DNA of 64,000 nucleotides, from the NCBI RefSeq assembly GCF_009931435.1, contig NZ_CP043414.1; one strand, 5' to 3'. Below the pieces are notes generated by a model that worked only from the letters and a program-made list of their open reading frames with translations, did not search any database and was not told the DNA's origin. The stretch comes from Escherichia coli. GTDB lineage: Bacteria > Pseudomonadota > Gammaproteobacteria > Enterobacterales > Enterobacteriaceae. Shown piece by piece: positions 1 through 64,000 of the stretch (positions are counted from its first letter, which is position 1; every line of letters begins with the position of its first letter). The translations under genes were made by a program, and so were the position numbers.

Positions 1-2546
1 TCCAGCGCCGCGCGCATTTTCTCCTGACGTTTGGCATCGTAACGCTTCAGGCGAATCAGCGGTTCAATCAGACGTGAAGCCACCTGCGGGTTACGGCTGT
101 TGAGGTCGGTAAGCATTTCCACCAGGAACTGGTAACCGCTGCCATCTTCGGCATGGAACGCTGCCGGGTTGCTGCCCGCAAACGCGCCAATCAACGAACG
201 AATGCGGTTCGGGTTGCTCATGGTAAATGAGCGATGCTGCAACAGACCACGCACCGTCTCCAGCACATTCGCCGCCGGGCTGGTGGCTTGCAGGATAAAC
301 CATTTATCCATCACCAGACCATCCTGATGCCACTTGTCGTCGTACTCCTGCATCAGCGCGTCACGGCATGGCAGCTGTGCAGCAACCGCCGCAGAAAGCG
401 CGGCCAGCGCATCGGTCATATTGTTTGCTTCATGGAACTGCTTGCTTACCAGCACGTCAGCCAGATGCGTTTCACCAAAAGCGAGGAAGCGCAGGCAGGC
501 ATTTCGCAGAGTGCGTTTTGCAATATCTTCATGCTCAACGCGATACTCGCTCTGGTAATTCGCGTTGTAAATAGCCAGCAGCTCATCCGCCAGTTCAGTC
601 GCCAGAGTACGGGTGAGTGCTTCACGCACTTCGGCAATAGCAATCGGATCGATGATATCGAACAGTTCTGCCATTTCATTGACGGAAGGCAGCGTCAGAA
701 TTTCTGCCGCCAGCGCCGGATCAATCCTCTCATCGAGCAGCACCGCGCGGAAAGCGTCAGCCACATGCACCGGCAGAGACAGCGGCTGCCCTTGCTGATG
801 ACGGGCGACGTTGAGCTTGATGTAGGTTGCCAGCAGGCTTTGCGCCGCATCCCAGCGGGAGAAATCATTACGCGCATGACGCATCAGGAAGGTCAGTTGC
901 TGATCGCTCCACTTATATTCCAGTTTCACTGGCGCAGAGAATTCGCACAGCAGTGCGGGCACCGGCTGGAAGTAGACATTATCAAAGACAAAGGTCTGTT
1001 CCGCCTGGGTGACGTTCAGCACCGAATTCACCGGGTGACCGCCTTTCTGCAACGGGATCACTTTGCCTTCGTTGTCATACAGTTCGATGGCAAACGGAAT
1101 ATGCAGCGGCTGTTTTTCTGCCTGATCCGGCGTAGCAGGCGTGCGCTGGCTGATGGTCAGGGTGTACTGCTCGGTTTCCGGATTATAGTCGTCTTTGACG
1201 GTCACAACCGGCGTACCGGACTGGCTGTACCAACGGCGGAAATGGGAGAGATCGACATTTGACGCATCTTCCATCGCCTGAACAAAGTCGTCGCAGGTTG
1301 CCGCACTGCCATCATGGCGCTCGAAATAGAGCTGCATCCCTTTCTGGAAGTTTTCTTCGCCCAGCAGAGTGTGGATCATGCGAATCACTTCCGCGCCCTT
1401 CTCATAAACGGTCAGGGTGTAGAAGTTGTTCATTTCAATAACCATATCCGGGCGGATCGGGTGCGCCATCGGGCTGGCATCTTCCGCAAACTGCAACCCG
1501 CGCATGGTGCGCACGTTGTTGATACGGTTTACTGCGCGGGAACCAAGATCAGAGCTGAACTCCTGATCGCGGAACACGGTTAAGCCTTCTTTCAGGCTGA
1601 GCTGGAACCAGTCGCGGCAGGTCACACGGTTACCGGTCCAGTTATGGAAATATTCATGACCAATAACGCGCTCAATATCGAGATAATCTTTATCGGTCGC
1701 GGTATCGGTGCGCGCCAGTACATACTTAGAGTTAAAGATGTTAAGACCTTTATTCTCCATTGCGCCCATATTGAAGAAATCCACCGCGACGATCATATAG
1801 ATGTCGAGGTCATACTCCAGGCCGAAGCGTTCTTCATCCCATTTCATGGAGTTTTTCAGCGAGGTCATCGCCCATGGCGCACGATCAAGATTGCCGCGAT
1901 CGACGTACAGCTCCAGCGCTACTTCGCGACCAGAACGCGTGGTGAAGGTGTCGCGCAGTACATCAAAGTCACCTGCCACCAGCGCAAACAGGTAGCACGG
2001 TTTCGGGAACGGGTCCTGCCATTGTACCCAGTGGCGTCCATTTTCCAGTTCGCCTTGCGCAACGCGGTTACCGTTGGAAAGCAGGAACGGGTATTTGGTT
2101 TTATCGGCAATAATTTTGGTGGTAAAACGCGCCAGCACGTCCGGGCGGTCGAGATAATACGTAATATGGCGGAAACCTTCGGCTTCACACTGGGTGCAAA
2201 GCGCATCGCCTGACTGATAAAGCCCTTCCAGCGCAGTATTCGCCGCTGGGCTAATTTCATTAACGATCTTGAGCGTAAAACGCTCCGGCAAATTACTGAT
2301 GACCAGTGCGCCCTCTTCTTCTTTCCAGGCGGTCCACGTCTCATCATTAATATGAACAGAAACCAGTTTAAGATCTTCGCCATCAAGACGAAGCGGAGCA
2401 TCTGATGCACCATGACGGACAGCCTGGCTGACCGCGGTAACGACCGTCTTTTGCGCGTCCAGGTCAAAGGTCAAGTCAATATCAGTAATCTGGTAATCCG
2501 GCGCACGATAATCGTGACGGTATTTGGCTTGTGGCTGTTGAGTCAT
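1..2546 (-). CDS. pepN: Aminopeptidase N, partial: the window begins about 22 codons before the stop, so the C-terminal end is missing
   Basis: Reverse-strand translation from the ATG at 2546 reads MTQQPQAKYRH...; the window start translates to the PepN C-terminal region (...SNPNRIRSLIGAFAGSNPAAFHAEDGSGYQFLVEML...). Not in the ORF track because the stop lies outside the window. Confidence 0.93.
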   Translation of the reverse strand, partial: MTQQPQAKYRHDYRAPDYQITDIDLTFDLDAQKTVVTAVSQAVRHGASDAPLRLDGEDLKLVSVHINDETWTAWKEEEGALVISNLPERFTLKIVNEISPAANTALEGLYQSGDALCTQCEAEGFRHITYYLDRPDVLARFTTKIIADKTKYPFLLSNGNRVAQGELENGRHWVQWQDPFPKPCYLFALVAGDFDVLRDTFTTRSGREVALELYVDRGNLDRAPWAMTSLKNSMKWDEERFGLEYDLDIYMIVAVDFFNMGAMENKGLNIFNSKYVLARTDTATDKDYLDIERVIGHEYFHNWTGNRVTCRDWFQLSLKEGLTVFRDQEFSSDLGSRAVNRINNVRTMRGLQFAEDASPMAHPIRPDMVIEMNNFYTLTVYEKGAEVIRMIHTLLGEENFQKGMQLYFERHDGSAATCDDFVQAMEDASNVDLSHFRRWYSQSGTPVVTVKDDYNPETEQYTLTISQRTPATPDQAEKQPLHIPFAIELYDNEGKVIPLQKGGHPVNSVLNVTQAEQTFVFDNVYFQPVPALLCEFSAPVKLEYKWSDQQLTFLMRHARNDFSRWDAAQSLLATYIKLNVARHQQGQPLSLPVHVADAFRAVLLDERIDPALAAEILTLPSVNEMAELFDIIDPIAIAEVREALTRTLATELADELLAIYNANYQSEYRVEHEDIAKRTLRNACLRFLAFGETHLADVLVSKQFHEANNMTDALAALSAAVAAQLPCRDALMQEYDDKWHQDGLVMDKWFILQATSPAANVLETVRGLLQHRSFTMSNPNRIRSLIGAFAGSNPAAFHAEDGSGYQFLVEMLTDLNSRNPQVASRLIEPLIRLKRYDAKRQEKMRAAL

Positions 2547-2764
2547 AAATAACCTTTAGCATCTTTTATAGAGTCTGGTGTTCAGTCTATTCCTGTTGCG
2601 TAAATCGCGCTATGCAGAATCTTCATCTTTTCAGGTACAAACGCCTTTATTGCTACATTTTTATAACATACACCGCGTAATGCCATCGACCAGAAAGGTG
2701 GCATATGGTGTGATCGGGGTTCAATAAATTGCGAAACAAGGTATACTCCAGCAGTTCCTGAAGA

Positions 2765-2782
2765 TGTTTATTGTACTAAACG
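2765..2782. promoter_or_regulatory. Candidate NadR operator (NAD box) in the pepN-pncB divergent intergenic region
   Basis: Sequence TGTTTA-TTGTAC-TAAACG is a near-perfect inverted repeat matching the TGTTTA-N6-TAAACA NAD box, about 30 bp upstream of the pncB ATG; pncB is a known NadR target. Confidence 0.55.
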
Positions 2783-2811
2783 CTCCTGTACGAGGACGCT
2801 ACTGCGCACCT

Positions 2812-4014
2812 ATGACACAATTCGCTTCTCCTGTTCTGCACTCGTTGCTGGATACAGATGCTTATAAGTTGCATATGCAGCAAGCCGTGTTTCATCACTA
2901 TTACGATGTGCATGTCGCGGCGGAGTTTCGTTGCCGAGGTGACGATCTGCTGGGTATTTATGCCGATGCTATTCGTGAACAGGTTCAGGCGATGCAGCAC
3001 CTGCGCCTGCAGGATGATGAATATCAATGGCTCTCAGCCCTGCCTTTCTTTAAAGCCGACTATCTTAACTGGCTACGCGAGTTCCGCTTTAACCCGGAAC
3101 AAGTCACCGTGTCCAACGATAATGGCAAGCTGGATATTCGTTTAAGCGGCCCGTGGCGTGAAGTCATCCTCTGGGAAGTTCCTTTGCTGGCGGTTATCAG
3201 TGAAATGGTGCATCGCTATCGCTCACCGCAGGCCGACGTTGCGCAAGCCCTCGACACGCTGGAAAGCAAATTAGCCGACTTCTCGGCATTAACCGCCGGT
3301 CTTGATATGTCGCGCTTCCATCTGATGGATTTTGGCACCCGCCGACGTTTTTCTCGTGAAGTACAAGAAACCATCGTGAAACGTCTGCAACAGGAATCCT
3401 GGTTCGTAGGCACCAGCAACTACGATCTGGCGCGTCGGCTTTCCCTTACGCCAATGGGAACACAAGCACACGAATGGTTCCAGGCGCATCAGCAAATCAG
3501 TCCGGATCTTGCCAACAGCCAGCGAGCTGCACTCGCTGCCTGGCTGGAAGAATATCCCGACCAACTTGGCATTGCGTTAACCGACTGTATTACCATGGAT
3601 GCTTTCCTGCGAGATTTCGGCGTAGAATTTGCCAGCCGCTATCAGGGCTTGCGTCATGACTCCGGCGACCCGGTTGAATGGGGTGAAAAAGCCATTGCAC
3701 ATTATGAGAAGCTGGGAATTGATCCACAGAGTAAAACGCTGGTTTTCTCTGACAATCTGGATTTACGCAAAGCGGTTGAGCTATACCGCCATTTCTCTTC
3801 CCGCGTGCAATTAAGTTTTGGTATTGGGACTCGCCTGACCTGCGATATCCCCCAGGTAAAACCCCTGAATATTGTCATTAAGTTGGTTGAGTGTAACGGT
3901 AAACCGGTGGCGAAACTTTCTGACAGCCCTGGCAAAACTATCTGCCACGATAAAGCGTTTGTTCGGGCGCTGCGCAAAGCGTTCGACCTTCCGCATATTA
4001 AAAAAGCCAGTTAA
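2812..4014 (+). CDS. pncB: Nicotinate phosphoribosyltransferase
   Basis: ORF 2764..4014; start taken at the internal ATG 2812 giving [24 protein letters not shown]..., 400 aa, matching E. coli PncB. Confidence 0.95.
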
Positions 4015-4022
4015 TATCATCA

Positions 4023-4047
4023 GGGAGCTAATCGGCTCCCTTTTTTT
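4023..4047 (+). terminator. Rho-independent terminator downstream of pncB
   Basis: Hairpin GGGAGC-taatcg-GCTCCC followed by a T7 run. Confidence 0.7.
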
Positions 4048-4182
4048 ACCTTTAATTCCGAAATCTTTCGCTGCATTTGCGAATTCTGCTTGTCTGATTG
4101 CAGATGCCAGGTAACATAGGTATCCCCCCATTTACGGGTGGACAAGTGTTTATTTTTTCCGACTATTAACAGAGAGAATATT

Positions 4183-5583
4183 ATGAGCGTTGTGCCTGTA
4201 GCCGACGTACTCCAGGGCCGCGTAGCCGTTGACAGCGAAGTCACCGTGCGCGGATGGGTACGTACCCGCCGAGATTCAAAAGCTGGCATCTCCTTCCTCG
4301 CCGTTTATGACGGTTCCTGCTTTGATCCTGTACAGGCTGTCATCAATAATTCTCTGCCCAATTACAATGAAGACGTTCTGCGTCTGACCACCGGTTGCTC
4401 GGTCATTGTGACGGGTAAAGTCGTGGCGTCGCCAGGACAGGGGCAACAATTTGAAATTCAGGCCAGCAAGGTTGAAGTTGCTGGTTGGGTTGAAGATCCA
4501 GACACTTACCCGATGGCGGCAAAACGCCACAGCATTGAGTATCTGCGTGAAGTCGCTCACCTGCGTCCGCGCACAAACCTGATTGGTGCCGTCGCGCGCG
4601 TTCGCCATACGCTGGCGCAGGCGCTGCATCGCTTCTTTAACGAGCAGGGATTCTTCTGGGTTTCAACGCCACTGATTACTGCGTCTGATACCGAAGGGGC
4701 TGGCGAAATGTTCCGCGTTTCTACGCTGGATCTGGAAAACCTGCCGCGTAACGATCAGGGCAAAGTGGATTTCGACAAAGACTTCTTTGGTAAAGAGTCT
4801 TTCCTGACCGTATCTGGCCAGTTGAATGGCGAAACCTACGCTTGCGCATTGTCCAAAATTTATACCTTCGGCCCGACTTTCCGTGCTGAAAACTCCAACA
4901 CCAGCCGTCACCTGGCGGAATTCTGGATGCTGGAGCCGGAAGTGGCGTTTGCTAACCTGAACGATATCGCGGGTCTGGCTGAAGCCATGCTGAAATATGT
5001 CTTCAAAGCGGTTCTCGAAGAACGCGCTGACGACATGAAATTCTTCGCTGAACGCGTAGATAAAGATGCCGTTTCACGTCTGGAACGCTTTATTGAGGCC
5101 GATTTCGCGCAGGTGGATTACACCGACGCAGTGACCATTCTCGAAAACTGCGGCAGGAAGTTTGAAAACCCGGTTTACTGGGGCGTCGATCTCTCTTCTG
5201 AGCATGAGCGTTATCTGGCAGAAGAACACTTTAAAGCACCGGTAGTGGTTAAAAACTATCCGAAAGATATTAAAGCGTTCTATATGCGCCTTAACGAAGA
5301 CGGTAAAACCGTTGCGGCTATGGATGTTCTGGCTCCGGGCATCGGTGAAATCATTGGTGGTTCTCAGCGTGAAGAGCGTCTGGACGTGCTGGACGAGCGT
5401 ATGCTGGAAATGGGCCTGAATAAAGAAGATTACTGGTGGTATCGCGATCTGCGTCGCTACGGTACTGTTCCGCATTCCGGTTTCGGTCTTGGTTTTGAAC
5501 GCCTGATTGCTTACGTAACTGGCGTGCAAAACGTGCGTGATGTGATTCCGTTCCCACGTACTCCGCGTAACGCCAGCTTCTAA
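4183..5583 (+). CDS. asnS: Asparagine--tRNA ligase
   Basis: ORF 4138..5583; start at ATG 4183 giving [25 protein letters not shown]..., 466 aa; class II aaRS with anticodon-binding N-terminal domain. Confidence 0.96.
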
Positions 5584-5596
5584 TTTAGCGTCTTCA

Positions 5597-5624
5597 AGAG
5601 CCAGCACCCGCTGGCTCTTTTTTT
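5597..5624 (+). terminator. Rho-independent terminator downstream of asnS
   Basis: Hairpin AGAGCCAGC-accc-GCTGGCTCT followed by a T7 run immediately after the asnS stop. Confidence 0.75.
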
Positions 5625-5735
5625 ATCCTTTCTGTCAAGTTATCTGTTTGTTAAGTCAAGCAATCTATTTGCAACCCCGCCATAACGATCATCCTGTTAC
5701 GGAATATTACACTGCAACATTTGCGCACAAAAAAT

Positions 5736-5767
5736 AATCCGCATTCTTATTGCGGATTAGTTTTTTC
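5736..5767. terminator. Second terminator-like hairpin in the asnS-ompF intergenic region, possibly bidirectional
   Basis: AATCCGCA-ttcttat-TGCGGATT followed by AGTTTTTTCTT, and preceded by an A-rich run so it could also act on the opposite strand; lies about 150 bp beyond the primary asnS terminator. Confidence 0.4.
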
Positions 5768-5974
5768 TTAGCTGATAGCACAATTTTCATACTATTTTTT
5801 GGCGTTCTGGATGTCTGAACGAGGATTTAATGCCAGGTCGATAAAGTTTCCATCAGAAACAAAATTTCCTTTTAGTTAATTTAAATATAAGGAAATCATA
5901 TAAATAGATAAAAATTGCTGTAAATATCATCACGCTTCTATGGAAATATGACGGTGTTCACAAAGTTCCTTAAA

Positions 5975-6040
5975 TTTTACTTTTAGTTACATATTTTTTC
6001 TTTTTGAAACCAAATCTTTATCTTTGTAGCACTTTCACGG
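5975..6040 (+). promoter_or_regulatory. ompF promoter-proximal OmpR-binding region (F1-F3 sites)
   Basis: AT-rich block TTTACTTTTAGTTACATATTTTTTCTTTTTGAAACCAAATCTTTATCTTTGTAGCACTTTCACGG resembles the tandem OmpR boxes known upstream of ompF; a -10-like AAAGAT lies near 6065, consistent with a leader of roughly 110 nt. Confidence 0.55.
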
Positions 6041-6184
6041 TAGCGAAACGTTAGTTTGAATGGAAAGATGCCTGCAGACACATAAAGACACCAAACTCTC
6101 ATCAATAGTTCCGTAAATTTTTTTTGACAGAACTTATTGACGGCAGTGGCAGGTGTCATAAAAAAACCATGAGGGTAATAAATA

Positions 6185-7273
6185 ATGATGAAGCGCAATA
6201 TTCTGGCAGTGATCGTCCCTGCTCTGTTAGTAGCAGGTACTGCAAACGCTGCAGAAATTTATAACAAAGATGGCAACAAAGTAGATCTGTACGGTAAAGC
6301 TGTCGGTCTGCATTATTTCTCCAAGGGTAACGGTGAAAACAGTTACGGTGGCAATGGCGACATGACCTATGCCCGTCTTGGTTTTAAAGGGGAAACTCAA
6401 ATCAATTCCGATCTGACCGGTTATGGTCAGTGGGAATATAACTTCCAGGGTAACAACTCTGAAGGCACTGACGCTCAAACTGGTAACAAAACCCGTCTGG
6501 CATTCGCGGGTCTTAAATACGCTGACGTTGGTTCTTTCGATTACGGCCGTAACTACGGTGTGGTTTATGATGCACTGGGTTACACCGATATGCTGCCAGA
6601 ATTTGGTGGTGATACTGCATACAGCGATGACTTCTTCGTTGGTCGTGTTGGCGGCGTTGCTACCTATCGTAACTCCAACTTCTTTGGTCTGGTTGATGGC
6701 CTGAACTTCGCTGTTCAGTACCTGGGTAAAAACGAGCGTGACACTGCACGCCGCTCTAACGGCGACGGTGTTGGCGGTTCTATCAGCTACGAATACGAAG
6801 GCTTTGGTATCGTTGGTGCTTATGGCGCCGCTGACCGTACCAACCTGCAAGAAGCTCAACCTCTTGGCAACGGTAAAAAAGCTGAACAGTGGGCTACTGG
6901 TCTGAAGTATGACGCGAACAACATCTACCTGGCAGCGAACTACGGTGAAACCCGTAACGCTACGCCGATCACTAATAAATTTACAAACATCAGCGGCTTC
7001 GCCAACAAAACGCAAGATGTTCTGTTAGTTGCGCAATACCAGTTCGATTTCGGTCTGCGTCCGTCCATCGCTTACACCAAATCTAAAGCGAAAGACGTAG
7101 AAGGTATCGGTGATGTTGATCTGGTGAACTACTTTGAAGTGGGCGCAACCTACTACTTCAACAAAAACATGTCCACCTATGTTGACTACATCATCAACCA
7201 GATCGATTCTGACAACAAACTGGGCGTAGGTTCAGACGACACCGTTGCTGTGGGTATCGTTTACCAGTTCTAA
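6185..7273 (+). CDS. ompF: Outer membrane porin F
   Basis: 362-aa [41 protein letters not shown]... with signal peptide, aromatic-rich beta-barrel pattern and terminal F; matches OmpF. Confidence 0.97.
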
Positions 7274-7298
7274 TAGCACACCTCTTTGTTAAATGCCG

Positions 7299-7328
7299 AA
7301 AAAACAGGACTTTGGTCCTGTTTTTTTT
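7299..7328 (+). terminator. Rho-independent terminator downstream of ompF
   Basis: CAGGAC-tttg-GTCCTG followed by a T8 run. Confidence 0.75.
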
Positions 7329-7457
7329 ATGCCTTCCAGAGCAATCTCACGTCTTGCAAAAACAGCCTGCGTTTTCATCAGTAATAGTTGGAATTTTGTA
7401 AATCTCCCGTTACCCTGATAGCGGACTTCCCTTCTGTAACCATAATGGAACCTCGTC

Positions 7458-8648
7458 ATGTTTGAGAACATTACCGCCGCTCCTGCCGACCCGATTCTGG
7501 GCCTGGCCGATCTGTTTCGTGCCGATGAACGTCCCGGCAAAATTAACCTCGGGATTGGTGTCTATAAAGATGAGACGGGCAAAACCCCGGTACTGACCAG
7601 CGTGAAAAAGGCTGAACAGTATCTGCTCGAAAATGAAACCACCAAAAATTACCTCGGCATTGACGGCATCCCTGAATTTGGTCGCTGCACTCAGGAACTG
7701 CTGTTTGGTAAAGGTAGCGCCCTGATCAATGACAAACGTGCTCGCACGGCACAGACTCCGGGTGGCACTGGCGCACTACGCGTGGCTGCCGATTTCCTGG
7801 CAAAAAATACCAGCGTTAAGCGTGTGTGGGTGAGCAACCCAAGCTGGCCGAACCATAAGAGCGTCTTTAACTCTGCAGGTCTGGAAGTTCGTGAATACGC
7901 TTATTATGATGCGGAAAATCACACCCTTGACTTCGATGCACTGATTAACAGCCTGAACGAAGCTCAGGCTGGCGACGTAGTGCTGTTCCATGGCTGCTGC
8001 CATAACCCAACCGGTATCGACCCTACGCTGGAACAATGGCAGACACTGGCACAACTTTCCGTTGAGAAAGGCTGGTTACCGCTGTTTGACTTCGCTTACC
8101 AGGGGTTTGCCCGTGGTCTGGAAGAAGATGCTGAAGGACTGCGCGCTTTCGCGGCTATGCATAAAGAGCTGATTGTTGCCAGTTCCTACTCTAAAAACTT
8201 TGGCCTGTACAACGAGCGTGTTGGCGCTTGTACTCTGGTTGCTGCTGACAGTGAAACCGTTGATCGCGCATTCAGCCAAATGAAAGCGGCGATTCGCGCT
8301 AACTACTCTAACCCACCAGCACACGGCGCTTCTGTTGTTGCCACCATCCTGAGCAACGATGCGTTACGTGCGATTTGGGAACAAGAGCTGACTGATATGC
8401 GCCAGCGTATTCAGCGTATGCGTCAGTTGTTCGTCAATACGCTGCAGGAAAAAGGCGCAAACCGCGACTTCAGCTTTATCATCAAACAGAACGGCATGTT
8501 CTCCTTCAGTGGCCTGACAAAAGAACAAGTGCTGCGTCTGCGCGAAGAGTTTGGCGTGTATGCTGTTGCTTCTGGTCGCGTAAACGTGGCCGGGATGACA
8601 CCAGATAATATGGCTCCGCTGTGCGAAGCGATTGTGGCAGTGCTGTAA
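7458..8648 (+). CDS. aspC: Aspartate aminotransferase (PLP-dependent)
   Basis: 396-aa [49 protein letters not shown]...; matches AspC including the SYSKNFGLY lysine region. Confidence 0.97.
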
Positions 8649-8664
8649 GCGTTAAAAACAATGA

Positions 8665-8689
8665 AGCCCGCTGAAAAGCGGGCTTTTTT
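8665..8689. terminator. Terminator hairpin between convergent aspC and gloC, likely bidirectional
   Basis: AGCCCGC-tgaaaa-GCGGGCT flanked by an A-run upstream and a T-run downstream. Confidence 0.7.
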
Positions 8690-8697
8690 ATACGTCT

Positions 8698-9345
8698 TTA
8701 CCAGACGGGCATTTCGTCTTGCAGGAAGGGATTATGCAGGCGTTCGTAACCAAGAGTAGATAATGGTCCGTGACCCGGAATAAATGTCACGTCATCCCCC
8801 AGGGGCAGCAATTTATCTTTGATTGAAGAAATCAGTTGATTATGATCGCCACGCGGGAAGTCACTGCGCCCTACTCCGCCTTTGAAAATAACATCGCCAG
8901 AAATCAGCAGTTTTGCCCGATCATCAAAAAACACCACATGACCCGGCGTATGACCAGGGCAATGCAACACCTGTAAAGTCACATTCCCTATGCTGATGGT
9001 GTCTCCTTCGTTCAGCCAACGATCTGGCGTCAGCGGCTGGCACTCTTCCAGACCAAACATACGACTTTGCGCAGGCAAGCCTTGTAGCCAGAACTCATCT
9101 TCTTTTTCCGGGCCAAAAACCGGCACGCCGTAATGTTGCGCCAGTTCCGCCGCTGCGCCAACGTGGTCCAGATGACCATGAGTCAGCAGGATCTGCATCA
9201 GTGTCAGGCCGCTGGCATCAACTTCCTGTTTGATTTTTTCCGCATCGCCGCCAGGATCGACCAGTGCGGCCAGACGGGTTTGTTCACACCAGATCAATGA
9301 ACAGTTCTGGGAGAATGCGGTGACCGGAATAATACGATAGTTCAT
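8698..9345 (-). CDS. gloC: Metallo-beta-lactamase-fold hydroxyacylglutathione hydrolase (glyoxalase II-like)
   Basis: 215-aa ORF with the THGHLDH metal-binding motif; matches YcbL/GloC. Confidence 0.92.
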
Positions 9346-9371
9346 ACTGCCCCTGTTTCGTTAAGCGATTG

Positions 9372-9920
9372 CTACCAGTGCCGTGCTGGCCCGGTATCAA
9401 TATGCACAAAGTTACTACGTGGGTAATATCCTACACCACCTGCGCGCATAGATAACGCGGCTTTGCGAATATTGCTTAACGCGATACCTTCAATATGGAA
9501 ATCCATCGCCTGCCCTTTCGTGTGATAGCTTTTCTTCGCTACTCCACGGCTGCGGGCACGTAGTTCATTGTTGGTATCAATGGAGCGATAACCGGAAATG
9601 AGTTGCACCGGTTTGCGGGTGCCTAACAACCCTTGCAGGCGATACAACTGATCGAATAATCCTGGGTCGATGGACTTTATTTTGTTCGCGCGGTAATCGC
9701 GGAAAAAATGGTTAAGTTTTGCCAATTCTTCCTGAATATAGCCTCTGCCATCGAAAAACTCCGCTTTGATTGACTCTCCGGTATGGAGATTATTGAGTGT
9801 CAAAATACGCGGGCGTGGGGTAGAGAGTGTTGCAAACGCCGGGGTCGGCAGGATGGCGGCACCGAGTGCAACGCCACCAAGCGCCAGCAGTTTGCGGCGA
9901 TTAGCGTCGAATTTGTCCAT
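9372..9920 (-). CDS. mepK: Peptidoglycan L,D-endopeptidase MepK (YcbK family), Tat-exported
   Basis: ORF 9372..9929; start taken at MDKFDANRRKLLALGGVALGAAILPTPAFA, which carries a twin-arginine signal; 182 aa. Confidence 0.9.
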   Translation of the reverse strand: MDKFDANRRKLLALGGVALGAAILPTPAFATLSTPRPRILTLNNLHTGESIKAEFFDGRGYIQEELAKLNHFFRDYRANKIKSIDPGLFDQLYRLQGLLGTRKPVQLISGYRSIDTNNELRARSRGVAKKSYHTKGQAMDFHIEGIALSNIRKAALSMRAGGVGYYPRSNFVHIDTGPARHW

Positions 9921-10100
9921 GATAATCAAGTCTACAGGTCAATGTTATCGTTTATATGCACTTCTGGCGCACAAGAGGCACCTTAACCGCCCGTAAAGCA
10001 GACGTCAAGATGACTCAACCCCAGCAGTGACGGGGGCTGCAGAGAAGCGCCCCCGATCATGCTAATTATTACGACAACTGATTTCCCCGAACTGCTTCAT

Positions 10101-11948
10101 TTACCTGATTAATTGTTCCGCTTTCGATACGATTTGCGAGCTGGATCGCGCAGGCAGATCATAATTGTAAATATCTGTACGATACTGGGTACGACCATCT
10201 GCACCAACAAAGGCCGTCAGATAGAAGAGATTCACCGGAATCGACTGCCGAATATTGACGTAACGCGTATCGCCCTGCTTCAGCGCATCAGAAATACGTT
10301 TGTCATTCCAGCCTGCATCCTGCAACAGCATATTCGCCAGATCGGAAGCTTTATTCACTCGTACACAGCCTGAGCTCAATGCGCGTGTATCACGCTTGAA
10401 CAGATTATGGTTCGGCGTGTCATGCAAATAAATGGCCTCTGAACTCGGCATATTGAATTTATAGCGCCCCAGCGAGTTCCGTGGGCCTGGAGCCTGCTGG
10501 AAGCGGAACGGTAAATTCGAGGCCGTGATTGTAGACCAGTCAACCTGCCATGGGTCAATCGCTTCTCTGCTGTTCCAGCCGCGCATCACCGTATAGCCAT
10601 GGCTTTCGAGATACCCAGGATCATTGCGCACTTTCGGCAGAATATCTTTGCGTGCCAGAGTTGGTGGTACGTTCCACGGCGGGTTTACCACCACGTTGTT
10701 AAGGGCACTACTCATCATCGGCGTTTTGCGATCGGGGCGACCGACAATGACTCGCGAATCCAGCACCTGATTGCCGTTCTGATAGTAGACCAGCGAATAG
10801 GCCGGAATGTTAACCATGATCCCGGTAGAAAGCTCTGTTGGCAGCAAGCGCAATCGCTGGATGTTGAGTGCCAACACGCCAGCACGCTGGGCGGGCGTTA
10901 CGTTTAACCAGTCACGCGTTGCCGGGCCAATAGCACCATCTGCCCCCAATCCTTGCCATGCCTGAAAACGTTTAACGGCTTCCACCAGTTCATTATCGTA
11001 GGCGGCACGAACGACAGGCGCAGGTTTACTACGAGACGTAGTTTGCTGGTCCATCGGCTTAGTTTCTGCTGTTTCAACAGTAACAGCGGATGGGCTGACT
11101 ACCGCGTCAGTTGGCGTGTCATCGCCAGGTAGAGTAATTTTCGGCCCCCCGTCCAGCATGCCTGTACGCTGCAATATTTCGCGCAACGCCGGTACGTCGT
11201 TACTCCACTGCCCTGGGCGCAACGTTGCTTTGCCGGTCAGTTGGGGCCACGGTTTGGTGTCACTGAGTAAGGCCAGTAACGATTCATGCATCGCCGCATA
11301 TTGCGGATGCTGCGGTGCCAGTCCTGCAACAAACGTCGGCAATTGACCTTTATCCAGCGCCAGCTGCCATTGGTTAATCACCGAGAGCGGCGGCGTGGAA
11401 AGCGCATAAGGTTTACTGCTGTATAGCCAGCGAGTGCCTTTGACCGGAATATTTGCAATGAAATGGAGATAGCCCATCATCGCATCAGAGAGCACCACAT
11501 CGCGTGCCATCCCGTTAATACCAGGATCGGTCAGCAACTCTACCCATTTATTAAACTGCGGCTGGAAACCGGCAATCGCCACCTCTGCCAGCTGTTGCTG
11601 GAAGGCTTTAACAGCATCACGGTTTTCCCACATGGGTTGCATATCGCGTGCGGCATACAACAGTTGAAGCTGGTTAAGATAAACCGGCTTATAGCCTGCA
11701 GGTAATTGAGATTCGATTTGCGTGCGGGCTTTTTCTGCCGCACCTTCAGGCAATGGCTGGATCCCCGCCATTATTGCCGTGACCTGCGCCTGCGGCAGTG
11801 CCTCGCCCTGTTCGCTGACAGCCACCGGGCTGTCGCCAGGGATTACTTCAGGCTCATCGGCCTGAGCATTGAACAGTGGAGCGAATGTTACGGCCACGCA
11901 CAAACTGATTGCCGACAGCCGACGACCACACATCATATTAAGCAACAT
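10101..11948 (-). CDS. ldtD: L,D-transpeptidase LdtD (YcbB), YkuD domain
   Basis: 615-aa ORF; signal peptide, peptidoglycan-binding-like region, C-terminal catalytic region with the SSGCVR cysteine motif. Confidence 0.93.
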
Positions 11949-12184
11949 CCCTTGCCCCCTGTTTTTATCATACTCTGAATAGCCAGGCTGTTATTTTACG
12001 ACTTGCCTGTACAACGCCAATACTCACGAAAGTATGACGAGCAAGCCTGTTACTCATCAGGCTTATCTTCAGTATATAAACGCCGATACGTTTTTACATA
12101 ACCTAATGTAAAGAAGTTTAAAGAAAAGCGCGCCAGAATGTGGCACTTTTTTAGTGCAGAAACGGAGTTTTCAGAAACAGGAAA

Positions 12185-12202
12185 GGCGGCATCGCTGCCG
12201 CC
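12185..12202 (-). terminator. Candidate terminator hairpin downstream of mukB
   Basis: GGCGGC-atcgct-GCCGCC just after the mukB stop; the trailing sequence on the minus strand is only moderately U-rich. Confidence 0.4.
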
Positions 12203-12208
12203 TCAATC

Positions 12209-15200
12209 TTAACTCGCCTGGGAAGGCGCTTCGTCAGTTCCTGGAAGCGTTTCAGGGAGTTGCGGTGCAAAACCACGCAGACCGACTACGTGAACGTGTT
12301 CGGTATTCTGGAAGACTTTACGCACCAGTTTATAGGTGGTGCCTTTTTCCGGGCTGATATTTTCCGGCGCTGCGATGATGAGCTGCATTTGCAAACGCTC
12401 ACACAATTCAAACAGCGTGGCGATGGAACGGGCATCCAGTCGCGCTGCTTCATCAAGGAACAGCAGACGGCAAGGAGAGATATCTTTACCGCGCAAGCGG
12501 CGAGATTCATCTTCCCAACTCTGTACCACCATCACCAGAATCGACATACCGGTACCAATAGCCTCACCGGTCGACAATGCACCAGATTCCGCGCGCAACC
12601 AGCCATCGGAACCACGGTTAACCTCAACTTCCATTTCAAGATAGTTACGGTAATCCAGCAGTTCTTCACCGATGGTCTGCGGCGTGCGCTGCCCCATATC
12701 AATCTGCGGATTAAGGCGCTGATACAGTTTCGCCAGCGCTTCCGAGAAGGTCAGACGGTTGCTGTTAAACAGATCCTGATGTTGTTCGTGCTGTTCAGAG
12801 AGCACATCCAGCAGCATGGCGTGCGTTTCACGCACGTTCACGTTGAGGCGCACGCTGTTCACCTGGCCAAACGATACGCTCTGCAAGCCCTGGTTGAGCA
12901 TACGGATACGGTTCTGCTCGCGCTGAATGGTTTTGCGAATAATGTTCGCCACGCTGCGGGAACTGATCGCCAGTTTCTGTTCGCGGGAGGTTAACTCTTC
13001 AGTCAGACGGCTAAGTTCGATCTCCATCTGCTCGATAGCTTCAACCGGATCATCGGTACGAATAATATCCTGACGAATACGCTCGCGCAGATGCTGATAA
13101 ACCGCCACGAAGAACTGAATTTTACGTTCCGGACGTTTTGGATCTTCCGACATACGCAGCACGTCGCGCAGATGTTCGTTATCCGCTACCGCGAGACGCA
13201 ACGCACCCAACGCCTTATCCGACATGGAACGCAAATCATCAGCGGAGAGATAAGCCAGCTCACGACGGTGTAAGCGGCGCTCAACACCGTTATCTTTCAC
13301 CATGCGCATCACTGCACACCAGCCCGCTTTCGCGGTCACTACCTGCTCGCGCATCTCAAAGTAATCACGCTCCAGCTTGCGCAGTTTGCGGGTCAGGTTG
13401 TCCATCTCCGCTTCGCAGAAGGTAAGCGCTTTTTCCAGTTGGTTGCGGCGTGAACGGTTATTGCTCAGTTGCGCGTGCAACTCGTCACGGCGAATACGCG
13501 CCCGCTCTTCTGCCCCGCTATCAGCACGCACGCCGATATCCTGCAATTCACGTTGCAGATCGTTGAGTAGCTCTTTTTTGGTGTCGTAAGAACTTTTCAG
13601 CGAAGCCAGCACCTGGTTGTACTGACTCAACTGCGCTGCGTGTCCGCGCAACGCTTCACGAGCGCGGGTACGCTCCGCTTCCGCCTGTTCCAGACGTTCA
13701 CGCAGTTTTTCGTTGAGATCGCTGTTACCGCTAAGCATTTCTGCCGAGTCAGAGTAGCTAAAGTGCGCACGACGCTGCACCACTTCCGTCAGGGCAAACG
13801 CCTGCTGACGGGCATCGCGCTGCATCTGCTGAGAGTACGCGTAATCTTCTTTTAACTGTTCGAACTGTTCCGGGTCGCTCTGCAATACCGAAACGATCGG
13901 TTCCAGTTTCGCCAGTTGATTGCCAAACTGCTGAACAAAACGCGCGGCTTCCTGGGCTTCATCCAGACGTTCGCGGATTTCATCGACGCGATCTGCCAGG
14001 CTGTCATCAGCCAGCAGGTTAAGACGCGGCAGAATGCGGTTCAGGGCCGTAACGCCCTCTTTCGCCTGCTCAAACTGAATACGCTGCTGCTGGTTATCAT
14101 TTTCATGATTACTCAACGCCCGCTCCAGTTCGACGCGACGGCTGTTCAGTTGACGGATTTCTGCTTCCGGGTCAGACTCAAACGCCACCGCCAGATGACT
14201 ACCTATAAAGCGGCTGAACGCCTGATGCAGACGCTGGGTTTTCTGTACATCAAAAGAGAGTGTGGCGAAGCGTTCGGAAAGCACTTCACGTTCGGCATGG
14301 AGGCTTTCGATGCGGCTTTCGCGAGCAGCACGACCAAACAGCGGCACTTCCGGGAAACGTGAATAACGCCACTGACGATCGGCGATTTTCACCACTACCG
14401 CTTTTTCCAGCTCATCAACGCTGAACACGCTGTCATCGAATGACTGCGGATCCCCTTCGATCAGATAGAGATCTTCCGGGCAATCGGTCAAGCCTTCCAG
14501 GTGTTCGGTTACCTGTGACAGATCTGACACCACGATGGCGTGGCGTGACGGGCCATACAGTGCTGAGAAGTACGGCGCATCTTCCAGGCTAACGTCGTCA
14601 TAAATTTCTGACAGCAACACGCCGCCAAAACGCTCCGCCAGCGCATTCAGACGCTGGTCTTCAGAGCCGCCTGGCTGGCTTAAACGTTCGATCTCTTCAT
14701 CGACGGCGTTTTTGCGTGCGCCAACTTCGTCACGTTCAACAATGGCTTCGCGCTCACGCTCCAGCAACTGTTGCAGATATTCGGTGACGTCCTGGCTTGA
14801 GGAGAATTCTTCGCCGCACTGTTCGCTCAACTGGTTGAGACTGTTTTGCGCTGCCAGCCAAACCGGCGCACGCTGCATCAAACTCTGAATGCGAGACTGC
14901 AGCTGTTCCTGCTCCTGGCGCAGTGCCATCCGCTCTTCTCGGGCGTTAGAGACGCTATCGGAAAGAGAGGCAATGCGTGCTTCCAGCTCCTGATGCAGAG
15001 CTTCCAGTTCATCAATATCAAAATTCTTGCCCTGACGTTTGCAGAAATCTGCCAGCAGACGCTCAGCTTCTTGCTGTTCACGCAGACGCTGTTCCAGTTC
15101 GCTTAAGCGCATCCGCAACGGCTGAACCTGCTCTGCCAGGTGACGCTGATCGACCCCTTCGCGCAATAGTTCGCGAGCGACATCCCACGCCTCGTTACGC

Positions 15201-16669
15201 GCCAGCGGGCCGTTGATTGCCACCACCAGCTGATAAGCCTGCTCAAACTGGCTGTGCGCGGTTTGCGCCATGCTCATTTTCTGCTCAAGAGAGAGCATTT
15301 TTTCGGTCGCTTCCAGCTCTTTCGCCTGGAAGGTTTCCAGCCATTCGGCGGCGCTGTCGGCGGTTAAGTCCGGCAGATGGCACAGTTCTTTGGCACGATT
15401 AAGCGCAGCAATCGCCTGGTTGTACTGGATCGCGCGCGTTTGCTGGACGTCCAGCGCCTGCTGGTAGTCAGCAAGCTGGCTTTTCAGCTCGTCCACTTCC
15501 AGCTCGGCAGCTTCCGCACGAGCCTCGTTCTCTTCCTGGCGTTCGATGGCTTCTGCCACCACTTCGTTTTGCTCTTCCAGACGGATCTGCAGCTCATCGA
15601 GATCCGCTTCGTAGCGTTCGATCTTCTCCTGCTGACGTAGTGCGGTTTGCACCAGGTTCAGGTGATCGCTGGCCGCCTGATAATCCGCTTCCAGATCGCC
15701 TTCGGCACCATTGTGCTCAGCCAGCTCACGCGCCATATCGACATGCTTGTACTGCTCTGCCGCCAGTTGCTGACGCGAAGTGTGAAGCTCACGACGAAAC
15801 TCCAGCGCTTTATCCAGGTGAACACGGCGCTCGTTGGCGTGGCGCATGTAGTCCGCCGCCACGTAGTTAGTCGCTTCGCTGATCAGATGCTTGAACAAGT
15901 CACGGTCAGACTGGGTAACACGAATCGCTTCCAGCGTCATACGGTTTTCACGCAGCGCCGCTTCCATGTCCTGAAACGCTTTACGCACGCCGCTATTTTC
16001 TGGCAACAGGTAGTCGCGCAGAGAACGGGTGATGGCGCTGGAAATCCCGCCGTACAGCGAAGCTTCAATCAGACGATAGAATTTACTACGATCAGACGCT
16101 GAGCGCAGACGACGTGCGATGATGCCCAGATCGAACATCAGCGAGTGGTAATCGGTAATAGAGTTGAACTGCTTAAACTGCACGCCTTCCATCGCTTCGA
16201 GCTTGTCTTTCAGCTCGTTAAGCGGCAGCACGCGCGCCTGACGTTCATTCAGAGTTTCGGTCACCAGTTGTGTCGGCTGCACCGACATCGGCAAGCCCTG
16301 AATGGCAAATGGTTTGATATCAACTTTACGATCGCGCCCGGCAACCTGTTGCAGACGCACACCGACCACTACACGCTGGTGGCGCGAGTTAATGGTGTCG
16401 AGCATCGAATAACAGACACCCGCTTTCAGCTTACCGTGCAGACCTTTATCGCGCGAACCGCTGGTGGCCCCGGCTTCCGTAGTGTTACGGAAATGCAGCA
16501 GGGTCAGGTCGGGGATAAGCGCCGTAACGAACGCCGCCATGGTGGTGGATTTACCCGCCCCGTTACCGCCAGAAAGCGTCGTGACCAGCTCGTCAAGGTC
16601 AAAAGTTCGGGCAAAAAAGCCGTTCCAGTTAATCAGCGTCAGTGAGCGAAATTTACCGCGTTCAATCAT
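12209..16669 (-). CDS. mukB: Chromosome partition protein MukB (SMC-like condensin subunit)
   Basis: 1486-aa ORF; N-terminal Walker [10 protein letters not shown], long coiled-coil arms, C-terminal head; matches MukB. Confidence 0.97.
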
Positions 16670-17373
16670 TATTCTTCCTCTCCGCTATCTGGCTGATTCT
16701 CTTCGGTTTCATCGTTGAGTTGCAGATGATTTTCAATCGGCATTGCTTCGCCATCACGAATCAGGCGACGCTGTGCTTCACGGGGATCGTCGCCAGCACG
16801 CACATCGGCTCCGAAGCGGAACACCGATTCGGTAATGCGGAACTTGCTGCTGTCGTGGCCCATAAACCACACCATGCCTAAACGACGCAGACGGTTGAGC
16901 GAAGAACGTACTTTCTCCTGCAACTTCTGCCGGTCAACGTCTGAACCGGTTGAACGGTTGTTCACCAGTTTCAGCAGTTTCGCTTCATCGGCCAGGGTGA
17001 GCAGTTCATCGTACAGTTCCTGCTGGGTGAAAATCCCCTCATTCGCCAGCCGTTCCGGGCTGAGATAAAGATAACAGAGGATTTTCCCGACCATCATATC
17101 CAGTTCCGACAAGACGGAACGAGGGATAATAGTGGTGGAACGTGGGCGTAAATAGAAGAACCCCTCCGGTGCGCGAATAAGCTCAACGTTATAACGCGCG
17201 TAAAATTCTTCCAGATATTCCTGAAAATCCATCAGGAATGCATGATTATCCAGTTCGTCAAGGCCAATATGGCGGCCTGAACGTAAGGCGCTATCCAGCG
17301 CCGGAAATAACGGATTCGCCAGCGCCTGCGCCAGCTTAACCGGCATCACTTGTTCAATATTTGTCGATGACAT
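16669..17373 (-). CDS. mukE: Chromosome partition protein MukE
   Basis: ORF 16669..17400; start placed at the internal ATG 17373 ([16 protein letters not shown]...), with 17400 or a further internal start possible. The stop shares one base with the mukB ATG (TAATG). Confidence 0.9.
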
Positions 17374-18676
17374 GCGCCTGTACCTTGGCTCCGTAATCAT
17401 TAATCGGCTGCCATTTCGCTGGCAGTCCGGTGAAATCTGCTTGCGCTACGCCAAGACGTACCGCCTGATCAATAACAATGCGCGCAACGTCAAAGTGACG
17501 TGCACGCGGATACTGTGACAGATATTCGCGTACCACCAGACCAAGATCCAACGGCACTTGTCTGGTTTTGTACACGGCAAGTTGTTCTTCGATGATCGCC
17601 GCCAGCTGTTCGCGGATCTCGTTAAACTCTTCGTACTCCAGATCCTCAGGAAGTTCCCCAGTCACTTCTTCATCGCGCAGTGCCATCTCTTCGTCACGCA
17701 TATCCAGCAGACGATCGGCATTGGCATAAGTTAGCGCCCACGGTTCATCAAAATAGGTTTGTACCGACTGACGTAACCGCTGAGCAAAGACGCGGTTTTT
17801 ATCCATATCGATAGCGGTACGAATAAATTTGTGTACGTGGCGGTCGTAGCCAATCCATAAGTCGATGGATTGCTGGCCCCAGCTGATAATACGGTCAAGT
17901 TTGCTTTGCAGATCGAACACCAGACGATCGACGAAATGCAGATCATCATGAGTCATCGTCGCATCCTGAATGCGTAACAGATTAGCCTGCAATTTATCAC
18001 CTGCCGCTTCCAACGTATCCTGCAATTCACGCAGCGTTCCGGAAGTTTCCGAAAGCAACAATTCACAGCTGGAAATCGCCGCCCGCCAGTCTTTGTTCAA
18101 CAACTGGGCGATATCATCCTTCACCTGCTGCTGCTGTTCATCCATCAGACGTTGAGTCAGGTCGATACTGTCGAAAATTTCTGCTACCGAATATTTCAGT
18201 GGCGCATAGACATTACGGTGCCAGTGAAACTCATCACCGCCCTCTTCGGCGGCATCTGCCGCGCGTTTCAGTTCGCCCGCCACAATCGACAACTGCATAG
18301 AAAGGCGCAGCGTCGAAAACTCGCGCTGACGGATGTAGTAATCGGTAATACCGATGCCAAGCGGCGTCAGACGGTAAATTGCGTTCCCTTCAGCCTGCTC
18401 GCTGGTAAAGCGGTTCAGCAGACGTTGACGAACCATGTCGTTGATCGCGTTGTTGGCGCGTACGCCGATGGTTTCGCTGGTTTGCTCAAACGCATCACTC
18501 ACATGGCGGAATGCATCCACCAGCTCGCCTTCACTCATCTCACCATCCAGACGCTCGCCGTTCAGCGTGGCAACCGCCAGCAGAAAAGAGAGTCGGTCTA
18601 CCGGCAGCGAGATGGAGAAGTCATTTTTTCTGGCCCAGGCAACCAGTTCGGGGACTGTCTGGGAAAATTCACTCAT
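17354..18676 (-). CDS. mukF: Chromosome partition protein MukF (kleisin)
   Basis: 440-aa [37 protein letters not shown]...; matches MukF. Its 3' end overlaps the mukE start. Confidence 0.96.
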
Positions 18677-19458
18677 ACTTTATCCTTGCTCTGCGGTTTG
18701 CGCGCGGTGACATGAATATAACGCCCCAGGGTAATATACGGTTCCTGACGGCAATAACGCGTTTCTAATTCAAGTAATGCTTCATAGCAGTCGCGCTGCT
18801 GGTGCTTCTCGCGCAGGTAATCATGAAACACGCGAACGCCGGTCTTACCCATAATTTGCCAACCAGCTTCTTCCAGCCACAGATAAACCTGCGCCGGGTC
18901 GCGTGGATAATCTGGCGAAAGCGTCCGTTTTTTCTTTTTCGGCATTCCCGCCTGCACGTAATCAAAATTCCCTGCAACCATGTTATGCATCAGCAAGCCG
19001 TGCGCATTGTAGAACATTAACGACAACACACCGCCTGGACGCAACACTGACCACAGGGTCTGCAATACGCTGCGGGGATCGGCCACCCACTCGAGCACCG
19101 CATGGAACAATATCAGATCAACGGGCGTTTCCAAATGCGAAGCAACATCCTGAGCGGCGCAATGTATAAATTGCATGTTGTCGCTCACACCTTTTGCTTC
19201 TGCCGCCTGTTTTGCGCGGTCGATCATCTGCGCTGAAAGATCGCATAAAATGACCTGATGCCCACGCTCGGCCATTTTGATTGCGGTCTGCCCTTCTCCA
19301 CCGCCAGCATCCAGCACACGCAGTTTTTGCGAGCCCATTTCCGCCAGCACGCGATCGAGATCCTGCCACAGAATAGCCTGTCGAAGCTGCCCTTTGGTGG
19401 TGCCGTAAATGTTACGGGAAAACTTTTCCGCAATATCATCAAAATTGCGATCCTGCAT
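18673..19458 (-). CDS. cmoM: SAM-dependent methyltransferase CmoM/SmtA (tRNA cmo5U methyl ester formation)
   Basis: ORF 18673..19470; start at ATG 19458 ([19 protein letters not shown]...), 261 aa; SAM-binding motif VLDAGGGEG; 4-nt ATGA overlap with mukF. Confidence 0.92.
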
Positions 19459-19593
19459 TGCTTTCTCCACCGGTTGGCTAAGACGTTTTCTGATAAAGAC
19501 GCTATTTTGTCACAGCCACGGCGAGAATGAACCCGTCTGGTGTAATATCGCTGGCGATCCCTTGCTATATGGTCAAAAAAGGAACCAGAAAGG

Positions 19594-20373
19594 ATGCTTT
19601 TTACACTGAAAAAAGTGATTGGCGGTATGCTGCTGCCACTTCCGCTGATGTTGTTGATTATTGGCGCTGGCCTGGCGCTGCTGTGGTTTAGCCGTTTTCA
19701 AAAAACCGGGAAGATTTTTATTAGCCTTGGGTGGCTGGCGCTCTTGTTATTGAGTTTGCAACCGATAGCCGACCGCCTGCTGCGTCCCATCGAAAGCACC
19801 TATCCGACATGGAATAATTCGCAAAAAGTGGACTATATCGTGGTGCTCGGAGGTGGTTATACCTGGAACCCGCAGTGGGCACCGAGCTCGAATTTAATCA
19901 ATAACAGTCTGCCACGTCTGAATGAGGGTATTCGCTTATGGCGCGAAAATCCGGGATCAAAACTGATCTTCACGGGAGGCGTAGCAAAAACCAATACGGT
20001 GAGTACAGCCGAAGTAGGTGCAAGAGTTGCGCAATCGCTGGGTGTCCCTCGCGAGCAAATTATCACCCTGGATTTGCCAAAAGATACCGAAGAAGAAGCT
20101 GCGGCAGTGAAACAGGCGATTGGTGACGCCCCTTTCCTGCTGGTAACCTCCGCATCACATCTGCCGCGGGCGATGATCTTTTTTCAGCAGGAAGGGTTAA
20201 ATCCGCTGCCAGCCCCGGCGAACCAGTTGGCCATCGACTCGCCGCTTAATCCGTGGGAACGAGCAATCCCTTCTCCAGTCTGGTTAATGCATAGCGATCG
20301 TGTTGGCTATGAAACGCTTGGCCGCATCTGGCAGTGGCTGAAAGGTTCGTCAGGCGAGCCACGGCAAGAGTGA
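19594..20373 (+). CDS. elyC: Envelope biogenesis factor ElyC (DUF218 inner membrane protein)
   Basis: 259-aa ORF with N-terminal transmembrane segments; matches ElyC/YcbC. Confidence 0.9.
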   Translation: MLFTLKKVIGGMLLPLPLMLLIIGAGLALLWFSRFQKTGKIFISLGWLALLLLSLQPIADRLLRPIESTYPTWNNSQKVDYIVVLGGGYTWNPQWAPSSNLINNSLPRLNEGIRLWRENPGSKLIFTGGVAKTNTVSTAEVGARVAQSLGVPREQIITLDLPKDTEEEAAAVKQAIGDAPFLLVTSASHLPRAMIFFQQEGLNPLPAPANQLAIDSPLNPWERAIPSPVWLMHSDRVGYETLGRIWQWLKGSSGEPRQE

Positions 20374-21243
20374 TTTTGATGCCAGATCGAAGTTGCGCCG
20401 ACTAAATCGTCCGGTGTTGACCAGTTGCGCAACTTCATCCCATAACACATACAACCAACGCCGCCAGATGAACGACTCCGCCACTGGCGCGCGTTGCAGA
20501 TAACTCCAGAGCAAATCTTCCGCCAGAGAATTATCCATTAGTCGGAACAGTTCGTATTCTCGCGGTGCCCAAAGCATTAGTCCCGGTCCGACCATCGCCA
20601 GTAACTGATCGCTGCGCGAATCTTTCAGCATGCTGCGTAAACAGAAGTTACCGTGAATCAGCACACAATTGTCGTTAAAGCCTTCAAATAATGCCGGGAG
20701 ACATTCACGGGTGCGAAACAGGATCCGCTTATCCTGCATCGTTAGACCGGTGTTATTGAACTGATTGAGCGTAGTCCATAGCACTTCAACATGTTGCCGG
20801 TACCATGAGGGCCAGAAATTTTCCTGAGTATTGTCGACCGCGCCGACGCAACCACGACTGTCCTGACGGTGCCAGGCCAGTAAGGCTTCAACGATTTGGT
20901 CTTTGAGTTGTTCCCAGCGTTCTGGTGTTCGGGCTGGTGCCTCCACCGAAACACCACGCATTCGCTCCAGTAGCAGGACATCGGGGCCGGGGTGTTCTTC
21001 ATGCGTCATCACACCATAAATAGTCGGCATACGGACAGTCCCACTTCTTGCCAGCATGGTGGTTTTCCATGCCAGTTGTCGGGCTTTTCCGGGCGCACTA
21101 AAGCTTCTTGCCATTAACGGCATTGGGTTTCCCTGGCTGTCATACAAAGCCCACAACGCCGTATCCGCTTTTTCATTGACGCACTCAATACGACTGAGTT
21201 TTTCGCCCAGTAAATGGCTTAATTCGGCACGCAGCTGTTCCAT
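20350..21243 (-). CDS. ycbJ: Kinase-like (phosphotransferase-fold) protein YcbJ, function unknown
   Basis: 297-aa ORF matching YcbJ; its 3' end overlaps the elyC 3' end by 24 bp on the opposite strand. Confidence 0.88.
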   Translation of the reverse strand: MEQLRAELSHLLGEKLSRIECVNEKADTALWALYDSQGNPMPLMARSFSAPGKARQLAWKTTMLARSGTVRMPTIYGVMTHEEHPGPDVLLLERMRGVSVEAPARTPERWEQLKDQIVEALLAWHRQDSRGCVGAVDNTQENFWPSWYRQHVEVLWTTLNQFNNTGLTMQDKRILFRTRECLPALFEGFNDNCVLIHGNFCLRSMLKDSRSDQLLAMVGPGLMLWAPREYELFRLMDNSLAEDLLWSYLQRAPVAESFIWRRWLYVLWDEVAQLVNTGRFSRRNFDLASKSLLPWLA

Positions 21244-21339
21244 TCAGATTACCCTCATAAAAGCTACTGCTTTCATAATGAGCGCCAATATAAAAGATGT
21301 CACCTGAATGAGATCAATTGTTGAAAAGAAAAATTGAGG

Positions 21340-21387
21340 AAAATCGTAACGGTACGACACTCCTCCCAAAATTGGCTGGAGTGTCGT
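21340..21387 (-). terminator. Candidate terminator downstream of kdsB
   Basis: 10-bp stem ACGACACTCC...GGAGTGTCGT with a 14-nt loop, followed on the minus strand by a T-rich tract. Confidence 0.45.
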
Positions 21388-21396
21388 GAAGTGAAA

Positions 21397-22322
<926 letters not shown>

Positions 22323-22373
22323 AGTTCCTCCAGATGGATCGGGTTATGAATGCATAAATCTTATCATAATCAT

Positions 22374-23606
22374 TTATGCGACGGGGTCTATTTCCCAGCC
22401 GGCGCGGCAATCAGTAAAGAGGCCTTGCGGGCAGCGTCCTAATGTCACCCGCGTTGCCTGCTGCCAGTTAGCGAAATCAGTAATCGCCTGACGTAACCCT
22501 TTTTGCAGCGTTGTCGTTGGTTTAATGCCTTCCTGTAACCACAGAGAGATAACTTCAAGGATGCCTGTCTGGCGATGCATTTTGGCATCCATTCGCCCAA
22601 CTAATTGCCCACGATGTAATAACGGCAGAACAAAATAGCCATACTGGCGTTTCGGCGCTGGGGTATAGCACTCCAGCCGGTAGCTAAAATCAAAAAGCTG
22701 CTCCGCGCGTTTGCGATCCCAGACAACAGGATCAAAAGGCGAAAGTACCGCGCTGTGCGTTGCAGTGAGCTTTCCGGCGAGCGCGCGTTCGAGTAGCGGC
22801 AGCAAATCAGCATGCAACCAAAGATTGCCCAATTTTTCAACATGCACAGCAATGATTTGCTGCTGTTCAGCCCTCGCTTCGCGCCAAGCCGCCAGTGCCG
22901 GACGTTTCAGCCGATAGTAATCTGCCAGCCACTGTTCGCGGAATATGCCCAGGCTACGCGCACTGTTATCCAGCATGATGATTTCTGCTTCTGTTTGCGA
23001 AACGAGATCGCGCTCATCATCACAGTCAGGCATGACACGGTGGGTTAAATCATAAACGCGCTGGAAGTTGCGCCGTTCAATCACCATCACCTTTCCAGCA
23101 GTAAATAAACCTTCCAGATGCCGTTTATGCGGCTTCCATTCCCACCAGCCGCTTGCACCTTTACGAGAATGCTCGAAATCGGCTGAACGTACCGGCCCCT
23201 TATCATGAATATGTTGAATTAACTGTGCAATTTCTGCCGCATGTTCCTGCATCCAGGCGTCTTTGTATTTCCAGCCCATTTTTTCAGGTGCCAGCATGCG
23301 GTGGCGAATAAGACGAAAATCGCTACGTGGCATAAAGCAGGCTTCATGCGCCCAGTATTCCATTAATTCGCCACGCGCCAGAGACTCATCCAACCACTGC
23401 GCAGGATAATTTCCCAGACGACTGAAAAGCACCAGATATGGGCTACGGGCAACAATATTGATGGTATCAATTTGCAGCAAGGACATGCGGGAAATCGTTG
23501 CCAGAATATCTTCCAACGACGCTCGACGGCGGGGTTTGTTTAACAGGCCTTGCGCAGCAAGGTGAAGATTACGCGCATCAGCAAGGGAGAGGTGCGGCAG
23601 CGACAT
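22374..23606 (-). CDS. ycaQ: Winged-helix DNA glycosylase YcaQ (AlkZ-like, interstrand crosslink repair)
   Basis: 410-aa ORF matching YcaQ. Confidence 0.9.
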   Translation of the reverse strand: MSLPHLSLADARNLHLAAQGLLNKPRRRASLEDILATISRMSLLQIDTINIVARSPYLVLFSRLGNYPAQWLDESLARGELMEYWAHEACFMPRSDFRLIRHRMLAPEKMGWKYKDAWMQEHAAEIAQLIQHIHDKGPVRSADFEHSRKGASGWWEWKPHKRHLEGLFTAGKVMVIERRNFQRVYDLTHRVMPDCDDERDLVSQTEAEIIMLDNSARSLGIFREQWLADYYRLKRPALAAWREARAEQQQIIAVHVEKLGNLWLHADLLPLLERALAGKLTATHSAVLSPFDPVVWDRKRAEQLFDFSYRLECYTPAPKRQYGYFVLPLLHRGQLVGRMDAKMHRQTGILEVISLWLQEGIKPTTTLQKGLRQAITDFANWQQATRVTLGRCPQGLFTDCRAGWEIDPVA

Positions 23607-23642
23607 TCATGACTCCATCAATCGAACGCTGCCGCGGCGTAA

Positions 23643-24629
23643 CTAGTTGCCAGAAGCCAGCGAGGTTAGTTGCGCAAGCAGTTTCGCTGGTTCATCGCCT
23701 GAAAGCTGTGCGTCAACAGGCAAATACCACCAATTTTCATCTGCAAAGGCCCGGCATTTCACCGCATCTTTTTCAGTCATTACTAGCGTTTGCCCGTCGC
23801 TTACCAACGCGCTGACATCCGTATAATTCAAAGACTGATGATCGGCCAGTGGTACACATTTTTCCGGTTGTACGCCGCACATCTTCAGCGTGGCAAAAAA
23901 GCGCGGCGGATGCCCAATCCCCGCCATCGCCACCACATGTTCAAGTTGAGCAACGTCACAACGCGTACCGGTACGTAAATTCACCGCCTGCCCCGGCAGC
24001 AGATGCATGGGGATTTCACCGCTGCGGGGGACACCGCCGTTGACGATTACCGCATCAACCGACTTTAAGCGCCCCGCTCGCTCACGCATTGGCCCCGCCG
24101 GCAACCACCAGCCATTGCCAAAGCGACGCACGCCATCAATAACGACGATTTCCACATCACGCGCCAGACGATAATGCTGTAAACCGTCGTCGGTTACGAT
24201 GATCTGCACATCAGGGTGTTGCGCCAGAATGGCTTTTACCGCATCAGAACGCACGGGAGAAACCGCAACAGGCGCGCCAGTGCGTTGATAAATCAACACT
24301 GGTTCATCACCCGCCTGTGCTGTGGTGGTATCTACCGACAATAACAGCGGATAAGATTCAGCCTTACCGCCATATCCCCGGGACACGACTCCCACGCGAA
24401 TACCGCGCTGTTGCAACTGTTCCACCAGCCAGACAACGACCGGAGTTTTTCCGTTGCCGCCAGCGGTGAGATTACCAACCACGACAACCGGTACGGGGGC
24501 ACGCCAGGCGCGCTTCAATTTTAGTTTATAGCAAAGACGGATCGCGCCACTTATCAGGCCATACAACCAGGAGAGTGGCAGCAATAGCCGCCACAAAGGG
24601 GATTCACCAGACCAGATTTTTTCGATCAT
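23643..24629 (-). CDS. lpxK: Tetraacyldisaccharide 4'-kinase (lipid A biosynthesis)
   Basis: 328-aa ORF; Walker A-like [12 protein letters not shown]; matches LpxK. Confidence 0.96.
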
Positions 24630-26374
24630 TGGCCAAACTGCATTTTGTGAAGTTGCGCGTAAACGCCACGGTGCTCAAGCAAATCGTTATGCGTACCGCG
24701 TTCCACAATGACACCATCCTCGACGACCACGATTTCGTCTGCTTTTTCAATAGTAGACAAACGGTGGGCAATCACCAGAGAGGTACGGTTTTTCTGCAAC
24801 TCATCCAGTGCCGCCTGAATCGCACGTTCAGATTCGGTATCCAGCGCCGAGGTAGCTTCGTCCAGAATCAGAATCGGGCTATCACGCAACAAGGCTCGAG
24901 CGATGGCAATACGCTGACGCTGACCGCCAGAGAGCAGCACGCCGTTTTCACCAATCACTGTATCGAGACCGTTATCCATCTTATTGATGAAGTCCATGGC
25001 GTAGGCCATACGCGCCGCTTCTTCAATTTGCTCACGGCTGTACTGTTCTGTCCGTGCGTAAGCAATGTTGTTGGCAACCGTATCGTTAAACAGATGGACA
25101 TTCTGCGACACCAGAGCAACCTGGTTACGTAAAGACGCCAGGGTATACTCGCGCAGATCGTGACCATCCATCAGGATTTCGCCTTCATCAATATCGTAAA
25201 AACGTGTGATTAGGCTGGCGATGGTTGATTTACCTGAACCAGAGCGTCCAACCAGAGCGACCGTTTTTCCTGCCGGAATTTTCAGGTTGATGTTACGCAA
25301 TGCGGGTACATCACGTCCCGGATAAGTAAAGGTGACATTGCGGAATTCTACGTCACCAGTCGCACGTTCGAGCACACGCTTACCTTCGTCTTTCTCCTGC
25401 TCACTGTCCAGAATGGTAAACAGCGTCTGACAAGCCGCCATACCGCGCTGGAACTGGGCGTTAACGTTGGTCAGCGATTTCAGCGGACGCATCAGTGCAA
25501 TCATTGAAGAGAAAACAACGGTAATCGTACCGGCAGTCAGGTTATCCATAACACTTGGGAAGCTCGCCGCATACAGAACAAACGCCAGCGCCAAAGAGGC
25601 GATCAGCTGAATGATCGGATCAGAGATGGAAGAGGCTGAAACCATTTTCATCCCCTGAAGACGCATTCGGTTACTGACTTTATCGAAGCGTTTCGTTTCC
25701 ACTTCCTGACCACCGAAAATCAATACTTCTTTGTGGCCCTTCAGCATTTGTTCTGCGCTGGTGGTCACCTGACCCATGGTGTTCTGCATGTTTTTACTGA
25801 TGTTGCGAAAACGCTTCGATACGACACGAATCGCAATCGAAACAATCGGTGCCAGCACAATTAAAATGATCGACAGTTGCCAGCTGTAATAGAACATCAT
25901 GATGAACAGGCCGATGATCGACGCACCTTCACGCACAACAGTAATCAGTGCGCCGGAAGAAGAAGAAGCAACCTGTTCGGAATCGTAGGTGATACGTGAC
26001 AACAGCGTACCCGTTGACTGTTTGTCAAAGAATGAAACTGGCATTCCCATCATGTGACCAAACAGGCGGCGACGCATGGTCATTACCACCTTTCCTGATA
26101 CCCAGGAGATACAGTAGCTGGAGACATAGCTGGTGATACCACGTAAAATCATTAGCCCGATCACCACCAGCGGCATCCACACCAGCACGGAGCGATCTGT
26201 TTTACCAAAGCCATCATCAAGAAGTGGCTTAAGGAGCGATAACATGAAGGTATCGCTGGCTGCGTTGAGGATTAACGCTACGCCCGCCACGATCAGACCC
26301 GCTTTAAAAGGCGCAATGGTTGGCCACAGTCGGCGGAACGTCTGCCACGTAGAGAGATCTTTGTCGTTATGCAT
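24626..26374 (-). CDS. msbA: Lipid A/LPS flippase, ABC transporter MsbA
   Basis: 582-aa ORF; six-helix transmembrane domain plus nucleotide-binding domain with Walker [10 protein letters not shown] and signature LSGGQRQR; 4-nt overlap with lpxK. Confidence 0.97.
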
Positions 26375-26410
26375 TCAAAAAACCAGCATTTGTTGAAATA
26401 GCCGCATATT

Positions 26411-28675
26411 CTACCCGTTATCCACTGGCACGCCAAACCACTGATGATACCAACGAGGTAAAATTTGCTCTCTGAGGCTGCTAATCCGCCAGCCTTGCGC
26501 TGAAAAATTGACCGTTATTTGACCCTGATGTGGAGTATCAAGCCACTTATAACCCTGTTGTTGATAGCGATGTTTAACTTTGCTTGAGGGCAGTCGCCAT
26601 GCGTTATAGCGCGATGCCGATGCGAGTGCCACTTTTCCATTCACTCGCTGAATTAATGGCAACGATGATGAGGTATTACTGCCATGGTGAGGTACCTGAA
26701 GTAATGTTGCCTGCATTTGCTGCCAGTAACGGCTTAGCATCTTTTGTTCAGCGGGGGCTTCAATATCACCGGTTAGGAGAATGCTATTCGTCCCGTCATC
26801 AACCTTAACCACACAGGAATGGTTATTTCCTTTATCGTTGCTACCTTGTAAAGGCCAGTGCACGCTGAAACGCAATCCTTGCCATTGCCACGCTTCGCCA
26901 CGCACACAGGGCTGATGATGTTCCCAGCTTAAAGGGCTTCTGACCCATAACGTCGGCCAGGCTCGTAATATCGAGTCCAGCCCTCCCCGATGATCCAGAT
27001 GTTCATGACTAAGAATGACGCCTTCTGGTTCAAGATTATGCCAGCGTAGCCAGGGGATAATCAGTTGTTGCCCACTATCCCCCTCCGGCCAGGCCAGTCC
27101 GGTGTCATAGAGAATCGCTTTACCGTTTCTGGCTATCACCATTGCCAGCCCTTGCCCGACATCAAGCATGTACACCTGCCACGCGTCAGGCCGAGGTTTT
27201 TGCCACAGCGGCCAGCACATCAGCAAGCCTCCAGCCACACACATTGCCGGCAACGCTCGCCAGGCGTTTAATCGCCATACCACCAGTAAGAACCATGGGG
27301 AAAATGTTAGCCATTGCCAACGTTCAGCAATGTTGATCCACCCTTCCGGCAAACTCTTTAACCCCCAGAAAAGTAAAGCCAAAGACCGGTCGGCAAGAAA
27401 CCATAACCCTTGTTCCAGAATAAACGGCCCGCTTAAATGCACAACCATCGCGGCGAGAATCAACGGAACCGTGATAAATGTCACCAGGGGAATTGCAAAA
27501 AGATTTGCAATAAACGAGGTCAGACTAATGCCATGAAATATGACAATTTGCACGGGCATAAGCAGGAGGGTGATTCCCAGTTGCAGATGGATGAGGGAAA
27601 CAACCGCGCGCAATGCTGGCGGCAGCTGCCACTCCGGACAGGGAAACCACTGATACCAAAAAATCAGCGCCGCTACCGCAGCGGCAGAGAGCCATAAACT
27701 TTGCGAAAGAATGGCAACAGGATCCATCAGCAAAATTGCCGCCAGACAACATATCCATACATCCCAGCCACTCCATTGTCGTCCACTTAACTTAAGCATT
27801 CCCCAAATGGCAAGCGCCACCACGGTACGCAATGCAGGAGGCTGCATTCCCGTTAGCCAGGCGTAAAAAGCAGCACAGCAGATTCCACCAATTAATGGCA
27901 TTTGCCAGTGGATCCAGCACCCAGGCAGAAAAACTTGCCCACCGCGAATGAGTCCTGCAGCCAGCAACGCCGCAAAAGCGATGTGCAATCCTGATATCGC
28001 CATTAAATGCGCCGTTCCAGTATCACGCATGATATTTTTGATTTCTTTGGGGACGGATAACCGTTCCCCCATACCTAATCCAAGAATAACCGCGTTCCAC
28101 ATATAGGGTTGCAGCGTTGTTTGTAGTGACGCCAGATACTGTGCACGCAGGCTACAATTCGGTTCAATGACACTTGCCTGCAGAAAACGGCCGGTGAGCG
28201 GTTGATGCTGGGCAATGGCATAACGCTGGCTATCAAAGCCGCCATCATTAAGTTGGCCATGAACTGCACGAACTTTGAGTTTCATTGACCATACTTGTCC
28301 GGCACAAACCGCTTGCGGAAGATATTCGCCATACAGTACGAGGCCTGGCGCAGGGAATATACGTCGACCTTGTAGATGAGTAATTTGACCGTAATGAGTG
28401 GTCATGCCGTCAGTAGCAGTGATCTCAACTATTGCATCCTGCGTCGCGCCAGTTAAGGTTTCTCCTGCCCACAAAATTTGCTTTGCCGCTAATATGCCCC
28501 AAAGAAAAAACAGCAGCGTCAGCGCGATATAACGGACGGCTTTAACAGGAATAAATGCCAGTACGCAGGCGAAGACTGTCAGAAACGCAAGGGTTAATGT
28601 CCCAGGCAATTGGGGCAAAATCAACAACGGAAAAATTCCGCAAATTATGCTTACGCCGACTGTCGTTATTTTCAT
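26411..28675 (-). CDS. ycaI: ComEC/Rec2-family inner membrane protein with C-terminal metallo-beta-lactamase domain
   Basis: 754-aa polytopic ORF with HEHLDHRGG and HHGS motifs in the C-terminal domain; matches YcaI. Confidence 0.9.
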   Translation of the reverse strand: MKITTVGVSIICGIFPLLILPQLPGTLTLAFLTVFACVLAFIPVKAVRYIALTLLFFLWGILAAKQILWAGETLTGATQDAIVEITATDGMTTHYGQITHLQGRRIFPAPGLVLYGEYLPQAVCAGQVWSMKLKVRAVHGQLNDGGFDSQRYAIAQHQPLTGRFLQASVIEPNCSLRAQYLASLQTTLQPYMWNAVILGLGMGERLSVPKEIKNIMRDTGTAHLMAISGLHIAFAALLAAGLIRGGQVFLPGCWIHWQMPLIGGICCAAFYAWLTGMQPPALRTVVALAIWGMLKLSGRQWSGWDVWICCLAAILLMDPVAILSQSLWLSAAAVAALIFWYQWFPCPEWQLPPALRAVVSLIHLQLGITLLLMPVQIVIFHGISLTSFIANLFAIPLVTFITVPLILAAMVVHLSGPFILEQGLWFLADRSLALLFWGLKSLPEGWINIAERWQWLTFSPWFLLVVWRLNAWRALPAMCVAGGLLMCWPLWQKPRPDAWQVYMLDVGQGLAMVIARNGKAILYDTGLAWPEGDSGQQLIIPWLRWHNLEPEGVILSHEHLDHRGGLDSILRAWPTLWVRSPLSWEHHQPCVRGEAWQWQGLRFSVHWPLQGSNDKGNNHSCVVKVDDGTNSILLTGDIEAPAEQKMLSRYWQQMQATLLQVPHHGSNTSSSLPLIQRVNGKVALASASRYNAWRLPSSKVKHRYQQQGYKWLDTPHQGQITVNFSAQGWRISSLREQILPRWYHQWFGVPVDNG

Positions 28676-28831
28676 GCACCTCTCCCTGTTTATGGAAAGT
28701 GTGCAACTTATTTGAACGGCTGTCTGGTGGTAGTTTTATGTTCCCCGAGGTGCGTTCAGAAGAATTTAACGAGAAAGTGAAAACTGCTCAAAACTCTGCG
28801 AGGCAGCTTCCAGTTTCAGATTAGAGAAATG

Positions 28832-28853
28832 AAAAAAGCACCCGACAGGTGCT
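28832..28853 (-). terminator. Rho-independent terminator downstream of ihfB
   Basis: Minus strand reads AGCACC-tgtcg-GGTGCT followed by TTTTTTC. Confidence 0.65.
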
Positions 28854-28881
28854 TTTCTCGCGTTCAAGTTTGGGTAAAAAC

Positions 28882-29166
28882 TTAACCGTAAATATTGGCG
28901 CGATCGCGCAGTTCTTTACCTGGTTTAAAGTGAGGAACGTATTTTCCTTCCAGTTCTACTTTATCGCCAGTCTTCGGATTACGTCCGGTACGTGGTGCGC
29001 GGTAGTGCAAAGAGAAACTGCCGAAACCGCGGATTTCAATACGCTCGCCCTGCGCAAGAGTCGAGGCCATATGCTCCAGCATCTCTTTTACTGCATCTTC
29101 AACCGTCTTGGCGGGAATGTGCGATTGCTGGGTGGCAAGTCTTTCTATCAATTCTGACTTGGTCAT
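28882..29166 (-). CDS. ihfB: Integration host factor beta subunit
   Basis: 94-aa [38 protein letters not shown]...; matches IhfB. Confidence 0.97.
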
Positions 29167-29221
29167 GATTCCTCCGGTTCCTTAAAGGCAAATTAAGCGG
29201 CTGCTGTTGCTGCATTGATTA

Positions 29222-29241
29222 AGGGCGGCCGTAGCCGCCCT
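29222..29241 (-). terminator. GC-rich hairpin downstream of rpsA, possible partial terminator
   Basis: AGGGCGGC-cgta-GCCGCCCT; no strong U-tract follows on the minus strand. Confidence 0.35.
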
Positions 29242-29325
29242 TAGTGCTTGATTACAGGACGAAACCTGCAATCTGTCAAGTAAACTCAACAAACTTCGGA
29301 ATAAAAATCCCGAAGAGTCAGAGAA

Positions 29326-30999
29326 TTACTCGCCTTTAGCTGCTTTGAAAGCTTCAGCCATTGCGTTGTTGGAGAAGTTTGCATCTTCCTGTTTGTTAAC
29401 AGTTGCGATTGCATCTTTCTCGTCAGCTTCGTCTTTCGCACGAACAGACAGGCTGATTGCGCGGTTTTTACGATCAACGCCGGTGAATTTAGCTTCAACT
29501 TCGTCGCCAACGCTCAGAACCAGGGTAGCGTCTTCAACGCGGTCACGGGATGCTTCAGAAGCACGCAGGTAACCTTCAACGCCGTCAGCCAGTTCTACGG
29601 TTGCGCCTTTAGCGTCAACTGCAGTTACTTTACCGGTTACGATAGCGCCTTTCTTGTTCAGAGCAACCCAGTTGTTGAACGGATCTTCTGCGAGCTGTTT
29701 AACGCCCAGGGAGATACGTTCACGTTCTGCGTCAACCTGCAGAACAACTGCAGCGATTTCGTCGCCTTTTTTGTATTCACGAACTGCTTCTTCGCCTGCA
29801 ACGTTCCAGGAGATGTCAGACAGGTGAACCAGGCCGTCGATGCCGCCGTCCAGGCCGATGAAGATACCGAAGTCAGTGATAGACTTGATTTTACCTTCAA
29901 CACGGTCACCCTTGTTGTGGGTTTCCGCGAACTGCTGCCACGGGTTAGCTTTGCACTGTTTCAGACCCAGGGAGATACGACGACGTTCTTCGTCGATATC
30001 CAGAACCATAACTTCCACTACATCGCCAACGTTAACAACTTTGGACGGGTGGATGTTTTTGTTGGTCCAATCCATTTCGGAAACGTGTACCAGGCCTTCA
30101 ACGCCTTCTTCGATTTCAACGAAGCAGCCGTAGTCGGTCAGGTTGGTCACGCGACCAGTCAGTTTGGTACCTTCCGGATAACGTTTAGCGATAGCTACCC
30201 ACGGATCTTCGCCCAGCTGTTTCAGGCCCAGGGATACACGGGTACGTTCGCGGTCGAACTTCAGCACTTTAACAGTGATTTCGTCGCCCACGTTGACGAT
30301 TTCGCTTGGATGCTTAACGCGTTTCCAGGCCATATCAGTGATGTGCAGCAGGCCGTCAACGCCGCCCAGATCAACGAATGCACCGTAGTCAGTGAGGTTC
30401 TTAACGATACCTTTAACTTCCATGCCTTCCTGCAGGTTTTCCAGCAGCTGATCGCGCTCTGCGCTGTTTTCGGATTCGATAACGGCACGACGAGAAACAA
30501 CAACGTTGTTGCGCTTCTGATCCAGCTTGATTACTTTGAATTCAAGCTCTTTGCCTTCCAGGTGCAGAGTGTCACGCACCGGACGAACGTCTACCAGAGA
30601 ACCTGGCAGGAACGCACGAATACCGTTCAGCTCAACAGTGAAGCCGCCCTTAACTTTGCCGTTGATAACACCGGTAACAGTTTCAGCATCTTCGTAAGCT
30701 TTTTCCAGCGTGATCCAGGCTTCGTGACGTTTAGCTTTCTCACGGGACAGCAGAGTTTCACCGAAGCCGTCTTCTACTGCGTCCAGAGCAACGTCAACTT
30801 CGTCACCTACCTGGATTTCCAGCTCGCCCTGGGCGTTTTTGAACTGCTCAGCCGGGATGGCGGACTCAGATTTCAGACCAGCGTCAACCAGTACTACGTC
30901 TTTGTCGATAGCAACAACAACGCCACGAACGATAGAACCCGGGCGGGTTTCGATTTCTTTTAAGGACTCTTCAAAGAGTTGAGCAAAAGATTCAGTCAT
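29326..30999 (-). CDS. rpsA: 30S ribosomal protein S1
   Basis: 557-aa [49 protein letters not shown]... with six S1 repeats; matches RpsA. Confidence 0.98.
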
Positions 31000-31109
31000 G
31001 TTTAATCTTCAGGTTTATATTTAACGTCCACCTGGCTCCATGCCGGATGGGGTTGTTTAACATACCCGCTGTCATTCCATTGCAACGGGGGTACTGCAAA
31101 TTCGGTCGC

Positions 31110-31793
31110 TTATGCGAGAGCCAATTTCTGGCGCGCGTATTGTAGCGCTTTTTCAATCACTTGCTCAATGCTTAAGGTGGTGGAATCCAACACTAAAGCA
31201 TCGGCTGCCGGAACCAGTGGCGCTACCGCTCGGTTACGATCGCGGTCGTCGCGTTCTTTGATCTCGGCCAAAAGGCGCTCAAAGTTAACACTAAAGCCCT
31301 TCTCCTGCAACTGTAGCATGCGGCGATGCGCACGTTCTTCCGAGGAGGCGTCAAGGAAAATTTTCACTGGCGCATCAGGGAATACCACCGTTCCCATATC
31401 GCGGCCATCGGCAATCAAGCCTGGTAATTCGCGAAACGCGCGTTGGCGACGCAATAATGCTTCACGAACGCGTGGGAATGCCGCGACTTGTGAAGCAGCA
31501 TTCGCCACTTCCTGAGTACGAATTTCGCCGCTGACATCTTCCCCTTCGAGGATCACTTCCAGATTGCCATTGGTCGACACAAAACGGACATCCAGATGGG
31601 ATGCCAGCGGCACGAGCGCATCTTCCGATGCAACATCAACATGGTGATGTAATGCCGCCAGTGCCAGTACGCGATAAATTGCACCCGAGTCCAGCAGATG
31701 CCATTGCAACGCTTCCGCCATAGCCTTACACAAGGTGCCTTTCCCTGCACCGCTTGGGCCATCAATGGTAATAACCGGGGCAATTGCCGTCAT
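31110..31793 (-). CDS. cmk: Cytidylate kinase
   Basis: 227-aa ORF with P-loop GPSGAGKGT; matches Cmk. Confidence 0.97.
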
Positions 31794-31965
31794 CTTTATC
31801 TCCTTAAAACAGGCGTACCGTTAACATAACCGCGCGCATTATACGCGCCGACGCCACAAATCGTTAACGTTGTGTGCAAAAACCAGTTTTGTCTGTATTC
31901 AGATGGGGATTTATTGCGCAATTATAGCGGGCTGGCAGAAGACCAGCCCGAAAGATGACAATGAT

Positions 31966-32730
31966 TTACTTACCAGAGGCGATACGATCACGGATGTGTT
32001 GCGCACGCTCTGTTGATGGTGGGTGAGAGTCAAACATGGACTGGGTACGGCCGCCATCCAGGCTGGCCAATTTTTCAAAGCTGCCAACCAGCCCCTGGGT
32101 GCTGATGCCACGTTTCTTCAACAGATCAAAGGAGAAATCATCTGCTTCGGACTCTTTATCGCGGGAGTATTTAGCATTGATCGCGCCTTCTGCGATATCA
32201 CCTAATTGTGAGCGAGAAAGCTGGGAAGCCACACCGCTGGTAGCGGAAATCGCATCACGTGCGGCAACGATCGCATAAGAAGCTTTCATTTCAGCCAGCG
32301 AGTGACCCAACGCGACGTGGCCCAGTTCATGACCCAGAACGCCTTCAATTTCGTTGTCGTTCATCATGTCCATCAGGCCACTGTAGACACGAACACAGCC
32401 GTTCGCCATCGCCCATGCGTTGACGTCGCTGGTCATATAAACCTTATAGTTGACCGGCGTGCCATTAATATTGTTACCCAATGCTTTGGCGATTTTTGCC
32501 AGACGTTTACCGTACTTGCTGGATTTACTTGCGACTTGATTGCCGCTGTCCATTTCGGCACAGCCCTGATTGGCAATCGCTTTTGCATCAGCATCGCTTA
32601 ACGTTGCTGCTTTATAGGCATTTAAACCTGAGCTGATAGCCATATTGGTATCAATACCGTGGGTATTCTGACACCCTGTCAGTAAAGCTGCAGAGGCCGC
32701 AATCGCCAGCAGTAATTTAGTATTCTTCAT
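31966..32730 (-). CDS. ycaL: M48-family zinc metalloprotease lipoprotein YcaL
   Basis: ORF 31966..32754; start at ATG 32730 (MKNTKLLLAIAASAALLTGC, lipobox); HExxH motif HELGHVALGH; 254 aa. Confidence 0.9.
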   Translation of the reverse strand: MKNTKLLLAIAASAALLTGCQNTHGIDTNMAISSGLNAYKAATLSDADAKAIANQGCAEMDSGNQVASKSSKYGKRLAKIAKALGNNINGTPVNYKVYMTSDVNAWAMANGCVRVYSGLMDMMNDNEIEGVLGHELGHVALGHSLAEMKASYAIVAARDAISATSGVASQLSRSQLGDIAEGAINAKYSRDKESEADDFSFDLLKKRGISTQGLVGSFEKLASLDGGRTQSMFDSHPPSTERAQHIRDRIASGK

Positions 32731-32828
32731 GTGAATCATCCGTTGATTAATCATATATAAATATTATGTATCAATAACTTACATCGACAAACGACGCTAC
32801 CATTAATCAAAATGACTCACAAGGTCCG

Positions 32829-32858
32829 AAAAAAAACGCCGGCAATGTGCCGACGTTT
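32829..32858 (-). terminator. Rho-independent terminator downstream of aroA (end of the serC-aroA operon)
   Basis: Minus strand reads CGTCGGCA-cat-TGCCGGCG followed by a T8 run. Confidence 0.7.
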
Positions 32859-32898
32859 TGATAAAGAAAGATTTGGCTATTTATTGCACGTTGTTCAT

Positions 32899-34182
32899 TC
32901 AGGCTGCCTGGCTAATCCGCGCCAGCTGCTCGAAATAATCCGGAAATGTTTTGGCCGTGCATTTGGGATCAAGAATCGTCACTGGTGTATCTGACAACGC
33001 CACCAGCGAGAAACACATCGCCATCCGGTGATCATTGTATGTTGCGATCTCGGCAAAGTTCAGTTTTTCCGGTGGAGTGATACGAATGTAATCGTGCCCC
33101 TCTTCTACTTCCGCACCAACTTTACGCAGTTCTGTTGCCATCGCAAACAGGCGATCGGTCTCTTTAACACGCCAGTTATAGATATTGCGCAGCGTGGTGG
33201 TGCCTTTTGCAAATAACGCCGACGTGGCAATGGTCATCGCCGCATCAGGAATATGGTTCATATCCATATCAATAGCGTTCAGTTCACCCCGCGTGCAGGA
33301 AATATAATCATCGCCCCAGCAAATGGTCGCGCCCATTTTTTCCAGCACATCAGCAAAGCGAATATCACCCTGCATACTGTTGCGTCCAATGCCGGTCACT
33401 TTTACAGTGCCGCCTTTGATTGCTGCTGCTGCCAGGAAGTAAGAAGCCGAAGATGCATCGCCTTCGACCAAATAAGTACCCGGAGACTGATAAGACTGCC
33501 CGCCTTTTACGACAAATTGTTGATAGTGCTGATTTTCAATTTCAACACCAAACGTCTTCATCAGATTGAGTGTGATGTCAATGTAAGGTTTAGAAACCAG
33601 ATCACCTTTAATACGAATCACCGTATCTTCCGGCGCAAGAGGCGCAGTCATTAACAGTGCGGTGAGAAACTGACTGGAAACGGAGCCATCAACGTCAACG
33701 TTGCCGCCAGTAAAGCCGCCCTGTAAACGCAATGGTGGATAATTTTCTTGTTCCAGGTAAGTGATCTTCGCCCCGCCCAGGCGCAGCGCATCCACCAGAT
33801 GACCAATGGGGCGTTCTTTCATACGCGGTTCACCGGTCAGCACAATATCATTGCTACCCAGACAAAGAGCTGCCGCCAGCGGACGCATTGCCGTTCCGGC
33901 GTTACCGAGGAACAACTCCAGGGCACTTTTTGCGTGTAATGGACCGCCGTTACCGATGATTTCGCAACGCGTACGATCGGCTGAAAGCGTATAGCTTACC
34001 CCTAACGCTGTTAATGCTTTCAGCATATGGCGCACGTCATCGCTATCCAGCAGATTGGTTAATACTGTTTTGCCGTGTGCTAATGCCGCCAGCAATAAAG
34101 CGCGGTTAGAAACGCTCTTGGAACCGGGCAGATTAATGGTGCCATCGACACGAGCGATGGGTTGTAACGTCAGGGATTCCAT
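32899..34182 (-). CDS. aroA: 3-phosphoshikimate 1-carboxyvinyltransferase (EPSP synthase)
   Basis: 427-aa [52 protein letters not shown]...; matches AroA. Confidence 0.97.
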
Positions 34183-34205
34183 GAACTCAACTCTCTACAA
34201 CAGAA

Positions 34206-34233
34206 ATAAAAACCCCACAGGCTGGCTGTGGGG
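34206..34233 (-). terminator. Intercistronic hairpin between serC and aroA (attenuator or partial terminator)
   Basis: CCCCACAG-gctgg-CTGTGGGG, followed on the minus strand by TTTTTATTTCTG. Confidence 0.5.
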
Positions 34234-34252
34234 ATTAAGCAAAATTTCGGCA

Positions 34253-35341
34253 TTAGCCGTGACGGCGTTCGAACTCAATCATGAAGTCTGTCAGCGCTTT
34301 AACGCCTTCCAGAGGCATTGCGTTATAAATTGACGCACGCATACCGCCGACCACACGATGCCCTTTCAGGGCATGCAGCCCCGCAGCAAAAGACTCTTCA
34401 AGGAACAATTTGTCAAGCGCACTGTCCGCCAACTGGAACGGCACGTTCATCCGCGAACGGTTAGCTTTCGCCACGTCATTGCGGTAGAAATCGCTGTTAT
34501 CAATCACCCCATACAGCAGTTCTGCTTTTTGCTGATTGATTTTATCCATTGCAGCTACACCGCCGTTCGCTTTCAGCCATTTAAAGACCAGACCAGACAG
34601 ATACCAGGCAAATGTCGGCGGCGTGTTAAACATTGAGTCGTTATCGTTAAGGATGGAATAATCCAGAATCGACGGACAAGCGATATTCGCTTTACCCAGT
34701 AAGTCTTCACGAACGATGACGATTGTCAGGCCCGCCGGGCCGATATTTTTCTGTGCGCCAGCATAAATCACACCGTAACGACTGACGTCAATTGGACGGG
34801 AAAGAATCGTTGAAGAGAAGTCGGCTGCAACCACCACTTCTTTACCAAAGTCTGGCGTTTCGTCGATGGCGATACCATCGATGGTCTCATTTGGGCAGTA
34901 ATGCATATAAGCGGCATTATCAGAGAGCTGCCATTCACGCATTGGCTTAACCGCACGAAGACCATCAACAGTCACTTTGGCGTCAAAGACATTTGGCTTG
35001 CAGTATTTTTTCGCTTCTTTAATGGCACTTGCCGCCCAGTAACCGGCATCAACATAATCTGCAGTGGTTTTATCACCAAGAATATTCAGCGGAACAGCAG
35101 CAAACTGACCGCGACCACCGCCGTGGCAGAACAATACTTTATAGTTGGAGGGGATATTAAGAAGATCGCGAAAATCCTTCTCGGCTTCCTCTGCAACCTG
35201 AATGAACTCTTTACCACGGTGGCTCACTTCCATCACCGACGTACCAAGACCGTTCCAGTCGCGCAGTTCCTGTTGAGCCTGTTTAAGCACCTCTGCCGGT
35301 AGCATTGCCGGACCAGAACTAAAATTGAAGATTTGAGCCAT
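34253..35341 (-). CDS. serC: Phosphoserine/phosphohydroxythreonine aminotransferase
   Basis: 362-aa [49 protein letters not shown]...; matches SerC. Confidence 0.97.
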
Positions 35342-35539
35342 TTCCCCTCACCACGTTGCGTTGCCATTAACCCACGGACAATCGATTGCGACCGCGGGTA
35401 ATACATTATTCCTGTGGCTATCGGTTTTATCATTCAGTGGCGCGCATCGCAATGGGTAAAACAGTCGAGGGCAAAAATGCGGCACGCGTCACACAATAGA
35501 ATCTCTCGGATTATTGTCCAAAAACCGATTTTTTTGCTG

Positions 35540-36232
35540 TCAGGTCACCCGTTTAGCCCGACTTGCCTTCGTCCATTCTGGATTTGCACAGCGCGGACAT
35601 AATTGTTTTTCCCCTGCGTTCATATGAATGATCTCACTGCAACGGATGCAAGCATAGTCCGCCGACTCAGGCACCACTTTGTAACGCTGAGTACAGTCAC
35701 TGGGTAAAATAAGTAATCCCGGTTTCACCTTGTCATCTTCAAAGAAATAGACACTGATTTGCCCGTTGGTTTCGAGAATCGCCAGACGTACCTGCCCCAA
35801 CTGCTCCACTCCACGCAGTCGCAGCTCCATAAAGAACTCAAATTCCGTCATGTTGGAGTTATTAAGTTTCGACCAGGCCAGCTCACCATCCTCAATAATG
35901 ACAACCGGCTTGCCTTCCAGAAGATCCTCCAGTTTTTCACTGTGCGCCATCAACCACATTACCAGACGGTATAACAACGCCAGAGTAATAAAGACGATAA
36001 GCACCGGAACCATCGGCACATCATCATAAAACGCCACATCCCCCGCCGCTGACCCCAGCGTCAGAATGATTAACACTTCAAACAGCGACATCTGCCGCAC
36101 ACCGCGTCTGCCGGTCATTTTGAGGAATAAAAAGACCAGTACAAAGGTATAAAGACTACGTAGTGCAACTTCGCCAAGGAAATCAAAAGGCACTTTATCA
36201 AATGCCATACGGTGGAGATCGAATGCCTTCAT
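35540..36232 (-). CDS. ycaP: DUF421-family inner membrane protein YcaP
   Basis: 230-aa ORF with N-terminal transmembrane helices; matches YcaP. Confidence 0.88.
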   Translation of the reverse strand: MKAFDLHRMAFDKVPFDFLGEVALRSLYTFVLVFLFLKMTGRRGVRQMSLFEVLIILTLGSAAGDVAFYDDVPMVPVLIVFITLALLYRLVMWLMAHSEKLEDLLEGKPVVIIEDGELAWSKLNNSNMTEFEFFMELRLRGVEQLGQVRLAILETNGQISVYFFEDDKVKPGLLILPSDCTQRYKVVPESADYACIRCSEIIHMNAGEKQLCPRCANPEWTKASRAKRVT

Positions 36233-36361
36233 TTTTATGCTCTTATCGTGGTTTATCCGCTAAAAGCATAGTCAACAGTTCATCTGCCTGGCGGCGGTGA
36301 TAGCGCCTTTGAGATAAAACCCGTATTATTGCGCGCTTTCCGTACGACTAAAGTGATTTTC

Positions 36362-38122
36362 ATGACGCAAACATTTATCCCCGGCAAAGATGCCGCTCTG
36401 GAAGATTCCATCGCTCGCTTCCAACAAAAACTTTCAGACCTCGGTTTTCAGATTGAAGAGGCCTCCTGGCTGAATCCCGTGCCTAACGTCTGGTCTGTGC
36501 ATATTCGCGACAAAGAGTGCGCACTGTGTTTTACCAACGGTAAAGGCGCAACCAAAAAAGCGGCGCTGGCTTCTGCACTCGGTGAATATTTCGAGCGTCT
36601 GTCTACCAACTACTTTTTTGCTGACTTCTGGCTGGGCGAAACCATCGCCAACGGTCCATTCGTGCATTATCCCAACGAAAAATGGTTCCCACTGACCGAA
36701 AACGACGATGTACCAGAAGGGCTGCTCGATGACCGTCTGCGCGCATTTTACGATCCGGAGAATGAACTGACCGGCAGCATGCTGATTGACCTACAATCTG
36801 GTAACGAAGATCGTGGTATTTGCGGTCTGCCGTTTACGCGCCAGTCCGACAATCAGATCGTTTATATTCCGATGAATATCATTGGTAACCTGTACGTTTC
36901 TAACGGTATGTCCGCTGGCAATACCCGCAACGAAGCGCGCGTTCAGGGATTATCTGAAGTTTTCGAACGCTACGTGAAAAACCGCATTATTGCTGAAAGC
37001 ATCAGCCTGCCAGAGATCCCGACAGACGTGCTGGCGCGTTATCCAGCGGTGGTTGAAGCGATCGAAACACTGGAAGCGGAAGGTTTCCCGATCTTCGCTT
37101 ATGATGCCTCGCTTGGCGGTCAATATCCGGTGATCTGCGTGGTACTGTTCAATCCAGCTAACGGTACCTGCTTTGCATCCTTCGGTGCACATCCTGATTT
37201 TGGCGTTGCACTGGAACGTACCGTGACCGAGTTGCTGCAAGGCCGCGGTCTGAAAGATTTGGATGTGTTTACTCCGCCAACCTTCGATGATGAAGAAGTC
37301 GCTGAACATACTAACCTCGAAACGCACTTTATCGATTCCAGCGGTTTAATCTCCTGGGACCTATTCAAGCAGGATGCTGATTATCCGTTTGTGGACTGGA
37401 GCTTCTCAGGCACCACGGAAGAAGAGTTTGCTACGCTGATGGCTATCTTCAACAAAGAAGATAAAGAAGTTTATATTGCCGATTACGAGCATCTGGGCGT
37501 TTATGCTTGCCGCATTATCGTGCCTGGCATGTCCGATATTTATCCGGCAGAAGATCTGTGGCTGGCGAATAACAGCATGGGCAGCCATTTACGTGAAACG
37601 ATTCTTTCACTCCCAGGCAGCGAGTGGGAAAAAGAAGATTACCTGAACCTCATCGAGCAACTGGATGAAGAAGGTTTTGATGACTTTACCCGCGTGCGTG
37701 AGCTATTGGGTCTGGCAACCGGGCCGGATAACGGCTGGTACACTCTGCGTATCGGTGAATTAAAGGCTATGTTGGCGCTGGCTGGTGGCGATCTGGAACA
37801 GGCTCTGGTCTGGACTGAATGGACGATGGAATTTAACTCATCAGTGTTCAGTCCGGAACGCGCCAACTATTATCGCTGTCTGCAAACGTTGTTATTACTG
37901 GCACAGGAAGAAGACCGCCAACCACTGCAATATCTGAATGCCTTCGTTCGTATGTATGGCGCAGATGCCGTAGAAGCCGCCAGTGCGGCAATGAGCGGTG
38001 AATCGGCGTTTTATGGCTTGCAACCCGTAGATAGCGATCTGCACGCGTTTGCTGCACATCAGTCGTTGTTGAAGGCCTACGAAAAGCTGCAGCGCGCCAA
38101 AGCAGCATTCTGGGCAAAATAA
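36362..38122 (+). CDS. ycaO: YcaO-domain protein (ATP-dependent amide-activating fold; linked to S12 beta-methylthiolation)
   Basis: ORF 36329..38122; start at ATG 36362 (MTQTFIPGKDAALEDSIARFQQK...), 586 aa. Confidence 0.93.
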   Translation: MTQTFIPGKDAALEDSIARFQQKLSDLGFQIEEASWLNPVPNVWSVHIRDKECALCFTNGKGATKKAALASALGEYFERLSTNYFFADFWLGETIANGPFVHYPNEKWFPLTENDDVPEGLLDDRLRAFYDPENELTGSMLIDLQSGNEDRGICGLPFTRQSDNQIVYIPMNIIGNLYVSNGMSAGNTRNEARVQGLSEVFERYVKNRIIAESISLPEIPTDVLARYPAVVEAIETLEAEGFPIFAYDASLGGQYPVICVVLFNPANGTCFASFGAHPDFGVALERTVTELLQGRGLKDLDVFTPPTFDDEEVAEHTNLETHFIDSSGLISWDLFKQDADYPFVDWSFSGTTEEEFATLMAIFNKEDKEVYIADYEHLGVYACRIIVPGMSDIYPAEDLWLANNSMGSHLRETILSLPGSEWEKEDYLNLIEQLDEEGFDDFTRVRELLGLATGPDNGWYTLRIGELKAMLALAGGDLEQALVWTEWTMEFNSSVFSPERANYYRCLQTLLLLAQEEDRQPLQYLNAFVRMYGADAVEAASAAMSGESAFYGLQPVDSDLHAFAAHQSLLKAYEKLQRAKAAFWAK

Positions 38123-38129
38123 AATCAAA

Positions 38130-38149
38130 TAGCCTACGCAATGTAGGCT
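38130..38149 (+). terminator. Hairpin downstream of ycaO (weak terminator candidate)
   Basis: TAGCCTAC-gcaa-TGTAGGCT immediately after the ycaO stop, without a strong T-run. Confidence 0.4.
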
Positions 38150-38453
38150 TAATGATTCGTCTGAGTTATATTACGGGGCGTTTTTTTAATGCCCCGCTTT
38201 ACATATATTTGCATTAATAAAATAATTGTAATTATAAAGTTAAATATCGATAATTTGTATTTAATAAATACGATCGATATTGTTACTTTATTCGCTTGGT
38301 GCTCCCTTTTAATTAACTGTTTTAGCGGAGGATGCGGAAAAAATTCAACTCATTTGTTAATTTTTAAAATTTATTTTTATTTGGATAATCAAATATTTAC
38401 TCCGTATTTGCATAAAAACCATGCGAGTTACGGGCCTATAAGCCAGGCGAGAT

Positions 38454-38467
38454 ATGATCTATATCAA
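38454..38467. promoter_or_regulatory. FNR-type site upstream of focA
   Basis: ATGAT-CTAT-ATCAA matches TTGAT-N4-ATCAA at 9 of 10 positions, with a TATAAT hexamer at 38477..38482; the focA-pflB operon is FNR-activated. Confidence 0.55.
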
Positions 38468-38527
38468 TTTCTCATCTATAATGCTTTGTTAGTATCTCGT
38501 CGCCGACTTAATAAAGAGAGAGTTAGT

Positions 38528-39385
38528 GTGAAAGCTGACAACCCTTTTGATCTTTTACTTCCTGCAGCAATGGCCAAAGTGGCCGAAGAGGCAGGTGTCT
38601 ATAAAGCAACGAAACATCCGCTTAAGACTTTCTATCTGGCGATTACCGCCGGTGTTTTCATCTCAATCGCATTCGTCTTCTATATCACAGCAACCACTGG
38701 CACAGGAACAATGCCCTTCGGCATGGCAAAACTGGTTGGCGGCATTTGCTTCTCTCTGGGGCTGATTCTTTGTGTTGTCTGCGGAGCCGATCTCTTTACT
38801 TCCACAGTGTTGATTGTTGTTGCTAAGGCGAGTGGGCGCATCACCTGGGGTCAGTTGGCGAAAAACTGGCTAAATGTCTATTTTGGCAACCTGGTCGGCG
38901 CACTGCTGTTTGTACTTTTAATGTGGCTTTCCGGCGAGTATATGACCGCGAATGGTCAATGGGGACTAAACGTCCTACAAACCGCCGACCACAAAGTGCA
39001 CCATACTTTTATTGAGGCCGTCTGCCTTGGTATCCTGGCAAACCTGATGGTATGTCTGGCAGTATGGATGAGTTATTCTGGCCGCAGCCTGATGGATAAA
39101 GCGTTCATTATGGTGCTGCCGGTCGCGATGTTTGTTGCCAGCGGTTTTGAGCACAGTATCGCAAACATGTTTATGATCCCGATGGGTATTGTAATCCGCG
39201 ACTTCGCATCTCCGGAATTCTGGACCGCTGTCGGTTCTGCACCGGAAAATTTTTCTCACCTGACCGTGATGAACTTCATCACTGATAACCTGATTCCGGT
39301 TACGATCGGTAATATTATCGGCGGTGGTTTGTTGGTTGGGTTGACATACTGGGTCATTTACCTGCGTGAAAACGATCACCATTAA
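38528..39385 (+). CDS. focA: Formate channel FocA (FNT family)
   Basis: ORF 38189..39385; start placed at the in-frame GTG 38528 giving (M)KADNPFDLLLPAAMAKVAEEAGVYKATKHP..., 285 aa; the upstream in-frame extension is AT-rich promoter DNA. Confidence 0.9.
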   Translation: MKADNPFDLLLPAAMAKVAEEAGVYKATKHPLKTFYLAITAGVFISIAFVFYITATTGTGTMPFGMAKLVGGICFSLGLILCVVCGADLFTSTVLIVVAKASGRITWGQLAKNWLNVYFGNLVGALLFVLLMWLSGEYMTANGQWGLNVLQTADHKVHHTFIEAVCLGILANLMVCLAVWMSYSGRSLMDKAFIMVLPVAMFVASGFEHSIANMFMIPMGIVIRDFASPEFWTAVGSAPENFSHLTVMNFITDNLIPVTIGNIIGGGLLVGLTYWVIYLRENDHH

Positions 39386-39439
39386 TGGTTGTCGAAGTAC
39401 GCAGTAAATAAAAAATCCACTTAAGAAGGTAGGTGTTAC

Positions 39440-41722
39440 ATGTCCGAGCTTAATGAAAAGTTAGCCACAGCCTGGGAAGGTTTTACCAAAGGTGACTGGC
39501 AGAATGAAGTAAACGTCCGTGACTTCATTCAGAAAAACTACACTCCGTACGAGGGTGACGAGTCCTTCCTGGCTGGCGCTACTGAAGCGACCACCACCCT
39601 GTGGGACAAAGTAATGGAAGGCGTTAAACTGGAAAACCGCACTCACGCGCCAGTTGACTTTGACACCGCTGTTGCTTCCACCATCACCTCTCACGACGCT
39701 GGCTACATCAACAAAGCGTTGGAAAAAGTTGTTGGTCTGCAGACTGAAGCTCCGCTGAAACGTGCTCTTATCCCGTTCGGTGGTATCAAAATGATCGAAG
39801 GTTCCTGCAAAGCGTACAACCGCGAACTGGACCCGATGATCAAAAAAATCTTCACTGAATACCGTAAAACTCACAACCAGGGCGTGTTCGACGTTTACAC
39901 TCCGGACATCCTGCGTTGCCGTAAATCCGGTGTTCTGACCGGTCTGCCAGATGCTTATGGCCGTGGTCGTATCATCGGTGACTACCGTCGCGTTGCGCTG
40001 TACGGTATCGACTACCTGATGAAAGACAAATACGCTCAGTTCACCTCTCTGCAGGCTGATCTGGAAAACGGCGTAAACCTGGAACAGACTATCCGTCTGC
40101 GCGAAGAAATCGCTGAACAGCACCGCGCTCTGGGTCAGATGAAAGAAATGGCTGCGAAATACGGCTACGACATCTCTGGTCCGGCTACCAACGCTCAGGA
40201 AGCTATCCAGTGGACTTACTTCGGCTACCTGGCTGCTGTTAAGTCTCAGAACGGTGCTGCAATGTCCTTCGGTCGTACCTCCACCTTCCTGGATGTGTAC
40301 ATCGAACGTGACCTGAAAGCTGGCAAGATCACCGAACAAGAAGCGCAGGAAATGGTTGACCACCTGGTCATGAAACTGCGTATGGTTCGCTTCCTGCGTA
40401 CTCCGGAATACGATGAACTGTTCTCTGGCGACCCGATCTGGGCAACCGAATCTATCGGTGGTATGGGCCTCGACGGTCGTACCCTGGTTACCAAAAACAG
40501 CTTCCGTTTCCTGAACACCCTGTACACCATGGGTCCGTCTCCGGAACCGAACATGACCATTCTGTGGTCTGAAAAACTGCCGCTGAACTTCAAGAAATTC
40601 GCCGCTAAAGTGTCCATTGACACCTCTTCTCTGCAGTATGAGAACGATGACCTGATGCGTCCGGACTTCAACAACGATGACTACGCTATCGCTTGCTGCG
40701 TAAGCCCGATGATCGTTGGTAAACAAATGCAGTTCTTCGGTGCGCGTGCAAACCTGGCGAAAACCATGCTGTACGCAATCAACGGCGGCGTTGACGAAAA
40801 ACTGAAAATGCAGGTTGGTCCGAAATCTGAACCGATCAAAGGCGACGTCCTGAACTACGATGAAGTGATGGAGCGCATGGATCACTTCATGGACTGGCTG
40901 GCTAAACAGTACATCACCGCACTGAACATCATCCACTACATGCACGACAAGTACAGCTACGAAGCCTCTCTGATGGCGCTGCACGACCGTGACGTTATCC
41001 GCACCATGGCATGTGGTATTGCTGGTCTGTCCGTTGCTGCTGACTCCCTGTCTGCAATCAAATATGCGAAAGTTAAACCGATTCGTGACGAAGACGGTCT
41101 GGCTATCGACTTCGAAATCGAAGGCGAATACCCGCAGTTTGGTAACAACGACCCGCGTGTAGATGACCTGGCGGTTGACCTGGTAGAACGTTTCATGAAG
41201 AAAATTCAGAAACTGCACACCTACCGTGACGCAATCCCGACTCAGTCTGTTCTGACCATCACTTCTAACGTTGTGTATGGTAAGAAAACTGGTAACACCC
41301 CAGACGGTCGTCGTGCTGGCGCGCCGTTCGGACCGGGTGCTAACCCGATGCACGGTCGTGACCAGAAAGGTGCTGTAGCATCTCTGACTTCCGTTGCTAA
41401 ACTGCCGTTTGCTTACGCTAAAGATGGTATCTCCTACACCTTCTCTATCGTTCCGAACGCACTGGGTAAAGACGACGAAGTTCGTAAGACCAACCTGGCT
41501 GGTCTGATGGATGGTTACTTCCACCACGAAGCATCCATCGAAGGTGGTCAGCACCTGAACGTTAACGTGATGAACCGTGAAATGCTGCTCGACGCGATGG
41601 AAAACCCGGAAAAATATCCGCAGCTGACCATCCGTGTATCTGGCTACGCAGTACGTTTCAACTCGCTGACTAAAGAACAGCAGCAGGACGTTATTACTCG
41701 TACCTTCACTCAATCTATGTAA
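39440..41722 (+). CDS. pflB: Pyruvate formate-lyase (formate C-acetyltransferase 1)
   Basis: 760-aa [55 protein letters not shown]... with the C-terminal glycyl-radical motif RVSGYAV. Confidence 0.98.
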
Positions 41723-41764
41723 TTAGTTTTGACTGAAATCGTACAGTAAAAAGCGTACAATAAA

Positions 41765-41790
41765 GGCTCCACGAAAGTGGGGCCTTTTTT
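41765..41790 (+). terminator. Rho-independent terminator downstream of pflB
   Basis: GGCTCCAC-gaaa-GTGGGGCC followed by a T6 run. Confidence 0.7.
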
Positions 41791-41913
41791 AGCACGAGAG
41801 CCTTTTTTGTCAGCTATCTATACTTTAAGGTGACTGCCAAAACAGACTCGACGTAGCCTTCGAGCTGCGCACCAACACGGCCTCAGATGGGCCACATCTG
41901 GAGAAACACCGCA

Positions 41914-42654
41914 ATGTCAGTTATTGGTCGCATTCACTCCTTTGAATCCTGTGGAACCGTAGACGGCCCGGGTATTCGCTTTATCACCTTTTTCCAGGGC
42001 TGCCTGATGCGCTGCCTGTATTGTCATAACCGCGACACCTGGGACACGCATGGCGGTAAAGAAGTTACCGTTGAAGATTTGATGAAGGAAGTGGTGACCT
42101 ATCGCCACTTTATGAACGCTTCCGGCGGCGGCGTTACCGCATCCGGCGGTGAAGCAATCCTGCAAGCTGAGTTTGTTCGTGACTGGTTCCGCGCCTGCAA
42201 AAAAGAAGGCATTCATACCTGTCTGGATACCAACGGTTTTGTTCGTCGTTACGATCCGGTGATTGATGAACTGCTGGAAGTAACCGACCTGGTAATGCTC
42301 GATCTCAAACAGATGAACGACGAGATCCACCAAAATCTGGTTGGAGTTTCCAACCACCGCACGCTGGAGTTTGCTAAATATCTGGCGAATAAAAATGTGA
42401 AGGTGTGGATCCGCTACGTTGTTGTCCCAGGCTGGTCTGACGATGACGATTCAGCGCATCGCCTCGGTGAATTTACCCGTGATATGGGCAACGTTGAGAA
42501 AATCGAGCTTCTCCCCTACCACGAGCTGGGCAAACACAAATGGGTGGCGATGGGTGAAGAATACAAACTTGATGGTGTTAAACCACCGAAGAAAGAGACC
42601 ATGGAACGCGTGAAAGGCATTCTTGAGCAGTACGGTCATAAGGTAATGTTCTAA
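41914..42654 (+). CDS. pflA: Pyruvate formate-lyase activating enzyme (radical SAM)
   Basis: ORF 41887..42654; start at ATG 41914 ([23 protein letters not shown]...), 246 aa; CxxxCxxC cluster motif CLMRCLYC. Confidence 0.96.
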
Positions 42655-42666
42655 TTTCCCCGTAAA

Positions 42667-42690
42667 GCGGCAACTTTATTGAGTTGCCGC
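42667..42690. terminator. Terminator hairpin between convergent pflA and ycaK
   Basis: GCGGCAACT-ttattg-AGTTGCCGC followed by TTTGTT. Confidence 0.6.
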
Positions 42691-42735
42691 TTTGTTATTC
42701 CGCGCTTCATTCTGCTACAGCGTTTTTAACACATC

Positions 42736-43326
42736 TTATAGTGCATCTACCATATCCCGTACCTGAGATAATAACGACTGATAATAGCTCGCGTGAAGTT
42801 CTTCTCCATCGAATACCACTGTATTACACAAGAAAGTGACATCGGCATCTTCAATACCAAGATAACTGCACATATTTATCAAATAATCGCTTATATTTTT
42901 TTCCCAGCCCATCTGGACAAATGATTCTTTGTCTCCTCCAACCAGCGCCACCCAACGAACTTTATTGAATGGTAATTTGTGCCCATCTCCATAAGCCAGC
43001 CCATTATTCCATACTCTGTCAATATATCCTTTTATCATTGCTGGGAAGTTGTACCACCAGAGAGGAAAAACCACCACTAACGTGTCATGTTCAAGCAGCT
43101 CTGAATAAAGCTGATGAACATCTGGAGAATAACGTTTATCCATATTCTTCCAGTCTGGTTCATCTTCCGGCGTCATCACCGGGTTGAAATTACGCCGATA
43201 TAAATCGAGTTCCGTCACCTGTATTTTCCGCTCCATTGCCCGCTGATGGATCGCATCAGCAATATGTGCGGTCAATGAATCATGACGAGGATGGGCCCAT
43301 ACCAAATAAATACGTTCAGACTGCAT
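42736..43326 (-). CDS. ycaK: Flavodoxin-like-fold NAD(P)H dehydrogenase (quinone)-family protein YcaK
   Basis: 196-aa ORF MQSERIYLVWAHPRHDSLTAHIADAI...; matches YcaK. Confidence 0.88.
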   Translation of the reverse strand: MQSERIYLVWAHPRHDSLTAHIADAIHQRAMERKIQVTELDLYRRNFNPVMTPEDEPDWKNMDKRYSPDVHQLYSELLEHDTLVVVFPLWWYNFPAMIKGYIDRVWNNGLAYGDGHKLPFNKVRWVALVGGDKESFVQMGWEKNISDYLINMCSYLGIEDADVTFLCNTVVFDGEELHASYYQSLLSQVRDMVDAL

Positions 43327-43425
43327 AATTTTACCTCCACGTTAAGTTCTGGAGCGCACTTTACGCAGGCGGCATCATCCTGTAAACGTGATGATTCAGG
43401 ATGAGTTAATGAAGGATTTTCACTA

Positions 43426-44334
43426 ATGCGGATGAATATGTCTGACTTTGCCACTTTCTTTGCCGTGGCCCGTAATCAAAGCTTTCGTGCAGCAGGCGAT
43501 GAGTTAGGCTTATCTTCGTCCGCCATTAGCCATAGTATTAAAACACTGGAACAACGTCTTAAAATTCGCTTATTCAATCGGACAACCCGAAGCGTATCGT
43601 TAACGGAAGCGGGTTCTAATCTCTATGAACGATTGCGCCCAGCTTTCGACGAAATTCAGATCATGTTAGATGAGATGAATGATTTTCGTCTGACACCGAC
43701 AGGTACGCTCAAAATCAATGCCGCCCGGGTAGCTGCACGTATATTTTTAATACCTTTACTGGTTGGTTTCACACGTGAATATCCTGATATTAAAGTCGAG
43801 CTCACAACTGACGACTCTCTTGTTGATATCGTCCAGCAGGGCTTTGACGCTGGCGTTCGACTTAGTGGCATCGTCGAAAAAGATATGATCAGCGTGGCGA
43901 TCGGCCCGCCAGTGAAATTATGTGTAGCAGCAACGCCAGAGTACTTTGCAAGATATGGCAACCCCCGCCATCCTCATGATCTGCTTAATCATCAATGTGT
44001 TGTTTTTCGTTATCCCAGCGGCAAACCTTTCCACTGGCAATTTGCAAAAGAGCTGGAAATTGCTGTCGCAGGAAATATCATTCTGGATGATGTTGATGCT
44101 GAACTGGATGCCGTTTTGATGGGTGCTGGTATCGGGTATCTGCTTTATGAACAGATCAAGGAGTACCTTGATACCGGTCGTTTAGAATGTGTACTGGAAG
44201 ACTGGATCACAGAGCGTCCAGGCTTCCAGATCTATTACCCAAACCGCCAGTATATGTCCTGCGGCTTGCGCGCATTTCTCGATTATGTAAAAACGGGTCA
44301 GATCTGCCAGAGTCAGCGTCACCGACCACAATAA
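43426..44334 (+). CDS. ycaN: LysR-family transcriptional regulator YcaN
   Basis: 302-aa ORF with N-terminal helix-turn-helix and LysR substrate-binding region; transcribed divergently from ycaK. Confidence 0.9.
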   Translation: MRMNMSDFATFFAVARNQSFRAAGDELGLSSSAISHSIKTLEQRLKIRLFNRTTRSVSLTEAGSNLYERLRPAFDEIQIMLDEMNDFRLTPTGTLKINAARVAARIFLIPLLVGFTREYPDIKVELTTDDSLVDIVQQGFDAGVRLSGIVEKDMISVAIGPPVKLCVAATPEYFARYGNPRHPHDLLNHQCVVFRYPSGKPFHWQFAKELEIAVAGNIILDDVDAELDAVLMGAGIGYLLYEQIKEYLDTGRLECVLEDWITERPGFQIYYPNRQYMSCGLRAFLDYVKTGQICQSQRHRPQ

Positions 44335-45765
44335 TTATTTGCTATTCGCTTTACGCGCCAGCAGCGGGAATATCAGCCCTAATCCCACCAGCACAAACGG
44401 CGTTGCAACATTCAGCGCCAACTGGAATGTCCACTCTGCGGTGAAGGCTTCCATTTTCGGGAAAATACCAGTCAGGCAGGCAAAAGCGGTAAAGGCAAAA
44501 CACCAAATTCCGACGGTCATTGCCAGCGGCTTATTACGAATAAAGACATATTCCGGCTTATATTTCTGCGCCAGGCGAACAACTGCAATAAATGCAACAA
44601 ATACCCATAAATAACGCAGCGGCATCACTACCGAGTTAAGATTCAACAGCCATTTATAGAGATTGTTCATATCACCAATGCCGAGAGTCGGCAGCATTAT
44701 CAGGATCGCCACCAGCACCAGGGTCAGAAAATAGCCATTAACGGGCGTACCAGAAGCGTTGGTACGACATAAACTGGCTGGAATATATTTGCTGTCAGCA
44801 TCGCCTAATAACACTTTAAGCGGCGCATCAATCGAGAATACCAGCGCAGCTACTTGTCCTAGGGTATTCGCAATGGCATAAATCACCATTAAAGTATTAC
44901 CCATGTTGTAATATTCGCCCAGCTTCTGAAAGGCGTAATACTGACCGTTAGTCATTAAGTCATCCGGGATATTACGCGAGTCAAACATCATCCCCATCGC
45001 CAGTGAGCCCAGAATGGCACAAACCGCAACCATCACCGCCAGGCATAACATCCCTTTTGGAAATTCTTTTCCTGGGTTGCGCGTTTGATTAACGTAAGGA
45101 GAAATCTTCTCTGCTCCGCCAACCGCGAAAACCAGCATTGAAATAGTGGTAATGTAGGTAAAGTCGATATGAGGAATGAACGTTTCCCAGGTAATGTTTG
45201 TGGTCGCAATATGCACTTCAGTAATCGCAGGCGCGGTTACCGCCATCGCCACATACAGGAGCGACATAACAAACATCGCAATCCCTGCCACAGAACCGAC
45301 GATTTTCAGCGATTTCATACCGCGTGAAGCAACCCACATAAAGAAGACAAACAGCACCAGCGTTAACCCCTGTAACGCTACGACGGAATATTCTTTGATT
45401 AACGAACCGTCGCCTTTCATCGCCCAACCGAGCGCAATCAGTATTGCCTGGGGTTTTTGTGCCAGATAGGGAATATGCACTACCCAGTAGGTCCACGCGG
45501 CGAGGTAAGCCAGTCCGGGTCCCATCGTGTGTTTAATCCAGGTACTGACCCCGCCCTTCCCATCTTTGAAGGTCGAGCCTAACTGACCAACAATTAGCGC
45601 ATAAGGTGTGAAATAGAGCGCAAATATAAACACCCATGAAAAAACAACCACCAGCCCCTGGTTGGCGTAGTTATTAACAACGTTGCCAAAACCCCAGACA
45701 GTGATAAAAGACATCAGCGCAATGTTGTACCATCGCAGCTGTTTTTCCTGAACATTCCCAGCCAT
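44335..45765 (-). CDS. ycaM: Putative transporter YcaM (amino acid/polyamine/organocation-type permease)
   Basis: ORF 44335..45957; start placed at ATG 45765 (MAGNVQEKQLRWYNIALMSFITVWGF...), preceded by AAGGA; 476 aa, multi-pass membrane protein. Confidence 0.88.
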   Translation of the reverse strand: MAGNVQEKQLRWYNIALMSFITVWGFGNVVNNYANQGLVVVFSWVFIFALYFTPYALIVGQLGSTFKDGKGGVSTWIKHTMGPGLAYLAAWTYWVVHIPYLAQKPQAILIALGWAMKGDGSLIKEYSVVALQGLTLVLFVFFMWVASRGMKSLKIVGSVAGIAMFVMSLLYVAMAVTAPAITEVHIATTNITWETFIPHIDFTYITTISMLVFAVGGAEKISPYVNQTRNPGKEFPKGMLCLAVMVAVCAILGSLAMGMMFDSRNIPDDLMTNGQYYAFQKLGEYYNMGNTLMVIYAIANTLGQVAALVFSIDAPLKVLLGDADSKYIPASLCRTNASGTPVNGYFLTLVLVAILIMLPTLGIGDMNNLYKWLLNLNSVVMPLRYLWVFVAFIAVVRLAQKYKPEYVFIRNKPLAMTVGIWCFAFTAFACLTGIFPKMEAFTAEWTFQLALNVATPFVLVGLGLIFPLLARKANSK

Positions 45766-45923
45766 AGACAAATCCTTCGCCAAAATTAAAGGGGCATCTG
45801 TAAAACGAGGGATTATGCGCGGCAAATAAGAAGTGCGGAAATAGCGAAATGCAAAATTATAACCTGCTGCACATTTTATTTTGAAACGAATAAAATTTTG
45901 AAAAAAGCAAGTCAGAGAGAAGA

Positions 45924-45964
45924 AACAAAAAAGCAGAGTGTGAAACAGTAAGTTCACACTCTGC
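45924..45964 (-). terminator. Rho-independent terminator downstream of ycaD
   Basis: 12-bp stem GCAGAGTGTGAA...TTCACACTCTGC, followed on the minus strand by TTTTTTG. Confidence 0.65.
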
Positions 45965-45974
45965 GTTAATTCAT

Positions 45975-47123
45975 TTACACGTGAGCAACGGGTTTCGGCG
46001 TATGACCGGCGTTGCGAAGCAGCATCAGCAAATAGATAAACGATACGCTGGCGATCATGATAAACAATAAATTATCGGAGAAATTCTGCATTAGCATAGC
46101 GGTAAATGACGGGCCAAGCAGACTTCCTACGGTATAGCTCAACAGTAAGGCCTGGTTCATCGCCACCAGTTGATGATGTTCAACTTTCTCGCAAGCCCAT
46201 GCCATCGCCACCGGATATAGCGTAAAGCCAGCGGCACCGAGGATGAATAACGCTGGGGCCATCGCCGCCTGGCTAAGCATCGCGATACTGCCGAGAATGA
46301 CGACAAAGACCTGAACACGCAACACCAGCAGTCGACCAAACTTATCCGCCAGACGTCCAATCGGCCATTGTCCAAGGATACCCGCACTGACCAGTACCGC
46401 CATCCAGAAACCAATGCTGGCATTGCTCACCCCTTTGTGATTGAGGTACAGCGGCATCAGGCCATATAGAGATCCCAGAACGATTCCTGAGATAATGCAG
46501 CCATTCACGCCAAGCCGCGCCTGACGGAGTTTTAGCATGGACGTAATTAACGTCGAATCATGGTTTTCAGCCTGCTGATTCAGCACACGCGTAAACAACA
46601 GCGGTAAGATCCCTGCCAACGTCAAACCTGTAACCCACGGCAATACGGACATCAGCTCGGTTGAAACTTTGCTGACCAGTAACTGGCCTAAAAACGTTCC
46701 CACGTAATAAACCATCATATACGCAGCAAGCAAACGCCCACGGTTACGTGACGTCCCACTGCACATCAGCGCGCTCTCAACAACCACCCAAATCATGGCA
46801 CAGCCGACGCCGGCGACAAAACGCCAAGCCAACCAGCTCCAGAATCCAATCATCAGGCCAAGGCCGGCACAGCCAGCGGCAAAAATGAAGGAGGCCAGAT
46901 AATAGCTGCGGTTAAAGCCAATGCGCTTAATGACATACCCTGTCAGCAATGTACCGACCAGGTTGCCGGTAAAATAGGATGAGCTGACAACGCCTACCTG
47001 CCATGTGGACATATGTTCCTGGGCGAGCCAAAGCGGCACGAGTGTATTTAACACTGCGATCGCCAAAGTCAACAAAAGCAGGCCAGACAGCAAAAGCATG
47101 ACAGGCCGGGTATACGTGGACAT
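45975..47123 (-). CDS. ycaD: Major facilitator superfamily transporter YcaD
   Basis: 382-aa, 12-helix-type ORF matching YcaD. Confidence 0.9.
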
Positions 47124-58700: not shown

Positions 58701-59810
58701 TTCTCCCGTTTGCGGCCCCGGTACAGGCTGCCAGGCTACTGTAGGTTGCGTAGGTGGAACATCAACAGAGGCAACTGGCGGCGTCTGAGTCACAGGTTCA
58801 ACCGGTGCAGCCCAGCTTTGTGTCGCCGTGGTAGCAGCAGCTGCTACAGCAACAGGTTCGGTAATTGGCGCACCGTTTAATAATGGATCGTATTCGTCAT
58901 ATTCTGGCTGCGTTGCACGATTGCCCGAAAAGAGGACGTCGTCAGGGTCGGCAGCCACACCGCGTGCAGTGTAGGTAATCTCTTCTTCATCATCCATCCG
59001 CTTACCGGAGAACAACGCAGCATCTGTTTGCCGCCCCATCGGATTAATGAATTTTTCCGCCAGACGTTTACGACGTGCTAGCGCGCCGCGAAGAATACGG
59101 GCACGGCGCGATTCATGCTGTTTGCCGTGATTTTCATCTTCATATTCTTCGTCGTCTTCATACTCATCTTCATCGACCCAGGTATCATCGCGACGGGTAC
59201 GATTACTGGCGAAGGTGAGAATGTTTAAAATCCAGCCGCCGAGTTTTTCAGCAATGGTCACCCATGACCAACCGGTGAACAGCGTCAGGCCCGCTGCCCA
59301 AACGCAGAGCAGCGCAATAGTTCCCCCGCTACTGTGTAGCAGTGGTTGTAGCGTAGTGCTTAGTAAGCTGCCGATGACGCCACCGGAGGCAAAATACCAG
59401 ATATCGTCAGCGTTGATTGCCGCCAGACCACAAGAGGTAAGGATTAGCGCCAAAACGCCAATGATGCGTAGCGAAACGGCAAAATAATCAATGTATTCGT
59501 CACTGGACTGATGACGCCAGGCAAACCAACAACCGCCGACGATAATGACGGGAATGGTGTAAGCCATCACGCCAAAAATAAAGAACAGCGTATCTGCCAG
59601 CCACGCACCGGGCATTCCACCTAAATTATGGATAGGCTCATGCCAGGCCGTTTGCGACCAGCTGGGGTCCGAAGGGTTAAAGCTTAGTAAGGCAGCCATC
59701 AACCAGACGGCAAACAGGACAATAAGGATCAGCAACGCCTCCAGAAGTCGGCGGCCGCTACTTAACTTTGTCAATGTGACTTCTTTGTCTTCAGTGTATT
59801 CCTGGCTCAA
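55782..59810 (-). CDS. ftsK: DNA translocase FtsK
   Basis: 1342-aa ORF; N-terminal transmembrane domain, long Pro/Gln-rich linker, C-terminal motor with Walker A GTTGSGKS and gamma domain. Confidence 0.97.
57325..57565 (-). repeat. Tandem array of about six 39-bp units inside ftsK, encoding 13-aa [17 protein letters not shown] repeats
   Basis: Near-identical 39-bp units (e.g. TGCGGCTGCTGATATTGCTGCTGTGGTGCAACCGGCTGT) read head-to-tail on the plus strand; translation on the minus strand gives [13 protein letters not shown] repeated. Confidence 0.85.
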
Positions 59811-59888
59811 GAAAGGCTCTCCAGGTTACAGGCTTTTCCTGCCCGATGCTAAAACGGACAACAGTACCAGGTTACCCTAGTACTGTTG

Positions 59889-59904
59889 CTGTATGGATTA
59901 ACAG
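59889..59904. promoter_or_regulatory. LexA box (SOS operator) in the ftsK promoter region
   Basis: CTGT-ATGGATTA-ACAG fits the CTGT-N8-ACAG LexA consensus, about 80 bp upstream of the ftsK start; ftsK has a known SOS-inducible promoter (dinH). Confidence 0.65.
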
Positions 59905-59944
59905 GAGTGTAATCAAAATACGCCGATTTTGCACCTGTTCCGTG

Positions 59945-60439
59945 TTAGCGCGTCTTAATAACCAGACGATTACTCTGCTTGACTTCTTCCATAACAACGT
60001 ATGTCCGCGTGTCATTGACGCCAGGCAGACGCAGCAGGGTTTCCCCTAGCAACTTACGGTAAGCCGACATATCCGGCACGCGTGTTTTCAACAGGTAGTC
60101 GAAATCACCGGATACTAAATGACACTCCTGAATTTCTTCAAGTTTTTGTACAGCGGTATTGAATTGTTCAAACACATCCGGTGCGCCACGATTCAGAGTA
60201 ATCTCAACGAATACCAGAAGTGATGCATCCAGATAATGGGGGTTCAGCAGCGCTGTATAGCCCTGAATAAACCCTTGTCTTTCCAGCCGACGCACACGCT
60301 CAAGGCACGGCGTTGGGGAAAGTCCCACACGTTTAGAAAGCTCGACGTTAGAAATACGCCCATCCTTTTGCAACTCATTAAGAATGTTACGATCGATACG
60401 GTCGAGATCTTTGCCAGGGCGCTTCTTGCTATCTACCAT
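59945..60439 (-). CDS. lrp: Leucine-responsive regulatory protein
   Basis: ORF 59945..60493; start at the internal ATG 60439 (MVDSKKRPGKDLDRIDRNILNELQKDGRISNVELSKRVGLSPTPCL...), 164 aa. Confidence 0.96.
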   Translation of the reverse strand: MVDSKKRPGKDLDRIDRNILNELQKDGRISNVELSKRVGLSPTPCLERVRRLERQGFIQGYTALLNPHYLDASLLVFVEITLNRGAPDVFEQFNTAVQKLEEIQECHLVSGDFDYLLKTRVPDMSAYRKLLGETLLRLPGVNDTRTYVVMEEVKQSNRLVIKTR

Positions 60440-60866
60440 TATTATTGTCTCTCTGTATTCCTTCCCTACTCCTGTCTGACCCTGAAACATCACTGTTCAG
60501 AGTCGCTACCCGTCACGATAGACCGAAATCATTAAGATTCACGGCGCGCAATGCCTGGTCTACGGTGAGAAGACCGTTGCCTGGTGGCAGCTATCGACAT
60601 CACGAATGGCGTCTGTCCACGCCATACGTAGATTTCACTAGCACGGTAAACATGGTATTTACATGCATGGTTATGCGCATATAAGAATACTGTTTTTTTT
60701 CTTCCTCGAATGTTTTCGCAAAACACCAGGGGATTGTCAAAGCAAAACATCGATTTTTAGTACAACATGCCAGATATTCATTAACAGGGGCGTTTATTCA
60801 TCATTTAATCGGCTTATAACGCGGGAAATTTAAGTAGCAGAGGTGATAATGCCGGAGGGAGTTTGA

Positions 60867-61949
<1,083 letters not shown>

Positions 61950-61977
61950 TTTTACAAATCAGTAACAAAAGTAAAGA

Positions 61978-62016
61978 AGGCGACACCATGCGACTATGGG
62001 TCGCCTTTATTTTTTC
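61978..62016 (+). terminator. Rho-independent terminator downstream of trxB
   Basis: AGGCGAC...GTCGCCT hairpin with an internal CCAT/ATGG sub-stem, followed by TTATTTTTT. Confidence 0.65.
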
Positions 62017-62071
62017 CTCGTTGTAACATTGCTCTGCAAATAATTCTGATAACTCACCTGCTAAGCGTGCA

Positions 62072-63838
62072 ATGAATAAATCCCGTCAAAAAGAGTTAAC
62101 CCGCTGGTTAAAACAGCAAAGCGTCATCTCCCAACGTTGGCTGAATATTTCTCGTCTGCTGGGCTTTGTGAGCGGCATATTGATCATTGCCCAGGCCTGG
62201 TTCATGGCGCGAATTCTGCAACATATGATTATGGAGAATATTCCCCGTGAAGCCCTGCTGCTTCCCTTTACGTTACTGGTTCTGACCTTTGTACTGCGCG
62301 CATGGGTGGTCTGGTTACGAGAACGGGTGGGTTATCACGCCGGGCAGCATATCCGCTTTGCCATCCGACGTCAGGTTCTCGACCGTCTGCAACAAGCAGG
62401 GCCAGCGTGGATTCAGGGTAAACCGGCGGGGAGCTGGGCGACGCTGGTACTCGAGCAAATTGACGATATGCATGATTACTATGCACGCTACCTGCCGCAA
62501 ATGGCGCTGGCAGTGTCGGTGCCGTTGCTGATTGTGGTGGCGATCTTCCCCTCTAACTGGGCTGCGGCGCTCATTCTGCTGGGCACTGCTCCGTTAATTC
62601 CGTTATTTATGGCGCTGGTTGGAATGGGGGCTGCCGATGCTAACCGACGCAACTTTCTCGCTCTTGCTCGCTTAAGTGGACATTTCCTCGATCGCCTGCG
62701 CGGCATGGAAACATTGCGTATTTTTGGTCGTGGTGAAGCTGAAATTGAAAGTATTCGTTCTGCTTCGGAAGATTTCCGCCAACGGACAATGGAAGTGCTA
62801 CGGCTGGCGTTTTTATCCTCCGGCATTCTCGAATTTTTTACCTCGCTGTCAATTGCTCTGGTCGCGGTCTACTTTGGTTTTTCCTATCTCGGTGAGCTGG
62901 ATTTTGGGCACTACGATACTGGCGTGACGCTGGCTGCGGGGTTTCTGGCCCTGATCCTTGCGCCGGAGTTTTTCCAGCCATTGCGCGATCTGGGTACGTT
63001 TTATCATGCTAAAGCCCAGGCTGTTGGCGCGGCAGACAGTCTGAAAACGTTTATGGAAACCCCGCTCGCCCATCCGCAGCGCGGTGAGGCTGAATTAACG
63101 TCGACCGATCCGGTGACCATTGAGGCCGAGGATCTGTTTATTACATCACCAGAAGGTAAAACGCTGGCCGGACCGCTGAACTTTACTTTGCCAGCAGGCC
63201 AACGTGCAGTGTTGGTTGGTCGCAGCGGTTCAGGTAAAAGCTCACTGCTGAACGCGCTTTCTGGTTTTCTCTCATATCAGGGATCGCTACGAATCAACGG
63301 GATAGAATTACGCGATTTATCACCGGAATCATGGCGTAAACATCTCTCCTGGGTTGGGCAAAACCCACAATTACCAGCAGCAACACTACGAGATAACGTA
63401 CTGCTGGCACGACCTGATGCCAGCGAACAAGAGTTACAAACAGCACTGGATAACGCGTGGGTCAGTGAGTTTCTACCGCTCCTGCCACAAGGAGTTGATA
63501 CGCCTGTTGGCGACCAGGCTGCCCGCCTTTCCGTAGGCCAGGCACAACGTGTGGCGGTGGCGCGTGCATTACTGAATCCCTGTTCGCTATTACTGTTGGA
63601 TGAACCCGCAGCAAGCCTTGATGCTCACAGTGAACAGCGCGTAATGGAGGCGCTGAATGCCGCCTCTCTGCGCCAGACAACGTTAATGGTCACCCACCAG
63701 TTAGAAGATCTTGCTGACTGGGATGTCATTTGGGTAATGCAGGATGGTCAGATTATCGAGCAAGGACGTTACGCGGAATTAAGCGTGGCTAACGGTCCTT
63801 TTGCCACATTGCTGGCCCATCGTCAGGAGGAGATTTAA
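62072..63838 (+). CDS. cydD: Cysteine/glutathione ABC exporter subunit CydD (required for cytochrome bd assembly)
   Basis: 588-aa ORF; transmembrane domain plus nucleotide-binding domain with Walker [10 protein letters not shown] and signature LSVGQAQR. Confidence 0.96.
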   Translation: MNKSRQKELTRWLKQQSVISQRWLNISRLLGFVSGILIIAQAWFMARILQHMIMENIPREALLLPFTLLVLTFVLRAWVVWLRERVGYHAGQHIRFAIRRQVLDRLQQAGPAWIQGKPAGSWATLVLEQIDDMHDYYARYLPQMALAVSVPLLIVVAIFPSNWAAALILLGTAPLIPLFMALVGMGAADANRRNFLALARLSGHFLDRLRGMETLRIFGRGEAEIESIRSASEDFRQRTMEVLRLAFLSSGILEFFTSLSIALVAVYFGFSYLGELDFGHYDTGVTLAAGFLALILAPEFFQPLRDLGTFYHAKAQAVGAADSLKTFMETPLAHPQRGEAELTSTDPVTIEAEDLFITSPEGKTLAGPLNFTLPAGQRAVLVGRSGSGKSSLLNALSGFLSYQGSLRINGIELRDLSPESWRKHLSWVGQNPQLPAATLRDNVLLARPDASEQELQTALDNAWVSEFLPLLPQGVDTPVGDQAARLSVGQAQRVAVARALLNPCSLLLLDEPAASLDAHSEQRVMEALNAASLRQTTLMVTHQLEDLADWDVIWVMQDGQIIEQGRYAELSVANGPFATLLAHRQEEI

Positions 63839-64000
63839 ATGCGCGCTTTGCTACCCTATCTGGCTCTGTATAAACGTCATAAATGGATGTTAAGCCTTGG
63901 CATTGTGCTAGCAATTGTCACACTGCTCGCCAGTATCGGTCTGTTGACACTTTCCGGCTGGTTCCTCTCCGCCTCAGCGGTGGCGGGCGTTGCAGGACTG
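63839..64000 (+). CDS. cydC: ABC exporter subunit CydC, partial: N-terminal 54 codons only, truncated by the window end
   Basis: ATG at 63839 immediately follows the cydD TAA; translation MRALLPYLALYKRHKWMLSLGIVLAIVTLLASIGLLTLSGWFLSASAVAGVAGL matches the CydC N-terminus. Confidence 0.9.
   Translation, partial: MRALLPYLALYKRHKWMLSLGIVLAIVTLLASIGLLTLSGWFLSASAVAGVAGL

Follow-up and report, generated by a model that had tools for sequence, protein, structure and literature searches.

The LexA-type palindrome in the spacer between lrp and ftsK is almost certainly the LexA operator already known from the dinH (P2) promoter of E. coli ftsK. It was found in a 64-kb stretch of E. coli DNA (64,000 nucleotides, referred to below as the window), and all of the sequence-level features that define an E. 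coli-type LexA operator are present. A connection between FtsK and the SOS response has been textbook knowledge since the 1990s. The ftsK operator was already known, and this site is the dinH box itself in another E. coli strain. Sequence identity, matrix score and conservation are from the present analysis; the transcription start, the repressor footprint and LexA-dependent induction are taken from the cited papers.

The genes, the operator and the ftsK translation signals are arranged as follows.

59945..60439, minus strand: lrp coding sequence (164 aa), from the list of open reading frames and the RefSeq naming in near-identical E. coli records
59887..59906, minus strand: LexA operator (SOS box), the 20-mer TCCTGTTAATCCATACAGCA, from pattern match, matrix, published box and conservation
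59817..59822, minus strand: ftsK Shine-Dalgarno sequence GGAGAG, inside the conserved block CCTGGAGAGCC and near-invariant in an alignment of 20 species
59808..59810, minus strand: ftsK TTG start codon, kept in 19 of 20 aligned species
55782..59810, minus strand: ftsK coding sequence (1342 aa) for the DNA translocase FtsK, from the list of open reading frames and RefSeq annotation

The lrp stop codon ends at 59945 on the minus strand, and the spacer is 134 bp long (59811..59944). The 1.1-kb lrp/ftsK region was matched in 5425 of 5426 complete E. coli genomes, where the two genes are annotated as lrp and ftsK. Compared with K-12 MG1655, the 201 nt around the spacer have two differing positions. 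Just one of these is in the spacer, at 59878, where the window has A for the G of K-12; it is outside the box, and the spacer has no indels. Because this alignment is gap-free, K-12 coordinates can be transferred exactly to the window, with K-12 933224 (the ftsK start) anchored at window position 59810. Over the 1.1 kb from 59500 to 60600, identity is at least 99% in just 18 of 5426 E. coli records and 95–99% in the others, so the window belongs to an E. coli lineage that has been sequenced less often; even here the promoter/operator segment is virtually invariant.

The GGAGAG sequence lies 6 nt from the TTG start codon (8 nt if counted from GGAG). This weak start is otherwise conserved, with ATG in its place in Morganella only. 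In the minimum free energy (MFE) fold of 59799..59825 (minus strand), CCTGG at the beginning of the Shine-Dalgarno sequence can form 5 bp with CCAGG in ftsK codons 2–4, so that the larger part of the ribosome-binding site is enclosed together with the TTG start. Neither arm varies across species, yet each is also constrained for other reasons. Slightly upstream, at 59832..59852 (minus strand), a segment of about 14–15 nt (the ATCGGGCAGGAAAAGCCTGTAA region) with a small CAGG/CCTG stem is found in Escherichia, Salmonella, Citrobacter, Klebsiella and Enterobacter; Kosakonia, Buttiauxella, Cedecea and genera at a greater distance lack it.

The core of the box, CTGTATGGATTAACAG at 59889..59904, fits CTG-N10-CAG (CTGT-N8-ACAG) with no mismatches and is the single CTGT-N8-ACAG occurrence in the window. 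The earlier note had put this core at exactly these coordinates in the 134-bp spacer, and had read it as an LexA-type SOS operator controlling ftsK. That reading is borne out by identity with the published ftsK box, to which the strand and the dinH identity can now be added. The published ftsK LexA motif (ACTCCTGTTAATCCATACAGCAACA; Thomassen et al. 2010, PMC3009722) reads exactly as the minus strand of window positions 59884..59908. Taken alone, the core pattern is no more than chance: 64 kb should contain 0.84 copies on average, and at least one was present in 56 of 100 shuffled windows.

For a quantitative measure, a LexA position weight matrix was built from 17 published E. coli sites (Table 4 of Thomassen et al. 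2010, PMC3009722), with ftsK left out. The 20-mer at 59887..59906 (TGCTGTATGGATTAACAGGA) scores 15.0 bits with the matrix as listed and 16.3 bits with a symmetrised version, below most or all of the 17 reference sites (16.9–30.5 bits as listed, 13.7–29.0 bits symmetrised). It ranks second in the window with the first matrix, first with the other, and is the best intergenic match. Scores this high were attained in 13% (as listed) or 3.5% (symmetrised) of random 64-kb Markov sequences. The heterology index computed from the same small site set is 10.0–10.3; a value of 9.2 has been published (Courcelle 2001, in the table of PMC11228462). Against the customary cut-off of 15 (PMC11002266), both are within the verified range (below about 15), toward its weak end. 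The matrix result is that of a plausible but weak operator, and is insufficient alone to settle the matter. The earlier note had proposed that a low matrix score would count against the site. This applies in part, the score being toward the weak end of genuine sites, but it is overridden by functional data on the identical K-12 sequence.

Three further matches to the LexA matrix, at 46128..46147, 40892..40911 and 50568..50587 (TACGGTATAGCTCAACAGTA, GACTGGCTGGCTAAACAGTA and TGCTGGTTAATCAGGCAGTT), score 10–16 bits. All are within long ORFs (382, 760 and 814 aa), the first has CGG where CTG is expected, and they are probably due to chance. A second LexA box in the spacer, based on the TACTGT half-site at 59861..59866 (TACTGTTGTCCGTTTTAGCA), was also considered and rejected: it has no CAG and is not among the top matrix scores. 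This half-site is the 3′ arm of a hairpin described below.

To compare the site across species, Lrp was used as the query in a scan with one genome per species, of which the best 80 Lrp loci, all from Enterobacterales, were kept. A CTG-N10-CAG box is found at the orthologous position in 76 of these best 80 loci, 36–53 nt past the lrp stop codon and 52–143 nt ahead of ftsK. There are 20 distinct box 20-mers among the 76, all of them CTG-N10-CAG, with invariant ends (TCCTG...ACAG) and a variable centre, the pattern expected for LexA recognition. Within the species, the 61-nt segment comprising promoter and box has at least 99% identity in 5417 of 5426 E. coli records. Identity with the published ftsK box and the recurrence at the same position in 76 of the best 80 loci take the box beyond chance. 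A chance palindrome without LexA function could be expected about once per 64 kb (0.84), and would fit a marginal matrix score that 3.5–13% of random sequences attain, but this explanation is extremely improbable. A published LexA site with functional footprints has the identical sequence; a random match would hardly recur in the same place with invariant CTG/CAG ends around a variable centre; and this is the sole high-scoring match outside an ORF. In practice, chance is already refuted by the cited footprints and LexA-dependent expression.

Box strength differs among lineages. Escherichia, Salmonella, Citrobacter, Klebsiella and Enterobacter have a common 16-bit version, and stronger ftsK boxes of 19–21 bits (e.g., TCCTGTTTATTCATACAGTT) are found in Serratia, Hafnia, Edwardsiella, Morganella, Proteus, Photorhabdus and Xenorhabdus (loci L036, L054, L055, L064, L065 and L071–L082). 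In three Providencia species (L056, L058 and L060) and Moellerella (L057), the −35, the −10 and the box have all been lost. Their lrp-ftsK spacers (about 1995..2915 in locus coordinates) have expanded to 401–919 bp, where LexA scores peak at 4–12 bits. In the Providencia/Moellerella branch of the Morganellaceae, ftsK thus seems to have lost its direct SOS control, or this control has moved elsewhere.

The promoter associated with the box was located from conservation and from published Reg-Seq data.

59929..59934, minus strand: −35-like hexamer GTGCAA of dinH (ftsK P2), from conservation and Reg-Seq information, with a register of ±1 nt
59906..59911, minus strand: −10-like hexamer TACACT, from conservation and Reg-Seq information
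59896..59896, minus strand: equivalent of the LexA-regulated ftsK start (K-12 933138), at the box centre, by gap-free alignment, the start itself being from the literature

The hexamers are 17 nt apart, and TACACT adjoins the LexA 20-mer, with one base common to both. The block GTGCAAAA around GTGCAA is strongly conserved across Enterobacterales. Around TACACT (TACACTCCTG), nine of ten positions are invariant in the 76 box-bearing loci and the remaining one is kept in at least 90%. GTGCAA agrees with TTGACA at three of six positions, and the two hexamers together with the consensus at seven of 12. The Reg-Seq study places the LexA-regulated start at K-12 933138, for which it cites Lewis et al. 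1992 J. Bacteriol. (PMC7567609). With this literature start, the LexA box spans about −10 to +10, overlapping the core promoter, and the distance from the −10 hexamer to the start is 9 nt, which is long. The per-base Reg-Seq values for ftsK include RNA-polymerase-like (positive) information at −38 to −35 and −16 to −11, a strong signal at −39 where mutation raises expression, and repressor-like values from −8 to +5 (PMC7567609). Allowing for a register uncertainty of ±1 nt, these features fall on GTGCAA, TACACT and the box. Replacing the initial G of GTGCAA with T would give a better −35, in keeping with the signal at −39.

A consensus promoter and terminator scan of 59500..60900 gave no minus-strand promoter and no terminator. 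GTGCAA/TACACT was missed because, with just seven of 12 positions matching the consensus, it is under the scan thresholds. Another pair of hexamers, TTGATT-17-TACAGC, was tried as the dinH promoter and rejected, since TTGATT is unconserved outside Enterobacteriaceae and the annotated start and Reg-Seq footprints fit GTGCAA/TACACT.

Published work on K-12 bears directly on regulation at this site. The ftsK gene is tabulated among the genes under LexA control that have a known SOS box (PMC6590174). As related in PMC4080785, its expression goes up in the SOS response (Wang & Lutkenhaus 1998), its first promoter (P1) is inside lrp and dispensable, and its second (P2), the SOS promoter dinH, is essential (both from Dorazi & Dewar 2000). 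In Reg-Seq, ftsK/LexA served as a "gold standard" site, and a repressor footprint was recovered at −8 to +4 and assigned to LexA, weak over the right half-site (CAG) of the box (PMC7567609). This footprint vanishes with H2O2 (PMC12133099). By RNA-seq, induction of ftsK by AZT was 1.5-fold and its dependence on lexA (lexA3) 1.7-fold, weak but significant, with expression lower in lexA3 (PMC11228462). Ciprofloxacin gave a log2 fold change of up to 0.94, with no matching rise in activated FtsK protein (PMC11002266), and UV induction was seen in a tiling array (PMC3009722). Measured SOS induction of ftsK is thus small. Overall, LexA binding and damage induction are documented for the identical K-12 sequence, with the primary binding experiments and start mapping available here at second hand. 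The tie between ftsK and DNA-damage signalling proposed in the earlier note agrees with these data, in particular LexA-dependent induction in K-12 and loss of the footprint with H2O2 (PMC11228462, PMC12133099).

Small induction leaves room for the idea that the block is conserved mainly as promoter or initial-transcribed sequence, or as the site of another regulator, with LexA control physiologically marginal. The sequence TACACTCC, upstream of CTG, is conserved beyond the needs of LexA; induction is only 1.5–1.7-fold (PMC11228462); FtsK protein does not track the transcript (PMC11002266); and there is little Reg-Seq signal at the right half-site. All the same, this is very unlikely. Fixed CTG...CAG ends with a free centre are a LexA signature and unlike a promoter, many lineages have the stronger 19–21-bit box, the repressor footprint is gone under an SOS-inducing condition (PMC12133099), and expression is reduced in lexA3 (PMC11228462).

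Between the box and ftsK, the spacer also encodes a structured RNA segment.

59858..59889, minus strand: conserved RNA hairpin, from MFE folding and covariation, at +8 to +39 of the dinH transcript
59858..59858, minus strand: equivalent of a Term-seq RNA 3′ end (K-12 933176), at the last paired base of the hairpin

The hairpin has a 14-bp stem and an MFE of −23.2 kcal/mol (z = −6.3). In a covariation alignment (A2, loci L002–L080) with 65 distinct sequences, 9–12 of its pairs, within 59860..59887, are backed by covariation. Of the hairpin cells, 92.6% are paired, vs. 36–57% in controls slid by 1–3 columns; 11 of 12 pairs have changed on both sides, and the observed values were reached by none of 500 shuffles. 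RNAalifold predicted nine pairs, all nine with compensatory changes. G-U pairs make up about 9% of the hairpin cells. They would be mismatched on the opposite strand, and their frequency indicates that the hairpin belongs to the sense RNA running from lrp to ftsK. Because of the A at 59878, where K-12 has G, one hairpin pair that is G-U in K-12 is A-U in the window. A search of 59600..60100 against Rfam gave nothing near any gathering score, leaving the hairpin without an Rfam family. A simple hairpin finder wrongly called the Pectobacterium loci; the alignment shows the stem there.

As a stable, GC-rich stem-loop the hairpin has the stem of an intrinsic terminator, but an uninterrupted U tract straight after the stem was not found. 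The tail is CCGUUUUAGC past the 14-bp stem, or UUGUCCGUUUU past the 9-bp core stem, and across species the 10-nt tail has a median of four U residues. The 3′ end at K-12 933176 (+), 48 nt upstream of ftsK, is classed as "orphan" in the supplements of Adams et al. 2021, where it has a Rho score of 1.03 (not Rho-dependent), an intrinsic terminator score of 1.70 against a threshold of 3, and coverage of 475 upstream vs. 419 downstream (PMC7815308). These values, the weak U tract and the position of P1 inside lrp uphold the suggestion of the earlier note that ftsK can also be reached by read-through from lrp. Providencia and Moellerella have lost the promoter and box but still have the hairpin right behind lrp, which argues that it belongs to the lrp 3′ end. 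It is probably a leaky lrp terminator or 3′-end hairpin. As judged from sequence comparison, the 76 box-bearing species have the predicted SOS promoter nested in the interval from the lrp stop codon to this hairpin. The same Term-seq data set has a strong 3′ end in the lrp 5′ leader, at K-12 932430 (+), 165 nt upstream of lrp and equivalent to a position near 60604 in the window; its intrinsic-terminator score is 7.4, it too is labeled "orphan," and it may be a site of premature termination upstream of lrp (PMC7815308).

The hairpin could instead be a dinH 5′ leader element, either an mRNA-stabilising 5′ hairpin or an attenuator yielding a 39-nt RNA. It begins about 8 nt past the annotated start, the distance from 933138 to the published 3′ end at 933176 corresponds to a 39-nt RNA, and the structure is strongly supported by covariation. 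Its place next to lrp in Providencia and Moellerella, with promoter and box lost and ftsK 400–900 bp away, and the small effects of single bases across +9 to +43 in Reg-Seq make this a minority possibility at best. A related proposal, that the nested hairpin at +8 to +39 acts on dinH transcripts, through premature termination (the 39-nt RNA) or as a 5′ stabiliser, is distinctly doubtful. If it were true, the hairpin would control ftsK dosage after initiation, as a checkpoint in the SOS response that is conserved across Enterobacterales.

The arrangement suggests the following course of events. A weak sigma-70 promoter (GTGCAA, 17 nt, TACACT) lies just past the lrp stop codon. A LexA dimer on the box (−10 to +10) would sterically exclude RNA polymerase, as the 20-bp box begins at the last base of the −10 and spans the start. 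After DNA damage, RecA-stimulated self-cleavage of LexA would free the promoter, and ftsK transcription would rise modestly. Repression would be partial, the operator being far from consensus. A weak operator and small induction would fit an essential division gene that uses this promoter in undamaged cells. Transcripts from lrp and from the promoter inside lrp would also feed ftsK, through the leaky hairpin below the box.

The site joins chromosome-dimer resolution and septum closure, through FtsK, to DNA-damage signalling. What is added here is modest, and not a discovery: the comparative conservation of the box and the nested arrangement of promoter and hairpin. The comparison places the operator in most Enterobacterales, in a weaker form in Escherichia, Salmonella and Klebsiella than in Serratia, Hafnia, Edwardsiella and the Morganellaceae.

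Of known systems, the K-12 dinH/ftsK P2 SOS promoter is at the same locus and has the identical 20-mer and identical flanks. The window is from another E. coli lineage and differs by one spacer base (59878), with no difference of substance. The K-12 promoter and box were reportedly described by Lewis et al. in 1992 and 1994, Wang & Lutkenhaus in 1998 and Dorazi & Dewar in 2000, and the box is said to be listed by Fernandez de Henestrosa in 2000 and Courcelle in 2001. Among other SOS genes, the weak operators of polB, dinB and dinG (heterology index 8.6–13) are likewise CTG-N10-CAG with poor flanks or centre and low fold-induction, and the matrix score of the ftsK site falls among theirs. Unlike these genes, ftsK is essential, its SOS promoter is also a housekeeping promoter, and its box is centred on +1. 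The hairpin resembles leaky intergenic intrinsic terminators between co-oriented genes in its GC-rich stem, its loop (mostly 3–6 nt), its U-containing tail, a 3′ end at the base of the stem and partial read-through into the downstream gene. It departs from them in its poor U tract, its score of 1.70 against a threshold of 3 and a coverage that hardly drops, and in having a regulated promoter nested between the stop codon and the hairpin.
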